This document shows positions 1 to 64,000 of a DNA stretch of 64,000 bases, in pieces (position 1 is the first letter of the stretch; each line of letters starts with the position of its first letter). The notes below the pieces were generated by a model. That model did not search any database. It saw only the letters and a program-made list of their open reading frames with translations, and was not told the origin of the DNA. Source of the DNA: a bacterium (GTDB lineage Bacteria > UBA8248). The stretch is taken from the NCBI GenBank assembly GCA_965221655.1, contig OZ244906.1, positions 2,608,009-2,672,008 on the forward strand, read 5' to 3'. The position numbers and the translations under genes were made by a program.

Positions 1-188
1 CCCGAAGCGGCGAGGCGATCCACGAAGTCGAAGGCGCCTGCTCCCAAGTCGCCGAACCGGCCCGCTCCCGGCAGGGAGGTGGGATGCAGCAAAATGCCGC
101 TTCTTCTTTCCTGAAGCGCGTTCGCCTGGCTCATTTACGGTACCCTCCCGCGTCGGTGCCCTTTTGCGCCCTTCTCGCGCGTCGTGCC

Positions 189-1334
189 CTAGTGTCCCTC
201 TCCCAGGGGGAGCCTTACCGCTTCTCCCGTGCGGGCGGATTCCTCCATGGCGATGGTCACCTCGAGCGTCTGGCGGGTCTGCTCCGCGGTGGCGAGGTGG
301 CAAGCGCGTCCCGTGGCGAGGTGGTCGAGCCACGCGCGCGTCTCGTCGCCGATGGGGCCGTACATGGTGTCGAGTGCCCAGTCGCCCGATGAAGTGCTGC
401 CGAGGAACACCATCGGCATGTGGTGATCGGGAACGTAGGCGTGGGGGTAGCCTTTTTCGGTATACAGTATGTTCTCGCGGTGATCCTCGTCGAACATCAA
501 TACGCCTTCGGAGCCGATGACTTCCAGGCGAATGCTCTGGCCCGCAGTGGGATACTTCGCGGGCAGAGCGTAGCAGATTCCCAGGTTCACGGTAGCCCCG
601 TCGGCGAAGGTGATGATCGACCAGCTCACGTCATCTACTTTGGGGTAGCCCGCCTCCTTGAAGACGAAGCCTCCGCCCCGGCAGATGACCTCGACGGGCG
701 GGTTTCCCTCCATGAACCAGCACATCATGTCGACCCAGTAGGTGAGCACGTCGAGGACGGGCGTGGCGTCGGCGGAGCGCTTGAGAATCTCGAACGCCTG
801 CGCGCGGCTGTTGAACACGCGGCCCGTAGCCCCGACGAGCCTGCCCAGCCTGCCCTGTTCTATCTGTTCCTTGCCCAGGAAATAGCGCCGTTTGTAGCGC
901 ATGATGTAGCCCACGCGCAGGTCCGTTCGGTTCCTTTCGGCGGCATCCAACAGGCGATCGGCGTCTGCGAGCGACATGGCGATGGGCTTTTCGACGAGCA
1001 CCGGCTTGCCAAGTTCGAGTGCCTGGAGGACGGGCTCGACGTGGGCGAACTCCGAAGTGGAGACGATGACGGCCCCCACCTCGGGGCGGGAGATAACCTC
1101 TTCGTTGCTGCCCGAGGCGACCTGCGCCCCCACGCGCGAGGCGACTTGCTTCGCGCGCGCGGGGTCTGCATCCGAAACGGCGAGAAAGCGAACGGCGGGA
1201 TGCTGGGCCGCCAGGCGGGAGCGGTGGGTGCCGATGCGGCCTGCGCCCACTACGGCAACGCCGAGTTCGTTTCTGTCGAAAAGCGCCAAGGCGACGTCTC
1301 CAGAACCTCTGGCCCCATAAGAGTACGAGCGCAT
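189..1334 (-). CDS. Gfo/Idh/MocA family oxidoreductase. The track ORF runs to 2081, but the N-terminal 250 aa are Arg/Gly junk, so the start is placed at MRSYSYGARG.
   Basis: Rossmann motif VAVVGAGRIG, EKP motif and C-terminal alpha/beta domain typical of Gfo/Idh/MocA. ATG at 1332-1334 on the minus strand. Confidence 0.75.
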   Translation of the reverse strand: MRSYSYGARGSGDVALALFDRNELGVAVVGAGRIGTHRSRLAAQHPAVRFLAVSDADPARAKQVASRVGAQVASGSNEEVISRPEVGAVIVSTSEFAHVEPVLQALELGKPVLVEKPIAMSLADADRLLDAAERNRTDLRVGYIMRYKRRYFLGKEQIEQGRLGRLVGATGRVFNSRAQAFEILKRSADATPVLDVLTYWVDMMCWFMEGNPPVEVICRGGGFVFKEAGYPKVDDVSWSIITFADGATVNLGICYALPAKYPTAGQSIRLEVIGSEGVLMFDEDHRENILYTEKGYPHAYVPDHHMPMVFLGSTSSGDWALDTMYGPIGDETRAWLDHLATGRACHLATAEQTRQTLEVTIAMEESARTGEAVRLPLGEGH

Positions 1335-1405
1335 TCTATCCCGCGGGAGCGCGCCCTTCAACGCGAAGCGCACGCCCCGGGCTCGGAGGCTGTCCGCGCG
1401 GCCGC

Positions 1406-2637
1406 TCAGAGCAAGAGGCGCTCCTCCATGCGCGAGCGGGTGAGCACCTCGTGGCCTTCTTCGGTGATGAGCACGGTCTCCTCGATGCGCACGCCGCCGC
1501 CGCCCGGAACGTCCGGCACCCAGATGAGGGGTTCGATGGCGAACACCATGCCGGGTTCGAGGTCCACTTCTTCTGAATCCGGGTCGGGCTCCCCGATGTA
1601 GGGCGGCTCGTTCGGCGAGGTGCCCACGGCGTGGCCGATGCTGAGCGAGAACCAGTTTTTGCGCAGCCCGTATTTCTCGCCTGTTTCCCAGATGCGTTCG
1701 GCCACCTGCTTGTTGGTGAAGCCGGGCCGGGTGCGCTCGAGCCCCAGTTGCAGGGATTCGTGCACGGCGGTGTAGATTTCCTGTTGCCGCCGGGAGGGTT
1801 TTCCGCAAATCGTGGTGCGCGCCACGTCGCCGAAGTAGCCGTTCCACTGCGCGCCGATGTCGATGAACACCAGGTCGCCGCTTCGGATTATCTTGTCGCT
1901 CGCAAAGCGATACGGCGGCGACATATGCTCGCCCGACGCCACGAAGGGGGAGACCAGGTGGGCCATTTCGCCCCCGTAGTGGTGGAGCACCTTCATGGCC
2001 TCGGCGGCCACGTCGCACTCGCGCTTGCCCGCCCGCACGGCGTCCATGGCCTCTTCGTTCACCGCGTCGGCGATGGCGCACGCCTCGCGGATCATGTAGA
2101 CCTCCTCGGGCATCTTGTGGCGACGCACCTTGTGCATGAATGAGTCGCCGTTCACGAACTCGACGTCGTCAAGATGCTTGCGGTAGGCGCTGAACTGAAT
2201 GAACGTCATGAGGTCCAGCCCCACTTTCTTGCCGATGAGGCCCAACTCCTCGAACAGGGGGCGCAGCGTCTCGCGCACCATCTTGTCTACGAGGGGTTGT
2301 TCTTCCATCTTCGCCAGGTGATGGAATTTCTCTATCCAGGGCATGTCGCGCGAGACGCGGGGAATCTCTCCCCCGTTCGTCATGACGTGCGCTTTGCCCT
2401 CGCGCGGGAGGATGACGGCGTTTCTCGTTCCCTCGCGGTGGGCGAGGAAAGAAGAGCGCATGCTCGTGAGGTAGCGGACGTTTTCCACCTTCCAAAGGAA
2501 AAGAGCGTCCACGCCCTCCTCGGCCATGGCTTTCTGGGCTTTCTCCACGCGCTTGCGGCGCAGCATGCCCACGTCGACGCGCTCCTCGTAGTCGACGATA
2601 AATTGCCCACGCGCGAATCCCGGCATCGGCTGTTTCT
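1406..2637 (-). CDS. M24 family metallopeptidase (Xaa-Pro aminopeptidase/creatinase-like)
   Basis: Creatinase N-terminal domain plus a pita-bread fold with conserved D..D..H..E..E metal ligands (HxxGxxxHE-like GHAVG). Start trimmed to MPGFARG. The upstream track extension looks non-coding. Confidence 0.8.
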
Positions 2638-2687
2638 CCCGTTCGTAAAAAGAGGGGGCGAGCGCGCCTCCCCGGTCCGGACGCTCT

Positions 2688-3068
2688 CTAGAATTCCTCC
2701 ACCAGTTCGATGAGCACGTCGTCGGGCGCCTTGATGAAGGCCGTCCGCGAGCCCAGCACTCCATCGCCCGGTTTTTTCGTGAATTCCACGCCTGCGCGCT
2801 CGAGACGTGCGGCGACCTCGTCGATGCCCTCCACCTGAATTCCGAAGTGGTGGAGGCCGCGGCCCACCTTGGCGATTTCGTCGTTCTCGTCGGCGCGCAA
2901 GCCGCGGATGCGAATCTCTACCTGGCCGAGCATCACGCTGATGTAGGGCGAGCCCCGGTACTCGATCTCGGGCGTGAACAGCGTCGCGCCGAAGTGCTCG
3001 ACGTAGAATTGCGCCGCCGCCTGGGGGTCCTTGGCGACGTGGTGTACGTGGTGGGTTCGTGCAGGCAT
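2688..3068 (-). CDS. VOC (glyoxalase/bleomycin-resistance/dioxygenase) family protein
   Basis: 126 aa with two beta-alpha-beta-beta-beta modules. HH..E metal-ligand pattern typical of glyoxalase I-like proteins. Confidence 0.7.
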   Translation of the reverse strand: MPARTHHVHHVAKDPQAAAQFYVEHFGATLFTPEIEYRGSPYISVMLGQVEIRIRGLRADENDEIAKVGRGLHHFGIQVEGIDEVAARLERAGVEFTKKPGDGVLGSRTAFIKAPDDVLIELVEEF

Positions 3069-3096
3069 GGCTTCGTCCTCCTTCGTTCGCGGCGCT

Positions 3097-4374
3097 CTAG
3101 AGGCCGTCGCCCGCGGTGACGTAGGCGCCGCCGGGCACGGGGTTTTCCTCCGCGTTGCGCGCTCCCCACTGGCCCGTGATGGCGTACATCGCCCGCACCT
3201 TCTTCATGTTGTTGCCGCCGTCGCTCGAGAAGAGCATGTTGTGGGTGTCGCGGAACCATTTTTCGAGAAAATTCTCGCGCTGCACGCCCACGCCGGCGTG
3301 TATCTCCATCGCCATCTTGGTGACGTCGCAGGAGATTTCGTGCGCGAACGCACTGGCGGAGAGCGTCATGGGGGGGTCGACGGGAATCTCGTGGCGCATG
3401 TCCTGCCGCCAGGCGGCGTAGTGCACGTAGGCGCGCGCGGCCTGGATTTTCGTGTACATGTCGACGAGCTTGATGCCGACGGACTGGTGCTCGGCGATGG
3501 GTCGTCCGCTTTGCACGCGGTTCTGCGCGAATTCGAGGGATTTCTCGTAGGCGGCGCGCGCCACGCCGATTTGGCCCGCCGCGTTGATGAGGGCGTCGCC
3601 GCGCAGGTGGCGCCGGATGTAGGAGACGCCGCAGTTTTCGGGCCCGAGGCGATATTTTACGGGAACCACCGCGTTCTCGAAGACGATCTCCGCGTTCTGG
3701 TTGAGGCGGTAGCCCATCTTGTTGTGCACCTTGCCCATGCGCACGCCGGGAACGTCCATGGGCACCATGAGGAGGGAAGCGCCCTGCTCGACGCCCACGT
3801 CGGGGTTCGTGCGCACGAAGGTGAACATCAGCCGCGCCCAGCCCACGTTGGAGATGAAGTGCTTCGTGCCGTTGACGATGTAGTTGTCGCCCTCGCGCAC
3901 GGCGGTGGTGCGGTAGCCGCCGTCCGCCCCGTTGTAGGGGAGTTGGTTCTCCGACCCCGAGGAAGGCTCGGTCGTCGCCGTGCCGATGAGGAAGGTGGGG
4001 TCTTTCACGTACTCACGCATCCAGTAGTCTGCCAGTTCGGGGTCGCCGAGCAGTTCGCTCGTGAGAATATGGGAGATCTTGGTGGAGGAGAGCAGAAAGC
4101 CCGTAGCGCCCCTGTCTCCCCAGGATATCTCCTCGCCCACGAGGCAGTGGGTGAGCAAATCGTCGACACCGCCTCCGCCGTATTCCTTGGGGATGCTCAT
4201 CGTCCGCAAGCCGCACTTGTCGAGTTTCTCGAGCATGTGCGGCATGTAGGCGCAGTCGAGCGGGTTTTCCTGGTGGTCGAGCTCCAGGCTGATGGGCCTG
4301 ATTTCGTCGCGCGCGAACTCGTGCGCGATTCTTTGGTACTCTTTTTGTACATCCGTCATTCGGTAGTCGTACAT
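3097..4374 (-). CDS. acyl-CoA dehydrogenase family protein
   Basis: N-terminal alpha, middle beta and C-terminal alpha domains of an ACAD. Conserved catalytic region near the C-terminus. 425 aa. Confidence 0.85.
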   Translation of the reverse strand: MYDYRMTDVQKEYQRIAHEFARDEIRPISLELDHQENPLDCAYMPHMLEKLDKCGLRTMSIPKEYGGGGVDDLLTHCLVGEEISWGDRGATGFLLSSTKISHILTSELLGDPELADYWMREYVKDPTFLIGTATTEPSSGSENQLPYNGADGGYRTTAVREGDNYIVNGTKHFISNVGWARLMFTFVRTNPDVGVEQGASLLMVPMDVPGVRMGKVHNKMGYRLNQNAEIVFENAVVPVKYRLGPENCGVSYIRRHLRGDALINAAGQIGVARAAYEKSLEFAQNRVQSGRPIAEHQSVGIKLVDMYTKIQAARAYVHYAAWRQDMRHEIPVDPPMTLSASAFAHEISCDVTKMAMEIHAGVGVQRENFLEKWFRDTHNMLFSSDGGNNMKKVRAMYAITGQWGARNAEENPVPGGAYVTAGDGL

Positions 4375-4432
4375 GGGTTTCCTTTCTTGTGATGGGCGGA
4401 GCGTCTTGCGCCGCCGCGTGTCCGTGCTCCCT

Positions 4433-5464
4433 CTAGTCGCCTTCCTCGAGCACCTCGCTCACCTCGACGGGTTCGCCGCGCTCCCAGGAGCGCATGGCCG
4501 CCCACACCGCACCGAGTACGTGCAACCCCTCTGGGCCGCCGACCTCGGGCGGACGCGCGTCGCGCACGGCGTCGGCGAAGTCCTCTAACTCCTCGATGAG
4601 ATAATCCTGCGCGGGATATTCCTCGTAGGGAACTTCCTCGCGCTGCTCGCCGTCCTTTCTGAGGATTTTGATGCCCTCCCACCTGTCGTGATAGAGATTC
4701 GCCTCGTCTCCGTAGGCGTTCATGAAGTAGGTGTAGCGTCCGTTCGGCGTGCGCGGACTGATGAAGCTCGTCCCCAGCGTGCCGAGCAGCCCGGACTCGA
4801 ACTCGAACCACACGACGCTTACGTCGGGAATCTCGGATTTCGTTTTTATCTTGCTGAACGCGGCGGAAGCGCGTTTGATCGGCCCGAACAGATACAGGAG
4901 GTTGTCCACCTGGTGGATGGCCACCTGGAGCAGCGGGCCTCCCGGGGAGCCCTCCGCGTACCACTGCCAGTTGTCCGGCGTGTAGTGCAAACCCCGATCG
5001 TTCGAATAGTTGGTCTCGGCCATGGCGATGGTGCCGATGGTTCCCTCATCCAGCAGCTTCTTGAAGAGGCGGTGGCCCCTGAGCCTCCTCGAACTCGCGC
5101 CCACCGCCAGTGTGACGCCCGCCTCCGCACAGGCGCGAATCGTCTTCTTCGCGTCGGGGATGGTGGCGGTAATCGGCTTGTCGACGAAGACGTGCTTGCC
5201 CTGCTCAGCGGCGGCGGCGGCGAGCTCCGCGTGCTTGTTGTTGGGCGCCGAGATGACCACGGCGTCCACCTCGGGGTGGCGCACCACCGCCTCGTAGCTT
5301 TCCTCCTCCCCGCAGGAGAACTTTTCGCTGAACGCGCGGCGCTTCTCGGGCGTGCGCGTGTAGCAGGTGGTAATCTTGAGTTTCGGCGTCCTGACGATGT
5401 AGGACGCCAGGGTGTTTCCCCAGCGGCCCAGGCCGACCACGGCCACCCTCAGCGGATTGTCCAT
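4433..5464 (-). CDS. Gfo/Idh/MocA family oxidoreductase
   Basis: N-terminal VAVVGLGRWG Rossmann motif, EKP-like motif and a C-terminal dimerisation domain. Confidence 0.85.
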   Translation of the reverse strand: MDNPLRVAVVGLGRWGNTLASYIVRTPKLKITTCYTRTPEKRRAFSEKFSCGEEESYEAVVRHPEVDAVVISAPNNKHAELAAAAAEQGKHVFVDKPITATIPDAKKTIRACAEAGVTLAVGASSRRLRGHRLFKKLLDEGTIGTIAMAETNYSNDRGLHYTPDNWQWYAEGSPGGPLLQVAIHQVDNLLYLFGPIKRASAAFSKIKTKSEIPDVSVVWFEFESGLLGTLGTSFISPRTPNGRYTYFMNAYGDEANLYHDRWEGIKILRKDGEQREEVPYEEYPAQDYLIEELEDFADAVRDARPPEVGGPEGLHVLGAVWAAMRSWERGEPVEVSEVLEEGD

Positions 5465-5492
5465 CTACCCTCTCTCCTCGTTTCGAACCGAC

Positions 5493-6392
5493 TCACACCG
5501 ATTTCAGGCGCGGGTCCAGGGCGTTCCTGAGCCAGTCGCCCACCAGGTTCGCTCCCAGTACCGTAATCGTAATTGCCGCACCCGGCAGGGTAACGACCCA
5601 CCAGGCGGTGTAGAGGTGCACCTTGCCGTCGCTGAGCAGGCCGCCCCAGGTGGGCGTGGGGGGCGGTACGCCCAGGCCGAGAAAACTCAAGCCCGCCTCG
5701 ATGATGATCATCCGCCCCAGGTACAGCGACGCGATGATGATGACGGGCGCAAGCACGTTCGGCAGAATATGACGGACGATGACTCTCAGATGGCTCCCGC
5801 CGATGCTCCGCGCTGCCTGGACGAACTCGCGCTCGCGCAGCGTGAGCACCTCGCCGCGCACGACGCGGGCGTAGATGACCCAGATGCGCATCGACATGAC
5901 CAGTATCAGCACGACCAGGCTGGGTCCCACGATGGCGATGGTCGCCAGCGCCAGCAGGATGAACGGAAAGGAGAGCACCAAATCCACGAACCGCATGAGG
6001 AGAAAATCCACCTTTCCGCCGAAATAGCCCGACACCAGCCCCACGCACAACCCGAAACACCCCGTGAGCAAAACGGCGAAAAAACCCACCACCAGCGAGA
6101 TGCGCGCACCGTAGATGAGCCTGCTCAAGAAATCGCGCCCCAGGTGGTCCGTGCCGAGAAGATAGATGTTTTCGCCGTCCGACCACAACGGGGGCTTGAG
6201 GTTGCGGCTCAGCAGTTGCGCCTGGGGGTCCATGGGCGCGAGCAGGGGGGCGAAGACGGCCATCACCACCACGCACAGCAGTATAGCCACTCCCAGCATG
6301 GCGGACTTGTCCCTGCGCAGCGACTCCCACATCCGCGCGCGGGGGGGGAGGTCTTCGGCTTCTTCTGTGAACGTCGTCGCCTGTGCGTTCAT
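5493..6392 (-). CDS. ABC transporter permease, DppC/OppC type
   Basis: Six-TM permease with the EAA-like motif of peptide/nickel ABC permeases. Its start ATG overlaps the stop of the upstream permease (ATGA). Confidence 0.85.
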   Translation of the reverse strand: MNAQATTFTEEAEDLPPRARMWESLRRDKSAMLGVAILLCVVVMAVFAPLLAPMDPQAQLLSRNLKPPLWSDGENIYLLGTDHLGRDFLSRLIYGARISLVVGFFAVLLTGCFGLCVGLVSGYFGGKVDFLLMRFVDLVLSFPFILLALATIAIVGPSLVVLILVMSMRIWVIYARVVRGEVLTLREREFVQAARSIGGSHLRVIVRHILPNVLAPVIIIASLYLGRMIIIEAGLSFLGLGVPPPTPTWGGLLSDGKVHLYTAWWVVTLPGAAITITVLGANLVGDWLRNALDPRLKSV

Positions 6393-7306
6393 TCGTAGGT
6401 AATCCGCGGGTCGAGAACGGCGTAGATCAGATCCACCGCCAGGTTGATGAGCACGAACCCCGACGCCAGGATGAACACCGCCGACTGGACGATCGGGAAG
6501 TCGCGGTTCGCTATCGCCTCCACCACCAGCCGCCCGACCCCCGGCCAGGCGAATACCACTTCGATGATCACGGTGCCGCCGAGCAGAATCCCTAAGTCGA
6601 GCCCCATCACGGTGACCACGGGAATCGAGGAGTTCTTGAGGGCGTGCACCATGAGCACCACCTTTTCGCTCAGCCCCTTCGCCCGCGCCGTCATGATGTA
6701 GTCCTGGCGCATCACCTCGAGCATCTGCGAGCGCATGAGCCGTGCGAGGCGCGCGAGGTGGTAGGTGGAGGCGGCGAAGGCCGGCATCACGAAGTGCTCC
6801 CAGCCTCCACGTCCGAACGAGGGCAAGACGCCGAGCATCACCGAGAAGAACAGAATGAACATGATGGCCAGCCAGAAGTCGGGGACCGCCTGCATCAGCA
6901 CCGTGATGCCGACACAGCCCTTGTCGTAGGCCGAGCCTTCCCTGAAGGCGGCCAGGCAGCCGAAGGGAATGCCGATGAGCACGGCGAAGCCAAAAGCGCC
7001 GACGGCCATCTCTATCGTCGCCGGGAAGTGCTCGAGAACCAGGCCCATGGCCGACTCGCCGTGTTCGATGGACTCCCCGAAGTCTCCCCGCACGGCGTTC
7101 GAGAAAAACCGCGCGTATTGGACGTGGAGCGGCTGGTCGAAGCCCATGAGCTTGCGCATGCGTTCGATGTCTTCGAGCGTCGCGTCGGTGTCGAGCATCA
7201 CGACGGCGGGGTCGCCCGTCATGTGCAGCAGCAGAAACACGATGATCATGACGCACTTGATGAGCACGACCGCCTGAATCAGACGCTTGACGACGTATCC
7301 GGTCAT
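6389..7306 (-). CDS. ABC transporter permease, DppB/OppB type
   Basis: Typical BPD_transp_1 permease with conserved ARAKG-like motif (TARAKGLSE). Stop overlaps the next permease start. Confidence 0.85.
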   Translation of the reverse strand: MTGYVVKRLIQAVVLIKCVMIIVFLLLHMTGDPAVVMLDTDATLEDIERMRKLMGFDQPLHVQYARFFSNAVRGDFGESIEHGESAMGLVLEHFPATIEMAVGAFGFAVLIGIPFGCLAAFREGSAYDKGCVGITVLMQAVPDFWLAIMFILFFSVMLGVLPSFGRGGWEHFVMPAFAASTYHLARLARLMRSQMLEVMRQDYIMTARAKGLSEKVVLMVHALKNSSIPVVTVMGLDLGILLGGTVIIEVVFAWPGVGRLVVEAIANRDFPIVQSAVFILASGFVLINLAVDLIYAVLDPRITYE

Positions 7307-7415
7307 GGAGTCATCCGCCAGCGGGAATGTGTTCGGATTGGAGGATGCCTCCCCCGGGAGCGCGGTCCTCGCTGCCCCCGGAGGAGGGTTCGTCCCCGTT
7401 CCGAACCTGTGTGAC

Positions 7416-8930
7416 CTACTTGAGGCCGACCTCTGCGGCTATCAGCTTTCCGTCGGCGCGCGGCTGCCAGGCGATCTTCTTGTTCGCGCCGAAGATGCGG
7501 AAGGTCTGATACAGCGGAACTATCGGCACCTTGTCATAGCGCAGCACGCGGGCGATGTTCTGGTATTTCTTCTCCCGCGCCTTGTCGTCCAGGGTGGAGC
7601 GCGCATCGTTGATCATATCGTCCACCGCCTTGTCGCGGAAGCCGCCGTAGGCCGAACGACTGCTGATCGCGCCCGCGAACATGTGCTCGGCGCTGAAGGC
7701 CGTGTTCATGCGCGCGAGATAGTAGAGGAACGGCTTTACGTTCTTCTTGTACTTGCTGAAGATGATCTTCTTCATCGCTCCCCATTCCATCACGCGCACG
7801 TTCGCCTTAAGGCCGACCTTCGCCCACTGGCCCGCGATGCCCTCGAGTGCTTCCTTGCCCATCATGAAGCGTCCGCGGGGGATGTAGACGTCAAAGGAAA
7901 ACCCGTCCGCGAAGCCCGCCTCGGCGAGGAGCTTCTTCGCCTGCGCGGGGTCGTAGGGGTAGGGTTTGAGCTCGGGGTTGTAGCCGAAGCTGGCCGGCCC
8001 CTGGATGATAGCCACCGGCTTGGCGAAGCCCATCATCACGTTTTTGGTGATGGCGTTGCGGTCGATGGCCAGGTTCATGGCCCTGCGCACGCGCACGTCC
8101 ATCCAGGGAGCGCCTTCCTTGATGACCATCAGGATGTAGTTGGTGCGCGGCGACTGCTTGGCGACGACGCGCGCCCGCGCGCTCGCGTTAACGCGCGCAC
8201 TCAGCCCCGGCGGCAAGTTGTCGATGACGTCCACGTCTCCGGAGATCAGGGCGGAGACGCGCGTGGTCGACTCGGGGATGAACTTGACGACCGCCGTCTG
8301 CACCTTCGGCTTTCGCCAGGCGTTGGGGTTCGCCTCGTAGACGACCTCCTGGCCCTTGCGCCATCTCTTCATCACGAACGGGCCGCTGCCCACCGGGTTG
8401 CGCGAGAGGTGCTTGTTGTCGTGCTTGGCGTAGTATTTCGGCGGCACCATGAAGCCGTAGATTGCCAGAAACGGCGGCAGCATCGGGTCGGGCTTTTTGG
8501 TGTGAATCCGCGCCGTGTGAGAGTCGACCACCTCCACCTTGGCGATGCTCTTGAAGTAGCGGTACTGGCGCGACTTGAGTTTGGGGTTCAGCAGCCGCTC
8601 GAAGCTGAACTTGACCGACGCGGCGTCGAAGGGTTCTCCGTTGCTGAACTTCACCCCCTTGCGCAGCTTGAACTCCCACACCTTGGGGCTCACCATCTTG
8701 TAGCTCTCGGCGAGTTGATGCACCAGCGAGCCGTCGGGGGCGCGGGCGAGCAGCGTCTCGAATACGTTGGGGTGGTGCATCGAAATCGGCAGGGAAGTGA
8801 AGGTGTGCGGGTCGAACGTGGTCAGGGAGCCGGCCATGCCCAGAACCACTTTCCCCTTGGGTGCCGCTTTCGCGCCTGCGGGAAGCAGCAACAGCCCCAG
8901 GACGACCATCCAAAGCCAAAGCCTCTTCAT
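7416..8930 (-). CDS. ABC transporter substrate-binding protein, family 5 (peptide/nickel/opine type)
   Basis: Signal peptide MKRLWLWMVVLGLLLLPAGAKA followed by an SBP_bac_5-like domain. The track ORF starts 18 codons further upstream, but MKRLW is the plausible start. Confidence 0.8.
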   Translation of the reverse strand: MKRLWLWMVVLGLLLLPAGAKAAPKGKVVLGMAGSLTTFDPHTFTSLPISMHHPNVFETLLARAPDGSLVHQLAESYKMVSPKVWEFKLRKGVKFSNGEPFDAASVKFSFERLLNPKLKSRQYRYFKSIAKVEVVDSHTARIHTKKPDPMLPPFLAIYGFMVPPKYYAKHDNKHLSRNPVGSGPFVMKRWRKGQEVVYEANPNAWRKPKVQTAVVKFIPESTTRVSALISGDVDVIDNLPPGLSARVNASARARVVAKQSPRTNYILMVIKEGAPWMDVRVRRAMNLAIDRNAITKNVMMGFAKPVAIIQGPASFGYNPELKPYPYDPAQAKKLLAEAGFADGFSFDVYIPRGRFMMGKEALEGIAGQWAKVGLKANVRVMEWGAMKKIIFSKYKKNVKPFLYYLARMNTAFSAEHMFAGAISSRSAYGGFRDKAVDDMINDARSTLDDKAREKKYQNIARVLRYDKVPIVPLYQTFRIFGANKKIAWQPRADGKLIAAEVGLK

Positions 8931-8974
8931 CTCGCGTCCTCCTCCTCGGGTAAGAGTCGAAAAGTCCTTACACC

Positions 8975-10117
8975 TTACAGACAAGCCAGTTCGTCGGTGC
9001 TGCGGTTGAGCGGTTCATAGCCCTCGTCGGTGATCAGATAGGTTTCCCCCCAGAAAATCTGGCGGTTCGGCCCCAGGTTGAACATGGGGTGCGTCGTCAC
9101 CACCATGCCGGGTCGGAGCTCTCCCTCCGACACCGGGGTGATCATGTAGTCGGTCAAGTCCAGACCCGTAAGATGCACCAGGCCGTAGGGCCACACCTCG
9201 TAGCCGTGTTTTTCGAACACCTCGTTCATCGCCGTGACCATGCCGACCATGGGAGCGCCCGGCTGCATGCTTTCCAGCGAGGCGTCGCGCGCCTCGCGCA
9301 CCACCTGGTGGGCGTCCACGAGCCACTGCGCGGGTTCGCCCAGCGTGAGAACGCGCACGATCTGGTTCCAGTAGCCCCGTACGCGCGGGGAAATTTCCAG
9401 CAGCAGCGCGTCCCCCCCGCGAACGGCGCGATCCGTCTGGGGGATCACGTAGCCCCACGGCGCCTCGCCGCCGTTCGCCATGCCCGCCAGCCCCATCATG
9501 TTGAAGTTCTCCGTACCGCCTTCGGGGATGATCACCCGGTCCATCTCGGCGCGGATTTCGAGTTCGGTAACGCCCTCGCGCACGAAGCCCCGCAGGTGGT
9601 CCCACACCTTATCGCCCAGCTCGGCGGCGTGGCGCGACATGGCGACTTCCTCATCGCTCTGCACGAGGCGGAGTTCCCATATCAGTTCGCCCGCCTCCGT
9701 CCATTCCTTCGCCTTCACCTGCTCCTGCAACTGGCGATACCAGGCGGCGGGCATAATGGCGAGCGAGGAGACACCGATGCGCGCACCCGCCGGGGCGATT
9801 TCGTTCAGGTGTTTGCACGCCTGTGCGGGCACGGGCGTCAGCGCCTCGCAGCGCGTGTCGGCAATCCAGCCGTTGCGCAGCGATTCGATGCGCTGGTTCT
9901 CCACCCCCACGAACAAGACGGGCTCGCCCTCGCGCGGGAATACCAGAATCTGCTGTCCGGAGAAGGAGATGAAGTTGCTGACGTAGGCCAGGTTCCCCGT
10001 GCGCGGCCCCTGGCGGCCGCTGTTGCCGTAGACGACGAGCACGTCGATGCCCTCGCGCTCCATCTGTGCTCTCAGGTTCGCATGGCGGCGATCACGCTCC
10101 TTGGTCGAGAGTCCCAC
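8975..10117 (-). CDS. M24 family peptidase (Xaa-Pro dipeptidase-like)
   Basis: Pita-bread catalytic domain with conserved metal-ligand residues. Located at the head of the peptide-uptake operon. Confidence 0.8.
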   Translation of the reverse strand: MGLSTKERDRRHANLRAQMEREGIDVLVVYGNSGRQGPRTGNLAYVSNFISFSGQQILVFPREGEPVLFVGVENQRIESLRNGWIADTRCEALTPVPAQACKHLNEIAPAGARIGVSSLAIMPAAWYRQLQEQVKAKEWTEAGELIWELRLVQSDEEVAMSRHAAELGDKVWDHLRGFVREGVTELEIRAEMDRVIIPEGGTENFNMMGLAGMANGGEAPWGYVIPQTDRAVRGGDALLLEISPRVRGYWNQIVRVLTLGEPAQWLVDAHQVVREARDASLESMQPGAPMVGMVTAMNEVFEKHGYEVWPYGLVHLTGLDLTDYMITPVSEGELRPGMVVTTHPMFNLGPNRQIFWGETYLITDEGYEPLNRSTDELACL

Positions 10118-10145
10118 GTTTCTCTTCCCCCACGTTGCCAGAAGG

Positions 10146-10898
10146 CTAGAAAATGACCTTTCCGCCCGAGACGGCCACGTTCACGCCCGTCACGTAGGCG
10201 GCTTCCTCGCTGCAAAAAAAGACCACGGCCCCGCTCACGTCTTCGGGGCGCGCCAGGCGCCTCGCCGGAATGCTCTCCACGTATTGCCGCTGATACTCCT
10301 CGGAGTGGAGGATGGCCCGCTCGGTTTCGGTAAGACCCGGCGAAACCATGTTGACGGTGATTCCGTATGGCCCCATCTCCACGGCCAGGTTCTGCGAGAA
10401 ATAGAGCAGGGCGGACTTGACCGCCCCGTAGGAGTTCGTGCGCGCGCGCTTCTCGCCCAGCACCGTGGAGAGCACGTTCACGACGCGGCCCCAGCCTCGC
10501 TCGCGCATTCCCGGCAACGCGGCCTTACAGCAATGGAAGGCGCCCTTGAGCATGACCCGAATCTGGGGTTCGTAGTCCTCCTCCCAGGTCATTTCGAAAA
10601 ATTCCCTGCCCTTCACCAGCTGGCGCGCGTTGTTGACGAGTATGTCCACGCGGCCCATCTCCCTCTCGCACGCGGCGAACATGTGCTCCACCTCTTCGGG
10701 GCGGCCCACGTCGGCGCGCACGGCGAACGCCACGCCTCCTAGTGTGCGAATCTCCTCCGCCAGGCCGCGCGCCTCGGCCTCGCCCGTGTGGCAGTGCACG
10801 GCGACGGCCGCACCCTCTGCTGCCAGCGCGCGGGCTATGGCCTTGCCGATGCCCCGCGTGGCGCCCGTCACGAGCGCGGTGCGTCCTTCGAGCTTCAT
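10146..10898 (-). CDS. SDR family NAD(P)-dependent oxidoreductase (FabG-like)
   Basis: TGATRGIGKAIA glycine motif, NNAR, and the catalytic S...Y..K triad (YGAVK). Confidence 0.85.
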   Translation of the reverse strand: MKLEGRTALVTGATRGIGKAIARALAAEGAAVAVHCHTGEAEARGLAEEIRTLGGVAFAVRADVGRPEEVEHMFAACEREMGRVDILVNNARQLVKGREFFEMTWEEDYEPQIRVMLKGAFHCCKAALPGMRERGWGRVVNVLSTVLGEKRARTNSYGAVKSALLYFSQNLAVEMGPYGITVNMVSPGLTETERAILHSEEYQRQYVESIPARRLARPEDVSGAVVFFCSEEAAYVTGVNVAVSGGKVIF

Positions 10899-11003
10899 GT
10901 GCCACCCGTCGGTTGCATGAGCGAGAGCAAGTAGGTCCCCAACTCTACCGGGGCCACTCTTTGCTCTTCATGCTGCGAAAGAATCGGTTACGCCTTGAAT
11001 AAA

Positions 11004-11019
11004 AGTATTATATATAATA
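11004..11019. promoter_or_regulatory. Perfect 16-bp palindrome GTATTATATATAATAC in the divergent intergenic region between the SDR/peptidase operon and the GntR gene. Candidate GntR-family operator overlapping a TATAAT -10 element.
   Basis: Read directly. The sequence is self-complementary with GT at one end and AC at the other, as in FadR/HutC-subfamily operators (GT-N-AC). It is embedded in an AT-rich stretch. Confidence 0.4.
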
Positions 11020-11095
11020 CCATTAAAAATCGCAAGTTTTCTTTCAGACGTTTCGGAGCGGGTCTCCGGGGCGGGCACCGCGTCGATGGACGCGA

Positions 11096-11851
11096 ATGGG
11101 CGAGGGCCGGCCGCGCATGTGGGAATCGACTGCGGAAAAGCCGTTTTCGAACGAATTTGTTCCCTACTACTACCAGATTGCCAACTTGCTGCGCTGGAAG
11201 ATCGAGCACGGCGAACTGGTACCGGGCACGAAGCTGCCCAGAGAGCTCGACCTCTCCAGACATTTCGGCGTGAGTCGCGTCACCCTGCGGCAGGCGCTTT
11301 CCATCCTGGAGAAAGAAGGCCTCCTCTCGCGTGAACGGCGCAGGGGCACCTTCGTGCGCGAGACGCAGCCCGAGCCAAAGAAGATTCAGTTGACGGGTGT
11401 CGTCTGGGAGGAGGACGCGGGCGGAGAGGAGAGGCGCATCGTATCCATCGGGGAGGCGAATGCGTCGCCGCGCCTCGAGGAGTTCTTCGGCCTCAAAGCG
11501 CTCACCATGTTCCAGCGCGTGCGCATGACCGAGAAAACCCCTTTCAGCTACGTCATCAACTATCTGCCCCCCCAGCTCGCCCGGAACGTCCCGCGCGAGG
11601 ACGTGCGGGCGCACTCCATGCTCCACGTCATCAAGAACAGGCTGGGTGTTGCGCTTGGCAAGATTCACCAGACGTTCGAGGCGCGCACCGCCGAGGGCGA
11701 GGTGGCGAACCATCTCGAAATCGGGGTGCTCGAACCCGTCCTCTACGTGGAAACTTTCGTCCACGACAGGGAGGGCGAGCCGGTCGAGTTCTCCCAAATC
11801 TATTATCGGGGGGATCGACACAAGTACAGCGTGGAGCTCGTGAGCGAGTAG
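11096..11851 (+). CDS. GntR family transcriptional regulator with a UTRA effector domain (HutC-like)
   Basis: N-terminal winged HTH (LPRELDLSRHFGVSRVTLRQAL) and a C-terminal UTRA-type domain. Transcribed divergently from the catabolic operon. The start could also be the ATG at 11117. Confidence 0.8.
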   Translation: MGEGRPRMWESTAEKPFSNEFVPYYYQIANLLRWKIEHGELVPGTKLPRELDLSRHFGVSRVTLRQALSILEKEGLLSRERRRGTFVRETQPEPKKIQLTGVVWEEDAGGEERRIVSIGEANASPRLEEFFGLKALTMFQRVRMTEKTPFSYVINYLPPQLARNVPREDVRAHSMLHVIKNRLGVALGKIHQTFEARTAEGEVANHLEIGVLEPVLYVETFVHDREGEPVEFSQIYYRGDRHKYSVELVSE

Positions 11852-11882
11852 ACCGCGTTCTCACCCGAGAGGAGACGAAAAA

Positions 11883-12794
11883 ATGGCCCCCGGAAAAGTA
11901 CGCAAGACCGCCATCGGCTTCATCGGGCTGGGTCTCATGGGCCGGGCGTTTTCGAAAAATCTGATTGCCGACGGCCACCGCCTCCTCGGAACCGACGTGA
12001 GCACCGCCGCGCTCCGCAAGTTCAGGCGCATGGGGGGAGAAGCCCTGCCGACGCCCCGCGCCGTCGCCGAGGCCGCCGAGGTCGTGTTCATCTCGGTTCC
12101 CAATTCGCGCATATCGCTCGGGACCGCACAGGGGGAGGAGGGCTACCTCGCCTGTGCGCCCGGGGCCACCCCTGCGGTAGTGCTCGACACCACGACGTCT
12201 GATCCTGAGGACGCGAAGGAGCACGCGCTCCTTTGCCGGGCGAAGGGAATTCCCTATCTCGACGCGAGCGTGAGCGGCAACAGCGGCTACGTGGCCGAGC
12301 GCCAGGGGCTGTTTCTCGTCGGCGGAAACAAGAAGGCTTACGAAAAAGTGGCCCCGCTTCTGGGAACCATGCTTTCCGATCAGATATATTGCGGCCCCTC
12401 GGGCTCTGGAGCCGCCATGAAGGTGGTGGTGAACTACCTCACTGCGATGGGCCGCTGCGTCATCGCCGAGACCCTGCGGCTGGGGATGCGCAGCGGCTTC
12501 GGCAGGGACTTTCTTTTTGACGCCCTCGGCAGGAGCCGGGCGGGCGACTGGAGGATGTTCCACACCCACGGGGCGAAGATGTTGCGGGGCGCTTACCGGC
12601 GTCCGCTGAGCACCCTAGACGTCATCGTGAAAGACATCGGCCTGGGTCTCGAACAGGCCAGGCGCACCGGAGCCGTAACGCCGGTGGGCGACGCTTGCGC
12701 ACCGCTGTTCGATGAGGGCAAGCGGGCGGGTTACGGAGAGCTCGACAGCGCGGCGGTCTATCTCTCCTATCTCGACAGGGAAGGCGGCGCGTAA
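11883..12794 (+). CDS. NAD(P)-dependent beta-hydroxyacid dehydrogenase (3-hydroxyisobutyrate dehydrogenase family)
   Basis: IGFIGLGLMG dinucleotide motif, catalytic region DASVSG, and a C-terminal 6PGDH-like helical domain. Confidence 0.85.
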   Translation: MAPGKVRKTAIGFIGLGLMGRAFSKNLIADGHRLLGTDVSTAALRKFRRMGGEALPTPRAVAEAAEVVFISVPNSRISLGTAQGEEGYLACAPGATPAVVLDTTTSDPEDAKEHALLCRAKGIPYLDASVSGNSGYVAERQGLFLVGGNKKAYEKVAPLLGTMLSDQIYCGPSGSGAAMKVVVNYLTAMGRCVIAETLRLGMRSGFGRDFLFDALGRSRAGDWRMFHTHGAKMLRGAYRRPLSTLDVIVKDIGLGLEQARRTGAVTPVGDACAPLFDEGKRAGYGELDSAAVYLSYLDREGGA

Positions 12795-12802
12795 GCGCCC
12801 GG

Positions 12803-13819
12803 TTGCGTCCCTGGGGGAGGCGGGTCTTGCGAATCGAGGCCGAATCCACGCTCGTCGTCGTGGGCGACATGGAGATCGACCGCCCTGCGCCGGGGGACAC
12901 TTTCTCCGGGGTCGCCCCGTTTCTTGCGGCCGCCGACGTGCGCTTTGGTGGGCTCGAGGCGTCCATGTCGCGCCTGGGCGCGCCCGCGAGCGGGAAAATC
13001 GTGATGCGCCACGACCCCGAGATGATACGGGGCTATCTCGCCGGGGGGTTCGACGTGCTCGCGTTCGCCAGCAACCATTGCATGGACTACGGGGTCGCGC
13101 CCTTCGTCGAGACGATGGAATTGCTCGAGGGCCACGGGGTCGCCTATTCGGGAGCGGGCAGAAACATCCACGAGGCGCGAACGCCCGCCGTGCTCGAACG
13201 CGGCGGTGTGCGGTACGGGTTTTTGTCCTACGTGCTGGAACTCCCGCTGGGCTGGGGGGCGGGTCCCGAAAAACCGGGCGTCGCGCCCATTCGGCAAGAC
13301 GCCCTCTACGGCCCCCCCTGCGTGAACGAGGAAGACTTAGGGGCGATGGCAGAGGACGTCCGCCGGGCGCGGGGGAAGGTCGATTTTCTCGTCGCTTCGT
13401 TTCACTGGGGGGCGAGCCAGAGCCGCACGCTCACGCTGCCCCAGCGCGCCGTTGCCCACTGCGCCATAGATGCGGGGGTCGACCTCGTCGTCGGCCACCA
13501 TCCCCATATCGTCCAGGGCGTTGAGGTCTACCGGGAGAGGCCCGTTTTCTACGCTCTGGGCAACTTTGTGCTCGACCACGACCATCCGATGTTCCTGCCC
13601 ACCGCGCGCGAGTCGATTTGCCTGAAAATCAGCCTGCGGGGCGGGAAGCTTGTCGGGGTGGAGGCCTTCCCCGTGCTCATCGAACGAGACGGCAGCCCCC
13701 GGATTCTCGACGAGGGCGAGCCGAAAGCGAGCGAGATACTGGGGGTTCTCGAATCGTTGTCGACCAGGCTCGGAACACGGCTCGCGGTATCGGGCGGAGC
13801 GGCCCGCCTCTCGTTTTGA
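12803..13819 (+). CDS. CapA family protein (poly-gamma-glutamate synthesis-type metallophosphatase fold)
   Basis: Calcineurin-like phosphoesterase pattern (VVGHHPH, GNFV), length and motif order as in CapA/PgsA-like proteins. Exact start unclear; an alternative start codon is likely. Confidence 0.65.
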   Translation: MRPWGRRVLRIEAESTLVVVGDMEIDRPAPGDTFSGVAPFLAAADVRFGGLEASMSRLGAPASGKIVMRHDPEMIRGYLAGGFDVLAFASNHCMDYGVAPFVETMELLEGHGVAYSGAGRNIHEARTPAVLERGGVRYGFLSYVLELPLGWGAGPEKPGVAPIRQDALYGPPCVNEEDLGAMAEDVRRARGKVDFLVASFHWGASQSRTLTLPQRAVAHCAIDAGVDLVVGHHPHIVQGVEVYRERPVFYALGNFVLDHDHPMFLPTARESICLKISLRGGKLVGVEAFPVLIERDGSPRILDEGEPKASEILGVLESLSTRLGTRLAVSGGAARLSF

Positions 13820-13879
13820 GCACGACTTTTCTTGCGTTCGCCGCGCGTTGGACCAAAGGGCGGTGATGGAGCGTATGCC

Positions 13880-14623
13880 GTGGAACTGAAGGACAGGGTG
13901 TTCGTCATCACGGGTGCGGCGCGGGGTATCGGCGTAGCGGCCGCGCGCAGGTTCGCGGGGCAGGGCGCGCACGTGGCTGCCCTGGACGTGGATGAGGAGG
14001 CGTTGCGCAGCCTTGAGGCTGAATCGGCACGGGCTATTCTCGGCGTGCGTGCGGACGTTTCGGGCGCACATGGCGTGGAGAGCGCCTTCGATGCGGTGAT
14101 GCGTGCTTTCGGCGGCGTGGACGTGCTCGTCAACTGTGCGGTGGTTCGCGGCAACGGCCCCCTGGCCGAGGTCGAGGAGGCCACCATCGACGCGGCCCTG
14201 GCCGTGGGTTTGAAGGGCGTCATCCTTTGCGCACGGCGCGCGGCGCGGGAGATGGCCGGGCGCGGCGGCGGGGCCATCGTCAACATGTCGAGTTTCTACG
14301 CCCACACGCCGGCGAAAGAGCGTGTGGTCTACGCAGCCGTCAAGGCGGGCGTCGAGGGTCTTACGCGCGCACTGGCGGTCGAACTGGCCGAAGACGGCGT
14401 ACGTGTAAACGCCGTCGCGGCGGGTCCAGTGCTCACCAAACTGCGCGAGGAGCGCGGAGACGCTGACCCGCGCACCATGGCGGAGCGCTACCGCAAATCT
14501 CCCATGGGCCGGTTCGGCCGGGTCGAGGAAGTACTCGACGCCATCGAATACCTGGCGACGCCGCGCTCTTCCTACATGACGGGCCACGTGCTGATGCTCG
14601 ACGGCGGGCTGACCATCGTGTGA
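13880..14623 (+). CDS. SDR family oxidoreductase
   Basis: ITGAARGIGVAAA glycine motif and the S..Y..K catalytic triad (YAAVK). The track ORF begins at a TTG at 13832. The GTG at 13880 gives a standard SDR N-terminus. Confidence 0.8.
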   Translation: MELKDRVFVITGAARGIGVAAARRFAGQGAHVAALDVDEEALRSLEAESARAILGVRADVSGAHGVESAFDAVMRAFGGVDVLVNCAVVRGNGPLAEVEEATIDAALAVGLKGVILCARRAAREMAGRGGGAIVNMSSFYAHTPAKERVVYAAVKAGVEGLTRALAVELAEDGVRVNAVAAGPVLTKLREERGDADPRTMAERYRKSPMGRFGRVEEVLDAIEYLATPRSSYMTGHVLMLDGGLTIV

Positions 14624-14661
14624 GCCGCGCGGGTCGCGTGCTTGGCCCGGCGTCTAGGTTT

Positions 14662-15100
14662 TCAGGGACACCAGGGCTTGCGTCGTCTGCCCTTGTAGGG
14701 CCGCCCGTGGCCCGTGTCGATCATGATGCGGGCGAAGTCGCGTCCGTCGGCAAGTTTCACGTTCGCGCCCACGCGCTTGCCGAATTTGTCGTCCTTCACG
14801 CCGGTGAGGAGCACCTTGCCCCTCTTGCCCACGAGTTGCTTCGCGTAATCGCGCGCTGCCTCGCCGCGTCGGCGCTCCGCAGCGCACTTCGCCCCTCCGA
14901 TTTCGGGGCTGTCCATATGCAGCACGCGCACGTTGACGCGCACCGTCTGGCGCACCCATATCTTCGCTTCCACGTGGAGGGTGTCGCCGTCGATCACCCG
15001 CAGCACGGTTGCGGGCACGCGCAACTCGGCCGCGGCGGGCGTCGCGAACACCGACGCGGCGAACGCGAGAACGAGACACGCTGACTGAGGAGAAGAAAAC
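14662..15100 (-). CDS. thermonuclease (SNase-like) family secreted protein
   Basis: Staphylococcal-nuclease-like motifs (RVIDGDTL, DSPE, and conserved Arg and Glu) preceded by a signal-peptide-like segment. The start (TTG near 15100) is uncertain. Confidence 0.6.
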
Positions 15101-15152
15101 GGCGTACCCAAGGGTTTTCCCTTCTTGCAGATTCCAAAAGTTATAATTCTAT

Positions 15153-15181
15153 ATTTTATGGTTTTATAAAAAAATCTGCAA
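15153..15181 (-). promoter_or_regulatory. sigma70-like promoter for the thermonuclease gene (-35 TTGCAG, 17-bp spacer, -10 TAAAAT on the minus strand)
   Basis: Read directly in an AT-rich spacer. The reverse complement reads TTGCAG-N17-TAAAAT. Confidence 0.4.
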
Positions 15182-15467
15182 TTGATGAAGACAGGCGCTT
15201 CGTCTCGGCGCCGCCCCCGACCGCCTTTGGGCTTCACCCCGAACCGGGAGTCGAAAAGAGACCCGCGATGGAAAAACGCGTGGACACCGCCCTGGGTTGC
15301 GGCTTAAAGCAAGAATTTCTGCATGGGAAGCGGTTTGTGCGTCGTACAAGCCTTCGGGTGGGTCGGCGCGGCCCACGTGAAATGGATGGGGATGGGGTGC
15401 GTTGTGCGGCGTTCCGCTCGGCCGGGGTGGGCTTCTCCGTTTCTCGGGGAGGTGCGCGAGGTAGAGG

Positions 15468-15564
15468 TGGCGGGAACGCGTGGGAGTCGAACCCACCGAC
15501 GAAGTGATTAGCCCCGTCCACTGGATTTGAAGTCCAGGCGGCACACCGGCACCGATGCGCTCCC
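15468..15564 (-). tRNA. selC: tRNA-Sec (selenocysteine tRNA), anticodon UCA
   Basis: The minus-strand sequence GGGAGCGCATCGGTGCCGGTGTGCCGCCTGGACTTCAAATCCAGTGGACGGGGCTAATCACTTCGTCGGTGGGTTCGACTCCCACGCGTTCCCGCCA is 97 nt. It has an 8-bp acceptor stem (GGGAGCGC/GCGTTCCC), a CUUCAAA anticodon loop with anticodon UCA, a long variable arm, a 5-bp T stem with loop TTCGACT, and an encoded CCA. The CTGGACTTCAAATCCAG and GGTTCGACTCC blocks are nearly identical to E. coli selC. Confidence 0.85.
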
Positions 15565-15694
15565 GCGAGAAGGATACACCGCACGGGGCTGGTTCTGAAA
15601 GTGTGCCGGGCGTCTCGCCCGCGTGGTGCTTGTCCTGTGGGCGAGAAAACCCTACAACGAGACGCAACGCATTTTCACCAAAGGAGACGAAGGG

Positions 15695-16597
15695 ATGACG
15701 CAACGTGTGGGCATCGTGGGCATGGGGCTGATGGGCCAGGCCTTCATCAAGAACATGCGCGAGACGGGCTTCGATATACAGGGCTTCGACGTGGACCCCG
15801 CGCGCATGGACGATTTGCGCGCACAGGGCGGCGCGCCCGTCGCCACGCCCGCCGAGGCGGCCGGGGGCGTGAACTTCGTGATCACCTCTCTGCCCAACAG
15901 CACCATCGCCCGGGAGGCGACCCTGGGGGCGGGGGGCATCGCCGAGGGGGCGAAGGAGGGGCTGTACCACCTCGACACGACGACCTCGCGCCCCGAGGAT
16001 TCGGTGCGCCTCGCCGAAGACCTCTCCCGCCACGGAATCCGCTTTCTCGATTCCGCCGTGAGTGGCACGAGCACGATGGCCGTCCAAAAGGACCTGGTGG
16101 TCGTCGCGGGTGGGGAGGCGGAGGATTTCGACGCCTGCCGCGCCGTCTTCGCGGGCTTCAGCCGCGCGGCGTACTACATGGGACCCGTGGGCTCGGGGGC
16201 GCGCACGAAGCTGGTCATCAACATGATTCTGGCGGGCAATCGCCTGGCCCTGGCCGAGGGGCTGCTGCTCGGCACGAAGGTGGGCCTCGAGATGGATACC
16301 CTCCTCGAAGTTCTCAAGGACGGGGCGTGCTCTTCAAAGACGATGATCGACAAAGGCCCCAAGATGATTTATGGCGACTACTCCAAGCAGGGCCAGGTGA
16401 AGACCTCGCTCAAGGATTCGCGCCTGATGATCGAGCAGGGCCGCCTCCACGGCTCTCCCATGCTGATGACGAACCTCTGGTCCCAGGTCGTGCAGATGGC
16501 CTACGAGCGCGGCTACGCGGAGGAGGATACCGTCGCCTTCTACGAAGTCCTGCGCGAGATGGCGGGCCTGCCCCCGCGGATTGAGGGTGGAGGGTGA
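15695..16597 (+). CDS. NAD(P)-dependent beta-hydroxyacid dehydrogenase (HIBADH family)
   Basis: The RBS AAGGAGACGAAGGG precedes an ATG. VGIVGMGLMG motif, DSAVSG catalytic region, and a C-terminal helical domain. Confidence 0.85.
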   Translation: MTQRVGIVGMGLMGQAFIKNMRETGFDIQGFDVDPARMDDLRAQGGAPVATPAEAAGGVNFVITSLPNSTIAREATLGAGGIAEGAKEGLYHLDTTTSRPEDSVRLAEDLSRHGIRFLDSAVSGTSTMAVQKDLVVVAGGEAEDFDACRAVFAGFSRAAYYMGPVGSGARTKLVINMILAGNRLALAEGLLLGTKVGLEMDTLLEVLKDGACSSKTMIDKGPKMIYGDYSKQGQVKTSLKDSRLMIEQGRLHGSPMLMTNLWSQVVQMAYERGYAEEDTVAFYEVLREMAGLPPRIEGGG

Positions 16598-16662
16598 TGG
16601 TGGGGAGGATGTTGATGGGAGCAACTCGGTTAGTGGGAATGTCCGTATGGAGAGTTTCCTGC

Positions 16663-17313
16663 CTATGTTGGCTCCGATGGGAGATTTTCTGCGAATTCGT
16701 ATCCTTCTTTTGTCTCCCATGCCATGCCGTTGTAAGTCACACTCAGTAGTTTCGCGGTAGGAACGAAGCACTCGAGATCGATAGTTTTAATATCTCCGTA
16801 AAGGGTTTCTCGAAATTTTTCGTCGAGACAAGGAAACTTCAAACTCCGGGGCTCGCCAAAATTTTCTTGTGAGCATTGACAATCTTTGAGGTAGTTACGG
16901 CATTTATGACATCTCATGTATTTGTTTATCGATTTCCAAGCATTCTCGTTGGGAGTGTATAGCAGATAAAGTCGAAAAGGCTGCACATTCGCGTGCCCAA
17001 ACCCATTCCGAAATATGACTGTGCGTTCGATAGCTTCATGAATGGTTTTTTCTTCTTTCCATTGTGGCCAAATATCCAGGAAACAATTTTTCAAGTCTCC
17101 AAAACTGAATTTGCTGAGTTCCAGCCTTCTCCGTGCGAAATCCTCGGGGAAACTTCCGTTCTTAACTGCCGCGTTGTATCGTCTGCGCATGTCCCTCCCT
17201 CCTTCACGAAGTACTACTAAATCGCGCATAGAACTTTCGATACAACGAAGGAACATGAAACATTCACCAGCCGATATTAGATGGGGGTCGTCCTGCACCA
17301 TTTTGCTTTTCAT
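16663..17313 (-). CDS. hypothetical protein with a HEPN-like Rx4H motif (RNGFGH) and a C-terminal Cys cluster, encoded in a low-GC islet
   Basis: 216-aa ORF in a roughly 40%-GC stretch flanked by about 67%-GC DNA. Contains R-N-G-F-G-H (an Rx4-6H HEPN signature) and CHKCRNYLKDCQC. Confidence 0.5.
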   Translation of the reverse strand: MKSKMVQDDPHLISAGECFMFLRCIESSMRDLVVLREGGRDMRRRYNAAVKNGSFPEDFARRRLELSKFSFGDLKNCFLDIWPQWKEEKTIHEAIERTVIFRNGFGHANVQPFRLYLLYTPNENAWKSINKYMRCHKCRNYLKDCQCSQENFGEPRSLKFPCLDEKFRETLYGDIKTIDLECFVPTAKLLSVTYNGMAWETKEGYEFAENLPSEPT

Positions 17314-17368
17314 TGTGTGTCATCTCTTGCTTTTTGCGTCCCGATGCAGTTCGGATTCACCCCCCCCC

Positions 17369-18316
17369 TCACCCCTCCCCGCGCAGTGCAGGTGGGTAGG
17401 GGGCGAAGTAGGTCTGGGCTCCGAGGTAAGGGGAGCCCGGGTGCGCTATCCATTCGCGCAAGGTGTCGAACGCAATCTGCGGCGAAGCACCCCCCGCGCG
17501 GTATTCCTCCAGTGCGGCGTGAAAGCGTTTTTTCTCACCTGACGTGATTTTGTCGGAAAAATGCCCCGCCGCGTGTGTTAAGGCGTTGACGTGGGCCGCG
17601 CGCGTGGGCGGGCGCGAAAGCGCACGCAAGAGTGCGTTTTCGTAATCTGCGGCGAGCGGGCCGAACGCGCGTTTGGCGTGGTTGGCCGCGATGCGCCCCA
17701 TCTCGCGCATGGTCTCCTGGTGGTAGGCCAGGAAGAGCAGCTTGTTCTCCGTATGGTAGCGCGCGAGACGGGCGGGCTCTTTCGATTTCCTGACTGCGCG
17801 GAAGCCCGCAAGAGCGAAGAGTTTGGTGAGAAAGTGTGCGCGCGCCTCCGCTTCGTTCAGCTGTGCCTCATCCGTTACGGCGAGGGTGCCGAAGCGCGCG
17901 AGGACGTTTTCGGCGAACAGGCCCGCTCCCAGGGCGAGGGGAGTTTCCGAGGCGGGGCCGGCGAACGCCTTGGTGTCGGTGATTCCGCATGAGGGGGATT
18001 TCGACTTGAGGATGAAGCCGTCCACCTCGCTCAGCCCGTCCAGAAACGCATCGGCGAAAGCGTGCATCGCGTGCGTGAGGTCTTTTTGCGTGGAGGGTTG
18101 CAAGAGGGTTTTCCGCCCCTCCCGCATACAGATGCGGATGGGGTCACGCGGCGTGCCCAGGCCGATCTCCACTTCGGGACACACGGGCTGGAAGCGCACG
18201 TAGGGTCGGAGGCGATTCAGAAAGGGAGAGGCGATGCCCGCCCCGTCGTAACGGCATGCGTCGAAGCCCAGACACCGACTCGCGACGACGCAGGGGCGGG
18301 GGAACTCTCGGGTCAA
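17369..18316 (-). CDS. DUF523/DUF1722 fusion protein (YbgA / TudS-like family)
   Basis: N-terminal CLGFDACRYDG pattern typical of DUF523 (the 2-thiouracil desulfurase-like Fe-S domain) followed by a DUF1722-like helical domain. Confidence 0.7.
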   Translation of the reverse strand: MTREFPRPCVVASRCLGFDACRYDGAGIASPFLNRLRPYVRFQPVCPEVEIGLGTPRDPIRICMREGRKTLLQPSTQKDLTHAMHAFADAFLDGLSEVDGFILKSKSPSCGITDTKAFAGPASETPLALGAGLFAENVLARFGTLAVTDEAQLNEAEARAHFLTKLFALAGFRAVRKSKEPARLARYHTENKLLFLAYHQETMREMGRIAANHAKRAFGPLAADYENALLRALSRPPTRAAHVNALTHAAGHFSDKITSGEKKRFHAALEEYRAGGASPQIAFDTLREWIAHPGSPYLGAQTYFAPYPPALRGEG

Positions 18317-18365
18317 GGCGCGTCTCCCCGGGTGCGGGCGCAGCGTCGCGCCGGGTTTCGGGAGC

Positions 18366-20147
18366 CTAGGCGTAGTCGTAGAATCCCTTGCCCGTCTTTC
18401 TGCCGAGCCAGCCCGCCGCGGTCATCCGGCGCAGGATGGGTGGAGCGTAGAACCTGGCTTCGCCCAGTTCTTCGGCCATCGAATCCGCGACGAACGTCTG
18501 CACGTCCACCCCCACCAGGTCGATGAGGGTAAGCGGCCCCATGGGGTGCCCCAGACCCATGCGGATGGCCTTGTCCATGCTCTCCCTGTCCGCCAGCCCG
18601 TCGTCGAACGCCTGCGCGGCGTGGTTGAGATAGGGCACGACGAGGCGGTTCACCAAAAATCCGGGCCTGTCCTTGGCGAAAATCGGCGTCTTGCCGATGC
18701 GCTCGCAGAACGCGATTCCGAACTGGGTGATTTCAGGGGCCGTCTGCACCGCCTCGATCACCTCGACGAGCCGCATGGCGTAAGGGGGGTTGAAGAAATG
18801 CAGGCCGAGCACGCGCTCGGGGTGCTTCGTTTTGGCGGCCATGGAGGTGACGGGAAGACACGAGGTGTTCGAGGCGAGGATGGCGTCGGGCCTGACGATC
18901 TCCGCGATTTTCTCGAACAGTGCGAGCTTGGCCTCGAGGTTTTCCACGATCACTTCGATGACGAGGTCGCACTCCGCCAGTTCATCCAGTTCGGTCGTGC
19001 CGTGCAGGCGGTCGAGAGCCTCGCGTTTTCGGTCCTCCTCCATCTTGCCGCGCTTGACTGCGCCCTCCAGATTCGCGCGAATCCGTTGCAGACCGGCCTC
19101 CAGGAGTTCGGGGTTCGCCTCGATGGCGACGACTTCGAGCCCCGATGCAATGCAGACCTGCGCGATGCCCGAGCCCATGGCGCCGATTCCGATCACCCCG
19201 ACTTTTCGAACCGCATCGGCTATGGGTCGGCCCTCCGACACGTCGCGCTCCCGCTCCGCGTCCACTTCGGGTTCGGCCACGCCGAACACGCCCGCGGATC
19301 GGTAGGTGTAAAACCCCTTGCCCGTCTTCGTCCCCAGATGGCCCGCGTCGATCATGCGGTCCACCAGCGGCGGAGGAATGTACCTGGGGTCCTTGAGTTG
19401 TTCGTACATCGAGAGAGAGACCGTGCGGTGAATGTCGAGCCCCTCGATATCGAGCAGGCGCATGGGCCCCATCTTGTAGCCCAGGCCGAGCCGTACGCCC
19501 GCGTCCAGGTCCGCCGGCGTGGTGTAGCCCGACTCGATGAGGCGAATACAATCGTTTTGAAACGCCACGAGGAAATAGTTGAGCACGAAGCCGGGCGCGT
19601 CCTTCACGACGACGGGCGTCTGGCCCACTTCTTCGAGAAAGGCCGTCGTCGCGCCCAGGGTCTCCTCGCTGGTGAGCAGGCCGGGGGCGACCTCCACGAG
19701 CTTGTTGAGTGCGGCAGGCAGGCAAAAGTGCATGCCGACCGTCCTGTCCGGCCGCCCCGACGCTGCCCCCATGTTCGATATCGAGAGCGTGCTGGTGTTC
19801 GAGGCCAAAATGGCGTTCTCGTCCAGCACTGCGTCGAGGTTTCGAAGCAGAGCGTTTTTTTCGGCCTGGTTCTCCGTGATGGCCTCTATCACCATGTCGC
19901 ATCCGGCCATTGCGGAGAGCGACTCAGCCCGGTGAATGCGGCCGAGAACGGCGTCCCTTTCCTCTGGTGAGGTCTTGCCCTTTTGCACGCCCGCGTCCAG
20001 AAACGCGCGAATTCGGCCCATGCCCGCTTCCATGGCCGCAGCGTCGACCTCGAACACGCTCGTTTCTTTGCCGCCTCTGGCACATACGATGGCGATGTTC
20101 GACCCCATCGTCCCCAAGCCGACGACGCCGACTTTCTTGATGCCCAT
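18366..20147 (-). CDS. 3-hydroxyacyl-CoA dehydrogenase family protein with two tandem complete HBD-like units
   Basis: Two copies of the GxGxMG Rossmann motif (VGVVGLGTMG and VGVIGIGAMG). Each is followed by the S/N..S catalytic region and a 3HCDH C-terminal domain. 593 aa. Confidence 0.85.
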   Translation of the reverse strand: MGIKKVGVVGLGTMGSNIAIVCARGGKETSVFEVDAAAMEAGMGRIRAFLDAGVQKGKTSPEERDAVLGRIHRAESLSAMAGCDMVIEAITENQAEKNALLRNLDAVLDENAILASNTSTLSISNMGAASGRPDRTVGMHFCLPAALNKLVEVAPGLLTSEETLGATTAFLEEVGQTPVVVKDAPGFVLNYFLVAFQNDCIRLIESGYTTPADLDAGVRLGLGYKMGPMRLLDIEGLDIHRTVSLSMYEQLKDPRYIPPPLVDRMIDAGHLGTKTGKGFYTYRSAGVFGVAEPEVDAERERDVSEGRPIADAVRKVGVIGIGAMGSGIAQVCIASGLEVVAIEANPELLEAGLQRIRANLEGAVKRGKMEEDRKREALDRLHGTTELDELAECDLVIEVIVENLEAKLALFEKIAEIVRPDAILASNTSCLPVTSMAAKTKHPERVLGLHFFNPPYAMRLVEVIEAVQTAPEITQFGIAFCERIGKTPIFAKDRPGFLVNRLVVPYLNHAAQAFDDGLADRESMDKAIRMGLGHPMGPLTLIDLVGVDVQTFVADSMAEELGEARFYAPPILRRMTAAGWLGRKTGKGFYDYA

Positions 20148-20332
20148 GAACCTCTCCTTTGGTTTGCCGTGCTGGCTCGTCTTGCTTGCCCGGTGTTTGA
20201 CGCTTCAGATGGTCTTCGTCTTGTTTCCGGCGATTCCCGGAAGAAGAACGTCCGTTTCGGCGACATCTGCGCAAGTACCCCTTTGTAGGCTTCGCGCCGA
20301 AGCGTTGTCAATCCGGCCTTGCCGGATCGCAG

Positions 20333-20719
20333 GTGTGGTTTATGATTGTTCGCGCCATGAATATGCCGCGCGAGAAGCTGGAGAAAATTATCGAGAGCGC
20401 AGCGCGCAGAGGCGAGCCCCTCTCGCTGGCGGGAGAAGCGCTTGCCTGGGCGAACCTGGGTGGGCGCGATCTCACAAACGCCGACCTCAGGGGGGCGAGC
20501 CTCGTGCGCGCGAACCTCGTCGGGGCCGATTTGTCCGGCGCGGACCTAAGCGAGGCGGACTTGCGAAACGCGGACCTCGACGAGGCCGTGCTCAGGGATG
20601 CCGTCTTGCGCGACGCCGACGTCGCGGGCGCGAGCTTTCGGGAGGCGGACCTGACGGGCGCGGACATCGAGGGGGCGAATTTCGACGAAGCCATCATCGA
20701 GGGTGCGCGTTTCCTGTGA
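20333..20719 (+). CDS. pentapeptide-repeat protein
   Basis: About 15 consecutive A(D/N)LxG/A pentapeptide repeats (ADLRGASLVRANLVGADLSGADLSEADL...). The start codon is uncertain: GTG at 20333 or ATG at 20357/20363. Confidence 0.7.
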   Translation: MWFMIVRAMNMPREKLEKIIESAARRGEPLSLAGEALAWANLGGRDLTNADLRGASLVRANLVGADLSGADLSEADLRNADLDEAVLRDAVLRDADVAGASFREADLTGADIEGANFDEAIIEGARFL

Positions 20720-20737
20720 AGGGTGGGTGGCGCGCGC

Positions 20738-21913
20738 TCAGGAGGCGTTGCACGTGAGAAGCGCTGCCATCTTCCGCAGGCCGATGGCCTCTATGCCGCT
20801 TGCCGCGGGGTAGTGCTCCTCGCTCACATGGACGAGAAAGGCGCGCTCGGGCTCTATATCCTCGAGAGCGCTGTAGAAGCCCCTCGCGGGGGCGGCAGAG
20901 AGACTCCGCTTGATCTCCACGGCCCACGGCCCGCTCGTCCCGGGAATCTCGAGCACCAGGTCGATCTCCGCTCCTCCCGCCGTGCGGTAGAAGCTCGCCC
21001 GGGTGCGAGGGGGGGCGACGGCGAGCAGGTTCTCGATTACGAAGCCCTCCCAGCTTGCGCCGACCACCGGATGACCCGCCAGTGCGTCGTAGTTCCCCAC
21101 GCCGAGCAGGGCGTGGAGGAGGCCGCTGTCGCGCACGTATACCTTGGGCGACTTGACGAGCCGCTTTTTCACGTTCGCGTGGAAGGGCGGCAGCCGCCGG
21201 GCGAGGAGGAGGCCTACCAGCAGATCAACGTATCGCGTCGCCGTCGGAGCTCTCATGGAGAGATTCGCGGCAAGCTTCGATGCGTTGAGAATCCCGCCCT
21301 GGTAGTGGGCCAACATGGTCCAGAACCGATCCAGCGTCTCCGCCGGTATGCGCGGACCCAACTGCGGAACGTCGCGCTCGAGATAGGTGCGAATGAAATT
21401 GCGCCGAAAGGCGAGGCTGTCGTCGTTCTCGGCCAGGAAACTGTCCGGAAAGCCGCCGCGCACCCATAGGTTCGTCATGTCGCGAGCGTCGAGAGCTGCC
21501 TCTCCTGCGTCGAAGGGGTTGAGCTCCACGAACTCTATGCGCCCGGCGAGGGTCTCGCCCGACTGCCGCAGCAAATCGGGCGAAGCCGACCCCAGAATCA
21601 GGAAGCGACCCCTGCCCTTTCCCTGCCTTCTCCCCCGGTCGATGAGGCCGCGTAACTCCTGGAACAACTCCGGCACGCGGTGAATCTCGTCGAGGATAAC
21701 GAGACGGTCCGCAAACTCCTCGAGATACAGGGCGGGCTCGACGAGCTTGTTCCGGTCCGCACGGGACTCGAGGTCCAGATAGATTGCATTGGTGCTCTTG
21801 GCGATCTCCAGAGCGAGCGTTGTCTTGCCGACCTGGCGCGGACCGAGCAGGGCGACGGCGGCTTGGCGGCCGAGCGCATCGCGTACGTTTTTATGTGCGC
21901 GTCGAGTAATCAT
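20738..21913 (-). CDS. AAA+ ATPase with a DUF4143 C-terminal domain
   Basis: Walker A GPRQVGKTT, Walker B LVILDEIH, then a C-terminal region typical of the widespread ATP-binding protein / DUF4143 family. Confidence 0.75.
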   Translation of the reverse strand: MITRRAHKNVRDALGRQAAVALLGPRQVGKTTLALEIAKSTNAIYLDLESRADRNKLVEPALYLEEFADRLVILDEIHRVPELFQELRGLIDRGRRQGKGRGRFLILGSASPDLLRQSGETLAGRIEFVELNPFDAGEAALDARDMTNLWVRGGFPDSFLAENDDSLAFRRNFIRTYLERDVPQLGPRIPAETLDRFWTMLAHYQGGILNASKLAANLSMRAPTATRYVDLLVGLLLARRLPPFHANVKKRLVKSPKVYVRDSGLLHALLGVGNYDALAGHPVVGASWEGFVIENLLAVAPPRTRASFYRTAGGAEIDLVLEIPGTSGPWAVEIKRSLSAAPARGFYSALEDIEPERAFLVHVSEEHYPAASGIEAIGLRKMAALLTCNAS

Positions 21914-21989
21914 CCATGTAAATTAAATCTTATATTTTTAATTTGCAAGGATAAAATCAATTTAACTGCGTAAATTAAAAATTATATTT
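21908..21989. repeat. two about 30-bp AT-rich direct repeats (GTAAATTAAATCTTATATTTTTAATTTGCA and GTAAATTAAAAATTATATTTTTAATTTGCA) separated by a 22-bp spacer, in a low-GC intergenic region
   Basis: Read directly: the copies at 21908..21937 and 21960..21989 differ at 2 positions. The surrounding 190 bp are under 35% GC. Confidence 0.6.
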
Positions 21990-22118
21990 TTAATTTGCAT
22001 AGTTAATGTGAATAAAAAGAGAAAATACTGGTAAGGAAAATCTTCGCCCCGAGGCCTAAGAGGTACCGCGTTGAGCCGTTTCGGGTACTTCCTCTTTCTT
22101 GCGGGACGTCGCGGTCGC

Positions 22119-23720
22119 CTAGTCGAATACCGTATCGTCGTAGTGGGCGGCGTCCACCACCGCCTCGATGACGGTCGGCCCCTGGGCGTCGAAGGCCTCC
22201 TTGAGCGCGCGCGCCAACTCCTCGGGCGTTCGCGCACCTACGGCGGGAACGCCGAAGTAGTGTGCGGGCGGATCGCGGTAAGCCTCGGCCTGGAGTTCGG
22301 TTCCGTAGCGCCCGAAGGAGCGCCTGTCCTGCTTGACCTGGATGAGCGAGAGCCACCTGTCGTCCAGGACGACGATGGGGATGGAAAGCCCCATGCGCTT
22401 GGCGACCGCCACCTCGCCGCACGTCATCTGGAAGCAGCCGTCTCCGATGAGCGCGACGACGGGCTTTTCGGGGTGCGCGAGCTTCGCGGCGATGGCGCCG
22501 GGAAGGCCGAACCCCATGGAGGACCACCCGTTCGTGATCAGGAAGGTGCATGGCTCGTGGACGTCCCACTGGCTCGCGATCTGGTGGGTGTGCGCTCCCA
22601 CGTCGAAGGAGAGGATGCCCTCTTTGGGCGTCGCTTCGCGCACCACGTCGATTGCCTCGTGAGCGGCGAAATGGGGGCTCGGGGGACGCAGGGCCTTCTG
22701 GAATTTCGCTTTGTGGCGCAAGGCGGTGTCGGAGGGCCATTCGTAGGGGCCGGGGGTAAAGTCGTTCATGCGCTTGAGAGAAGCGTCCAGATCGCCGACC
22801 ACTTCGTGGGCTATCCGGACGGAGGAGTCCGCGTCCACGGGATCGATGTCGACGCTCACGAGGGGGACGTCCTTGATCCACTGCTCGTATTCTACCTCGA
22901 CTACGTCATAGCCGATTCCGACGATGAGGTCGGCACTCTGCAAGAACTCCCTCTGCACCTGCCGCTTTCCGCGCTCAATACAGCCGATGGAGAGTTGATG
23001 GTCCTCGTCGATCATCCCCTTCGCCATGGTGGTCGAGGCGAAGGGCAGTTTGTATCTCTCCACGAAATCGCGCAGGAGCGCGGGGTTTTCCATGCGCATG
23101 GTTGTTGACCCGAGAACGGCGACCGGCCGCTTGGCGCGTTGCAAAAGTTTTTCGAGTTCTTCGAACGCGGCATCGGGTGCGGGGCGCGGCCGTCTGCCCT
23201 GGGGAATCGGGGGAACCTCCTCGGTAGCGGGCGCGAGGGAGACGTCCTCGGGCAAGTCGAGGTGTACGGGCCCGTGCGGTTCGCTCAGAGCGAGACCCAG
23301 GGCTTCTTCGAGCACGGGGCCGACGCGGCCCTTTCTCAGGGGGAGGCTCGCCTTGCTGATGGGGCGGTACAGGGTGTGGTGGTCGATGTACATCTGGATG
23401 CGGCGTCCCAGTTGGTGGGTGTGCAGATTGCAGGTAAGCGCAATCAAGGGAGAGCGATCCAGATAGGCGTTGCCCACTCCGGTCGAGAGGTTCGTGGCAC
23501 CGGGACCCAGCGTGGCGATGCAAAAACCCGGTGCGCCCGTGAGGCGGCCCATCACGTCGGCGGCGAAGCTGGCGGAACCCTCATGCGCGGTGAGGACGAA
23601 CGTGATGCCCCCCTTGCGCATGGCTTCGAGCATGGGCAGCACGTTTCCGCTCGGAATACCGAAGCAGTGGGTGACTCCCGCTTCTTTCATGGTCTTGACG
23701 AACAGGTCCGCGTTGTTCAT
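22119..23720 (-). CDS. thiamine pyrophosphate-dependent enzyme, acetolactate synthase-like (large-subunit type)
   Basis: N-terminal TPP_enzyme_N domain, a central domain, and a C-terminal TPP-binding motif GDGCFQM...N. 533 aa. Confidence 0.85.
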   Translation of the reverse strand: MNNADLFVKTMKEAGVTHCFGIPSGNVLPMLEAMRKGGITFVLTAHEGSASFAADVMGRLTGAPGFCIATLGPGATNLSTGVGNAYLDRSPLIALTCNLHTHQLGRRIQMYIDHHTLYRPISKASLPLRKGRVGPVLEEALGLALSEPHGPVHLDLPEDVSLAPATEEVPPIPQGRRPRPAPDAAFEELEKLLQRAKRPVAVLGSTTMRMENPALLRDFVERYKLPFASTTMAKGMIDEDHQLSIGCIERGKRQVQREFLQSADLIVGIGYDVVEVEYEQWIKDVPLVSVDIDPVDADSSVRIAHEVVGDLDASLKRMNDFTPGPYEWPSDTALRHKAKFQKALRPPSPHFAAHEAIDVVREATPKEGILSFDVGAHTHQIASQWDVHEPCTFLITNGWSSMGFGLPGAIAAKLAHPEKPVVALIGDGCFQMTCGEVAVAKRMGLSIPIVVLDDRWLSLIQVKQDRRSFGRYGTELQAEAYRDPPAHYFGVPAVGARTPEELARALKEAFDAQGPTVIEAVVDAAHYDDTVFD

Positions 23721-23735
23721 GGAAAACCTCCGGCT

Positions 23736-24767
23736 TCAGGATGACGAACGGCGATGGACGTTGACGAGATCCTTGAGCAGGGCGGCGGCGGCGCCCAGCG
23801 GGTCGCTCTTTCCGCCCACAACGGTTACGCGGTCCATCGTGTCCGTCGTGTAGGTGATTCCCTTCTCCGCTCCCTCCACGCCCGCCAGGGGATGGTCGGC
23901 GGCGAGCGCCTGCGGGGCGACCCGGGCCGAGACGCGCCCCTGTTCGTCGCGTTTGGCGACGCCCACGAGGCGCAACACGTTTCCGCGCGCACTCGCTGCG
24001 CGCACCTCTTCGAGGGAGATGCCCGCAATTCCCGTACGAGCGACGTCTTCGGGGTTCAACTCCGCGTCCATGCAAACGTTGGCGATGAGCGCCAGCTTGT
24101 TCGTCGTGTCGAAGCCCTCCACGTCGAGCGTGGGGTCGGTCTCCGCGATACCCAGGGCTTGCGCTTCGGCGAGAGCCTCCTGGTAGCTCTGCCCGCGCGT
24201 TCTCATCCTTGAGAGGATGAAGTTTGTCGTTCCGTTCAGCACTCCCTCGACCGCGAGGATGCGCGTCCCGGCGAGGCAGGTTTCGGCTACGTCGATGGTC
24301 GGCAGTGCGGCCGCGGCCGCTGCGGAGATCTTGAGGGCGGCGCCCTTCTCCTGTGCGAGAAGGGTCAGTTCGCGATAGGCGCGGATGAAAGGTCCCTTGT
24401 TGGCGCTCACGACGTGCATCCCCCGCGCCAGGGCCGTGCGTACGTGGCCCAGGGCGGGTTCGCCCGTGCGCACGTCGGTGGGCGTCGTCTCCACGAGGAG
24501 GTCGGCCCGCGCGGAGTGGATGAGGTCGATCCCCCGCCAGTCCGCCTCCAGGTGGGGGTGGCCCGCAAAGCCGCCCTCGCGCTCGAAGGCCGCGGCTGTC
24601 GCCGGCCCGTCGAGTCCATCCGGGTGGTGGAGGCTCCCGGCGATCTCGCCCACGCCGACGATGATGGGCGCCAGGCCGTAGGCGGAGCGCAACGCGCTCG
24701 CCTTCTCCCCGAGAAGTCGCGCGAAAGCGCGTCCCACGCGCCCGAAACCGCACACAATGACTTTCAT
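23736..24767 (-). CDS. homoserine dehydrogenase family protein
   Basis: N-terminal NAD-binding motif VIVCGFGRVG and a homoserine dehydrogenase catalytic domain (NGTTNFIL, DxxGxDxxxK-like). The start is set at MKVIV, ATG at 24765-24767. Confidence 0.75.
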   Translation of the reverse strand: MKVIVCGFGRVGRAFARLLGEKASALRSAYGLAPIIVGVGEIAGSLHHPDGLDGPATAAAFEREGGFAGHPHLEADWRGIDLIHSARADLLVETTPTDVRTGEPALGHVRTALARGMHVVSANKGPFIRAYRELTLLAQEKGAALKISAAAAAALPTIDVAETCLAGTRILAVEGVLNGTTNFILSRMRTRGQSYQEALAEAQALGIAETDPTLDVEGFDTTNKLALIANVCMDAELNPEDVARTGIAGISLEEVRAASARGNVLRLVGVAKRDEQGRVSARVAPQALAADHPLAGVEGAEKGITYTTDTMDRVTVVGGKSDPLGAAAALLKDLVNVHRRSSS

Positions 24768-24973
24768 CTCTTTGGACAAGGACCGTCCTTCTCGGTTGGG
24801 AGAACGCGGAAAGCGCGGGACCCGAGGATTTTTCATGCCACGCATGGAGACGATCCGTCAACCTCAGAGTCCGGCCGCGGCGGCATCTCGTTGCCGAGCG
24901 GGGCGAACTATGAGAAATCTGTACGTATACCAAAAGCGTTTTCACGACCGCGCAGGCGCGAGAAGGGGAAGAT

Positions 24974-25939
24974 ATGCCGGATTTGGACTTGACGGCCGCA
25001 TTCGGGGATTACGACAGAACCAACGTTCTCAAGATGGGCTCGGTGCGGCCGCAGGGCGTGAACCTCCGGGTGCTCTCCCTGCCGCCATCGGAGATATTTT
25101 TCCGTATGTGCAGATACCAAGAGTTCGACCTCTCGGAAATGTCCATGGGAGCGCACATGTTTCTGCTCGGTGCAGGCGAGAGCCCCTTCGTGGGGATGCC
25201 CGCTTTTCCGAGCCGTGTCTTTCGCCACTCCATGGTCTACGCCAACACGGACGCAGGCGTGGAAGAGGTCGCAGACCTCAACGGCAAGCGCATAGCGATT
25301 CGCGAGTGGGGGATGACGGCGGTCGTGTGGATAGTGGGCATTCTGGCCGAGGAGTACGGCCTGGAGGTCGACTCCGTGGACTGGGTGGCGGCCATCGAGC
25401 CGCGCGTGCCGATACCGATGCCCGCAGGGGCGCGCATCCGCTACATGAAGCCCGGCCAGACGATATCGAACATGCTCGAATCCGGCGAGGTGGACGGCGT
25501 GCTCATCCATCAGGTGCCCGCTTGCTTCGCCGCAGGCTCCCCGCGCGTCAAGCGCCTCTTCCCGGACTACAAGGCCGCCGAGATCGCCTATTACGAAAGA
25601 ACGGGCATTCACCCCATGATGCACTGCGTCGTGCTGCGGCGCGACGTGTATGAGCGCAATCCCTGGGCGCTCGGGTCGGTCTACGAGGCCATGTGCGCGG
25701 CACGCGAGCAAACGCTCGAGGCACTTTCGGACAACGGCGCGCTCTCGGCCATGATTCCGTTTCTGCCGGCGGCCGTCGACGAAACCCGCGAGATATTCGG
25801 TCCGGATTTCTGGCCCTACGGCGTGGAGGCGAACCGCAAAGCACTCGAGAAGCTCCTCTCCTACGCCCATGCGCAGGGTCTTACGCCCGCGTTGCTGGAA
25901 GTAGATGACCTCTTCGGCGCAAGCGTGTTGGACACCTAG
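24974..25939 (+). CDS. 4,5-dihydroxyphthalate decarboxylase-like protein (NMT1/THI5-like periplasmic-binding fold, no signal peptide)
   Basis: N-terminal GDYDRT...G.V.P.G pattern and a length of about 320 aa, as in the PhtD-like family. Confidence 0.55.
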   Translation: MPDLDLTAAFGDYDRTNVLKMGSVRPQGVNLRVLSLPPSEIFFRMCRYQEFDLSEMSMGAHMFLLGAGESPFVGMPAFPSRVFRHSMVYANTDAGVEEVADLNGKRIAIREWGMTAVVWIVGILAEEYGLEVDSVDWVAAIEPRVPIPMPAGARIRYMKPGQTISNMLESGEVDGVLIHQVPACFAAGSPRVKRLFPDYKAAEIAYYERTGIHPMMHCVVLRRDVYERNPWALGSVYEAMCAAREQTLEALSDNGALSAMIPFLPAAVDETREIFGPDFWPYGVEANRKALEKLLSYAHAQGLTPALLEVDDLFGASVLDT

Positions 25940-26014
25940 AATGCGTGCGTGTTCCCTGCGCCGCGTTTTCAGGCCTTGCGCCTTTTCGTAAAGACATAGC
26001 TCCTCGTCCGTGAG

Positions 26015-29000
26015 ATGGAAACTCCAATGGCGTCGGCTCCCAAGACCTTGCTTGCCGCTCCTTTTCATCATTTGGAGCCGCTCCTGGCCGCGCGGGTGCG
26101 GCGGCTCGGCGGGGGAGACCCCCTGGCGCACCGCCGCGTCGTCGTCATCTCGAACCGGCTGCGCGATCACGTTCAGAGGGTGCTCGCCCGCGCGGGCGGT
26201 TTCGCCGGGGTGTCGGTTCTGGCGATGCTCGATCTCGCGCGTGAGGTGGCAGACACCCCCGTCGGCAGTCTCGCGTCGATGTCCCCGGTGGTCGCCGAGG
26301 TGCTGGCGGAGCAAGTACTCGAAGACGCACGGGGGGAGCTGGCCTTTTTTCGCTCCGCCGCACGGGGCTACGGAAGAAGCCTCTACGCCACGCTGACGGA
26401 CCTGAGCGAGGCGAACCTCTCGCCCGACGCCTTGGAGAAATTAGCGCGCGACACGTCGGGTGCGGACGCAGCGAGGTGTGCGGATCTGGCGCTTCTCGCA
26501 CGGCGTTTCGAGGGTGCGATGTTCGCGCGAAATGCCTGCGACGGCCCTCTCCTGTTCCGGATGGCGTGCGAGGAGGCCGAAGCCGCTCCTCCGTGCGTGC
26601 CCACCATCTTCTACGGTTTTGCGGAGATGAACGCCCTGCAGTGCAGGCTGGTGGCGGCGGTGAGCCGCAGGGCGGAGGTCCATGCCCTGGTGCCTGCTCG
26701 GCCCGAGGCGCCCGCCTGCGCGCACGCTGTGCCGCTGCTCGAGCGGTTTCAGGAGATGGGCTTCGTGCGTGAACAAGTGCGGGATTGCGAGGCGCGGCCG
26801 CTCTCCGCAGTGGCGGACGCCTTGTTCTCGCGCGGTATGCGGGCCGAACCGCCGCCCGAGGGTGCGCTGCGCATCGTCTTGACCTCCTCCCCGGGCCGGG
26901 AGGCGCGCGAGGTGTGTCGGGAGATGTTCGCGGCCAGAGCCGAGGCGAAAGGGGCGGACGCTCTATGCGTGTTGACGACCGACGGGAATCGCTACCAGAC
27001 CCTGTTCGAGGAGACGTGCGCGGTGCTGGACGCTCCGTGCCGCACCGAGGAGCCGGGGGCGCTATCCGCAGCGCCTGCGGGGCGTCTGTTTCTCTTGATG
27101 CTTGATTTGAAAGCGAGGGGCTACCCGCGTGCTGGGTTGATGCGCTTTCTGGGCGAGGGTGGCTTCGCGCGCTCAGCGACGTTTCGGGAGATGACGCGCG
27201 CGCATGGGCTGGAAAACTTGGCCGAAGGCTCGCTCCTTGCCTCCCGGTGGGAGTTTTTCTCGAGAGAATTGCCTTACGTGCGTGGCCGCGCCGCCTGGCT
27301 TGCCGCGTTGTCCTCGGCATGTGGCGAGTTGCAAGAAGAAGACGAGGAATATCCGGTTGCGTATTCGCTCGCCGTGGCGCTGCCCGAGGTTTTCGGGCTG
27401 CTTGAGAAAATACCCGAGCACGCCGCACCCTCTGTGTTCGCCGGCGCGGCGGCGGAGGCCTTTGGGGCGACTACTTGCGACGTGCAGGGCAGCAAGCAAG
27501 TCGAAGAACTCCTCTTCTCCCTCGTGCATTTGGACGACATTCTGGCCGAGGTGACGCACGAGGAGTTTTGCGCGTTGTGCGAGCGGTTTCTCGAGAAGAC
27601 GCCGGTGCGCGACGCAGAGCGGGGGACCGCGCACCTGGCGAGCCTCTCCTCCATGCAGGGTGCGCGCGGGTTTTCCTTCGACACTGTCGCCGTGGCGGGT
27701 ATGACGGAGGGCGTGTTTCCTCCCCGGGGGGCGGAGGATCCCCTCCTGCCCGACGCCCTGCGCGAGGAGATAAACCGCGCCGCCGCGCGTGTTTTCGGAG
27801 AGGGGGTGGCGACGCTTCCCCTCAAGAAAATCCGCGAGCGCGAGGCGCGTTTTCAGTTGTGGACGATTCTGCAATCGGTTCGCGGGCGCTTGATTCTCTC
27901 GACGCCGGGTCTGGATGAGGATTCCGCAAGGGAGGATGCGTCTTTCCCGAGTCCTTTTTTCGACTATCTGGCCGAGACGCTCGAGGGGAGTGCGGAGCGT
28001 GTCTTGGCCCCGCTCGCCCGGAGCGCAGGCGCCCCTGCAAACTACGTGCACACGCTCGAGTACGATCTCGCACGCATTGAGGAGCAGATCGAAAAACCGG
28101 AGGCGGGCAGCCTCGCCTACCTGAATGCCTTCCCCGGCTTTGCCCGCAGGCGCGCCGCCCTGGCCGCGCGGTGGCGCGAGGGCGTTCTGACGGCCCATGA
28201 CGGATTGTTCGCCTCTCCCGACCTGCGCGATGCGATTCTGGCGAGAGTCCGCCCGCCCGCCGAAGCGATTGGGGTCACCTCGCTGGAGGGTTTCTTCGGC
28301 TGTCCCTATCGCTTCCTCTACGCCCGCCTCTATCCGCGTATGAAGCGGCGCGAGGAGCCCGCTCCGCCCCTGGCTGCCGATGGTTTGCTTCGGGGCGAAT
28401 TGGCGCACGCTGTTCTGGAGGCGCTTCACCGCAGATTGCTGGAGGCGGGCTGCGGGTTTCAGGAGATGGACGAGTCGACCCTCTCTGGCGCACTTGAGCA
28501 GGCGATTCGCACGGTCATGCACGAGAAAACACAACAGACGGGAGCGCCGCTCCTGCTTTCCCTTCCCTGGGAGGCGCTTGCGGGCGAGTTGCGCCGCCGC
28601 TTGTTGGATTACCTGAAAAGCAGGCGCGCGCAGGGTGCGGGCTGGCAGCCCGTGTGCGTCGAGGAGCGCTTTGGCACAGAGGCCGCGCTGCCCATGTGCA
28701 TACCCCTGGAGGGAGGAGAAATTTCTCTGGCCGGGAAGATAGACTTACTCGAGCGCGGCGCGCAGGGCGCATACCGGGTGGTCGATTTCAAGACCCTAGG
28801 GGGCAAGGGCAACGTTCCGTCAAAGAACGAGCTGCTCAGCGGCGGCGCGCGGCTTCAGCTCCACCTCTACGCGCGGCATCTGCTGCGCGAGGGCCACTTG
28901 CCTGCGGACGCCCGCGTGGGCGGCGTCTACGTCTACCTCACCGAGGAGGGAACCATCGAGCGGGCACGCGCGCATGAGGAGCTCGAGGAGGAGCGGGGGC

Positions 29001-29191
29001 GGGTGGATGCGCTGCTGGGCGATTTTCTCGCACTGGTCGGGGGTGGAATGTTCTTCCCCACTCCTTCGGATGCCTGCAGGTATTGTGACTACAAGGCCCT
29101 GTGCGGCCCCGACAGGAACGAGCGCTTTGAGCGCAAGAAGACCGCCCTTGAGGCGGGCAGACTCATCGCGTTGCGGGAGGCCGCCCCGTGA
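26015..29191 (+). CDS. addB: AddB/RexB-like helicase-nuclease subunit (PD-(D/E)XK nuclease with a C-terminal Fe-S cysteine cluster)
   Basis: 1058 aa. The C-terminal VVDFKT...CRYCDYKALCG matches the AddB nuclease/Fe-S domain. Its stop overlaps the start of the following UvrD-like gene. Confidence 0.75.
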   Translation: METPMASAPKTLLAAPFHHLEPLLAARVRRLGGGDPLAHRRVVVISNRLRDHVQRVLARAGGFAGVSVLAMLDLAREVADTPVGSLASMSPVVAEVLAEQVLEDARGELAFFRSAARGYGRSLYATLTDLSEANLSPDALEKLARDTSGADAARCADLALLARRFEGAMFARNACDGPLLFRMACEEAEAAPPCVPTIFYGFAEMNALQCRLVAAVSRRAEVHALVPARPEAPACAHAVPLLERFQEMGFVREQVRDCEARPLSAVADALFSRGMRAEPPPEGALRIVLTSSPGREAREVCREMFAARAEAKGADALCVLTTDGNRYQTLFEETCAVLDAPCRTEEPGALSAAPAGRLFLLMLDLKARGYPRAGLMRFLGEGGFARSATFREMTRAHGLENLAEGSLLASRWEFFSRELPYVRGRAAWLAALSSACGELQEEDEEYPVAYSLAVALPEVFGLLEKIPEHAAPSVFAGAAAEAFGATTCDVQGSKQVEELLFSLVHLDDILAEVTHEEFCALCERFLEKTPVRDAERGTAHLASLSSMQGARGFSFDTVAVAGMTEGVFPPRGAEDPLLPDALREEINRAAARVFGEGVATLPLKKIREREARFQLWTILQSVRGRLILSTPGLDEDSAREDASFPSPFFDYLAETLEGSAERVLAPLARSAGAPANYVHTLEYDLARIEEQIEKPEAGSLAYLNAFPGFARRRAALAARWREGVLTAHDGLFASPDLRDAILARVRPPAEAIGVTSLEGFFGCPYRFLYARLYPRMKRREEPAPPLAADGLLRGELAHAVLEALHRRLLEAGCGFQEMDESTLSGALEQAIRTVMHEKTQQTGAPLLLSLPWEALAGELRRRLLDYLKSRRAQGAGWQPVCVEERFGTEAALPMCIPLEGGEISLAGKIDLLERGAQGAYRVVDFKTLGGKGNVPSKNELLSGGARLQLHLYARHLLREGHLPADARVGGVYVYLTEEGTIERARAHEELEEERGRVDALLGDFLALVGGGMFFPTPSDACRYCDYKALCGPDRNERFERKKTALEAGRLIALREAAP

Positions 29192-32100
29192 GCGCGCAGC
29201 CTCTCGATCAGAAAGAAAGGGATGAAGCGGCGCACTGGACGCAAGGCCCCGTTCTGGTGGAGGCGGGTGCGGGTACGGGCAAGACCACCCTGCTTGTCGA
29301 AAGGATGCTCCACCTGATTCTGCACGAGCGCGTGCGCATCGACGAGATAGCCGCCATCACCTTCACCAGAAAGGCGGCCCTGGAGCTCAGGGAGCGGGTG
29401 CGCGCCCGCCTGCTCGAGGCCGTCGGGAGCGAAGAAGACGCCGACGTGCGGCGTCGCCTCGAAGATGCGCTGGAGCATTCCGAATCCGCCAGAATTTCCA
29501 CCATTCACGGCTTCGCCCTTCGCATTCTGCGCGAGGCGTCCGTCGAGGCGGGGCTGCGGCCCGACGTGTCCGACGTGGACTTGCTCGCCTACGAGGCGCG
29601 ACGCGACGCGGCCTGGCGCGACTGGTTGGCCGAGAAGATGAGCGGCGCGCACCCGGCGTTGCGTGATTTTCTCGACTTGGGTTTCGGTGCGGCGGACTTG
29701 GAAAAAATCCGCGACGCTTTGCTCGAACTCCCCGAGTTGCGCGCATCCTTCCCGTGCTCAGCGTGGGTTTCGTGCGAGGAAGAAGCGCATACGTCGATTC
29801 GGCGGAACTTTATGGAATGGGAGTCTTTCGCCCAGGCCCATTGCGTCGACGATACGGACAAGGCGCGTTTGGAGGTAGAAGAGCTGAGAGACTGGTTCGA
29901 TACTCTTGCGGACCTTTCCCGGACGCAGATGCTGCGCGCACTCTGGCAGCCGAGCCGGAAACTGAACAAGCGGGTGGGCAGCGCCGCGAAATGGGGGGAG
30001 ACGAAAGAAGAGGGCGGGAAGATCCTGAAAGACTTTCGCGGCATGTATGATTCTATGCTCGGTAGAGCCGCCGCGATTCTGGGTCAGGGGATTCTCGCGG
30101 AGGTAACGGCCCTCGTCGCCGGCTTTGCCGAATCTTTTGAGAACGAAACCCGCGAGGCGGGTCTTTTGTCCTACAGCGACATGCTGTTTCTGGCGACGCG
30201 GCTCGTTCGGGAAAGCCCCGCCGCGCGGACGCGCATACGCCGCGGCATTCAACATTTTCTGGTGGACGAGTTTCAGGATACCGACCCCTTGCAGGTGGAG
30301 TTGATATTCCTGCTGGCCGGAGAGGAGGATGATGCGCTCGACTGGCGCAAGACGCCCCTGGAAGGAGCGAACCTCTTCCTGGTGGGCGACCCCAAGCAGT
30401 CCATCTACCGGTTTCGGCGGGCGGACATCGCTATCTACCACGAGGTGAAAGAGCGCATCGAACGCCTCGAAAGCGGGCGCGTCCTCTACATTCGGGAGAA
30501 TTTTCGCAGTGGTGCGGGTGTGCTCGATTTCGTGAACGCGGTTTTCTCGCGCGCCATCGTTCCCGAACCCGAGATGCAGCCCGCATACGTCGCCCTCGAG
30601 ACCGGCTCGAAAACAAGAGGGGGCGGGACGTTTCTCATCGAGGAGCGAAAAAACGAAGGAGGTGAAGAAGGAGACGTCCCCAAACCCACTGCTGAGGAGC
30701 GGCGCGCGCATGAGGCCGCCCTCCTCGCCGCCTCCATCCGCGAGTTGGTGAACGTGCGCAGGGTGGAGATTCGTGAAGGGGGCGCGCGCCGTCCGGCCCG
30801 TTACGGAGACGTAGCGGTGCTCTTTCGTACGCGCACGGGTTATTCTGCCTTTGAGGCCGCCTTCAGGAGTGCGAACATCCCCTTCGTGTCGGACGGCGGA
30901 CGGGGTTTTTACGAAAAATTCGAGGTCGGTGCGGTCGTCTCCGTCCTTCTGGCGGTGCTGCGGCCCGCCGATCCGCTGGCGTTGGCCGCCGCCCTGCGCT
31001 CCCCGCTATATGGTTTCTCGGACGAGGACATTGCCCGCTATTTCCTCGAAATCGCGGATGTGCCTGCCGACATGGTAGAGGCCGTTCGGGAGATTCATCT
31101 CTTGCACGAGAAAAGAAAGGATGTGAGCCCCCGTGCGCTTTTGGAGGAAATCTATCGCCGCACCGGGGCGTTCGAGCTTTTTCTCGCATCCTCAGAGGGG
31201 GAGCAGCGTGTCGCCAACCTGTGGAAGCTGCTCGACATGGCCTTCGAGTTCGCAGGCGACGGCAAGCGGGGAGCGGACGACTTCGCCGCGCATGTAGAGG
31301 CACACTACGCACTGGGGCGCGAGGCGAAAGAACCCGAGGCGGTACTGAGTACGGACAAGGCCGAGGCCGTGCGTTTCATGACCATCCACCAGGCCAAGGG
31401 ACTGGAATTTCCCGTGGTCGCCATGGCGGATTTGGAAGGGCGCGACTCGTCGGGATCGACCCTCTGGGTCGCTGACCGCACGAAAGAAACAGTCGACCTG
31501 GGTGTGGGGCCGAAAGGAAGGCGCCTGGTTTCCATGGGCTACGAAGATGCGCTCGCGCGGGAGAAAAAATTCGAAAAAGCGGAAAATGTGCGCCTTTGGT
31601 ACGTCGCCGCGACCAGAACGCGGGACTGGCTGCTTTGGCCGAAGGCGAGCCTGGGGTCGTTTTTGGAAAAAGCAGGCGTGAACGCCCAGGAGGGGGAGGC
31701 GATCGCGCGCATGGCTTCTCCTCTTGCAGTTGAACGGGGTGTGTTCGAGCCCGCCCCGCCCATCCTGCGCGTGCGCGATGCGGCTTTTCACGCAAGCGAC
31801 GCAGGCTCCATGTCCGCACCCGGGGACAGGGAAGAACTCGAAGCGAAGCTTGCGCGCCTGAAAAAGCCGGCGCCCTCCCGTGCGTTTCTCGCTCCCAGCA
31901 GCCTGGTCGAGAAGGGGGTGTTCGACGATGCGGGGCCGGAGGCGGCGGCCGACGGAATCCCCCCCGGAAGCGCGGACGTTCACGCGGGGGGGACGGCATT
32001 CGGAAGGCTCGTGCATTCGATTCTCGCGCGCCTGGAGCCGCCGAGCGTCGCACGCCTCGAGATCCTGCGCGCGGAAAGCCTCGCCCACGCCCGGGCTCTG

Positions 32101-32505
32101 GCCCTGGACGAAGAGGACGCGGCGCATGCAATCTCGTTGATTCGTCGCTCCCTGGAGGGGGGCGTACTGCGGCGTGCTGCCGCCGCCACCAGACGCCTGC
32201 GGGAGTTGCCCTTCATGTTCGAGGTGGAAGGCAGGGCTGTTCGGGGGTTCGTCGATTTGGTATGGGAAGAGAAAGGCGCATTGACTATAGTGGATTTCAA
32301 GACCGACCGCGTAACGGCGGAGGGAGCCCCCCGAAGGGCCGAGCTCTATGCAAACCAGGGGGGAGCCTACGCCATGGGGCTGGAGGCGGCGACGGGTCTC
32401 GCCGTGCGGGAACTGGTGTTCGCCTTCCTGCGCCCCGGAGTGGACGTTCCGCTGCCCGTGGACGATCTTCTCAGGCGAAACGTTCGCGCGGCGGCGGCGA
32501 GGTAG
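29188..32505 (+). CDS. addA: AddA/RecB-like UvrD-family helicase with a C-terminal PD-(D/E)XK nuclease
   Basis: Walker A GAGTGKTT, UvrD helicase motifs, and the C-terminal FVDLVWEEKGALTIVDFKTD nuclease motif. 1105 aa. Confidence 0.85.
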   Translation: MSAQPLDQKERDEAAHWTQGPVLVEAGAGTGKTTLLVERMLHLILHERVRIDEIAAITFTRKAALELRERVRARLLEAVGSEEDADVRRRLEDALEHSESARISTIHGFALRILREASVEAGLRPDVSDVDLLAYEARRDAAWRDWLAEKMSGAHPALRDFLDLGFGAADLEKIRDALLELPELRASFPCSAWVSCEEEAHTSIRRNFMEWESFAQAHCVDDTDKARLEVEELRDWFDTLADLSRTQMLRALWQPSRKLNKRVGSAAKWGETKEEGGKILKDFRGMYDSMLGRAAAILGQGILAEVTALVAGFAESFENETREAGLLSYSDMLFLATRLVRESPAARTRIRRGIQHFLVDEFQDTDPLQVELIFLLAGEEDDALDWRKTPLEGANLFLVGDPKQSIYRFRRADIAIYHEVKERIERLESGRVLYIRENFRSGAGVLDFVNAVFSRAIVPEPEMQPAYVALETGSKTRGGGTFLIEERKNEGGEEGDVPKPTAEERRAHEAALLAASIRELVNVRRVEIREGGARRPARYGDVAVLFRTRTGYSAFEAAFRSANIPFVSDGGRGFYEKFEVGAVVSVLLAVLRPADPLALAAALRSPLYGFSDEDIARYFLEIADVPADMVEAVREIHLLHEKRKDVSPRALLEEIYRRTGAFELFLASSEGEQRVANLWKLLDMAFEFAGDGKRGADDFAAHVEAHYALGREAKEPEAVLSTDKAEAVRFMTIHQAKGLEFPVVAMADLEGRDSSGSTLWVADRTKETVDLGVGPKGRRLVSMGYEDALAREKKFEKAENVRLWYVAATRTRDWLLWPKASLGSFLEKAGVNAQEGEAIARMASPLAVERGVFEPAPPILRVRDAAFHASDAGSMSAPGDREELEAKLARLKKPAPSRAFLAPSSLVEKGVFDDAGPEAAADGIPPGSADVHAGGTAFGRLVHSILARLEPPSVARLEILRAESLAHARALALDEEDAAHAISLIRRSLEGGVLRRAAAATRRLRELPFMFEVEGRAVRGFVDLVWEEKGALTIVDFKTDRVTAEGAPRRAELYANQGGAYAMGLEAATGLAVRELVFAFLRPGVDVPLPVDDLLRRNVRAAAAR

Positions 32506-32549
32506 CGCGCGAGGAGTCGCGGCCCATCCGCAAAGAGGAGGAATCGCAA

Positions 32550-33667
32550 TGAGAGTCTCTTCCGTAGAGGTATTTCGCGTCGACATGCCGATGCGGGACT
32601 ACTTCAAGAACGCGAACCACAACCACAACGTCCAGCCTTGCGTCGTCGTGCGGGTGACTTCGGACGACGGCTTCGAGGGCATCGGGGACGTCGAACCCGT
32701 GGCGGGATACTCCGGGTTGGGGCGCGACGACATCGCCGACGCGGTGGAGGAGAAGCTGGCCCCCGCCCTGCTCGGCGCCGACCCCCGGCGTGCACGCGAG
32801 ATCAACAGTCTGATGGACGAAGCCTGCGAGGGCTACGACGGAGGAAAGGGCGCGCTCTCGCTCGCCCTGGCCGATCTGCACGCGAAATCCCTGGGAATAC
32901 CGCTGCACGAATTGCTGGGCGGAGCGGTGCGGGAGGAGGTGTGCTTCAACGCCTGGATCGGCATCAAAGATCCCGAGGAGGCGGCGCGCGAGGCGCGGGG
33001 TTTTCAGAAACGGGGCTGGGTAGCCTGCAAGGTGAAGATGGGCGGAGACGTGGCGTCCGATGCCGCGCGGGTGCTCGCCGTACGGGAGGCGACGGGAAGC
33101 GACTTCGAGATACGCATCGACGCGAACGAATCCTACGCGCGCGTGGAGGATGCCGTGGCTCTCGCACGGGAAGTGGAGGGAGCCGGCATCGAGCATTTCG
33201 AGCAGCCCGTTCCGAGAGCGGATGTGGAGGGGCTGGCCCGGGTGCGTCGTTCCATAAACATTCCCGTCATGGCGGACGAGTGCGTGTTCGGCCCCGAAAG
33301 CCTGCTGCGCATTATCCGCGCCGAGGCCGCCGACGTCGTGAAGCTCAAGATCATGAAGCAAGGCGGCCCCCTGCGGGTGCGGGACATGGCCGCCACGGCG
33401 GAGGCCGCGGGGCTGAAGCTGGTCATCGGCCACGGGTTTGGCCTCTCTCCCTATACGCTGGGCGAGATTCACGTGGCGTCGACCTCGAAAGTCTTTCTCT
33501 CGGCCATAGAATCCGTCGGCCCCGAAAAAATGCTCGACGACGTGGTGGACCGCCCCCTCGACATGAGCACGGGGCGTTGCGCGGTTCCCCGAACTCCCGG
33601 CCTGGGCGTCACCCTCGACGAGGACAAGGTGGACGCCTATTTGTCCCGGCGTCCGGTCAAGGTATGA
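32550..33667 (+). CDS. enolase-superfamily enzyme, muconate-lactonizing-enzyme subgroup (dipeptide epimerase / N-acylamino-acid racemase-like)
   Basis: The RBS AAAGAGGAGG precedes the ATG at 32550. KxK (CKVKMG), DxN (IDANESY), E (EQP), D (MADE) and a second K (KIMKQGG) give the MLE-subgroup catalytic pattern. Confidence 0.85.
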
Positions 33668-33721
33668 GCGCCGCGAAAATCCTCTGGCCCCGCCGCGTGC
33701 GCGGCCTCTAGGGGGTAGGGG

Positions 33722-35170
33722 GTGGTGGTGTTGTCTCTGCTCCAGGAACCGATTTCGTTGGCCCACCAACTGGCGGCAGCGGGTCTGGGTCTTCTCTTCG
33801 CCGCTGTGCTGTCGTGCGTTCTGGGCGGGGTGCTCTTCGTTCTCATCGCGGCGTTTCAATCCCGGCAGAGCATGGACCCGCGCTGGAGCGACCTCTCCAT
33901 GCGTTGTGTGCGCTTCACCCGAGCGGCGGCGTGGGCGTCGCCACTTTTCGGTCTCGCGTTTTGGGTGGTCGTGATGACCGCCTATCCACGCATGATGGAG
34001 CAGCTCCACTCGATTTTCCTCGCACCTGCCTTGTTGGGTCTGGCGGGTTTCGCCTTGGGCTTTTGCTTTCTCGTGCGCTACGAGTCTTGCCTGAGGGCGA
34101 GGGGCGTCGGGGTCAGGTTTCCTTTCACGTGGGGAATCCTGGCCGCTCTGGGCTTTTGGGGTGCGGCAGCGGTTTTGGTGTCGCTCTGCGCTTTTTCGGC
34201 CGACGCGGGTGCGTGGCCGGCGCAGCCCAGCCTCGTGCGGGCGCTTTGGAACCCCACCTTCCCTGCGACGCTTGTGACGTGGGGGGCCGTTTCCGTATCC
34301 GTTTTCGGGGCCTTCGGTCTCGCTTACGCCGGAGCGCAGCGGGATCGCGCGTGGCGCGTCGTCCTGGTGGAGGCGTGGGCCAGGTGGCAGGTGGCGGCCT
34401 CGGCGGTCGGCGTCCTCGGATGGATGTGGTGGGGCGTTTCGCTGCCCGGAGGTGCCAATCGCACGCTGGTGGTTTGGCTGGCGGTGGGGATCTCGGCAAA
34501 AGTGGCCCTTGGCGTGCTCGCCTGGTGGTGGGGCTTGCGCTCGCCCGCGGGTTCCCAACGCCTCAGCGGATGTGTCGTTTCGGTTCTGGCCGTTTTCCTG
34601 GTGGTGGCGTGCGGGTGGGTTCTCGTGGAGGCGCGCGGGAATTTTCAGATTCGCGGCTACGTCTATCGCAACGGGCTGACGATAGAGGAGGTGGAATCCG
34701 CCCGGATATCGGGCTTGTGGCGCCTTGCGCACCCTGACCGCCCTCTTCCGGGGGAAGAGGAAATCGGTGCGTTCAGCTTCCGCGCGCAGTGCATGACTTG
34801 TCATGCCGACTGGGTGGGGGGCCGCACGCCGGGGTTCGGGGTACGGGGGGAGGCGGCGGCGTTTATCGAGCGAATGGGCGAGGCGCATCCCGCCTATCCC
34901 TTGTTTGCGGGCACGAGCGAGGAACGCCACGCCCTGGCGAATTATATAGAGGGGTTGATCGCCAGGTCGGGCCGTGCGCTCGCACCGCCTCCTGCGCCGC
35001 CCTCCGCGCGACGCGAGCCTGAATCGCCCGGAGACGCGGCTCCGGCAAACGTTCCACGCACGAAAGAGCCCGCGCAGGCCGAGGAGCAGCCCGAGACGAA
35101 GCAGACGAACGCCCCCTTGACCCCCTCCGGCGAGACGCCGCGCCCCTCACGGGAGAAGAATGCTCCATGA
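33722..35170 (+). CDS. polytopic membrane protein with a C-terminal c-type cytochrome domain (CxxCH)
   Basis: About 9 predicted hydrophobic helices followed by FRAQCMTCHADWVGG (a haem-binding CxxCH) and a Pro/Ala-rich tail. The start codon is non-ATG. Confidence 0.55.
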   Translation: MVVLSLLQEPISLAHQLAAAGLGLLFAAVLSCVLGGVLFVLIAAFQSRQSMDPRWSDLSMRCVRFTRAAAWASPLFGLAFWVVVMTAYPRMMEQLHSIFLAPALLGLAGFALGFCFLVRYESCLRARGVGVRFPFTWGILAALGFWGAAAVLVSLCAFSADAGAWPAQPSLVRALWNPTFPATLVTWGAVSVSVFGAFGLAYAGAQRDRAWRVVLVEAWARWQVAASAVGVLGWMWWGVSLPGGANRTLVVWLAVGISAKVALGVLAWWWGLRSPAGSQRLSGCVVSVLAVFLVVACGWVLVEARGNFQIRGYVYRNGLTIEEVESARISGLWRLAHPDRPLPGEEEIGAFSFRAQCMTCHADWVGGRTPGFGVRGEAAAFIERMGEAHPAYPLFAGTSEERHALANYIEGLIARSGRALAPPPAPPSARREPESPGDAAPANVPRTKEPAQAEEQPETKQTNAPLTPSGETPRPSREKNAP

Positions 35171-36165
35171 ACGCCCTGATTGCCCAATGGAGCGATTGGC
35201 TCGTCGTCCTGCTCGGTTGCGCCTTGTGGTTTTCGGGAGGCGTATCCGTCGCCATGCCCTGCTATTGTGCGCATCTCGCGTTCCGGGGAGGCCGGCTGCG
35301 CGATGCGGAAGACCTCGCTTGGGCGCGCCGCCTCGCCCGCCTGTGCAGGGAGTGCCTTGCGCCTGTGTTTTTCGTTGGGGCGGCTCTCGTGCTGCTTGCG
35401 TCCGTGGCGCAGCCCGGTGTGTTTTTCGCCTCGTTGCGGCGGCTGGTTCTGCCTCTGGGGGCGTCGTTCGTCCTGCTGGGCGGCTACGTGATTTTGGTGC
35501 GCGCGTATGAAAGAAGCGCCGAGAAGGGGAGCAGACGCCAGTTCGCGCACCTGATGATGATGCCTGCGGGCCTGCTGGCGGCGGCGTGCGCCGGGCTGGT
35601 GTGGCTGTTCGTACTCTGCAATCTCGACCCGACCCTTCTCCAGGGCGAGGGGGCGTGGAGTCTGCGGATGTGGGAGCGCTCCGCCCTTTGGTGGACGGCG
35701 GCGTATTTTTATGCGTCGGCGTTCTTCTCGGGTGGTCTGGTCCTCATGATAGCGGGGGGAAGAGCTTTCCGGTGGGAGAGCCGCGTTCGGGCGTCGAGCG
35801 GCGCACGGCTGGTCGTGCTGGGTGCGGGCTTCTCCTTGTGTTTTCTGGTGATTCAGGTTGCAATGGCGGGCGGCTGGCTTTTGTGGCGAGGTACTGACGT
35901 CGCGCGCGAGATGACCGCGGCGGGGGGGGGAGCATTCGTCGCGTCGTGCGGCGTCGGTTTCCTCTGCGTCGTCTTGCTCTTCGAGACGCTGCTCGGCGCG
36001 CTGCGCCGCAGCGGTAACGCGCACAGGGCGGGGGTGGTCGCCATCGTTTTGCTTCTGGTCCTGGCGGGCTCCGTGGTCTCGGCGCGATGGGCGTTGTGGC
36101 AAGGCGGTTTTCCGCTCACCGGGCCGGAGGCTGTTTCTGCGGAGACGAAAGGGTCGCTTCGTTGA
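35167..36165 (+). CDS. integral membrane protein, unknown function
   Basis: Multiple hydrophobic segments. Its start overlaps the upstream stop (ATGA) and its end overlaps the start of the amidohydrolase gene. Confidence 0.5.
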   Translation: MNALIAQWSDWLVVLLGCALWFSGGVSVAMPCYCAHLAFRGGRLRDAEDLAWARRLARLCRECLAPVFFVGAALVLLASVAQPGVFFASLRRLVLPLGASFVLLGGYVILVRAYERSAEKGSRRQFAHLMMMPAGLLAAACAGLVWLFVLCNLDPTLLQGEGAWSLRMWERSALWWTAAYFYASAFFSGGLVLMIAGGRAFRWESRVRASSGARLVVLGAGFSLCFLVIQVAMAGGWLLWRGTDVAREMTAAGGGAFVASCGVGFLCVVLLFETLLGALRRSGNAHRAGVVAIVLLLVLAGSVVSARWALWQGGFPLTGPEAVSAETKGSLR

Positions 36166-37115
36166 TCATAGACGTTTGCAGTTTCTTGCCCGTGGCGGAG
36201 TCCTACCGGGCCCGCCTACTGGGGTGGGCCTCGATTCCCGGCTATTTCCGCATGTTCTCAAAGGGTCTGAGCGCGTTTTGCGGCGTGGAGGAGGCGGAGT
36301 TTCGCCGCCGGGCGGTGGATACGACGCCCGGGGAAATGCAGGCTTTCGTGGATGAGGTGTCGGCGCGACTCGGCGAGCCGGTTTCTAAGTTCGTGGCGGC
36401 ACTCGACGAGGCGGGCTACGACAAGGCGGTCGTCTTCAGCATCGACCAGCAGAGTACGACCGGCGTTTCGCCCCTTGATCCCGAAGTCCTGGCCGCCGCG
36501 GTGGACGCCTACCCACAGCGTATTGCGGCCTTCCAAGGCGTGGATCCCCACAAGGACGACGCGGCTGCGACGCTTGAGCGCGGTGTGCGCGAACTCGGAC
36601 TGCACGGGACTTTGCTCGTTCCTTTCCTGCACGGCGCACCCGCGGATTCCCCCGTCTACCGGCCCGTCTACCGCAAGTGTCTCGAGCTGGGCGTTCCCGT
36701 GTGGATTCACACCTCGGTCAACTGGGCGCCCGCGCACCCCATGGAGCTCGGAAGGCCTCTGGCTCTCGATCGCCTCTGCGGCGAGATGCCCGATTTGAAG
36801 GTCATCGCGGGCCACGGGGGGTGGCCCTGGGTGCCGGAGATGGTCGCCGCCGCCTGGCGGCACCCCAACCTCTACGTAGACCCCTCCGGCCACCGGTGGA
36901 AGTATTTCACCACGCCCCATTCGGGCTGGGAGATGCTTCTTCACTTCGGAAACTCCACGATACAGGACAAAATTCTGTTCGGAACCGACTGGCCGCTTTT
37001 GCCGATATCGCTCGCGGAGATTCTCGCAGAGGCGCGCGCCCTGCCCCTCAAGCCTTCCGTTATGGAAAAATGGCTGGGCAAGAACGCGGCTCGCTTACTG
37101 GGGGCAGACGAATGA
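36162..37115 (+). CDS. amidohydrolase-2 family protein (ACMSD-like metal-dependent hydrolase/decarboxylase)
   Basis: The IDVCSF start, HxH-like motif and D...H..H metal ligands, and a C-terminal DWPL pattern are typical of PF04909. Start placed at the TTG at 36162. Confidence 0.7.
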   Translation: MIIDVCSFLPVAESYRARLLGWASIPGYFRMFSKGLSAFCGVEEAEFRRRAVDTTPGEMQAFVDEVSARLGEPVSKFVAALDEAGYDKAVVFSIDQQSTTGVSPLDPEVLAAAVDAYPQRIAAFQGVDPHKDDAAATLERGVRELGLHGTLLVPFLHGAPADSPVYRPVYRKCLELGVPVWIHTSVNWAPAHPMELGRPLALDRLCGEMPDLKVIAGHGGWPWVPEMVAAAWRHPNLYVDPSGHRWKYFTTPHSGWEMLLHFGNSTIQDKILFGTDWPLLPISLAEILAEARALPLKPSVMEKWLGKNAARLLGADE

Positions 37116-38320
37116 GGGAAGATACCCACGGCTGGCGTTTCATACTCGCTGGAGCCTGCCTCGTCATTCTGGCCGTTTTCGGTTCGTTGGTGTCGACGAG
37201 TGGCCTCATCGGCTTTATCCGAGAGGATATGGGGCTCTCCTACGGGGCGGGTGGCTTCCTGCTCTCCGCCCCGTTTCCGCTCATCGCCTTCTTCGCGGTG
37301 GCGGGCGGCAGGCTGGTCGACCGACTGGGCGTCAAGAAGATGGTGGCGGCGGGTGTTTTCTTCACCCTGCTGGGCGGCGTGATTCGCTTCTCCAGCGGAG
37401 ACTTCTGGTCGCTTGCAGCGGGCATCGTGCTCGTGGGCGTGGGTACGGGGCTGGTCTTTCCCGCCATACCCAAGGTGGTGGGCACCATCGTCCCCCCTGC
37501 ACACAAGGATTTTGGTTCCGCCATGTATACGGCTTCGGTCATCGCCGGTTCGGGCTTGGGCATCGCCGTCTCGCACTATATGGCGCAGGCCGCGGCGGTT
37601 TTGCCCTCCGCGTGGGGCGGGAGTGTCTGGCGCGGCGGCTACTTGATGTGGGTGCTCGTTTTGGGGCTGGCTTTTCTCGTCTGGTGCAGAAGCGCCCGCT
37701 CGATCCCGGCGCGCGTCGAACCCGAGGGGAGGCCGCCGGCGAGCAACGCGGTCTACCGGCTCATCGCCGTCTGGGCGATCGCTGGTTCCCTGTTCGTCGA
37801 CAACATCGTTTTCTATACCAGCCTCGGCTGGCTGCCCACGGTTCTGACCGACCGGGGCTGGACGCAGGCGAGCGCCGTCGCCATTGTCTCGTGCGTGCCC
37901 TGGCTGGGGCTCGTCGCTTCCCTCACGGCCTACAAGGTGGCTTCCGCACTCGGCGGTGAAAGAAAGACGGTGCTTCTGTGCGGGCTGTGCACGGCCGGTG
38001 CTCTCGCCGCGGCTCCTGCGGGCAATGCGTGGCTCGCGGCGCTGGGGACCGTGATGTTGGGGCTGACCACGAACTACTGGTTTTTGTTCTGCCTGGCCTA
38101 TCCCGCGCAATACGTGGAGGAGGATCAAGTGGGCCAGGCGGCCGGGTTGATTATCGGCATGGGCTATCTGGGCGGCTTCGTAGGTCCCTGGGCAATCGGC
38201 ATGATACGCGATGCGTTCGGCTCCTTCGGACCGGGCTTCTACGCACTGGCGGCCCTTTCGGTGCTGGGGATGTTCTGCGCCCCGTTCTTCGGCAAAAACG
38301 CCGACCCGAACACGAGGTAA
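37112..38320 (+). CDS. MFS transporter
   Basis: 12 predicted TM helices and a G..GRLVDRLG-type MFS motif between TM2 and TM3. Its ATG overlaps the upstream stop. Confidence 0.8.
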   Translation: MREDTHGWRFILAGACLVILAVFGSLVSTSGLIGFIREDMGLSYGAGGFLLSAPFPLIAFFAVAGGRLVDRLGVKKMVAAGVFFTLLGGVIRFSSGDFWSLAAGIVLVGVGTGLVFPAIPKVVGTIVPPAHKDFGSAMYTASVIAGSGLGIAVSHYMAQAAAVLPSAWGGSVWRGGYLMWVLVLGLAFLVWCRSARSIPARVEPEGRPPASNAVYRLIAVWAIAGSLFVDNIVFYTSLGWLPTVLTDRGWTQASAVAIVSCVPWLGLVASLTAYKVASALGGERKTVLLCGLCTAGALAAAPAGNAWLAALGTVMLGLTTNYWFLFCLAYPAQYVEEDQVGQAAGLIIGMGYLGGFVGPWAIGMIRDAFGSFGPGFYALAALSVLGMFCAPFFGKNADPNTR

Positions 38321-38323
38321 AAC

Positions 38324-39568
38324 ATGGCGCAGGCGACGTCGCGGCGCCCCAGGCTCAGACCCCTGGAGGCCGTGCCCACGGACCATGAAGGCCAAACGAT
38401 GCTGATGCTCAGAGACCCCCTGCATCTGAGCGACGCGGTATTGCTCGTCCCCATGCCCCTGGTGCGTGTACTCGAGCGGCTCGACGGGCGCCATACGTTC
38501 ACGGAAATCCGGGAGCGATGCCGCACCCTCCACGATTTCGACGTTCCCGAGGAAGTCTACTGCACGATGGTGGCGCGGCTCGAGGAGGCCCATTTTCTCG
38601 AGGGCGAGGGTTTCGACTCCTGGAGTGCGTCGCTCCAGGAGGCGTTCGTGCGCGCTCCTGTGCGCCCGAGCTTTCTGGCGGAGAAGAGCTACGCGGCGGA
38701 CCCGGCGCGTCTGCGTTCGGCGATTGAGGGATTCTTCACCTCAGCGGATGGCCCCGGATTGCCCCGGCAAGCCTCCGCCGCCCGGACGCTTCGGGGTCTC
38801 ATTGCCCCGCACATCGACTTTCAGCGGGGAGGCTCGACTTTCGCTTGTGCGTACAAGGCGCTCGCCGAGCGGACGGACGCGGACTTGTTCGTCGTCCTGG
38901 GCACGGCGCACGTCCCGATGGCGCACACCTATGTCCTTACGCGAAAGTCTTTCGACACGCCCTTCGGGGTGCTGGAGACGGACGCAGGATTCGTGGAGGC
39001 TCTCGCGGGCGGGCTCGGCGTCGACGCCTTTCGGGACGAATTCGCGCACCGGGCCGAGCACGCAATCGAGTTTCAGGCGGTTTTTCTGCAATATCTTTTC
39101 GCGGGCGTGCGGCCCGTGCGGTTCGTTCCCGTCCTGGTGGGTTCGTTCGGCGAGTTCGTCGCGCGCGGGGAATCTCCCCGTGGAGACGAACAGGTGGAGG
39201 CCTTCGTCTCGGCTCTCAAGGAAACGATGGCGGCCCACCACGCAAAAGGCAAAAAGATTTGCCTGATAGCGAGCGTGGATCTGGCCCACGTCGGCCCCCA
39301 GTTCGGCGACGCGCATCCCGTCGACGCAAAGCGGCTCGAAGAGTTGGCGCAGGCGGACGACGCTTCCCTCCGCGCGGCTTGCCGCGGAGACGCCGAGGCT
39401 TTCTACTGGAGCGTGGCCACGGACGGCGACGCGCGCAAGGTTTGTGGTTTGGCGCCCATCTACACCATGCTGCGCACTTTGGGTGCTTGCGAGGGAGAGG
39501 TGTTGCGCTACACGCAGTGGCCGGACCCGAACGGGGTGGTCACCTTTTGCAGCGCGGTGCTGGTTTGA
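38324..39568 (+). CDS. fusion protein: N-terminal PqqD-like (RiPP recognition element) domain plus MEMO1-family domain (AmmeMemoRadiSam system protein B-like)
   Basis: Residues of about 25-100 (VLLVPMPLVRVLERLDGRHTFTEIRERCRTLHDFDVPEEVYCTMVARLEEAHFLEG) fit the PqqD/RRE pattern. Residues of about 110-414 carry MEMO1 hallmarks (GLIAPHIDFQRGG, DLAHVGPQFGD). No internal stop lies between the two domains. Confidence 0.7.
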   Translation: MAQATSRRPRLRPLEAVPTDHEGQTMLMLRDPLHLSDAVLLVPMPLVRVLERLDGRHTFTEIRERCRTLHDFDVPEEVYCTMVARLEEAHFLEGEGFDSWSASLQEAFVRAPVRPSFLAEKSYAADPARLRSAIEGFFTSADGPGLPRQASAARTLRGLIAPHIDFQRGGSTFACAYKALAERTDADLFVVLGTAHVPMAHTYVLTRKSFDTPFGVLETDAGFVEALAGGLGVDAFRDEFAHRAEHAIEFQAVFLQYLFAGVRPVRFVPVLVGSFGEFVARGESPRGDEQVEAFVSALKETMAAHHAKGKKICLIASVDLAHVGPQFGDAHPVDAKRLEELAQADDASLRAACRGDAEAFYWSVATDGDARKVCGLAPIYTMLRTLGACEGEVLRYTQWPDPNGVVTFCSAVLV

Positions 39569-39611
39569 GAGATTCGCGTGTTCGGGAAATTTTCAAGAGG
39601 AGAATCAGGCG

Positions 39612-40595
39612 TTGCTTTATCTGAGTGAATCCGACGTAAAGAAACTGGTGAGCATGTCCGACGTCATGAGCGTAGTGGACGCATGCTTCAAGGCCCAGGG
39701 GGAGGGCCGCGCCCCCAACCAGCCCAGGCGGCGGGTGTTCGTCCCCAAGGGGACGATGCACGTCATGTTCGGCGGCATGGTCGACGCGGAAGAGAGCTAC
39801 ATGGGTCTCAAGGCCTACACCACGTTTCCGGGAATCGGCGTGCGGTTCGTCTTTTTACTGTGGGATGCCAACACCTCCGAGATGCTCGCACTTATGGAGG
39901 CGAACGTGCAGGGGCAACTGCGGACGGGTGCGGCGAGCGGCGTCGCGGCGCAATACATGGCGCGTGCGGACGCCACGGAGGCAGGCTTGATCGGCACGGG
40001 CTGGCAGGCGCGGGCGCAACTCGAAGCCCTTTGCTGCGCGCGCGATCTGGAGGTCGTGAAGGTGTATAGCCGAAACGCGGAGAAGCGTGAGAAATTCATT
40101 CGCGCAATGCAGGACAGGGTGAGCGCGAAACTCACCCCCGTGGAATCGGCGCGCGATGCGGTGCGGGGTTCGCAAATCGTGTGCACCATCACCACGGCGC
40201 GCGCGCCCGTTTTCGACGGAGCCGACCTCGAGGCGGGAACCACGGTTCTCGCAGCGGGATCGAACCGCGTGACGAATCGCGAGATCGACGACGAAACCTT
40301 CCGCCGGGCGGGCAGAATCGTAACCGACAGCCTCGAGGGAGCCGCCTTTGAGAGTGGCGACCTGGTGGGCGCGGTGCGGGCGAACGCCATCCAGTGGGGC
40401 CAGGTTGCGGAGATCGGGCTCGTGGCGAGCGGTGCCATGCCCGGGCGCGCCTCCGACGAGGAAATCAACGTCTTCCTGAGCCAGGGAGTCGCGATAGAGG
40501 ACGTGGCCCTGGGCGCGGAACTCTACCGCCGCGCCAAGGCGCAGGGCGTCGGCGCGCAACTGCCCGTGGAGGGATTCTTCAAGAGAGCGACCTGA
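39612..40595 (+). CDS. ornithine cyclodeaminase / mu-crystallin family protein
   Basis: OCD_Mu_crystall pattern with the Rossmann motif IGTGWQARAQ. The RBS AGGAGAA precedes a TTG start. Confidence 0.8.
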   Translation: MLYLSESDVKKLVSMSDVMSVVDACFKAQGEGRAPNQPRRRVFVPKGTMHVMFGGMVDAEESYMGLKAYTTFPGIGVRFVFLLWDANTSEMLALMEANVQGQLRTGAASGVAAQYMARADATEAGLIGTGWQARAQLEALCCARDLEVVKVYSRNAEKREKFIRAMQDRVSAKLTPVESARDAVRGSQIVCTITTARAPVFDGADLEAGTTVLAAGSNRVTNREIDDETFRRAGRIVTDSLEGAAFESGDLVGAVRANAIQWGQVAEIGLVASGAMPGRASDEEINVFLSQGVAIEDVALGAELYRRAKAQGVGAQLPVEGFFKRAT

Positions 40596-40601
40596 GGCGC
40601 G

Positions 40602-41482
40602 TCAGGCGTCCAGCCCCGCCGCCTCGTCGAAGAACGCGCGCACGGCGTTTTGGTCCGCTTCGCCAAAGCCCATCGCCGAGGCGGATATGAGCACTTGCCT
40701 CGCCAGGGCGGCGAATGGCGTCGGGGTCGTGGCCGCGTCGGCCATCTCCGCGATGAGGCGCAGGTCCTTGCGCATCAAGTCGACCTTGAAGTAGGTCGTG
40801 TAGTCTCTCCTGGCCAGGGCGTCGCCCTTGATGCCGAGGATCTTCGGTATCGAGGCCTGCTTCATGTACTCTATCATCGCAACGGGGTCGAGTCCCGCGC
40901 GTTCGCCAAGTGTGAGGCCTTCGGACACCACGGAGAGGAACACCGAGACAATCTGGTTGGCCACGAGCTTCATGTGCAGACCCGCACCGTTCGGCCCGAA
41001 GTGGTGGATGGATTCGGATACCGCCTCGAGCACGTCGCGGTGGCGGTTCATGGCCTCCTCGTCTCCGCCGACCATCACGTTGAGTTCGGCGCGGACGGCG
41101 CTGGGGGCGCTCCCGCTCACGGGCGTGTCGAGAAAAATCGCGCCCCGCTGTGCGGCTTCCTGAGCGATGGCCTGGCTGCCGCCCGGGGCGATGGTCGAAA
41201 AATCGAAGCACACCACACCCGCAGGCGCGCCCAGGAGCGCTCCTTTTTCTCCCAGGTAGGTCTCGCGTACATCCTGGGTCTCGGGTACTGAGGAGCAGAC
41301 GACTTGTGCCTGTGCTGCGGCTTCGGCGGGGGAATCGAACGTTTTTGCTCCCGCATCTTCCGCGCGGGCGCGCGCCTCGGGTGCGGGGTCGAACCCGTGC
41401 ACTTCAAACCCTGCCTTTATCAGATTACCCACCATGGCCCCGCCCATGGTGCCCAACCCAAGGTACGCAACGATTTTCGACA
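40602..41482 (-). CDS. NAD(P)-dependent beta-hydroxyacid dehydrogenase (HIBADH family)
   Basis: VAYLGLGTMG motif, DTPVSG catalytic region, and a C-terminal helical domain. GTG start with a GGAGAAACC RBS. The N-terminal extension in the track is rejected. Confidence 0.8.
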
Positions 41483-41704
41483 CGGTGGTTTCTCCCCGGA
41501 TGCGCGGACGGCGCGCAAAATCCGTCCGCTTGCCTGTTGTGTGCGCTTGCGCCAATTCTAGCGTATCGCCGGGGCAGGGGACACCGGCGCGGCTTGCCTT
41601 TTTCCTTTCCCTCGGCTATGGTTCGGCTTTCGTTTCGGGGCGTGGCGCCTCCGCGCACCCCGAAATTTGGGTGACGGACCGGTTTCGACGATAGAGGTTT
41701 CGCG

Positions 41705-41854
41705 ATGCGCGAGAACATTCAGCTCGAATGCACGACTTGCAAGAGGATGCGCTACACCACCACGAAAAACAAGCGCAACACGCCGGATCGGCTCGAGTTC
41801 AAAAAGTACTGCAAGTTCTGCCGAGGGCACGAGCCGTTTCGGGAGATCAAGTAA
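41705..41854 (+). CDS. rpmG: 50S ribosomal protein L33
   Basis: 49-aa peptide [49 protein letters not shown] with the L33 Cys4 zinc-ribbon pattern. It is absent from the ORF track because it is too short. Confidence 0.85.
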
Positions 41855-42115
41855 ATGAAGACCCACAAGAATACCGTGGCGCGCAAGCGTTGCGTCGTGA
41901 CTGGCAAGAGCGTCATGTACGGCAACAACGTCTCGCATTCGCACAAGAAGACAAGAAGAAGATTCGAAGCCAACCTCCACACCAAGCGTTTCTACCTTCC
42001 CGATGAGAAGCGCTGGGTGAAGTTGCTCGTCTCTGCGCGCGGCCTCAAGATAATCGCCAAGCGCGGCATCTCGAAAGTCCTGGCCGAGGTCAAAAAGCGC
42101 GACGGCGCCCTCTAG
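41855..42115 (+). CDS. rpmB: 50S ribosomal protein L28
   Basis: The ATG overlaps the L33 stop (TAAATG). The sequence TGKSVMYGNNVSHSHKKTRRRFEANLH is a typical L28 core. Confidence 0.85.
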   Translation: MKTHKNTVARKRCVVTGKSVMYGNNVSHSHKKTRRRFEANLHTKRFYLPDEKRWVKLLVSARGLKIIAKRGISKVLAEVKKRDGAL

Positions 42116-42199
42116 CCCCGCCCCCGTGCAGGTTCGCGTGTTTGTCGCGCAAGACCCCGGGGTGCCTTTATCTGCTCGGGTGGTGGCGTCTCCTCCGCT

Positions 42200-42985
42200 T
42201 CAGCCTTCGTTTTCTTCTTCGAGCATCTCGCGGTATCGCTCATAAGAGGGCGGAAAGCCGCCCGAATAGTTGAGCCAGTTCGTCACCGGATAACGCGCCG
42301 CCCCCGCCTTGTGGGTGGCCTCGAGTCCCTCGAGAATCTCCTCCATCGCCGCGTAGGGAAACGAGAACGCCACCTCGTGGTCCTGTACCTGGCCGAAGAT
42401 ACGATCCCCCGTGCAGGGGACGACCATCTGCGGCTCTCCCGTCGTGTGGGGGGCGATGGCCAAATCCGCGCAGTCGATTCTTCCCCGAAAGGCGCTGCCC
42501 AGCGTACCTCCGCGCTTCCAGAGCCACGCCTGGCCCAGCCGCATAATCTGCGCGCCGTTGCCGTAGACGACGACCGAGTCGGGTGCGAAAGCAGCGCGGT
42601 GTAAGGGTGCGACGAGCACGCCCACGTATGCGCCCTGGGGCAGCTTCGGTACGCTCTCCTCGCTCAGGCGGCCCGCCTCGAGGTTCTCCGTGTAGAGGTC
42701 GATGCACAGGTTGCCCTCGGTGTAATGGGGCAGGCGCTTTTCGATACCCAGAGCCATCGCGCCCAGCACGCAACTGCTGTCCTCGCTTCCCAGGGCGAGT
42801 GCCCAGCCGTAGCGCCGCGCCATGGAAACCGCCTGGCAGGTGGTGAAGCGGTTGCCCAGGTCCGCCAGGGGGCGCTTCGTTCTGGGCGGCACCTCCTCCC
42901 AGGAAGTCAGGAACTTCACTGTCACGGGGAAGGTGGCGAGCCGCAGGAAGCGGCCCAGTCTCTCGTCGTATTCCGCGTTCTTCAT
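42200..42985 (-). CDS. hypothetical protein, possibly DUF169 family
   Basis: 261-aa soluble protein. The assignment rests on length and composition only. Confidence 0.4.
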   Translation of the reverse strand: MKNAEYDERLGRFLRLATFPVTVKFLTSWEEVPPRTKRPLADLGNRFTTCQAVSMARRYGWALALGSEDSSCVLGAMALGIEKRLPHYTEGNLCIDLYTENLEAGRLSEESVPKLPQGAYVGVLVAPLHRAAFAPDSVVVYGNGAQIMRLGQAWLWKRGGTLGSAFRGRIDCADLAIAPHTTGEPQMVVPCTGDRIFGQVQDHEVAFSFPYAAMEEILEGLEATHKAGAARYPVTNWLNYSGGFPPSYERYREMLEEENEG

Positions 42986-43461
42986 GTCGGCCTCCCTCGA
43001 TTGCTTCGCGCCAGGGGTTATCGTAGCATTTGAGAACCAAGGCGGTCATGAGGCGGGTCGTCTATTTGCCTGGCGCGCACGCGGTTGGGCTGAGGCGCAA
43101 TCCGTGTGCCGCGACCGGCGAGACGGTAGCATACGACAGCGTACGCGATTTTGGCGGCGCAGCGGGTGTTGACATACAAGCCAATGCGCCTTCAAGGACA
43201 ATGGGCGCACCGGGTTTTTTCTAACCGGCGGAAGCCGCCGGTCGTTTCGGTTGCGTAGCAGGCGCGTTCGCAGCACAGGCGCCTGAGTGCGTTCGACAAC
43301 GACCAACCTCGTACGGGCGCGGAGAATGGTACCTCCCCCCTTTGCTCGATCCCTTGCCGCCGCGGTTTTTCGTCTGCCTTGCGTATCAAGGTGGTCCATC
43401 GACAAAAGGAGAGAGAGGGGCGGGAACCGAGCAGGGTCGCGCTCTTTTTGCTCCACCCAAC

Positions 43462-44820
43462 ATGAAGAGATTTTTTCTGTCCTTCATAGCACTCCTCGTT
43501 TTTACGCACCTGGCGGTGGGGGGTGTCGCCGCTGACTCCCATGTCTCCGGCGACCTCGTGGTGCGGATGGCGCGCACCTTGATGCATCAGGGCCGCTACG
43601 CCGCAGCCCTGCGGATTCTGCGTCCTTTGCTGAAGGCAGGCGAGGACGATACCGACGTGCGTTTTCTCGTGGGTCTCGCGGCCATCGAGCACTCCCGGCG
43701 TCTGCCCGCGAACAAGCAAAACGAGCGCGTCGCCCTGCTGGAGGAGGCCATTGCCGCCCTGCGCGCGATTCTCATCGAAAGGCCCGGGCTCGTGCGCGTG
43801 CGGCTCGAGCTCGCGCGTGCGTTTTTCCTGAAGGGCGAGGACGACCTCTCGCGTGAGCATTTCGAGCGCGTGCTGGCGGGCAAGCCGCCCGAGGCCGTAG
43901 CGGCCAACGTCCATCGTTTCCTGCGCACCATACGCGCGCGGCGCGGGTGGAGCGCCTACTTCGGCTTTTCCATCGCACCCGACACGAACATCGGCGCCAT
44001 CTCGAACGACGAGGTCATCTATATATACGGGCTGCCCTTCCGGCGCTCGGAGGGCGCGGAGAAGAGCTCGGGAGTCGGATTCATCACGTGGGGCGGGGCC
44101 GAGTACCAGAAGCCTTTGGCGAAACGCTTGCGTCTGCGCGTGGGGACGGACTTCTCCCGCCGCGAATACGAGGAGCGGGACTTCGACCAGACGGTCGTCT
44201 CCGTCCACAGCGGGCCGCGCTGGTGGGTGAGTCCGCGCTCGGAGTTCAGCCTGCTGGCGAACGTGCGCGAGCACTTTATCGGGGATGAGTCCTACAGCCG
44301 CGAAATCGGTGCGCGCCTCGAGGTGGAACACCGCTTCATGCGTCGAGGGCGGCTGAGCGGGCGCGTCTCCTGGCACGAGCGCCAATACGCGCGCCTCGAC
44401 TATCTCGATGGGCCGGTTCTCTCGCTGGGGTTGGACGGCTCGTGGATATTCAACCCCACCCTTCTGGGTCGGGCTTCGTTCGGCTTTCTGGACGAAAGGC
44501 CCGAACAACTGCGCTATCGCAACGCGACCTACTGGGGGCGCCTCGGTTTTTCCGTCGCCTTGCCGCGCGGCCTCACCCTGGGCGGGTCGGGCGAGTTTCG
44601 CGCCGTCGGATACGAGGGCGGGTGGTTTCCCTTTACGCGCGGCGGTTCCTCGCGCGAGGACAACGTGCGCATCTACCGTCTTTCCATCTACAGCCGCGCC
44701 TTCACCCTGTGGGGATTCAGCCCCCAGTTCGTGGTGGTGCGGGAATCACGCGAATCGAACGCGCAACTCTACGACTACGCCCGCACGCGGGGCGAGTTGC
44801 GTTTCGTGCGCCAGTTCTAA
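43462..44820 (+). CDS. outer-membrane beta-barrel protein with an N-terminal TPR-like region (DUF560 / Slam-like architecture)
   Basis: Signal peptide MKRFFLSFIALLVFTHLAVGG, TPR-like helices, and a C-terminal region of alternating amphipathic strands ending in an aromatic residue (RFVRQF). The track's opposite-strand ORF 43192..44508 is rejected. Confidence 0.55.
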   Translation: MKRFFLSFIALLVFTHLAVGGVAADSHVSGDLVVRMARTLMHQGRYAAALRILRPLLKAGEDDTDVRFLVGLAAIEHSRRLPANKQNERVALLEEAIAALRAILIERPGLVRVRLELARAFFLKGEDDLSREHFERVLAGKPPEAVAANVHRFLRTIRARRGWSAYFGFSIAPDTNIGAISNDEVIYIYGLPFRRSEGAEKSSGVGFITWGGAEYQKPLAKRLRLRVGTDFSRREYEERDFDQTVVSVHSGPRWWVSPRSEFSLLANVREHFIGDESYSREIGARLEVEHRFMRRGRLSGRVSWHERQYARLDYLDGPVLSLGLDGSWIFNPTLLGRASFGFLDERPEQLRYRNATYWGRLGFSVALPRGLTLGGSGEFRAVGYEGGWFPFTRGGSSREDNVRIYRLSIYSRAFTLWGFSPQFVVVRESRESNAQLYDYARTRGELRFVRQF

Positions 44821-44839
44821 AACGGAGGAGGAACCGATT

Positions 44840-45739
44840 TTGACCCCACTCGGTTTTATAGGTCTGGGTTTAATGGGCAAGCCCATGGCGCGGCGGCTTC
44901 TTGCGGCGGGGCATCCCCTCTCGGTGTCGAGCCGCAGCCGCCCGCCCGTGGACGAACTCGCAGGCGAGGGGGCATACGCCTGCGATGCACCCGCCGGGGT
45001 GGCTGCGCGCGCCGACGTCGTCTTCACCATGCTGCCCGACGCACCGCATCTCGAAGACGTGGTGTTCTCCGAGAACGGTCTGGCCTCTGCCATGAAACCG
45101 GGCAGCGTACTGGTGGACTGCACGAGCAACGACCCGGCCTGCACGGCCCGCGTCGCCCGTGCACTGGCGGAGAAGGGCGTGGGGATCCTGGATGCGCCGG
45201 TATCGGGCGCACCCGAGGGTGCTGCGGCGGGTACGCTTGCGATCATGGTCGGGGGGGCGAAGGAGGTCTTCACGCGCTGCGAACCCTTGCTGGGCGTCCT
45301 GGGGGCGAAGGTGGTGCACGTGGGCGAGGAGGCGGGTTCGGGTTGCATCGCCAAGCTGGCGAACCAGATTCTGGTGGCCGTGACCTTCCTGGGCGTGGGC
45401 GAGGCGCTCGTCTTCGGAGCCAAGGCGGGTCTCGACCCCGCCGCCCTGGTCGAAGTGATGGGAGCGGGCCTTGCACGCTGCGGGGGGCTGGAGGTCAAGG
45501 CGCCCAAGATTCTTTCGGGCGATTTCTCCCCCGGCGGCAAGATCACGAGCCACGTCAAGGACTTGCGCTACGCCCTCGAACAAGCGCGCGAGCGCAGCGT
45601 CGCCCTGCCGGGAGCCTCGCTCGTGGCCCAGATGTTCAACTCCCAGGTGGCGAACGGCGAGGGAGAACTCGATCACATCGCTCTCGTCAAGGTGCTCGAA
45701 CGCATGGCGGGCATAGAAGCCCGCTCGCCGCGGGGCTGA
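44840..45739 (+). CDS. NAD(P)-dependent beta-hydroxyacid dehydrogenase (HIBADH family)
   Basis: The RBS GGAGGAGGAA precedes a TTG start. IGLGLMG motif, DAPVSG catalytic region, and a C-terminal helical domain. Confidence 0.8.
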   Translation: MTPLGFIGLGLMGKPMARRLLAAGHPLSVSSRSRPPVDELAGEGAYACDAPAGVAARADVVFTMLPDAPHLEDVVFSENGLASAMKPGSVLVDCTSNDPACTARVARALAEKGVGILDAPVSGAPEGAAAGTLAIMVGGAKEVFTRCEPLLGVLGAKVVHVGEEAGSGCIAKLANQILVAVTFLGVGEALVFGAKAGLDPAALVEVMGAGLARCGGLEVKAPKILSGDFSPGGKITSHVKDLRYALEQARERSVALPGASLVAQMFNSQVANGEGELDHIALVKVLERMAGIEARSPRG

Positions 45740-45871
45740 GAATGCCAGGTCGTTGCGGGTCAGGTTCTGGACGCCCCTCGCTTCGTCCACCCCGCGTTTT
45801 CGTGTATGGTTCGAGGAGTCGCGTGAGGAGCCCCCTCTCGCGCAGGAACGAAGGCAGGAGGAGACGCCGTT

Positions 45872-46213
45872 TTGCGGCACGAGCCCGTTTTGGCGAAGTT
45901 GAACGAGTTGAGAAAAGACGCACAGGGAGAGGGCGGCGTCGAGGAGAAAGCCCTCTACCATGCGTTCTGCTTCATCTCCTACGAGGTGGGTGCGTTTGCG
46001 GACTTCGTGGAGGGGGGCAAGCCTCCCGCGGAGAAGAAGGGCGTTGCTCCCGGAACCGTCTCGCAAACCTACCTGGAGACGCTCGACGCGCTGCGCGAAG
46101 AAGTCGCCGACGATCCGGATGACATGGAATGCATCGCCCTGGACCGCGCGGCGGCCTTCATTTCGCAGGTTCCGGGAGATTTCCAGGCCTACCTGACCGA
46201 AGCGGAGGGGTGA
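45872..46213 (+). CDS. hypothetical acidic protein
   Basis: 113-aa ORF with plausible composition in a gap between genes. No recognisable motif. Confidence 0.3.
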   Translation: MRHEPVLAKLNELRKDAQGEGGVEEKALYHAFCFISYEVGAFADFVEGGKPPAEKKGVAPGTVSQTYLETLDALREEVADDPDDMECIALDRAAAFISQVPGDFQAYLTEAEG

Positions 46214-46238
46214 AGGCGCACGGGCGGCTCGTACGTGA

Positions 46239-46538
46239 GTGATCAAGAGCCTGAAGGCCGTGCGATTCTTCACAGGTGGCCACCACATGTTCGGAGGCTT
46301 GGTGATAGCGTCTTCCACCAAGGGCTATCTCTTTTTGCTCGTTGCGCTCGTGGTTGCGCTCAATCATTTTTTGTTCTCGGTTGCTCCGGACGCGGCACGG
46401 CCCGTTTTCCATTGGATTGATCCGTTCGTCGTCCTCGGGCTGGCTTTCGTGTTTGTCCGCAACCTGGGAGACGCGGTGCGGGCGGTTCCCGTAGGTGCGC
46501 TGACCATTTTTACGCCTACAACTATCTCGCCAAGATAG
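46239..46538 (+). CDS. hypothetical small membrane protein
   Basis: Two hydrophobic helices. GTG start. Confidence 0.25.
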   Translation: MIKSLKAVRFFTGGHHMFGGLVIASSTKGYLFLLVALVVALNHFLFSVAPDAARPVFHWIDPFVVLGLAFVFVRNLGDAVRAVPVGALTIFTPTTISPR

Positions 46539-46825
46539 CGGGAAGCGGCTTGGAGAGCGGCGTCGTGTGGCTCGTTTCGGTTCCCTTCGCTATTTCCGTG
46601 CTCGTTTGCGAAGGCTTTTTCCACTTGCGCTCGGATAAGTAGGCGCACTGCCCGAAAGACGCGCATGTGCGGCTTTTCGGCGCGCATCGTCCCGTCTGCG
46701 GCCTTCGTCTTGTTATCCCCAAAATCGATGTTGTATGGTTCGTTTTTTCCATATTGACGTATTTCGTAGTAGTTTGCGGCGTGGCCTGGAGGCGCCGCCG
46801 CCTCGTTCGAGAAAGGAGCCGTCCC

Positions 46826-47977
46826 TTGGATTTCGAATTGAACGAATTGCAAGAGAGTGTCCGCCGGATGATGAAAGACTTCGTGGAGCGCGAGGTCCTG
46901 CCCATCGCCATGGAATATGAACTCGCCGACAAGTACCCCACGCCCGCCGTGGAGAAGATGAAGGAACTCGGTTTTTTCGGCTTCACGATACCTGAGGAAT
47001 ACGGCGGGAGCGGCATGGACGAGGTGTGTTACGCTATCGCCATGGAGGAGCTTTCCGTCGGCTGGATGAGCGTGGCGGGTATTCTGGGCACGCACATGAT
47101 GACCGCCTGGATGCTCCTTCACTACGGAACCGACGAGCAGAAAAAAGCCTACCTCCCCAAGATGGCGACCGGCGAGTGGCGCTCGGGCATGGCGCTCACC
47201 GAGCCGGGCTCGGGCTCAGACGCCGCCGCTCTCAAGACCCGCGCGGTGCGCGAAGACGACCAGTGGGTGATGAACGGCTCGAAGATGTACATCTCGAACG
47301 CCGAGCACGGCACCATGTTCAGCGTCTTCGCGCGCACCGACCCGGAAAAACCCAAGGCGCGGGGCATTTCCTGCATCCTCGTCCACAAGGGAACGCCCGG
47401 GTTCCGAGTCAGCCGGCACCTCAAGAAGATGGGCTACCGCGGCATTCGCACGAGCGAGTTGGTGTTCGAGGACGCGCGCGTGCCGCTCGAGAATCTTTTG
47501 GGAGAGGAGAATGCGGGTTTCCCGATGATCATGAGCGCCTTGGAGGGCGGCCGCATCAACGTGGCGGCGCGCAGCGTGGGGCTGGCGCGGGCGGCGTTCG
47601 AGGATTCGATGCGCTACGCACAGCAGCGCGAAACCTTCGGCAAGCCGCTGGCCGGACACCAGTTGATACAGGCGAAACTCGCCGAGATGGGAACGCGCAT
47701 CCACGCGGCGAAGCTGATGACCTACCACGCGGCGAACCTCAAGTCTCAGGGCAAACGCTGCGACCTGGAGGCCGGCATGGCCAAGTTCTTCGCTTCGGAG
47801 ACCGCCGAATTCTGTGCGAGCGAGGCTATTCAGGTGCACGGCGGCATGGGCTACATTCAGGAGTTGCCCGTAGAGCGCTATTTCAGGGACTCGAAACTTC
47901 TGGTGGTGGGCGAGGGGTCGAACGAGATTCAGCGCCTCATTATCGCCAAGAGGCTTTTGGAGCTCTACCCGGCCTGA
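46826..47977 (+). CDS. acyl-CoA dehydrogenase
   Basis: The RBS AAAGGAG precedes a TTG start. Full ACAD three-domain layout with a conserved catalytic Glu region near the C-terminus (YIQE..). Confidence 0.85.
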   Translation: MDFELNELQESVRRMMKDFVEREVLPIAMEYELADKYPTPAVEKMKELGFFGFTIPEEYGGSGMDEVCYAIAMEELSVGWMSVAGILGTHMMTAWMLLHYGTDEQKKAYLPKMATGEWRSGMALTEPGSGSDAAALKTRAVREDDQWVMNGSKMYISNAEHGTMFSVFARTDPEKPKARGISCILVHKGTPGFRVSRHLKKMGYRGIRTSELVFEDARVPLENLLGEENAGFPMIMSALEGGRINVAARSVGLARAAFEDSMRYAQQRETFGKPLAGHQLIQAKLAEMGTRIHAAKLMTYHAANLKSQGKRCDLEAGMAKFFASETAEFCASEAIQVHGGMGYIQELPVERYFRDSKLLVVGEGSNEIQRLIIAKRLLELYPA

Positions 47978-47996
47978 CGCGCAAAGGAGAGAGAAG

Positions 47997-48500
47997 GTGG
48001 CGAACTTCCAGATGGGACGCTGGTATGAGGATTTCGTCGTCGGCGAGGTCATCAAGCACAGGCCGGGGCGCACGATACTCGAATCGGACAACACCTGGTT
48101 CACCCTGCTGACGAACAACACCCACCCGATTCACTTCGACGCCCACTATGCGTCGAAGACCCAGTTCGGGAAACCACTCGTGAACTCGGCCCTCACCCTG
48201 GCCGTCGTGGCCGGCATGACGGTCACCGATACCTCCTACCGCTCGGTGGCGAACCTGGAGTGGACCTACATCCGGCTTCCCGCCCCCGTCTTTGCGGGCG
48301 ATACGCTCTACGCGGAGTCGGAAATCATCGACAAGCGCGAATCGAAGAGCAAGCCCGACAGGGGAATCGTCTCCATCAAGACGCGCGCCTACAACCAGCG
48401 CGGTGAGTTGGTGATGGAGTATGAGCGAAAATCTCTCGCCGCGAAAAAGGGGATGGGCGCCATCCCCGACTACGACAACATTGCCCTGGACGGCGAATAG
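47997..48500 (+). CDS. MaoC-like (R-specific enoyl-CoA hydratase hot-dog fold) dehydratase
   Basis: Hot-dog-fold hydratase motifs (NNTHPIHFD) and a length of 167 aa. It directly follows the ACAD gene. Confidence 0.85.
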   Translation: MANFQMGRWYEDFVVGEVIKHRPGRTILESDNTWFTLLTNNTHPIHFDAHYASKTQFGKPLVNSALTLAVVAGMTVTDTSYRSVANLEWTYIRLPAPVFAGDTLYAESEIIDKRESKSKPDRGIVSIKTRAYNQRGELVMEYERKSLAAKKGMGAIPDYDNIALDGE

Positions 48501-48659
48501 AGCGCGCGCGGTCCATACGGCGTGCATGGGGAGGAGGCATCCGCTCTTTTGCGGCGGCGTGGTCCTGTGTGCTAGTATCGCGCCGTTGCGCTTGCCGACG
48601 CGAGGAGGCCGTGCCTTCCCGAACGTTTTCGAAAACCCGATTCGAGCGAGGAAAACGTC

Positions 48660-49841
48660 TTGTACGATGAGTTGAGTCCGCATTTGCGCCTGTTGCTGGG
48701 TCCGGGGCCGAGTCCGGTGCACCCGAGAATTCTCAAAGCCATGAGCACCCACGTGGTAGGGCATCTCGACCCCGACTTCCTCCAGGTGATGGACGATTGT
48801 CAGGGGATGCTGCGCGCGCTGTTCAACACGCGCAACGAGGTGACGTTCCCCGTCTCGGGCACGGGCAGTGCGGCGATGGAGGCGTCTGTATGCAACATCG
48901 TCGAACCGGGGGATAAGGCCGTCATCTGCGTGAACGGCGTGTTCGGCGAACGCATGAGCGACGTGGCGGCACGCTACGGGGCGCAGGTCGTGCGCGTGGA
49001 GGCTCCCTGGGGCCACGCCATCGACCCCCAGGACGTAAAGGCCGCACTGGATGCCCACCCCGACGCCGTGATGCTCGGCATCGTCCACGCCGAGACGAGC
49101 ACGGGCGTGCTCCAGCCTATGGAGGAAATCGGCGCGATGTGCCGCGAACACGGGGCGCTGTTGTTGCTCGACTGCGTGACTTCTTTGGGCGGCGTTCCCG
49201 TGGCGCTCGACGAATGGGGGGTCGAGGTCGCCTACAGCGGCACGCAGAAGTGTCTGGCGTGCCCGCCGGGCGTCGCGCCCATCACTTTCAGCGAACGCGC
49301 CCTCGGCAAGGTGCGCGAGCGAAAGTCGAAGGTCACGAGTTGGTACTTCGATGTGAGTATGGTGGAAAAATACTGGGGAGAGGACCGTGTCTACCACCAC
49401 ACCGGGCCCATCTCCATGAACTACGCGATTCGTGAGGCGCTGCGCATCATTTTCGAGGAAGGCCTTGAAGCGCGCTTCGCCAGGCACGCCCTTGCGAGCC
49501 GGGCGTTGCAGGCGGGAGTCGAGGCACTGGGGTTGTCCATGTTCGCGCAGGCAGGCGCGCGCACGCCGACGCTCAATACCGTCGCTCTTGCGGAGGGGAT
49601 GGACGACGGCGCGGTGCGCAAGCGCCTGCTCGAGGAGTTCAACATCGAGATCGGCGGGGGGCTGGGCGCCGTGGCCGGCAAGATATGGCGGATAGGGATG
49701 ATGGGCCACGGGGCCACCCAGGCCAACGTGGTCTACCTTCTTTCGGCTCTGGAGGTTATTTTTTCTCGATTGGGCTATATTGCAAAGGCTGGAGACGGCG
49801 TCGCGGCTGCATCGCGCGTGTTTGCCGAAAGCGCTTCCTGA
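48660..49841 (+). CDS. class V aminotransferase (alanine-glyoxylate / serine-pyruvate aminotransferase family)
   Basis: PLP-binding Lys region SGTQKCL and the overall AGXT-like layout. 393 aa. Confidence 0.85.
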
Positions 49842-49866
49842 GCGTTCATCCAAAGGAGCCTTCTCG

Positions 49867-50076
49867 ATGTTCCCGATGAATATGGGCATCCCCGAACTGC
49901 TGGTGATTCTCGCGATATGCGTGCTCGTCTTCGGCGCGAAGCGCCTGCCGGAAATCGGTTCGGGCCTCGCGCGGGGGATCAAGAGCTTCAAGAAGGGAAT
50001 GAGCGACGACGCGGAACTGCCCGAGAAAAACGGGGAGGCCGCTTCTTCCGCCGCGGGAAAGGGCGAGAAGAGCTGA
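49867..50076 (+). CDS. tatA: twin-arginine translocase TatA/E family protein
   Basis: [26 protein letters not shown] is the canonical TatA TM helix plus amphipathic helix. The RBS AAAGGAG lies upstream. Confidence 0.8.
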
Positions 50077-50086
50077 GAGAGTCCGC

Positions 50087-50135
50087 TGCCGCCGCGCGTG
50101 TGCCTTGAGGCGCGGCGGGCGGGGGGTCGTCTTTT
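50087..50135 (+). terminator. rho-independent terminator after tatA
   Basis: GC-rich hairpin CCGCCGCGCG-loop-CGCGCGGCGG followed by the T-rich tract GTCGTCTTTT. Confidence 0.5.
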
Positions 50136-50280
50136 CCCAGTGCCCCGAATGCCGACGTGCCCCGGTGGTCGAGAAGCGGATTTTTGAGCGGCGGAACAAA
50201 GCAGCGAAAGGCAACCCCGATTTTCCGACCAGCCCTGCGTGCGCAGCGGTTGGTTTTTTCATTCACGCGAGAGCATACCT

Positions 50281-51522
50281 GTGGAATTCTTCAAGGTCGT
50301 ATCGCCCGAAGAAGCGCGGCGCCAGCTGGAGGGCTTTCGCCCGCTGGGAGAGGAGAGTGTTTCTTCTTTCGACGCGGTGGGCCGCGTCCTGGCCCGGGAG
50401 GTGTGCTCCCCGGTCGATCTGCCCGATTTCCCCCGGGCCACGATGGACGGCTACGCGCTTCGGGCGGCGGATTCATTCGGTGCGAGCGAATCCATTCCCG
50501 CCTATCTCGACATCAAAGGCCAGGTTCCCATGGGGGCCGCTCCCGGGTTCGCCCTCGAGCGGAGCGAGGCGGCGCGCGTCCTCACCGGAGGCATGATTCC
50601 CGAGGGCGCCGACGCGGTGGTGATGGAGGAGTTCACCTCCGCGCCCGATCCGCAAACCCTGGAGGTCAGACGGCCCGTCGCCGTGGGCGAGAACGTTCTG
50701 GGGGTTGGTGACGACATCAAGGCGGGCGAGGCAATTCTGCGGGCGGGCTTTCGCCTCAGAAGCCAGGACGTCGGCGCCCTCGCCGGCGTCGGCATCACGT
50801 CGGTGACGGTGCATCGCCGCCCCCGGGTGGCGATACTGCCCACGGGGGACGAACTCGTCGACCCAAGCCGAACGCCCGGCACGGGCCAAGTGCGCGACAT
50901 CAATCGCTTCTCCCTGGCGGCGGGTGTGGTCGAGGCGGGCGGCGTGCCCGAAACCGCCGACATCCTCCCCGACGACCTGGCCCTCATCAAGGAACGCCTC
51001 GAAGAGGCCGTTCGCCGCGCGGACGTCGTGCTCATCTCGGGGGGCAGCTCCATGGGTCTGCGCGACTATACGGTCGAGGCCGTCGACGCACTCGGGGAGC
51101 CGGGCGTTTTGGTGCACGGCATATCCATCAAGCCCGGCAAGCCGACCATCATCGGGCGCGTTGTCAAAGACGGGGAGGACAAGGCCGTCATCGGCATTCC
51201 GGGGCATCCCGTCTCGGCTCTCATGATTTTTCACGCCTTCGTTCGACCCGTTATCCGGCAATTGAGCGGGGAGACCCTGCGGGCGGAAACGGCTCCCGAG
51301 AGTCTGGCGGCCACCCTTTCAAGAAACGTGGCCTCTGCCCCCGGACGCGAGGACATGATTCGGGTCTCGCTCGCCCCGGGCGAGAACGGACGCATCGCCC
51401 ACCCTCTGATGGGCAATTCCGCGATGATATCCACCATGACGAAGGCCGACGGCTACATCACCGTGCCCCTCGAGGCCGAAGGGTTGCCCGAAGGAGCGCG
51501 GGTGCGCGTACATCTGTATTGA
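50281..51522 (+). CDS. moeA: molybdopterin molybdotransferase MoeA
   Basis: Complete MoeA four-domain layout including the MoCF-biosynthesis domain (GDEL, ISGGSSMG). The start (GTG 50281 versus the track start 50239) is uncertain. Confidence 0.85.
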   Translation: MEFFKVVSPEEARRQLEGFRPLGEESVSSFDAVGRVLAREVCSPVDLPDFPRATMDGYALRAADSFGASESIPAYLDIKGQVPMGAAPGFALERSEAARVLTGGMIPEGADAVVMEEFTSAPDPQTLEVRRPVAVGENVLGVGDDIKAGEAILRAGFRLRSQDVGALAGVGITSVTVHRRPRVAILPTGDELVDPSRTPGTGQVRDINRFSLAAGVVEAGGVPETADILPDDLALIKERLEEAVRRADVVLISGGSSMGLRDYTVEAVDALGEPGVLVHGISIKPGKPTIIGRVVKDGEDKAVIGIPGHPVSALMIFHAFVRPVIRQLSGETLRAETAPESLAATLSRNVASAPGREDMIRVSLAPGENGRIAHPLMGNSAMISTMTKADGYITVPLEAEGLPEGARVRVHLY

Positions 51523-51662
51523 TGGAAAGCAGGGCGTCTGGATGTTTTTCTTCTGAAGCCTCCACATCTCCTCCTCGCCGCTTACGGCCGGCCTCGCCAT
51601 GGCAATCCGGCCTGCCTGCGCCTATAATCGTCTTTTTCGTTCAGTGGAACGGGGCAAAGCGG

Positions 51663-53612
51663 ATGAGCGATTTACTTCCGGTCGCTGGGGGCCGGAAAAT
51701 CTATTTGGAAAACGTTCCGCGCGAGGAGGCGCTCACGCGCCTTTTGGAGAAAGTGAGCACCCTGCGTCTCGAAGAAGAGGAAGTTCCCACGCCCGAGGCG
51801 CTCGGGCGCGTAACGGCGCGCGCGGCCTATGCCCGAATTTCCAGCCCGCACTTTCATGCCGCCGCCATGGACGGCTACGCCCTCGACGCGGCGCAGACCT
51901 CCGGCGCCACGCCCGTCACCCCGAAAGAATTCGCCCTCGGCGCGCAAGCCCACCCCCTCGACACGGGCGATCCGCTGCCCGTGGGAACCGATTGCGTCGT
52001 CATGATCGAGCACGTGCACGAGGCGACTCCCGGCGCGATTCGTATCGAGGCGGCGCTCTCGCCCTGGCAAAACGTGCGCGTGGCGGGAGAAGACGTCGTC
52101 GAGGGCCAGCTTCTCCTCACCGCGGGCCACGTGTTGCGGCCCTATGATCTGGGCGCTCTTCTCGCGGCAGGCCTCACGCGGGTATGGGTGCGCAAGCGTC
52201 CGCGGGTCGCCGTCATCCCCACGGGAGACGAACTCGTCGAGGCAGGCTCGGCTCTAGCGCCCGGCGATCTGGTGGAGTTCAACTCCGTTGTCCTCTCCGC
52301 CTTCATCACCGAGTGGGGGGGGGAGGCGCTCCCCGGCCCGATACGCGCGGACAGGTTCGAGGCCATCGAGGACGCCGTTCGCGACGCTCTGGAGAGTGCC
52401 GACATTGTCTTGGTGAACGCGGGTTCCTCCGCGGGGCGCGAAGACCACACTGCCGCCGTCGTCGAAAGACTCGGGGAAGTTCTGGTGCACGGCGTGGCCA
52501 TCTTTCCCGGCAAGCCCACTATCCTCGGCGTTTGCCGCGCGAAGTCGGGTGCGCGCAAGCCCGTACTCGGGATTCCGGGCTATCCGGTTTCGGCGGCACT
52601 GGCGCTTCGCGAGTTTGTGCGTCCCCTCATGGCGCATATGGCGGGCGCGACGCCCGGGGAGGAGGAGCGCATTCGCGCCTTCATGAGCCGCAAAAGCCCT
52701 TCTCGGCTCGGCATGGAGGAGTTTTTGCGCGTGAAGATCGGCCAGGTGGGCGAGCGCATGATTTGCCTGCCCGCCAAGCGCGGGGCCAGCGTCATCAGTT
52801 CACTCGTAGAGGCCGACGGCGTGGTGCGCGTTTCCCCCCAAGTGGAGGGAATCGAGACGGGCGAAGAGGTCTCGGTCGAATTGTTGCGGCCGCTCTCCGA
52901 GATTCGGAGCAACGTACTCATGGCGGGCAGCCACGACAACGCGCTCGACTTGCTGGCGGAGGAGCTGAGAAAACGCCACCGCGACGCGCGCCTTTGCACC
53001 TCGGCGGTGGGTTCGCTGGCAGGCCTCATCGCCGTGCGCGACGGCGAGGCGCACGTGGCGGGCAGCCACCTGCTCGACGTACGGACGGGAGACTACAACT
53101 GGCCCTACGTCCGGCGCTATCTCAAGGGGCGCGACGTCTTGGTGGTGAATTTCGTGCGCAGGGAGCAGGGCATCATCACACCCCCGGGAAACCCCAAGGG
53201 CATCGAGCAAATATCCGACCTCGCGCGCGAGGACGTGGCCATCGTGAACCGCCAGAGCGGAGCGGGCACGCGGGTGCTGCTGGATCACTTGATGGAGCGC
53301 CACGACCTCTCGCCCGCGGACGTTGCGGGCTACGAGCGGGTGGAGACGACCCACATGTCGGTGGCCATGGCGGTGGCGGCCGGGCGTGCGGACTGCGGTT
53401 TGGGGATATTCGCCGCCGCGCGTTTGCTGAACCTCGACTTCATTCCCCTGGAGTGGGAGCGCTTCGATTTGGTCGTGCCGCGAGAGCATTGGGAGACGCC
53501 TGCGCTGCGCAAGGTGATGGAGGTTTTGCACGACGCCGCCTTTCGAGGTGCCGTGGAGGCGTTGGGCGGGTATAATACGGAATGGACGGGCAGGGTGCTG
53601 ACCGAACCCTAG
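51663..53612 (+). CDS. MoeA-family molybdotransferase fused to a C-terminal periplasmic-binding-protein-like (molybdate/tungstate-binding type) domain
   Basis: N-terminal 400 aa are MoeA-like (PTGDELVEAG, NAGSSAGRED). C-terminal 250 aa resemble a type-II periplasmic-binding-protein fold. The ATG at 51663 follows a TATAAT box at 51622. Confidence 0.75.
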   Translation: MSDLLPVAGGRKIYLENVPREEALTRLLEKVSTLRLEEEEVPTPEALGRVTARAAYARISSPHFHAAAMDGYALDAAQTSGATPVTPKEFALGAQAHPLDTGDPLPVGTDCVVMIEHVHEATPGAIRIEAALSPWQNVRVAGEDVVEGQLLLTAGHVLRPYDLGALLAAGLTRVWVRKRPRVAVIPTGDELVEAGSALAPGDLVEFNSVVLSAFITEWGGEALPGPIRADRFEAIEDAVRDALESADIVLVNAGSSAGREDHTAAVVERLGEVLVHGVAIFPGKPTILGVCRAKSGARKPVLGIPGYPVSAALALREFVRPLMAHMAGATPGEEERIRAFMSRKSPSRLGMEEFLRVKIGQVGERMICLPAKRGASVISSLVEADGVVRVSPQVEGIETGEEVSVELLRPLSEIRSNVLMAGSHDNALDLLAEELRKRHRDARLCTSAVGSLAGLIAVRDGEAHVAGSHLLDVRTGDYNWPYVRRYLKGRDVLVVNFVRREQGIITPPGNPKGIEQISDLAREDVAIVNRQSGAGTRVLLDHLMERHDLSPADVAGYERVETTHMSVAMAVAAGRADCGLGIFAAARLLNLDFIPLEWERFDLVVPREHWETPALRKVMEVLHDAAFRGAVEALGGYNTEWTGRVLTEP

Positions 53613-53614
53613 CA

Positions 53615-54622
53615 ATGCTGAAGCCGAGGATGCGAAAGATGGGTTTGTCTGATCGATACGGAAGAAACCACGACGATTTGCGAATCTCGGTGACGGACAG
53701 GTGTAACTTCCGCTGTTTCTACTGCATGCCCGAAGAAGGCATGACGTGGCTGCCGCACGAGGAGATTCTCGATTACGAGGAGATAGCCCGCTTGGTGCGC
53801 ATTACCACCGAGCTGGGTTTCGTGAGCTACCACCTCACGGGCGGCGAGCCGCTCCTGCGCAAGGATATCCACCGCCTCGTCGAGCAGATGGTCGAGATTC
53901 AGCCCGAAATGGACTTGGCTCTGACGACCAACGGCGTCCTGCTCCCCCAGATGGCGAAGGATTTGTACGCTGCGGGCCTTCGGCGCGTGAACATCAGCCT
54001 CGATTCGCTCGATGCGGGCAAGTTTCTGTTCATGACGCGCCGCGACGTGTTCGGCCAGGTCATGGAGGGTATCGAGGCGGCGGCCGAGGCGGGTTTTTCG
54101 CCCATCAAGATCAACGCGGTGGCCGTGAAAGGACTCACCGAGGAGGAGTTGCCGCGCTTCGCCAGGTGGTCGCGCGAGACGGGCCACGTCGTGCGTTTCA
54201 TCGAATACATGCCGCTCGACGCGGACCAGACCTGGGAGCACGAGAAGGTGCTCACTGCCGAGGAGATACTTGAGGGCCTTTCCGTGGAGGGAGAGCTCGA
54301 ACTCGTGAGCGGCCATCCCTCCGACCCCGCCACGCGCTACCGCTACCGCGACGGCAAGGGCGAGGTAGGCGTCATCGCCTCGGTAACCCGGCCTTTCTGC
54401 AAGGATTGCAACCGGATTCGCCTCACGGCGGACGGCATGGTGCGCACCTGCCTGTTCTCCAGCGTCGAGTACAACGTGAAGGAGATGCTCCGGGGCGGGG
54501 CATCGGATGAGGCGATCAAGGAGTGGCTCGCCGAGGTGGTGCTCACCAAGACGCCGGGTCACCTCATCGGCCAGGAAGAATTCACCCAGCCCGCGCGCAC
54601 CATGAGCGCCATCGGCGGCTAG
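53615..54622 (+). CDS. moaA: GTP 3',8-cyclase MoaA (radical SAM)
   Basis: CNFRCFYC radical-SAM cluster motif and the C-terminal auxiliary-cluster cysteines (CKDCNRIRLTADGMVRTCLF). Confidence 0.9.
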   Translation: MLKPRMRKMGLSDRYGRNHDDLRISVTDRCNFRCFYCMPEEGMTWLPHEEILDYEEIARLVRITTELGFVSYHLTGGEPLLRKDIHRLVEQMVEIQPEMDLALTTNGVLLPQMAKDLYAAGLRRVNISLDSLDAGKFLFMTRRDVFGQVMEGIEAAAEAGFSPIKINAVAVKGLTEEELPRFARWSRETGHVVRFIEYMPLDADQTWEHEKVLTAEEILEGLSVEGELELVSGHPSDPATRYRYRDGKGEVGVIASVTRPFCKDCNRIRLTADGMVRTCLFSSVEYNVKEMLRGGASDEAIKEWLAEVVLTKTPGHLIGQEEFTQPARTMSAIGG

Positions 54623-55191
54623 ACCCCGCGCACGGCGTTCTACCTTCCAAGCACGTGGTCCATCTGTCCGTTGTTTTTTCCTGATTTATAGCAAAATGAG
54701 GGAGTTTATGGATGATTCGTAAACTCCTTGTTTTTCTTGTGTATTGCTGCTGCGCGGCCCATGCCGGCGAGGGGCTGTTTTGCTTTGGGAGTGAAGGCAA
54801 AAGATGATTGATCAAAAAAGATATGACGAACTTACCGTGGCAATGGCGTCCCGCCCCGGTACGGATTCTGTAAGCAAGCGGTTCTTCGTCTTTGAGGTTT
54901 CGGTGTCTGGGTGAGCGTTCGTCTGTGGATTTTAACGCTGCTCGATTTCTCGTATTGTACACTGCATCGTACAACTCTGGCGACATGCGATATGCCCGGC
55001 CTGTTTTCGCGAATCCTCTAAGGTAGGCGAGCGATTTTTCTCGTACACCATTGCATTTCGCCTCCCCCGGAACCCGAGCGTGTCTAAAGGGGAATACACC
55101 TGCTTTGTGGTAAAATCGTGTGATTCGCCGCACCGAATCGGTAGAATGTATGGTTCACCGCCGGTGCTCTTTTATGGAGAGGGGCAGGGCA

Positions 55192-56643
55192 ATGTCCGCA
55201 AGAACGGCTGTCGTCCTCGTCTTTGTGCTCATCACCGCCGGGCAGGCCGTTTTCTCCGAGGCGGGCCGCCCGAGGGGCCGGGGAAACAGGGTCGTCTCCG
55301 TGCAGGTGCAAGAAGTCGCCGTAGGTCGTTTGGGCAGGCGCGTAGCGGCCACGGGCACCCTTTTGGCCCAAAGCGAGGTGCGGCTCATGTCCCGCGCCGA
55401 GGGCCAGGTGCGCGAAGTCCTGGTGCGCGAGGGTGCGCGTGTCGCAAAAGCACAGGTTCTCGCCCGGCTCGATTCCACCATCAAGCGGATAGATTTGGCA
55501 CTGGCCGAGAGCGACCTCGCCGCCGCGCGGGCGAAGCTCCAAAAGCTGCGCGCGGGCAGCAGGCCGGAGGAAATTGCCGCCGCTGCCGCCGCCTTCGCAC
55601 AGGCCAAGGCGGCGCGCGCGCGGGGCGAGGCGGAACTCGCCTCCATGGTTGCGCGTCGAAAGGAGGTGGATGCCAACGCGCGTTCTCTCGGGGCACTGCA
55701 TGAGAAGGGCGTCATCAGCGCACAGGAGTGGCGGAAGGTGACGACCGAGGCGAATCGCGCGCGTGCGGACGTGGCCGAACGTCGGGCGCGCCTCGCCGAG
55801 GATGCCGCCCGCGTCAGAGTCGCGGAGGAGAAGCTCAAGCTGGCAAGGGTCGGCGCGCGCGCGGAGGACATCGCGATGGCGCAGGCGGAGGTGGGTCAGC
55901 GCCTCCAGCGGGTGAAGCGGCTGATGGTAGAGATGGAATACTTCATCGTGCGTGCGCCGATATCGGGCGTCGTTACCGAAAGAAGGGTCGAACCCGGCGA
56001 CCTGGCGGTGAACAGGGCGCATTTGTTCACCATCGCCCGAACCGACACGCTGCGCGCCCGGGTGCGGGTGAGCGAACTGGATTTGCCGCTCATCCGCAAG
56101 GGCCAAGGAGCGCAAATCGAGCTCGACGCCTACCGCGGCCGAACGTTTTCGGGGCAGCTCACCCGGATTTTTCCGAGTGTCGACCCGAGTGCGCGGCAGC
56201 TCATCGTGGAGGTGGACATCGAAAACCCCGATTTTTCCTTGCGCCCCGGTCTTCTGGCCCGCGTGCGGTTCGACCCCCTGCTGGGCAGGAGTGCCATCAA
56301 CCTGCCGATTCATGCCGTGATATGGGACGGAGACTTGCGCACGCGAACGGGTATCGTCTTCGTCGTGGAGAAATTGCGTAGGAAAAGAGCCGGAGGCGGC
56401 CCTGGCGGCAAGGGTGCGCCCCGCGCAGGCGTGGCCGAGGCGAGCGTCCGGGGAGGGGAGCGCCGCGGCCGGGAAGGACGCCGTGGTCCGGGTTTCATGG
56501 TGGTGCGCCGCGAGGTTCGCCTGGGTGAAATGATTGACGGCCGCATCGAGATTCTCAAGGGTCTGCGCGTGGGTGAGCGGGTGGTGGTGAGCGCCACGAC
56601 CCGTTTGCGAGACAAGCGGCCCGTCCGGATCGTGGAGCCGTGA
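55192..56643 (+). CDS. efflux RND transporter periplasmic adaptor subunit (HlyD/MFP family)
   Basis: N-terminal signal/TM segment, long coiled-coil hairpin region, beta-barrel and MP domains. Positioned immediately upstream of the RND pump gene. Confidence 0.85.
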   Translation: MSARTAVVLVFVLITAGQAVFSEAGRPRGRGNRVVSVQVQEVAVGRLGRRVAATGTLLAQSEVRLMSRAEGQVREVLVREGARVAKAQVLARLDSTIKRIDLALAESDLAAARAKLQKLRAGSRPEEIAAAAAAFAQAKAARARGEAELASMVARRKEVDANARSLGALHEKGVISAQEWRKVTTEANRARADVAERRARLAEDAARVRVAEEKLKLARVGARAEDIAMAQAEVGQRLQRVKRLMVEMEYFIVRAPISGVVTERRVEPGDLAVNRAHLFTIARTDTLRARVRVSELDLPLIRKGQGAQIELDAYRGRTFSGQLTRIFPSVDPSARQLIVEVDIENPDFSLRPGLLARVRFDPLLGRSAINLPIHAVIWDGDLRTRTGIVFVVEKLRRKRAGGGPGGKGAPRAGVAEASVRGGERRGREGRRGPGFMVVRREVRLGEMIDGRIEILKGLRVGERVVVSATTRLRDKRPVRIVEP

Positions 56644-56656
56644 GGAGAATGGGCCC

Positions 56657-59600
56657 GTGCTGAGCCGCGCTTGTATCCGAAGACCCGTGGGAACCATCAT
56701 GGGTGTGGTATGCGCGCTCGTGATGGGCTTTTTTGCACTCACGCGGTTGCCCGTCGATTTTTTGCCCAGAATCGTCTACCCGCGGATATTTATCGGCATC
56801 GACTTTGAGGGGGCCGACCCCCAGGTGGTCGAAGAGCAGGTTACCAAGGTGGTGGAGCGTGAACTCGCGACTACCCAGGGGGTGGTGCGCATATTCTCGA
56901 TCAGCCGCGAGGGCGCCGCACGCCTGTGGATGTTCTTCGACTTCGGCCGCGACATCGATCTGGCTCTTCAGGACGCCATCACCAAATTCAACGTGGCCAG
57001 GAGAAACCTGCCCCAGGAGATACAGGATCAACTCCAGAACACGCGCATCTTCAAGTCCGACCCGGCGCAGGTGCCCATCATCGAGTACGCCCTGTCTTCG
57101 AAAAACCTCAAAGGACCCCAGTTGCAGACCTGGGCGCGCAAGGTGCTCGTCCCCCAGTTGATGACGGTTCCCGGCATCGCCTCGGTCGAGGCGTTCGGCG
57201 GCCAGGACGAAGAGGTGCAGGTGCTCGTCGACCTGCCGAGAATGCAGGGGCTGGGTCTCGACCTGCCCTCGGTTCTCAGGCGAATGCGCTCCGAGAACAT
57301 GGACCTCGCCGCCGGGCGGGTGAAGACCGCCCACCGTGAATACTCGAGCCGCACGGCGGGAAAACTCAAGAACGCGGGCGAACTCTCCCGCCTGATTTTC
57401 CCCACCAGAGACGGCAGACGGGTGTACCTGCGCGATTTCGCGCATGTCGAGGACGCCGGCAAGGAACGCCGGATTTTCGTGTGGCTCAACGGCGACGAGA
57501 GCATCAAGGTGGTCGCCCTCAAGCAGCCCGACGCGAACACGGTCTCCGTCGTGGACGGCCTGCGGGAGAAGCTCGGTTTCCTCAAGCGCTACGGCATCGT
57601 TCCGCCCGACGTCAGCCTCGTTCCGATTTCCGACCAGAGTTTCTTCATCCGTGCTTCCATTGCCAACGTGCTCTCCTCCGCCCTGGTGGGTGGGGCGCTG
57701 GCGATTCTGGTGGTGCTCTGTTTTTTGGGCAGTCTCAGGCGTACGTTCATCATCGGTCTGGCTATTCCGGTCGCTTCCATCTTCACCTTTTTCCTGATGT
57801 GGATGCTGGGCTTCACCTTCAACATATTCAGTCTGGGCGGGGTGGCGCTCGGCGTCGGGATGCTCGTGGACAACGCCATCGTCATGCTCGAGAACGTCTC
57901 GCGCCACCAGGAGGGGGGCGGGGACCCCGTGGAGGCGGCGGAGAGCGGCTCCGCCGAGGTGGAAAGCGCCATGGTGGCTTCCACGCTCACGAACGTGGCG
58001 GCGGTGATGCCGTTTCTGTTGGTCTCGGGCTACGTGGCGCTTTTGTTTCGCGAATTGATACTCACCATCACCCTGGCGTTCGTGTGCAGCTTGTTGGTGG
58101 GGTTGACGGTCGTGGCCATGCTCTCTGCCCGGCTCTTGCAGGTTCCGATGCGCAGCGGTTTGAGCCGCTTTCCGCTCTTTCGTTTTTTCCGCTGGCTCAT
58201 TACGCTCGCCAACCGGGCCTACCGCGCCCTTCTGGGGCCCGCCCTCACGCTCAGGTGGCTCGTCATCCTGCTTGCCCTGGGCGTGTGCGCGAGCAGCTAC
58301 GCGCTCATTAACAGGATGGGCAACGAACTCTTGCCCCAGGTGGACGACGGGCGCATCTCCGTGGACATCCGCTTCTCGCCCGGCGGCGCGCTCGAATACA
58401 CGAAGCAGGTGACGCGCGAGATTCACGACATGCTCGTGCGAGACCCCGCCGTCGATAAGGTGTTCGCCACGGCGGGTGGGCGTCTTTTCGGCAGAAACTT
58501 CTCGCCCTCCGCCTCACGGGGGAGAATCGACGTAACCCTCAAAGAGGACGTGAGCGTATTCGAGTATCTCAAAAAACTCAGACCCCGGCTCGCGCGCATG
58601 GCTTACCCCGACGCGCGGATTTACGCCTTCAAGAGCCGGGTGCGCGGCCTGCGCACCTCCAACACCAGGCACAACAAGAGCTTCTCCTTAGGCGTTCGGG
58701 GCGAGGATTTGCCTACGCTCAACCGCATCGCCGAAGAGGCCGTCGAGAAGCTCCAGAGCGTGGAGGGCTTGCACAACGTGCAGATGAACGAGGACAGGCC
58801 GCGGCCCGAGTTTCGCGTCGAGGTGAACAGGGAGCGCGCGGCGGAACTCGGCCTTTCGGTCGAGGACGTGGGAGACACCGTCGCCACGGCAGTCGACGGG
58901 TCGATAGCCACGTTCATCAACAGACTGGACAAGCGCGTGCCCGTGCGCGTGAAATTCTCGGACACCCGCATCAAGAGCGAGCAAGACCTCGCGCACCTGC
59001 CCCTGTTTCCCCAGAACGGACGCTCCACGCGCTTGAACCACGTGGCGCACATTCGCTATGCGCAGGGCAGTGCCGTCATCGCGCGAACGGACCAGAATCG
59101 CATCGTTCAGATTACGGGCGACATTCAGGGCAGATCGTTGGGCGAGGTGAGCGCGGATGTCCGCGCCCGGCTGAAGGAGGTCGAACTGCCGAGGGGCTAT
59201 TTCATCTTGCCGGGAGAGGACGAGGAGAACCTGAAGAAATCGAATCGCGAGTTGTTCATCCTGGCTCTGCTCGCGTTGTTCCTCGTCTATACGGTGCTGG
59301 CCGTGCAGTACGACTCGCTCGTGAATCCGTTCGTCATCATCTTCGCCGTGCCACCCGCGCTCACCGGCGCGCTCGTCGGCCTCTATCTGAGCGCTACGCC
59401 TTTCGGGTCGACGGTGCTCATCGGCATCATTCTCCTCGTGGGCATCGTGGTGAACAATTCCATCGTCATGATCGACTACGTCGAGCGTTTGCGCGCGCGC
59501 GGCCTGGAAGTGCGCGCGGCCATCGTGGAGGGTGCGTCGGCGCGGTTGCGACCGATTTTGATGACCACGTTCACCACCATCATCGCGCTGGTGCCCCTGG

Positions 59601-59791
59601 CGAGCGGCTGGGGAAAAGGGTCCGAGATGCTGAGACCCCTCGGCCTGGTTGTGTCGAGCGGGCTGTTGGTTTCCACCCTCTTCACGTTGTTCCTGGTGCC
59701 GTGCATCTATCTCGTGGCCCAGAACCTGGTGCGCATTCTGCGGCGCGCCGTGGGTCTCAGGGAGACGAAATACACCGCACCCGCCACGTAA
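56657..59791 (+). CDS. efflux RND transporter permease (AcrB/HAE1 family)
   Basis: 1044 aa, 12 TM helices in two 6-TM bundles with two large periplasmic loops. Conserved ACR_tran motifs. Confidence 0.9.
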   Translation: MLSRACIRRPVGTIMGVVCALVMGFFALTRLPVDFLPRIVYPRIFIGIDFEGADPQVVEEQVTKVVERELATTQGVVRIFSISREGAARLWMFFDFGRDIDLALQDAITKFNVARRNLPQEIQDQLQNTRIFKSDPAQVPIIEYALSSKNLKGPQLQTWARKVLVPQLMTVPGIASVEAFGGQDEEVQVLVDLPRMQGLGLDLPSVLRRMRSENMDLAAGRVKTAHREYSSRTAGKLKNAGELSRLIFPTRDGRRVYLRDFAHVEDAGKERRIFVWLNGDESIKVVALKQPDANTVSVVDGLREKLGFLKRYGIVPPDVSLVPISDQSFFIRASIANVLSSALVGGALAILVVLCFLGSLRRTFIIGLAIPVASIFTFFLMWMLGFTFNIFSLGGVALGVGMLVDNAIVMLENVSRHQEGGGDPVEAAESGSAEVESAMVASTLTNVAAVMPFLLVSGYVALLFRELILTITLAFVCSLLVGLTVVAMLSARLLQVPMRSGLSRFPLFRFFRWLITLANRAYRALLGPALTLRWLVILLALGVCASSYALINRMGNELLPQVDDGRISVDIRFSPGGALEYTKQVTREIHDMLVRDPAVDKVFATAGGRLFGRNFSPSASRGRIDVTLKEDVSVFEYLKKLRPRLARMAYPDARIYAFKSRVRGLRTSNTRHNKSFSLGVRGEDLPTLNRIAEEAVEKLQSVEGLHNVQMNEDRPRPEFRVEVNRERAAELGLSVEDVGDTVATAVDGSIATFINRLDKRVPVRVKFSDTRIKSEQDLAHLPLFPQNGRSTRLNHVAHIRYAQGSAVIARTDQNRIVQITGDIQGRSLGEVSADVRARLKEVELPRGYFILPGEDEENLKKSNRELFILALLALFLVYTVLAVQYDSLVNPFVIIFAVPPALTGALVGLYLSATPFGSTVLIGIILLVGIVVNNSIVMIDYVERLRARGLEVRAAIVEGASARLRPILMTTFTTIIALVPLASGWGKGSEMLRPLGLVVSSGLLVSTLFTLFLVPCIYLVAQNLVRILRRAVGLRETKYTAPAT

Positions 59792-59881
59792 ATCCTCCTG
59801 GTTTTGCTGGCCTTGAGAATGGAATCACCGTAGCATGGCACACAGATGGGGCGAGCGTTCGTTTTAACGGGGAGAGAAGAC

Positions 59882-60619
59882 ATGCCCGGCAAGAAGGGAG
59901 GCGCGCCCGTGCGCCTCGGCGGTAGGCTTCCCGACGAAAACAGGAGTGTGCGCGTCGAGGTCGATTACGTGAAGACCTGCGCGGGCAGCTGCCTGATCTC
60001 CGTGGGGGACACCCGGGTTTTGTGCACCGCCTCGGTGCAGGAGGGGGTGCCTGCGCACAAACGCGACTCGGGCGAGGGATGGGTGACGGCGGAGTACGCC
60101 ATGTTGCCGGGCAGCTCTTCGGAGCGCGTGGACAGAAGACGTGCGCGCGGTGGCCGCAGCCAGGAGATTCAGCGCCTCATCGGCCGGTCCATGCGAACGA
60201 TCGTCGATCTGTCGAAAATCGACGGACTGACGATATGTCTCGACTGCGACGTCGTGCAGGCGGACGGCGGCACGCGGTGTGCCGCTATCACGGGCGGCTA
60301 CGTGGCCCTGGCGCGCGCGGTGAACGCCCTGCGCGCGCAGGGGCGAATCGTGAGCTCCCCCATCCGCGACGCGGTGGCCGCGGTAAGCGTCGGCGTGGTG
60401 GGGGGAGCGCCCCTCCTCGACCTCGACTACCGCGAGGATGCGAACGCCGAAGTGGACATGAACGTCGTGATGACGGGCGCTGGCCGCTTCGTGGAGTTAC
60501 AGGGAACGGCCGAGCGGACGCCCTTTCGCAAAAGCGATTTGAACCGCCTGCTCGCCCTGGCCGAAAAGGGAATCGGGGAGCTTCTCGAAATGCAGGCCGC
60601 GCACGTCGCAACGCCGTGA
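59882..60619 (+). CDS. rph: ribonuclease PH
   Basis: RNase PH domain 1/2 motifs ([24 protein letters not shown]). Confidence 0.9.
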
Positions 60620-61218
60620 GAATCGTTCTGGCGAGCGGCAACCCCGGAAAGGCCCGCGAGGTGCGCGCCGCTCTGGGGGGAGTGGACGTCGAGTTGCTGA
60701 CCCCTGCCGAGGCGGGCATCGTCTTCGAGGTCGAAGAGACCGGCGACACCTACGCACAAAACGCGCTTATCAAGGCACAGGCCGCCTGTGCGGCGAGTGG
60801 CCTGCCCGCCCTCGCGGATGATTCGGGGGTGGAGGTCGATGCCCTGCCCGACGCACTCGGGGTGCGCTCGGCGCGCTTCGGCGGCGAGGGATTGGACGAC
60901 GCGGGCCGCAACGCGCTTTTACTCGAAAGGATGCGCGAGGTGCCCGCGGAGCGGCGCGGTGCGCTCTACGTCTGCGTGCTGGCCTACGTGAAGCCGAGCG
61001 GCTGGTTCGGCTTTTTCGAGGGCACACTCGCGGGAGAAATACTACACGCGCCGCGGGGTGCGGGCGGCTTCGGCTACGACCCGCTGATGTATCTTCCCGC
61101 GCACGGCTGCACGGTCTCTGAGCTTCCTCTCGAGGTCAAGAACCGCATCAGCCACCGCGGCTGCGCTCTTGCCGCTTTTCGGAGTTGGCTGGCCCGGGAG
61201 AAAGAGATCGGGCGATAA
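60616..61218 (+). CDS. rdgB: non-canonical purine NTP pyrophosphatase RdgB/HAM1 family
   Basis: GTG start overlaps the rph stop (GTGA). Motifs [17 protein letters not shown] and GFGYDP are typical of RdgB. Confidence 0.85.
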
Positions 61219-61324
61219 TGAGGAGACCCAAGATCGGGCCGCACGCCACCGGGCGGAAGCGGCCGCTGCCCATCACTACGGCGGCCCGTGCCGAGCGGGA
61301 TGCGCCAGACAGGAGACTTTGTGT

Positions 61325-62002
61325 ATGTCCAGGATAGGTATGATCCAGCCCGAAGACGCGGATGCCGACGTGGCGCGCTTCTATGAGGCGACCACCGCCA
61401 TGCTGGGCCGCGTTCCGCATTCGATGCGGGTGCTTGCAAGAAGCCCCCACGTCGCCAAGACGATGCTGCCCTTCGTGGCGACGCTCCAGCGCGAGGGCGG
61501 GGGCAGCGTGCTGACCTCCAGGATCAAGGAGATGGTGGTTATCAAGACCAGCCATCTCAACGGGTGTGCTTACTGATACGCCCACAACACGTCGCTTGGT
61601 CAAGCGGCGGGCATTACCCCCGAGCAGGTAGAGGCCATCGGGACGGACGGCTACATGGAGTCGGGCCTGTTCACTCCGAGGGAGAAAGCGGCCATCCTCT
61701 GGGCCGAGCACGTCACGCTGAACACCGCACGCTCGCGGGACGACGTGTTCGAGGAGGTGCAGAAACATTTTTCCGAAGCGGAAATCGTCGAGCTCACGAT
61801 GGTGAGCGGGTTGTTCAATCTCTTCAACCGCTACATGGATTCTCTCGGCATCCCGCTCGAGGAGCAGAGTGAGGTCGACAAGATCAAGAAATCCCTGCGC
61901 CTCGACGGCAACAAGGTGAAGACCTACTACGAGACGATGGTGACCCACTGGCCGAGCGCGTACCCCGAGCCCGACGCCGGGGACCCGAACAAGAACGGGT
62001 GA
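61325..62002 (+). CDS. AhpD-like / carboxymuconolactone decarboxylase family selenoprotein. The in-frame TGA at 61574..61576 is proposed to encode selenocysteine (transl_except), replacing the second Cys of the NGCxYC..H redox motif.
   Basis: The RBS AGGAG sits 9 nt upstream of the ATG at 61325. The N-terminal 83 aa end in ...VIKTSHLNGCAY, then comes TGA. The same frame continues without an ATG as YAHNTSLG...EREKAAILWAEHVTLN...EIVELTMVSGLFNLFNRY, the conserved CMD C-terminal half. The track reports the second half only from an internal Met at 61655. Confidence 0.65.
61591..61608 (+). ncRNA. candidate bacterial SECIS hairpin (7-bp stem, GGUC apical loop) 15 nt downstream of the in-frame UGA
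   Basis: GTCGCTT-GGTC-AAGCGGC read directly. The loop G/U lie at +25/+27 from the UGA, similar to the E. coli fdhF SECIS geometry (+23/+24). Confidence 0.4.
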
Positions 62003-62197
62003 GGCCCGCCGCGCGCGGGACGCCGCTCAAAGGGGCGTGCGCGCCTTGCGCCGCGTCGTTTCTCTGGAACCTGCCGCGTTGGGATGGAGGCGCGAGACGC
62101 CTCGTTTGGATGGGCGTGAAGCCTTTGCTGGAAATCCGCCGCGCGAATCGTTCATAATGGGCGCACCGTTTGTTCTGCCTTCCGACGAGGGTTTCGG

Positions 62198-62692
62198 ATG
62201 AAGGGTGTCCTGTGTGTCCTGTGTGTCCTGGTGGCGCTCGTCTCTCTTCTCGCCCCCTTTTCCAGGGCCGAAGCGGAGGGGGAGTTGCGCTGCCGGACTC
62301 GCTACACCATCCTGAACGGCTTTTTGGTGGAGCAGAACGTGCGCATCACCCTTCCTGCCGAGAAGCGCGATTTGGCCGTGTGGCTGGTGGAAAAGAAAAC
62401 GGGCGCGTTCAAGAAGCTGGCCTATCCCATCGGGGGAGAGGGGAGGTTGCGTATCTCGCAGCCCTTCGATAAGAAGAAATACGTCGAATACCCCTTCATT
62501 CTCACCTGGCAGCCCTTTGGCGGCTTTCGCCTCACGGGGTTTTTCCTCTCGAGAAGGCACGCGCACACCGTCGTCGTGCGCGAGTCGAAAAACAGCGCGT
62601 CCGGCGCGCAGGCAAAGAGAATTATCGAGATTTTCCCCCCGTTTCCGGGGCACCTCTCCTCCAAGCTGGCGCAGGGGGAATGCGACAAGTGA
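62198..62692 (+). CDS. hypothetical secreted protein
   Basis: The signal peptide MKGVLCVLCVLVALVSLLAPFSRAEA with an AXA cleavage site is the basis for the secreted call. The 164-aa mature region has no recognised motif. Confidence 0.45.
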   Translation: MKGVLCVLCVLVALVSLLAPFSRAEAEGELRCRTRYTILNGFLVEQNVRITLPAEKRDLAVWLVEKKTGAFKKLAYPIGGEGRLRISQPFDKKKYVEYPFILTWQPFGGFRLTGFFLSRRHAHTVVVRESKNSASGAQAKRIIEIFPPFPGHLSSKLAQGECDK

Positions 62693-62752
62693 GGCGGGGC
62701 TTCTCGCGCCGCGCCTCGTTTTCCCGGTAGCTCTACTCCTGCAAGCGATGCC

Positions 62753-63565
62753 CTACAGGTAACAGCGCAAGAGGCGGATGCTGCGCTCGGCCGCTATCTT
62801 GAAGGCGGGTTTTTGGTCGATCTGCACCGAGAGCACGCCCTCGTAGCCGATTTCCCTGAGGGCGCGGATGAAGTCGCCGAAGTGGATGTGGCCCGAGCCG
62901 GGATAACCCCGTGTGGAATCGGCCACGTGCACGTATTCTATCCATTCGCGTGCGGCGAAGATGGCTCCGGGTATCGAGGCGTCTTCGGAGTTCATCCAGC
63001 AGCTGTCGATCATGAGGGCGAGACCGGAGTGGTTCTCGGCCTTCACGTATTCCATCCCTTGGCGCACGGTGTTGATAAAATTCGTCTCGTAGCGGTTGTA
63101 GGGTTCGATATATATTTTCATGCCGCGCTCGGCGGCGTAGTCCGCGCCTGCGCGCATCGCGTCGCGCATCCAGGCGTTGGAGGTCTCCCACATCTCGCCG
63201 GGAATGCACGTGCCCCGAAACCGGCCGATGTTCACGCCCATCGCGCCGAGGTTCGCGCCTGCGTCGAGCAGGGTTCGCAGCCGCGCGGCGCCCGCTTCGC
63301 GGACTTGTGCGTCGGGGTGGCACAGCATCACCCCGTCCTGAAGCTCGCTGGGGGCCGAACCTATCATCGTGACCGAAAGGCCCGAGCGGGCAATTTCCGC
63401 CTCCACGCCCCGGGCGTCGGGGTCGTCGGGGTCGCGCATGGCGACTTCCAGCGTGTCATAGCCCAACTCCTTGAGTACGGCGAGGTTGTCGCCAAAGTTT
63501 CCGCGCACGCCCGGCATCAGGGGCGAGCGCACCTCGGGCGTGGTGATGACGTAGCCCACGCGCAT
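62753..63565 (-). CDS. sugar phosphate isomerase/epimerase (xylose-isomerase-like TIM barrel) family protein
   Basis: AP_endonuc_2-type TIM-barrel motifs (E..H.D, metal-ligand E/D/H pattern). The start is set at MRVGYVITT, while the track extends to 63610. Confidence 0.75.
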   Translation of the reverse strand: MRVGYVITTPEVRSPLMPGVRGNFGDNLAVLKELGYDTLEVAMRDPDDPDARGVEAEIARSGLSVTMIGSAPSELQDGVMLCHPDAQVREAGAARLRTLLDAGANLGAMGVNIGRFRGTCIPGEMWETSNAWMRDAMRAGADYAAERGMKIYIEPYNRYETNFINTVRQGMEYVKAENHSGLALMIDSCWMNSEDASIPGAIFAAREWIEYVHVADSTRGYPGSGHIHFGDFIRALREIGYEGVLSVQIDQKPAFKIAAERSIRLLRCYL

Positions 63566-63742
63566 GCGGCTGGGCTCGGAGTATTCGGCGGCGTGGGGGG
63601 ATATCGGCATTTTTCGCGTGTCTCCTGGGTGGGGTGTCGCGCCATATTTTGGCGGAGGTTACGCTTGCGCGCGCGTCTTGTCGAGCGGAGCGGTTCCATG
63701 TCGCAAAACACCGCAGCAAAGAAAATTCTCGCCTGAAAAGTC

Positions 63743-64000
63743 CTACCGGCCCACGAGAAACTGAAAGGCGTACCCCACGATCAGCGAACCCAGGATGCCC
63801 GCGGCCAGGTAGATGGCGAGTATTTTGCGCTTCACCAGCGCCCACACGCCCGCCATGGCGGGTACGCACGTGACGGGACCTGCAATCAGGAAGGCCATGG
63901 CCGCGCCTCCGCCCATGCCTGCGGCGAGGAGCCCCTTGGTGATGGGGATAGCGGCGACGCCCGAGGTGTAGAGCGGAATGCCCACCGCACTCGCCAGTGG
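63743..64000 (-). CDS. partial CDS (C-terminal part) of a polytopic membrane permease; the ORF continues beyond the window end
   Basis: A hydrophobic Gly/Ala-rich helical sequence is open to the window edge on the minus strand. Confidence 0.35.
   Translation of the reverse strand, partial: PLASAVGIPLYTSGVAAIPITKGLLAAGMGGGAAMAFLIAGPVTCVPAMAGVWALVKRKILAIYLAAGILGSLIVGYAFQFLVGR

What the first reader, a model, noticed from the sequence alone, without database searches (positions are those of the whole stretch)
61325..62002. Split AhpD-like/CMD-family gene is a selenoprotein: in-frame TGA at the second redox-cysteine position, plus a candidate SECIS
The ORF track shows two same-frame ORFs (61169..61576 and 61655..62002) separated only by TGA at 61574-61576. 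The upstream part ends ...SHLNGCAY. In the CMD/AhpD 'peroxidase-related' core motif NGCxYC...H, that is exactly one residue before the second catalytic Cys. The frame immediately after the TGA continues with the conserved downstream half of the domain (YAHNT..., ...REKAAILWAEHVT..., ...EIVELT..SGLFNLFNRY), with no start codon needed. A 7-bp hairpin with a GGUC apical loop begins 15 nt after the UGA. A tRNA-Sec gene is present in the same window. AhpD-like proteins are a recognised bacterial selenoprotein family, but standard gene callers truncate or split them. The catalytic residue here would be Sec paired with a resolving Cys (C..U).
Basis: partly seen in the sequence, partly recalled or inferred. 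Interest (0 to 1): 0.8.

Follow-up and report, generated by a model that had tools for sequence, protein, structure and literature searches.

The report
AhpD-like selenoprotein gene with SECIS
The two "split" ORFs are one 225-codon gene for an AhpD-like redox protein whose in-frame TGA encodes selenocysteine; the call is sound, but this selenoprotein family has been known since 2005, so it matters mainly as an annotation fix.

Summary
The observation and the interpretation both hold. Window 61325-62002 (+) is one reading frame with a single in-frame TGA at 61574-61576. That codon sits at the second Cys of the AhpD/CMD motif, giving C81-A-Y-U84-x-x-H87. It is Cys in 89 full-length protein homologues. 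At the DNA level it is TGA in 73 and TGC/TGT in 23 of 96 sites, across at least eight bacterial groups (33-71% GC). Sixteen Nitrospinota orthologues keep the TGA with no indels, and dN/dS is about 0.1 on both sides. The hairpin at 61590-61609 (GGUC tetraloop) is frozen at synonymous sites only in TGA forms. Used as bait with the codon left free, it found TGA in 108 of 108 metagenome hits. A tRNA-Sec gene lies at 15468-15564 (-), and TGA is a normal stop for other genes in the window. selA, selB and selD are not in the window, and the rest of the genome could not be searched. "AhpD-like protein, CxxU" has been a published selenoprotein family since 2005. It is abundant in marine metagenomes and is listed in BSepDB (2026), which also ranks Nitrospinota-labelled MAGs among the most selenoprotein-rich bacteria. 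Verdict: a correct call and a new member of a known kind. Interest is low to moderate. The biochemical substrate is unknown.

The parts
61325..62002 (+). Complete selenoprotein gene: 225 codons plus the TGA stop at 62000-62002. It encodes an AhpD-like / CMD-family protein.
   Evidence: Single frame with one internal TGA. Pfam CMD 36.4 bits over aa 59-128, spanning the TGA. 16 orthologues of identical length, dN/dS 0.106 upstream and 0.132 downstream of the TGA.
61311..61315 (+). Shine-Dalgarno-like AGGAG, 9 nt upstream of ATG 61325.
   Evidence: Read directly from the sequence. The start position is shared by all close orthologues.
61529..61531 (+). Glu69 codon (GAG). It aligns with Glu36 of the PA0269 proton relay.
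   Evidence: Invariant in the family alignments. Aligned to the PA0269 'LIELV' Glu (PMC3141380).
61565..61567 (+). Cys81 codon (TGT), the first residue of the C-A-Y-U redox motif and the proposed resolving Cys.
   Evidence: Column is Cys in 107 of 118 aligned homologues. Invariant in A2 and A5.
61574..61576 (+). UGA codon 84, read as selenocysteine, at the position of the second Cys of CxxC.
   Evidence: Column is Cys in 89 protein homologues. TGA in 73 and TGC/TGT in 23 of 96 DNA sites. TGA in 108 of 108 hairpin-baited metagenome hits.
61583..61585 (+). His87 codon (CAC), an invariant His three residues after Sec.
   Evidence: His in 118 of 118 aligned homologues.
61590..61609 (+). SECIS hairpin: stem CGUCGCUU/AAGCGGCG, loop GGUC (61598-61601). 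There are 21 nt between the UGA and the loop.
   Evidence: Part of the minimum-free-energy and centroid fold. About -11.5 kcal/mol for the 28-nt core. Synonymous sites are frozen only in Sec forms. 84.7% of cells are paired, against 25-59% in slid registers and 53.4% in Cys forms.
15468..15564 (-). tRNA-Sec gene (selC), anticodon TCA.
   Evidence: ARAGORN. Rfam RF01852, 74.8 bits, E = 1.6e-13.
62039..62056 (+). Weak terminator-like hairpin followed by a T-rich tail, 37 nt after the stop codon.
   Evidence: Consensus scan only: 2 sites found where 0.9 are expected. Low weight.

Best explanation
Window 61325-62002 encodes one 225-residue AhpD-like (CMD superfamily) thiol/selenol oxidoreductase. 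UGA codon 84 is recoded to selenocysteine.

**Recoding (inferred from conservation).** While the ribosome approaches the UGA, the mRNA hairpin 13 nt downstream presents a GGUC tetraloop, with 21 nt between the UGA and the loop. SelB-GTP carrying Sec-tRNA(Sec) would bind this loop. The tRNA is the product of the selC gene at 15468-15564. Sec would then be delivered in competition with release factor 2.

**Catalysis (inferred by homology).** The product carries C81-A-Y-U84 at the N-terminus of the second helix of the conserved AhpD helix-turn-helix. Glu69 and His87 complete the relay. By analogy with M. tuberculosis AhpD, where the second, exposed Cys attacks the oxidised partner, Sec84 is proposed to be the attacking nucleophile. 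Cys81 would then resolve the mixed selenenylsulfide into an intramolecular Se-S bond, which an upstream reductant re-reduces.

**Shown:** the single frame, the Sec/Cys alignment, purifying selection across the TGA, the exclusive link between hairpin and TGA, the tRNA-Sec gene, and the AhpD-like fold of a 63%-identical Cys-form homologue.

**Inferred:** SelB binding, actual selenium insertion, the roles of U84 and C81, and the substrate, which is unknown.
For: - Frame and motif.
- Family matches spanning the TGA: Pfam CMD 36.4 bits (cutoff 23); TIGR01926 70.9 bits over aa 7-179; weak hits to NCBIfam models named '(seleno)protein'.
- U column is Cys in 89 of 118 aligned homologues. Another 16 show 'W', and every one checked is a TGA mistranslated by a gene caller.
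- 96 DNA sites: 73 TGA and 23 Cys codons, from Nitrospinota, Acidimicrobiia, Burkholderiales, SAR324, Tectomicrobia, Rhodospirillales, Chthoniobacterales and Methyloligellaceae, at 33-71% GC.
- 16 orthologues are all 678 nt with TGA at codon 84. dN/dS is 0.106 upstream and 0.132 downstream.
- Third-position entropy at codons +6 to +10 is 0.39/0.00/0.11/0.11/0.27 bits in 66 Sec forms, against 0.91/1.19/0.93/0.43/1.34 in 23 Cys forms that encode the same or a similar peptide.
- Hairpin cells paired: 84.7% in Sec forms, 53.4% in Cys forms, 25-59% in slid registers.
- All 29 sequence variants fold to a GGUC (once GGAC) tetraloop hairpin. There is one compensatory change in the lower stem (L032 against L084), and the apical pair changes from U-A to C-G in a neighbouring paralogue that has GGUC at the same distance.
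- Hairpin bait with the codon left free: 108 of 108 TGA.
- tRNA-Sec is present.
- TGA ends Pfam-complete genes elsewhere in the window, for example 50239-51522 and 46667-47977, so it is not reassigned.
- The AlphaFold model of Cys-form P0005 (pLDDT 91.7) matches AhpD-like structures 6K40, 2PRR, 3C1L and 2OYO. The best sequence match in PDB is PA0269, with the same C-A-Y-C tetrapeptide (PMC3141380).
- Literature: AhpD-like CxxU selenoproteins (PMC1088965, PMC2398784); Nitrospinota-labelled MAGs with 48-54 selenoproteins, including the source of L084 (PMC13326102); Cys133 as the attacking residue (PMC6626918).
Against: - No selA, selB or selD among the 20 large ORFs scanned in the window. The rest of the genome was not available.
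- No Rfam family matches the hairpin.
- The local fold energy is not exceptional (z = 0.12).
- Covariation statistics within the family are null because the stem is frozen rather than compensating.
- The outermost pair forms in only 16 of 59 sequences.
- The His is at U+3, not at the +4 position seen in PA0269 and M. tuberculosis AhpD.
- No AhpC/peroxiredoxin neighbour is conserved, so the physiological partner is unknown.
- In B. thailandensis AhpD the first Cys was reported as the more important one (PMC6626918). The nucleophile assignment therefore does not hold across all AhpD proteins.
- No protein-level or selenium-labelling data exist.
Confidence: 0.9

Rival explanations
1. Pseudogene or assembly/sequencing error: the TGA is a nonsense mutation or a miscalled base in what was a Cys-type AhpD-like gene.
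For: Gene callers split the gene into 83-aa and 124-aa ORFs in every close relative. One relative (P0011/L096) has TTA at this codon on a 2.4x-coverage contig, so single-base differences at this site do occur.
Against: The TGA is identical in 73 genome loci and 108 metagenome contigs from independent assemblies. There are no indels, and dN/dS is 0.13 downstream of the TGA. A dedicated downstream hairpin is conserved only with the TGA.
Confidence: 0.01
2. UGA is read as a standard amino acid (Trp or Gly, as in genetic codes 4 and 25, or near-cognate Cys/Trp read-through) and not as selenocysteine.
For: Public gene calls translate the same codon as W in 16 homologues. No selA/selB/selD was seen in the window.
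Against: TGA terminates many Pfam-complete genes in this window. The aligned residue in homologues is the catalytic Cys, never a TGG-encoded Trp in any locus checked. A tRNA-Sec gene is present. The hairpin has the loop and spacing of a bacterial SECIS.
Confidence: 0.03
3. Two separate products: translation stops at UGA84 to give an 83-residue peptide, and the C-terminal half is made on its own from ATG 61655 or an upstream alternative start.
For: Both halves are callable ORFs. Sec insertion in bacteria is inefficient (1-3% read-through is quoted in PMC8659212), so some truncated product is likely.
Against: Codons 85-110, between the TGA and ATG 61655, are conserved in frame with dN below dS (0.074 against 0.286). 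They encode invariant family residues (H87, N88, G92, G96). The Pfam domain and the AhpD helix-turn-helix span the TGA. Cys-form homologues are single chains.
Confidence: 0.03

Closest known systems
AhpD-like selenoprotein family (Zhang, Fomenko & Gladyshev 2005 Sargasso Sea; 'AhpD-like 1', COG2128, in the 2008 GOS study; 'AhpD-like protein' in BSepDB 2026)
   Same: CMD/AhpD-type domain, CxxU redox motif with Sec at the second position, many Cys homologues, a bacterial SECIS directly after the UGA, and abundance in marine bacteria (PMC1088965: 27 genes; PMC2398784: 299 Sec and 902 Cys genes).
   Different: I could not compare directly with the published sequences or test the COG2128 assignment. 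Whether this 225-aa form belongs to 'AhpD-like 1' or 'AhpD-like 2' is therefore not settled. The form has His at U+3 and a C-terminal extension of about 45 aa with invariant Y201 and W209.
PA0269 of Pseudomonas aeruginosa (PDB 2O4D/2IJC/7XW1), AhpD-like protein
   Same: Best sequence match among solved structures (E = 3e-17). Same NGC-A-Y-C tetrapeptide and same Glu on the preceding helix. Weak peroxidase activity was shown in vitro (PMC3141380).
   Different: PA0269 has Cys where this protein has Sec, is 145 aa long, has His at +4, and lacks both the N-terminal ~55 aa and the C-terminal extension.
Mycobacterium tuberculosis AhpD (PDB 1GU9/1LW1)
   Same: CxxC on a helix-turn-helix with a Glu/His proton relay. 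The second Cys (Cys133) is the exposed nucleophile that attacks AhpC Cys61 (PMC6626918), and that is the position Sec occupies here.
   Different: Very distant in sequence and topology (Foldseek E about 1). M. tuberculosis ahpD lies next to ahpC, and no ahpC neighbour is found here.
Single-chain 'peroxidase-related' AhpD-like proteins (TIGR01926; PDB 6K40, 2OYO, 2PRR, 2PFX, 3C1L)
   Same: Best structural matches to the model of the Cys-form homologue (TM 0.73-0.83 on the target). The TIGR01926 profile aligns end to end (aa 7-179).
   Different: The score falls below NCBIfam's curated cutoff (70.9 for the window protein and 81.1 for P0005, against 81.8). There is an extra C-terminal segment of about 45 aa.
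Escherichia coli fdhF SECIS
   Same: Hairpin inside the coding sequence just after the UGA, with a small apical loop carrying G and U for SelB (G23/U24 in fdhF, PMC8659212). From my memory of the fdhF sequence, its loop is also GGUC.
   Different: The loop lies one codon further from the UGA (G26/U27, counting the U of UGA as 1). There is no bulged U on the 5' strand; a U-G wobble sits nearby (pair 61592-61607), or a 3' bulge in some variants.

Membership tests
Bacterial selenoprotein gene (UGA recoded by SelB/SECIS) | In-frame UGA that aligns with Cys in homologues, with a conserved coding sequence on both sides | tested here: met
   Cys in 89 homologues. 73 TGA and 23 TGY among 96 DNA sites. 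dN/dS 0.106 and 0.132 on the two sides.
Bacterial selenoprotein gene (UGA recoded by SelB/SECIS) | Stem-loop immediately downstream of the UGA, with a small apical loop containing G at a suitable distance | tested here: met
   7-8 bp stem, GGUC loop, 21 nt between UGA and loop. Frozen only in Sec forms. 108 of 108 TGA in the reverse search. The bSECISearch numeric limits (16-37 nt, 3-14 nt loop) are from my memory and were not run. No Rfam model matched.
Bacterial selenoprotein gene (UGA recoded by SelB/SECIS) | tRNA-Sec (selC) in the genome | tested here: met
   15468-15564 (-): ARAGORN, and Rfam RF01852 at 74.8 bits.
Bacterial selenoprotein gene (UGA recoded by SelB/SECIS) | selA, selB and selD in the genome | not testable with these tools
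   Only 64 kb is available. None of the 20 large ORFs scanned is SelA, SelB or SelD. Lineage-level support only: BSepDB lists Nitrospinota-labelled MAGs with 48-54 selenoproteins (PMC13326102).
Bacterial selenoprotein gene (UGA recoded by SelB/SECIS) | Selenium actually incorporated at the UGA position | not testable with these tools
   Needs 75Se labelling or mass spectrometry.
AhpD-like selenoprotein family (CxxU; Zhang & Gladyshev) | CxxU motif in a CMD/AhpD-type domain | tested here: met
   C81-A-Y-U84. The Pfam CMD match spans it. The motif is listed as CXXU in PMC1088965 and PMC2398784.
AhpD-like selenoprotein family (CxxU; Zhang & Gladyshev) | Assignment to COG2128 (AhpD-like 1), or to pfam02627 only (AhpD-like 2) | not tested
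   No COG library was available, and the published example sequences could not be fetched.
Pfam CMD (PF02627) | Score at or above the gathering threshold | tested here: met
   36.4 bits against 23; aa 59-128.
NCBIfam TIGR01926 peroxidase-related enzyme | Score at or above the curated cutoff of 81.8 bits | tested here: not met
   70.9 bits for the window protein with U written as C. Cys-form P0005 scores 81.1, and all 24 family members match at E <= 1e-5. This is a borderline sister group rather than a member by NCBI's rule.
NCBIfam NF053654 (YciW-related selenoprotein) and NF041238 (AhpD_rel_CFYUT selenoprotein) | Equivalog cutoffs of 310 and 175 bits | tested here: not met
   69.5 and 45.5 bits.
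AhpD (functional, M. tuberculosis / PA0269 type) | Glu, Cys-x-x-Cys and His proton-relay residues on a helix-turn-helix | tested here: inconclusive
   E69, C81, Y83, U84 and H87 are invariant. Helices 65-79 and 82-94 are present in the model. His is at +3 rather than +4 relative to the second Cys/Sec. The geometry was not inspected.
AhpD (functional, M. tuberculosis / PA0269 type) | Genetic or functional link to AhpC/peroxiredoxin | tested here: not met
   Neighbours are RNase PH, Ham1/RdgB, an RND pump and a TIM-barrel protein. No partner is shared across clades.
AhpD-like fold | All-helical AhpD-like fold | tested here: met
   Tested on a proxy only: Cys-form P0005, 63% identical, pLDDT 91.7. 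Foldseek top hits are 6K40, 2PRR, 3C1L and 2OYO, probability 1.00.

The most novel reading that the evidence does not exclude
This roughly 225-residue CxxUxxH form may be a distinct AhpD-like subfamily. It carries a conserved C-terminal extension and falls just under every curated NCBIfam cutoff. In it, Sec rather than Cys may be the prevailing state. Its 20-nt SECIS core has stayed base-for-base identical across at least eight bacterial groups and 33-71% GC, which suggests either an unusually strict SelB-RNA fit or repeated horizontal transfer of the gene together with its SECIS. Its substrate may not be AhpC at all, because no peroxiredoxin neighbour is conserved and the fold also resembles the debrominase Bmp8. 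Tandem-domain (Sec plus dead domain) and adjacent-paralogue versions point to an expanding gene family in marine bacteria.
Probability: 0.3. Interest if true: 0.45.

Novelty: new member of a known kind. Interest (0 to 1): 0.25.

Why it matters
The practical value is in annotation. In public records this gene is either split into 83-aa and 124-aa ORFs or translated with Trp at the catalytic position, so the catalytic residue and half of the domain are lost. The fixed bait CAYAAYACGTCGCTTGGTCAAGCGGC, placed 6 nt after a TGA, finds family members with no false positives in this test (108 of 108). It could be used to repair such records. Biologically, the gene adds one more selenoenzyme to a lineage already reported to be selenoprotein-rich, and it supplies a clean natural set of Sec and Cys forms for studying why Sec is kept at the attacking position of a CxxC redox centre. 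It does not open a new class of system.

Tried and rejected
- **Rfam.** The whole window at gathering thresholds, and 61500-61700 at E <= 10, gave no SECIS-type hit; only tRNA-Sec and two noise hits. Rfam apparently has no model that fits this element.
- **Thermodynamic significance.** For the 86-nt region z = 0.12, not significant in this GC-rich context.
- **Covariation statistics.** On 59 unique Sec sequences they do not exceed the shuffles, because the stem does not vary. I rely instead on the Sec/Cys contrast and the reverse search.
- **Sec machinery.** 20 large ORFs were scanned with Pfam and none is SelA, SelB or SelD.
- **Structure of the window protein.** I used the 63%-identical Cys homologue P0005 as a proxy.
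- **Conserved partner gene.** Clustering of neighbours over about 97 loci found only clade-specific synteny.
- **First motif regex.** It had the wrong Cys-His spacing and found nothing. It was replaced by an alignment.
- **Considered and rejected.** Code 4/25 reassignment (TGA is a normal stop here), pseudogene, and two independent genes.
Full report
**1. What is in the sequence**

Window 61325-62002 (+) translates as one 225-codon frame with a single internal stop, TGA at 61574-61576 (codon 84). The real start is ATG 61325, preceded by AGGAG at 61311-61315. All 16 close orthologues start at the same place, with MSRI or MSRV. The peptide around the stop is KTSHLNGCAY-[TGA]-YAHNTSLGQAAG. A tRNA-Sec gene lies at 15468-15564 (-), found by ARAGORN and by Rfam RF01852 at 74.8 bits against a gathering score of 47.

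Downstream of the TGA, RNAfold places CGUCGCUU-GGUC-AAGCGGCG (61590-61609) in both the minimum-free-energy and the centroid structures.

**2. Is the TGA a coding position?**

With U written as C, the protein matches Pfam CMD (36.4 bits, cutoff 23) over residues 59-128, across the TGA. It also matches NCBIfam TIGR01926 'peroxidase-related enzyme' end to end (aa 7-179, 70.9 bits).

In an alignment with the 120 best database homologues, the U column is Cys in 89, Trp in 16, and Ser or Leu in 12. The first Cys and the His three residues after U are almost invariant.

The 'Trp' proteins are an artefact. All ten loci I fetched for four of them have TGA at that codon, read as W by metagenome gene callers. 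Three 124-aa hits at 85-87% identity are the downstream halves of orthologues, split in the same way and in the same gene order: RND pump, RNase PH, Ham1, an 83-aa ORF, then a 124-aa ORF.

A DNA alignment of these orthologues has no gaps and an invariant TGA.

**3. Breadth and selection**

A scan of one genome per species returned 80 loci. Together with the earlier loci, there are 96 motif sites, of which 73 carry TGA and 23 carry TGC or TGT.

- TGA forms occur in MAGs labelled Nitrospinota, Acidimicrobiia, Burkholderiales, SAR324, Tectomicrobia, Rhodospirillales, Chthoniobacterales and Methyloligellaceae, over 33-71% GC.
- The closest relatives (85-90% protein identity, same synteny) are Nitrospinota-labelled MAGs, so the window most likely comes from that lineage.
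- Across 16 such orthologues, all 678 nt long, dN/dS is 0.106 for codons 1-83 and 0.132 for codons 85-225.
- The stretch between the TGA and the first downstream ATG also has dN below dS (0.074 against 0.286).

The downstream half is therefore translated in this frame as part of the same protein. A pseudogene, a sequencing error and two independent genes are all excluded.

TGA is not reassigned in this genome. It ends many genes in the window whose Pfam matches run to the end of the profile. This gene is also the only place where coding signal continues across a TGA inside a gene.

**4. The hairpin as a SECIS**

The 86-nt region is not more stable than shuffled sequence (z = 0.12), and no Rfam family matches it. 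The evidence is comparative.

- **Frozen synonymous sites.** In 66 unique Sec-form sequences, the third positions of codons +6 to +10 (S-L-G-Q-A) have entropies of 0.39, 0.00, 0.11, 0.11 and 0.27 bits. L-G-Q is written CTT GGT CAA in essentially every one, even in genomes of 33-44% GC where neighbouring codons have moved to AT-rich synonyms. In 23 Cys forms that encode the same or a similar peptide, the values are 0.91, 1.19, 0.93, 0.43 and 1.34 bits.
- **Pairing.** The proposed pairs form in 84.7% of cells in Sec forms. This compares with 25-59% when the 3' strand is slid, and 53.4% in Cys forms, where the apical U-A pair never forms.
- **Covariation.** Within the family it is null, because the stem does not vary, and I do not claim it. 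The outermost pair forms in only 16 of 59 sequences.
- **Variants.** All 29 sequence variants still fold to a GGUC (once GGAC) tetraloop on a CUU/AAG apex. The Ala-for-Ser variants use a one-base 3' bulge and a shifted lower stem, with one compensatory difference: L032 has CCGCC/GGCGG and L084 has CCACC/GGUGG.
- **Paralogue.** A neighbouring paralogous gene in Rhodospirillales-type loci has its own in-frame TGA. Its GGUC loop sits at the same distance from the UGA, with the apical pair changed from U-A to C-G.
- **Reverse test.** I searched metagenome contigs for TAY-NNN-N6-CAYAAYACGTCGCTTGGTCAAGCGGC, leaving the codon after Tyr free. All 108 matches have TGA there.

The hairpin and the TGA are therefore exclusively linked.

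The geometry fits a bacterial SECIS: a hairpin inside the coding sequence, a small apical loop with G and U, and 21 nt between UGA and loop. In E. coli fdhF the critical loop bases are G23 and U24 (PMC8659212). Here the equivalent bases are G26 and U27, one codon further from the UGA. That the fdhF loop is also GGUC is from my memory of the sequence.

**5. What the protein is**

The best sequence match among solved structures is P. aeruginosa PA0269 (2O4D, E = 3e-17). It has the same NGC-A-Y-C tetrapeptide and a Glu on the preceding helix that aligns with Glu69. PA0269 has weak peroxidase activity in vitro, and its relay is described as Glu36, Cys48, Tyr50, Cys51 and His55 (PMC3141380).

The window protein could not be submitted for structure prediction. 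I modelled the 63%-identical Cys-form homologue P0005 instead. The model has pLDDT 91.7 and is all-helical, with helices 65-79 and 82-94 flanking the motif. Foldseek places it with D. radiodurans AhpD (6K40), with 2PRR, 3C1L and 2OYO, and with the debrominase Bmp8.

In M. tuberculosis AhpD the second Cys (Cys133) is the exposed residue that forms the disulfide with AhpC Cys61 (PMC6626918). Sec occupies that position here. The likely chemistry is attack by the Sec84 selenolate, resolution by Cys81, and re-reduction by an unknown donor.

Two differences from canonical AhpD should be noted:

- The invariant His is at U+3, not +4.
- No ahpC or peroxiredoxin gene is nearby, and no neighbour is shared across clades.

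The substrate is therefore unknown. One paper also reports that the first Cys is the more important one in another AhpD (PMC6626918).

**6. Comparison with what is known**

- 'AhpD-like protein' with a CXXU motif (COG2128) was reported as a new selenoprotein family in the Sargasso Sea data in 2005, with 27 genes and a predicted SECIS (PMC1088965).
- In the Global Ocean Sampling data, 'AhpD-like 1' was the fourth most abundant family, with 299 Sec genes and 902 Cys homologues. There was also an 'AhpD-like 2' (pfam02627, CxxU) (PMC2398784).
- BSepDB (2026) lists the family. It also ranks Nitrospinota-labelled MAGs (GTDB UBA8248) among the bacteria with the most selenoprotein genes (48-54). One of these is FO_M_Nitrospinota_01, the source of my locus L084 (PMC13326102).
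- By NCBIfam's curated cutoffs this subfamily is not a member of TIGR01926 (70.9 bits for the window protein and 81.1 for P0005, against 81.8). It is not a member of the two '(seleno)protein' equivalogs either. It does pass Pfam CMD.

I could not test which of the published AhpD-like groups it belongs to.

**7. What remains open**

selA, selB and selD are not in the window, and the rest of the genome was out of reach. Selenium insertion, SelB binding and the catalytic roles are inferred and have not been shown.

**8. Verdict**

This is a true selenoprotein gene of a known family, in a lineage already reported as selenoprotein-rich. I rate it a new member of a known kind, with interest about 0.25.

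The most novel reading still open is that this CxxUxxH form, with its C-terminal extension, its base-for-base frozen SECIS across phyla, and its tandem-domain and paralogue offshoots, is a distinct Sec-dominated subfamily with a substrate other than AhpC. I give that a probability of about 0.3 and an interest of about 0.45 if true.

Noticed in passing
L005-L014 (e.g. L005 2080-2739; L012 1621-2265); proteins P0015, P0017, P0027, P0043: 16 of the 120 best protein-database homologues show Trp at the Sec column. In all ten loci fetched for four of them the codon is TGA, so public gene calls read it as W under an alternative genetic code. This is a systematic database artefact for the family.
   Followed up: yes
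L095 164-1567 (+); proteins P0001-P0004, P0010, P0016, P0024, P0038, P0039, P0046, P0061: The 330-365-aa 'homologues' are 5'-truncated calls of a tandem-domain gene. L095 is one 467-codon frame. Its first domain has NSCAY-TGA-LAHNTALGQ plus the same hairpin. Its second, full-length domain has Ala and Ser where C and U would be, so it is a Sec domain fused to a catalytically dead copy.
   Followed up: partly
L008 336-1031 (-), L006 351-1046 (-), L007 161-856 (-), L012 929-1588 (+): Rhodospirillales-type loci carry a second, paralogous AhpD-like gene next to the first. It also has an in-frame TGA (NGCAY-TGA-TGHNETLGRAL) and a hairpin ACGCUC-GGUC-GGGCGU. The GGUC loop is at the same distance from the UGA, and the apical pair is C-G instead of U-A.
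   Followed up: partly
L096 1123-1821 (+); protein P0011: One relative has TTA (Leu) at the Sec codon while keeping the hairpin intact, on a contig with 2.4x coverage. This is either a sequencing error or a very recent inactivating mutation.
   Followed up: partly
L046+L080, L059+L076, L060+L085: Several Nitrospinota MAGs (PW3.concoct.202, ODZ_NOB7a, ETNP2_MAG_82) each hold two Sec-containing paralogues of this gene on different contigs.
   Followed up: no
window 61595-61705 (protein residues 91-127): The PDB sequence search lists dozens of TAL-effector repeat proteins at E of 1e-8 to 1e-12 for the stretch LGQAAGITPEQVEAIG..., but with no stretch passing on its own. These look like many weak matches to the TPEQVVAI repeat summed together, not homology.
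   Followed up: no
window 62198-62692 (+), repeat at 62205-62229: A 164-aa ORF with a signal-peptide-like N-terminus and no Pfam match lies downstream. It is conserved in the same position in the Nitrospinota clade. Its first codons contain a 9-nt tandem repeat, GTGTGTCCT, which encodes VLCVLCVL.
   Followed up: no
window 14662-16597: The tRNA-Sec gene stands apart from any Sec-machinery gene. It is flanked by a 191-aa ORF with no Pfam match (14662-15237, -) and a 3-hydroxyisobutyrate-dehydrogenase-like gene (15623-16597, +).
   Followed up: partly
window 50239-54622 (+): There is a molybdenum-cofactor biosynthesis cluster: MoeA (50239-51522), a MoeA fused to a periplasmic-binding-protein-like domain (51519-53612) and MoaA (53582-54622). 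No molybdo- or seleno-enzyme such as formate dehydrogenase was seen among the ORFs scanned.
   Followed up: no
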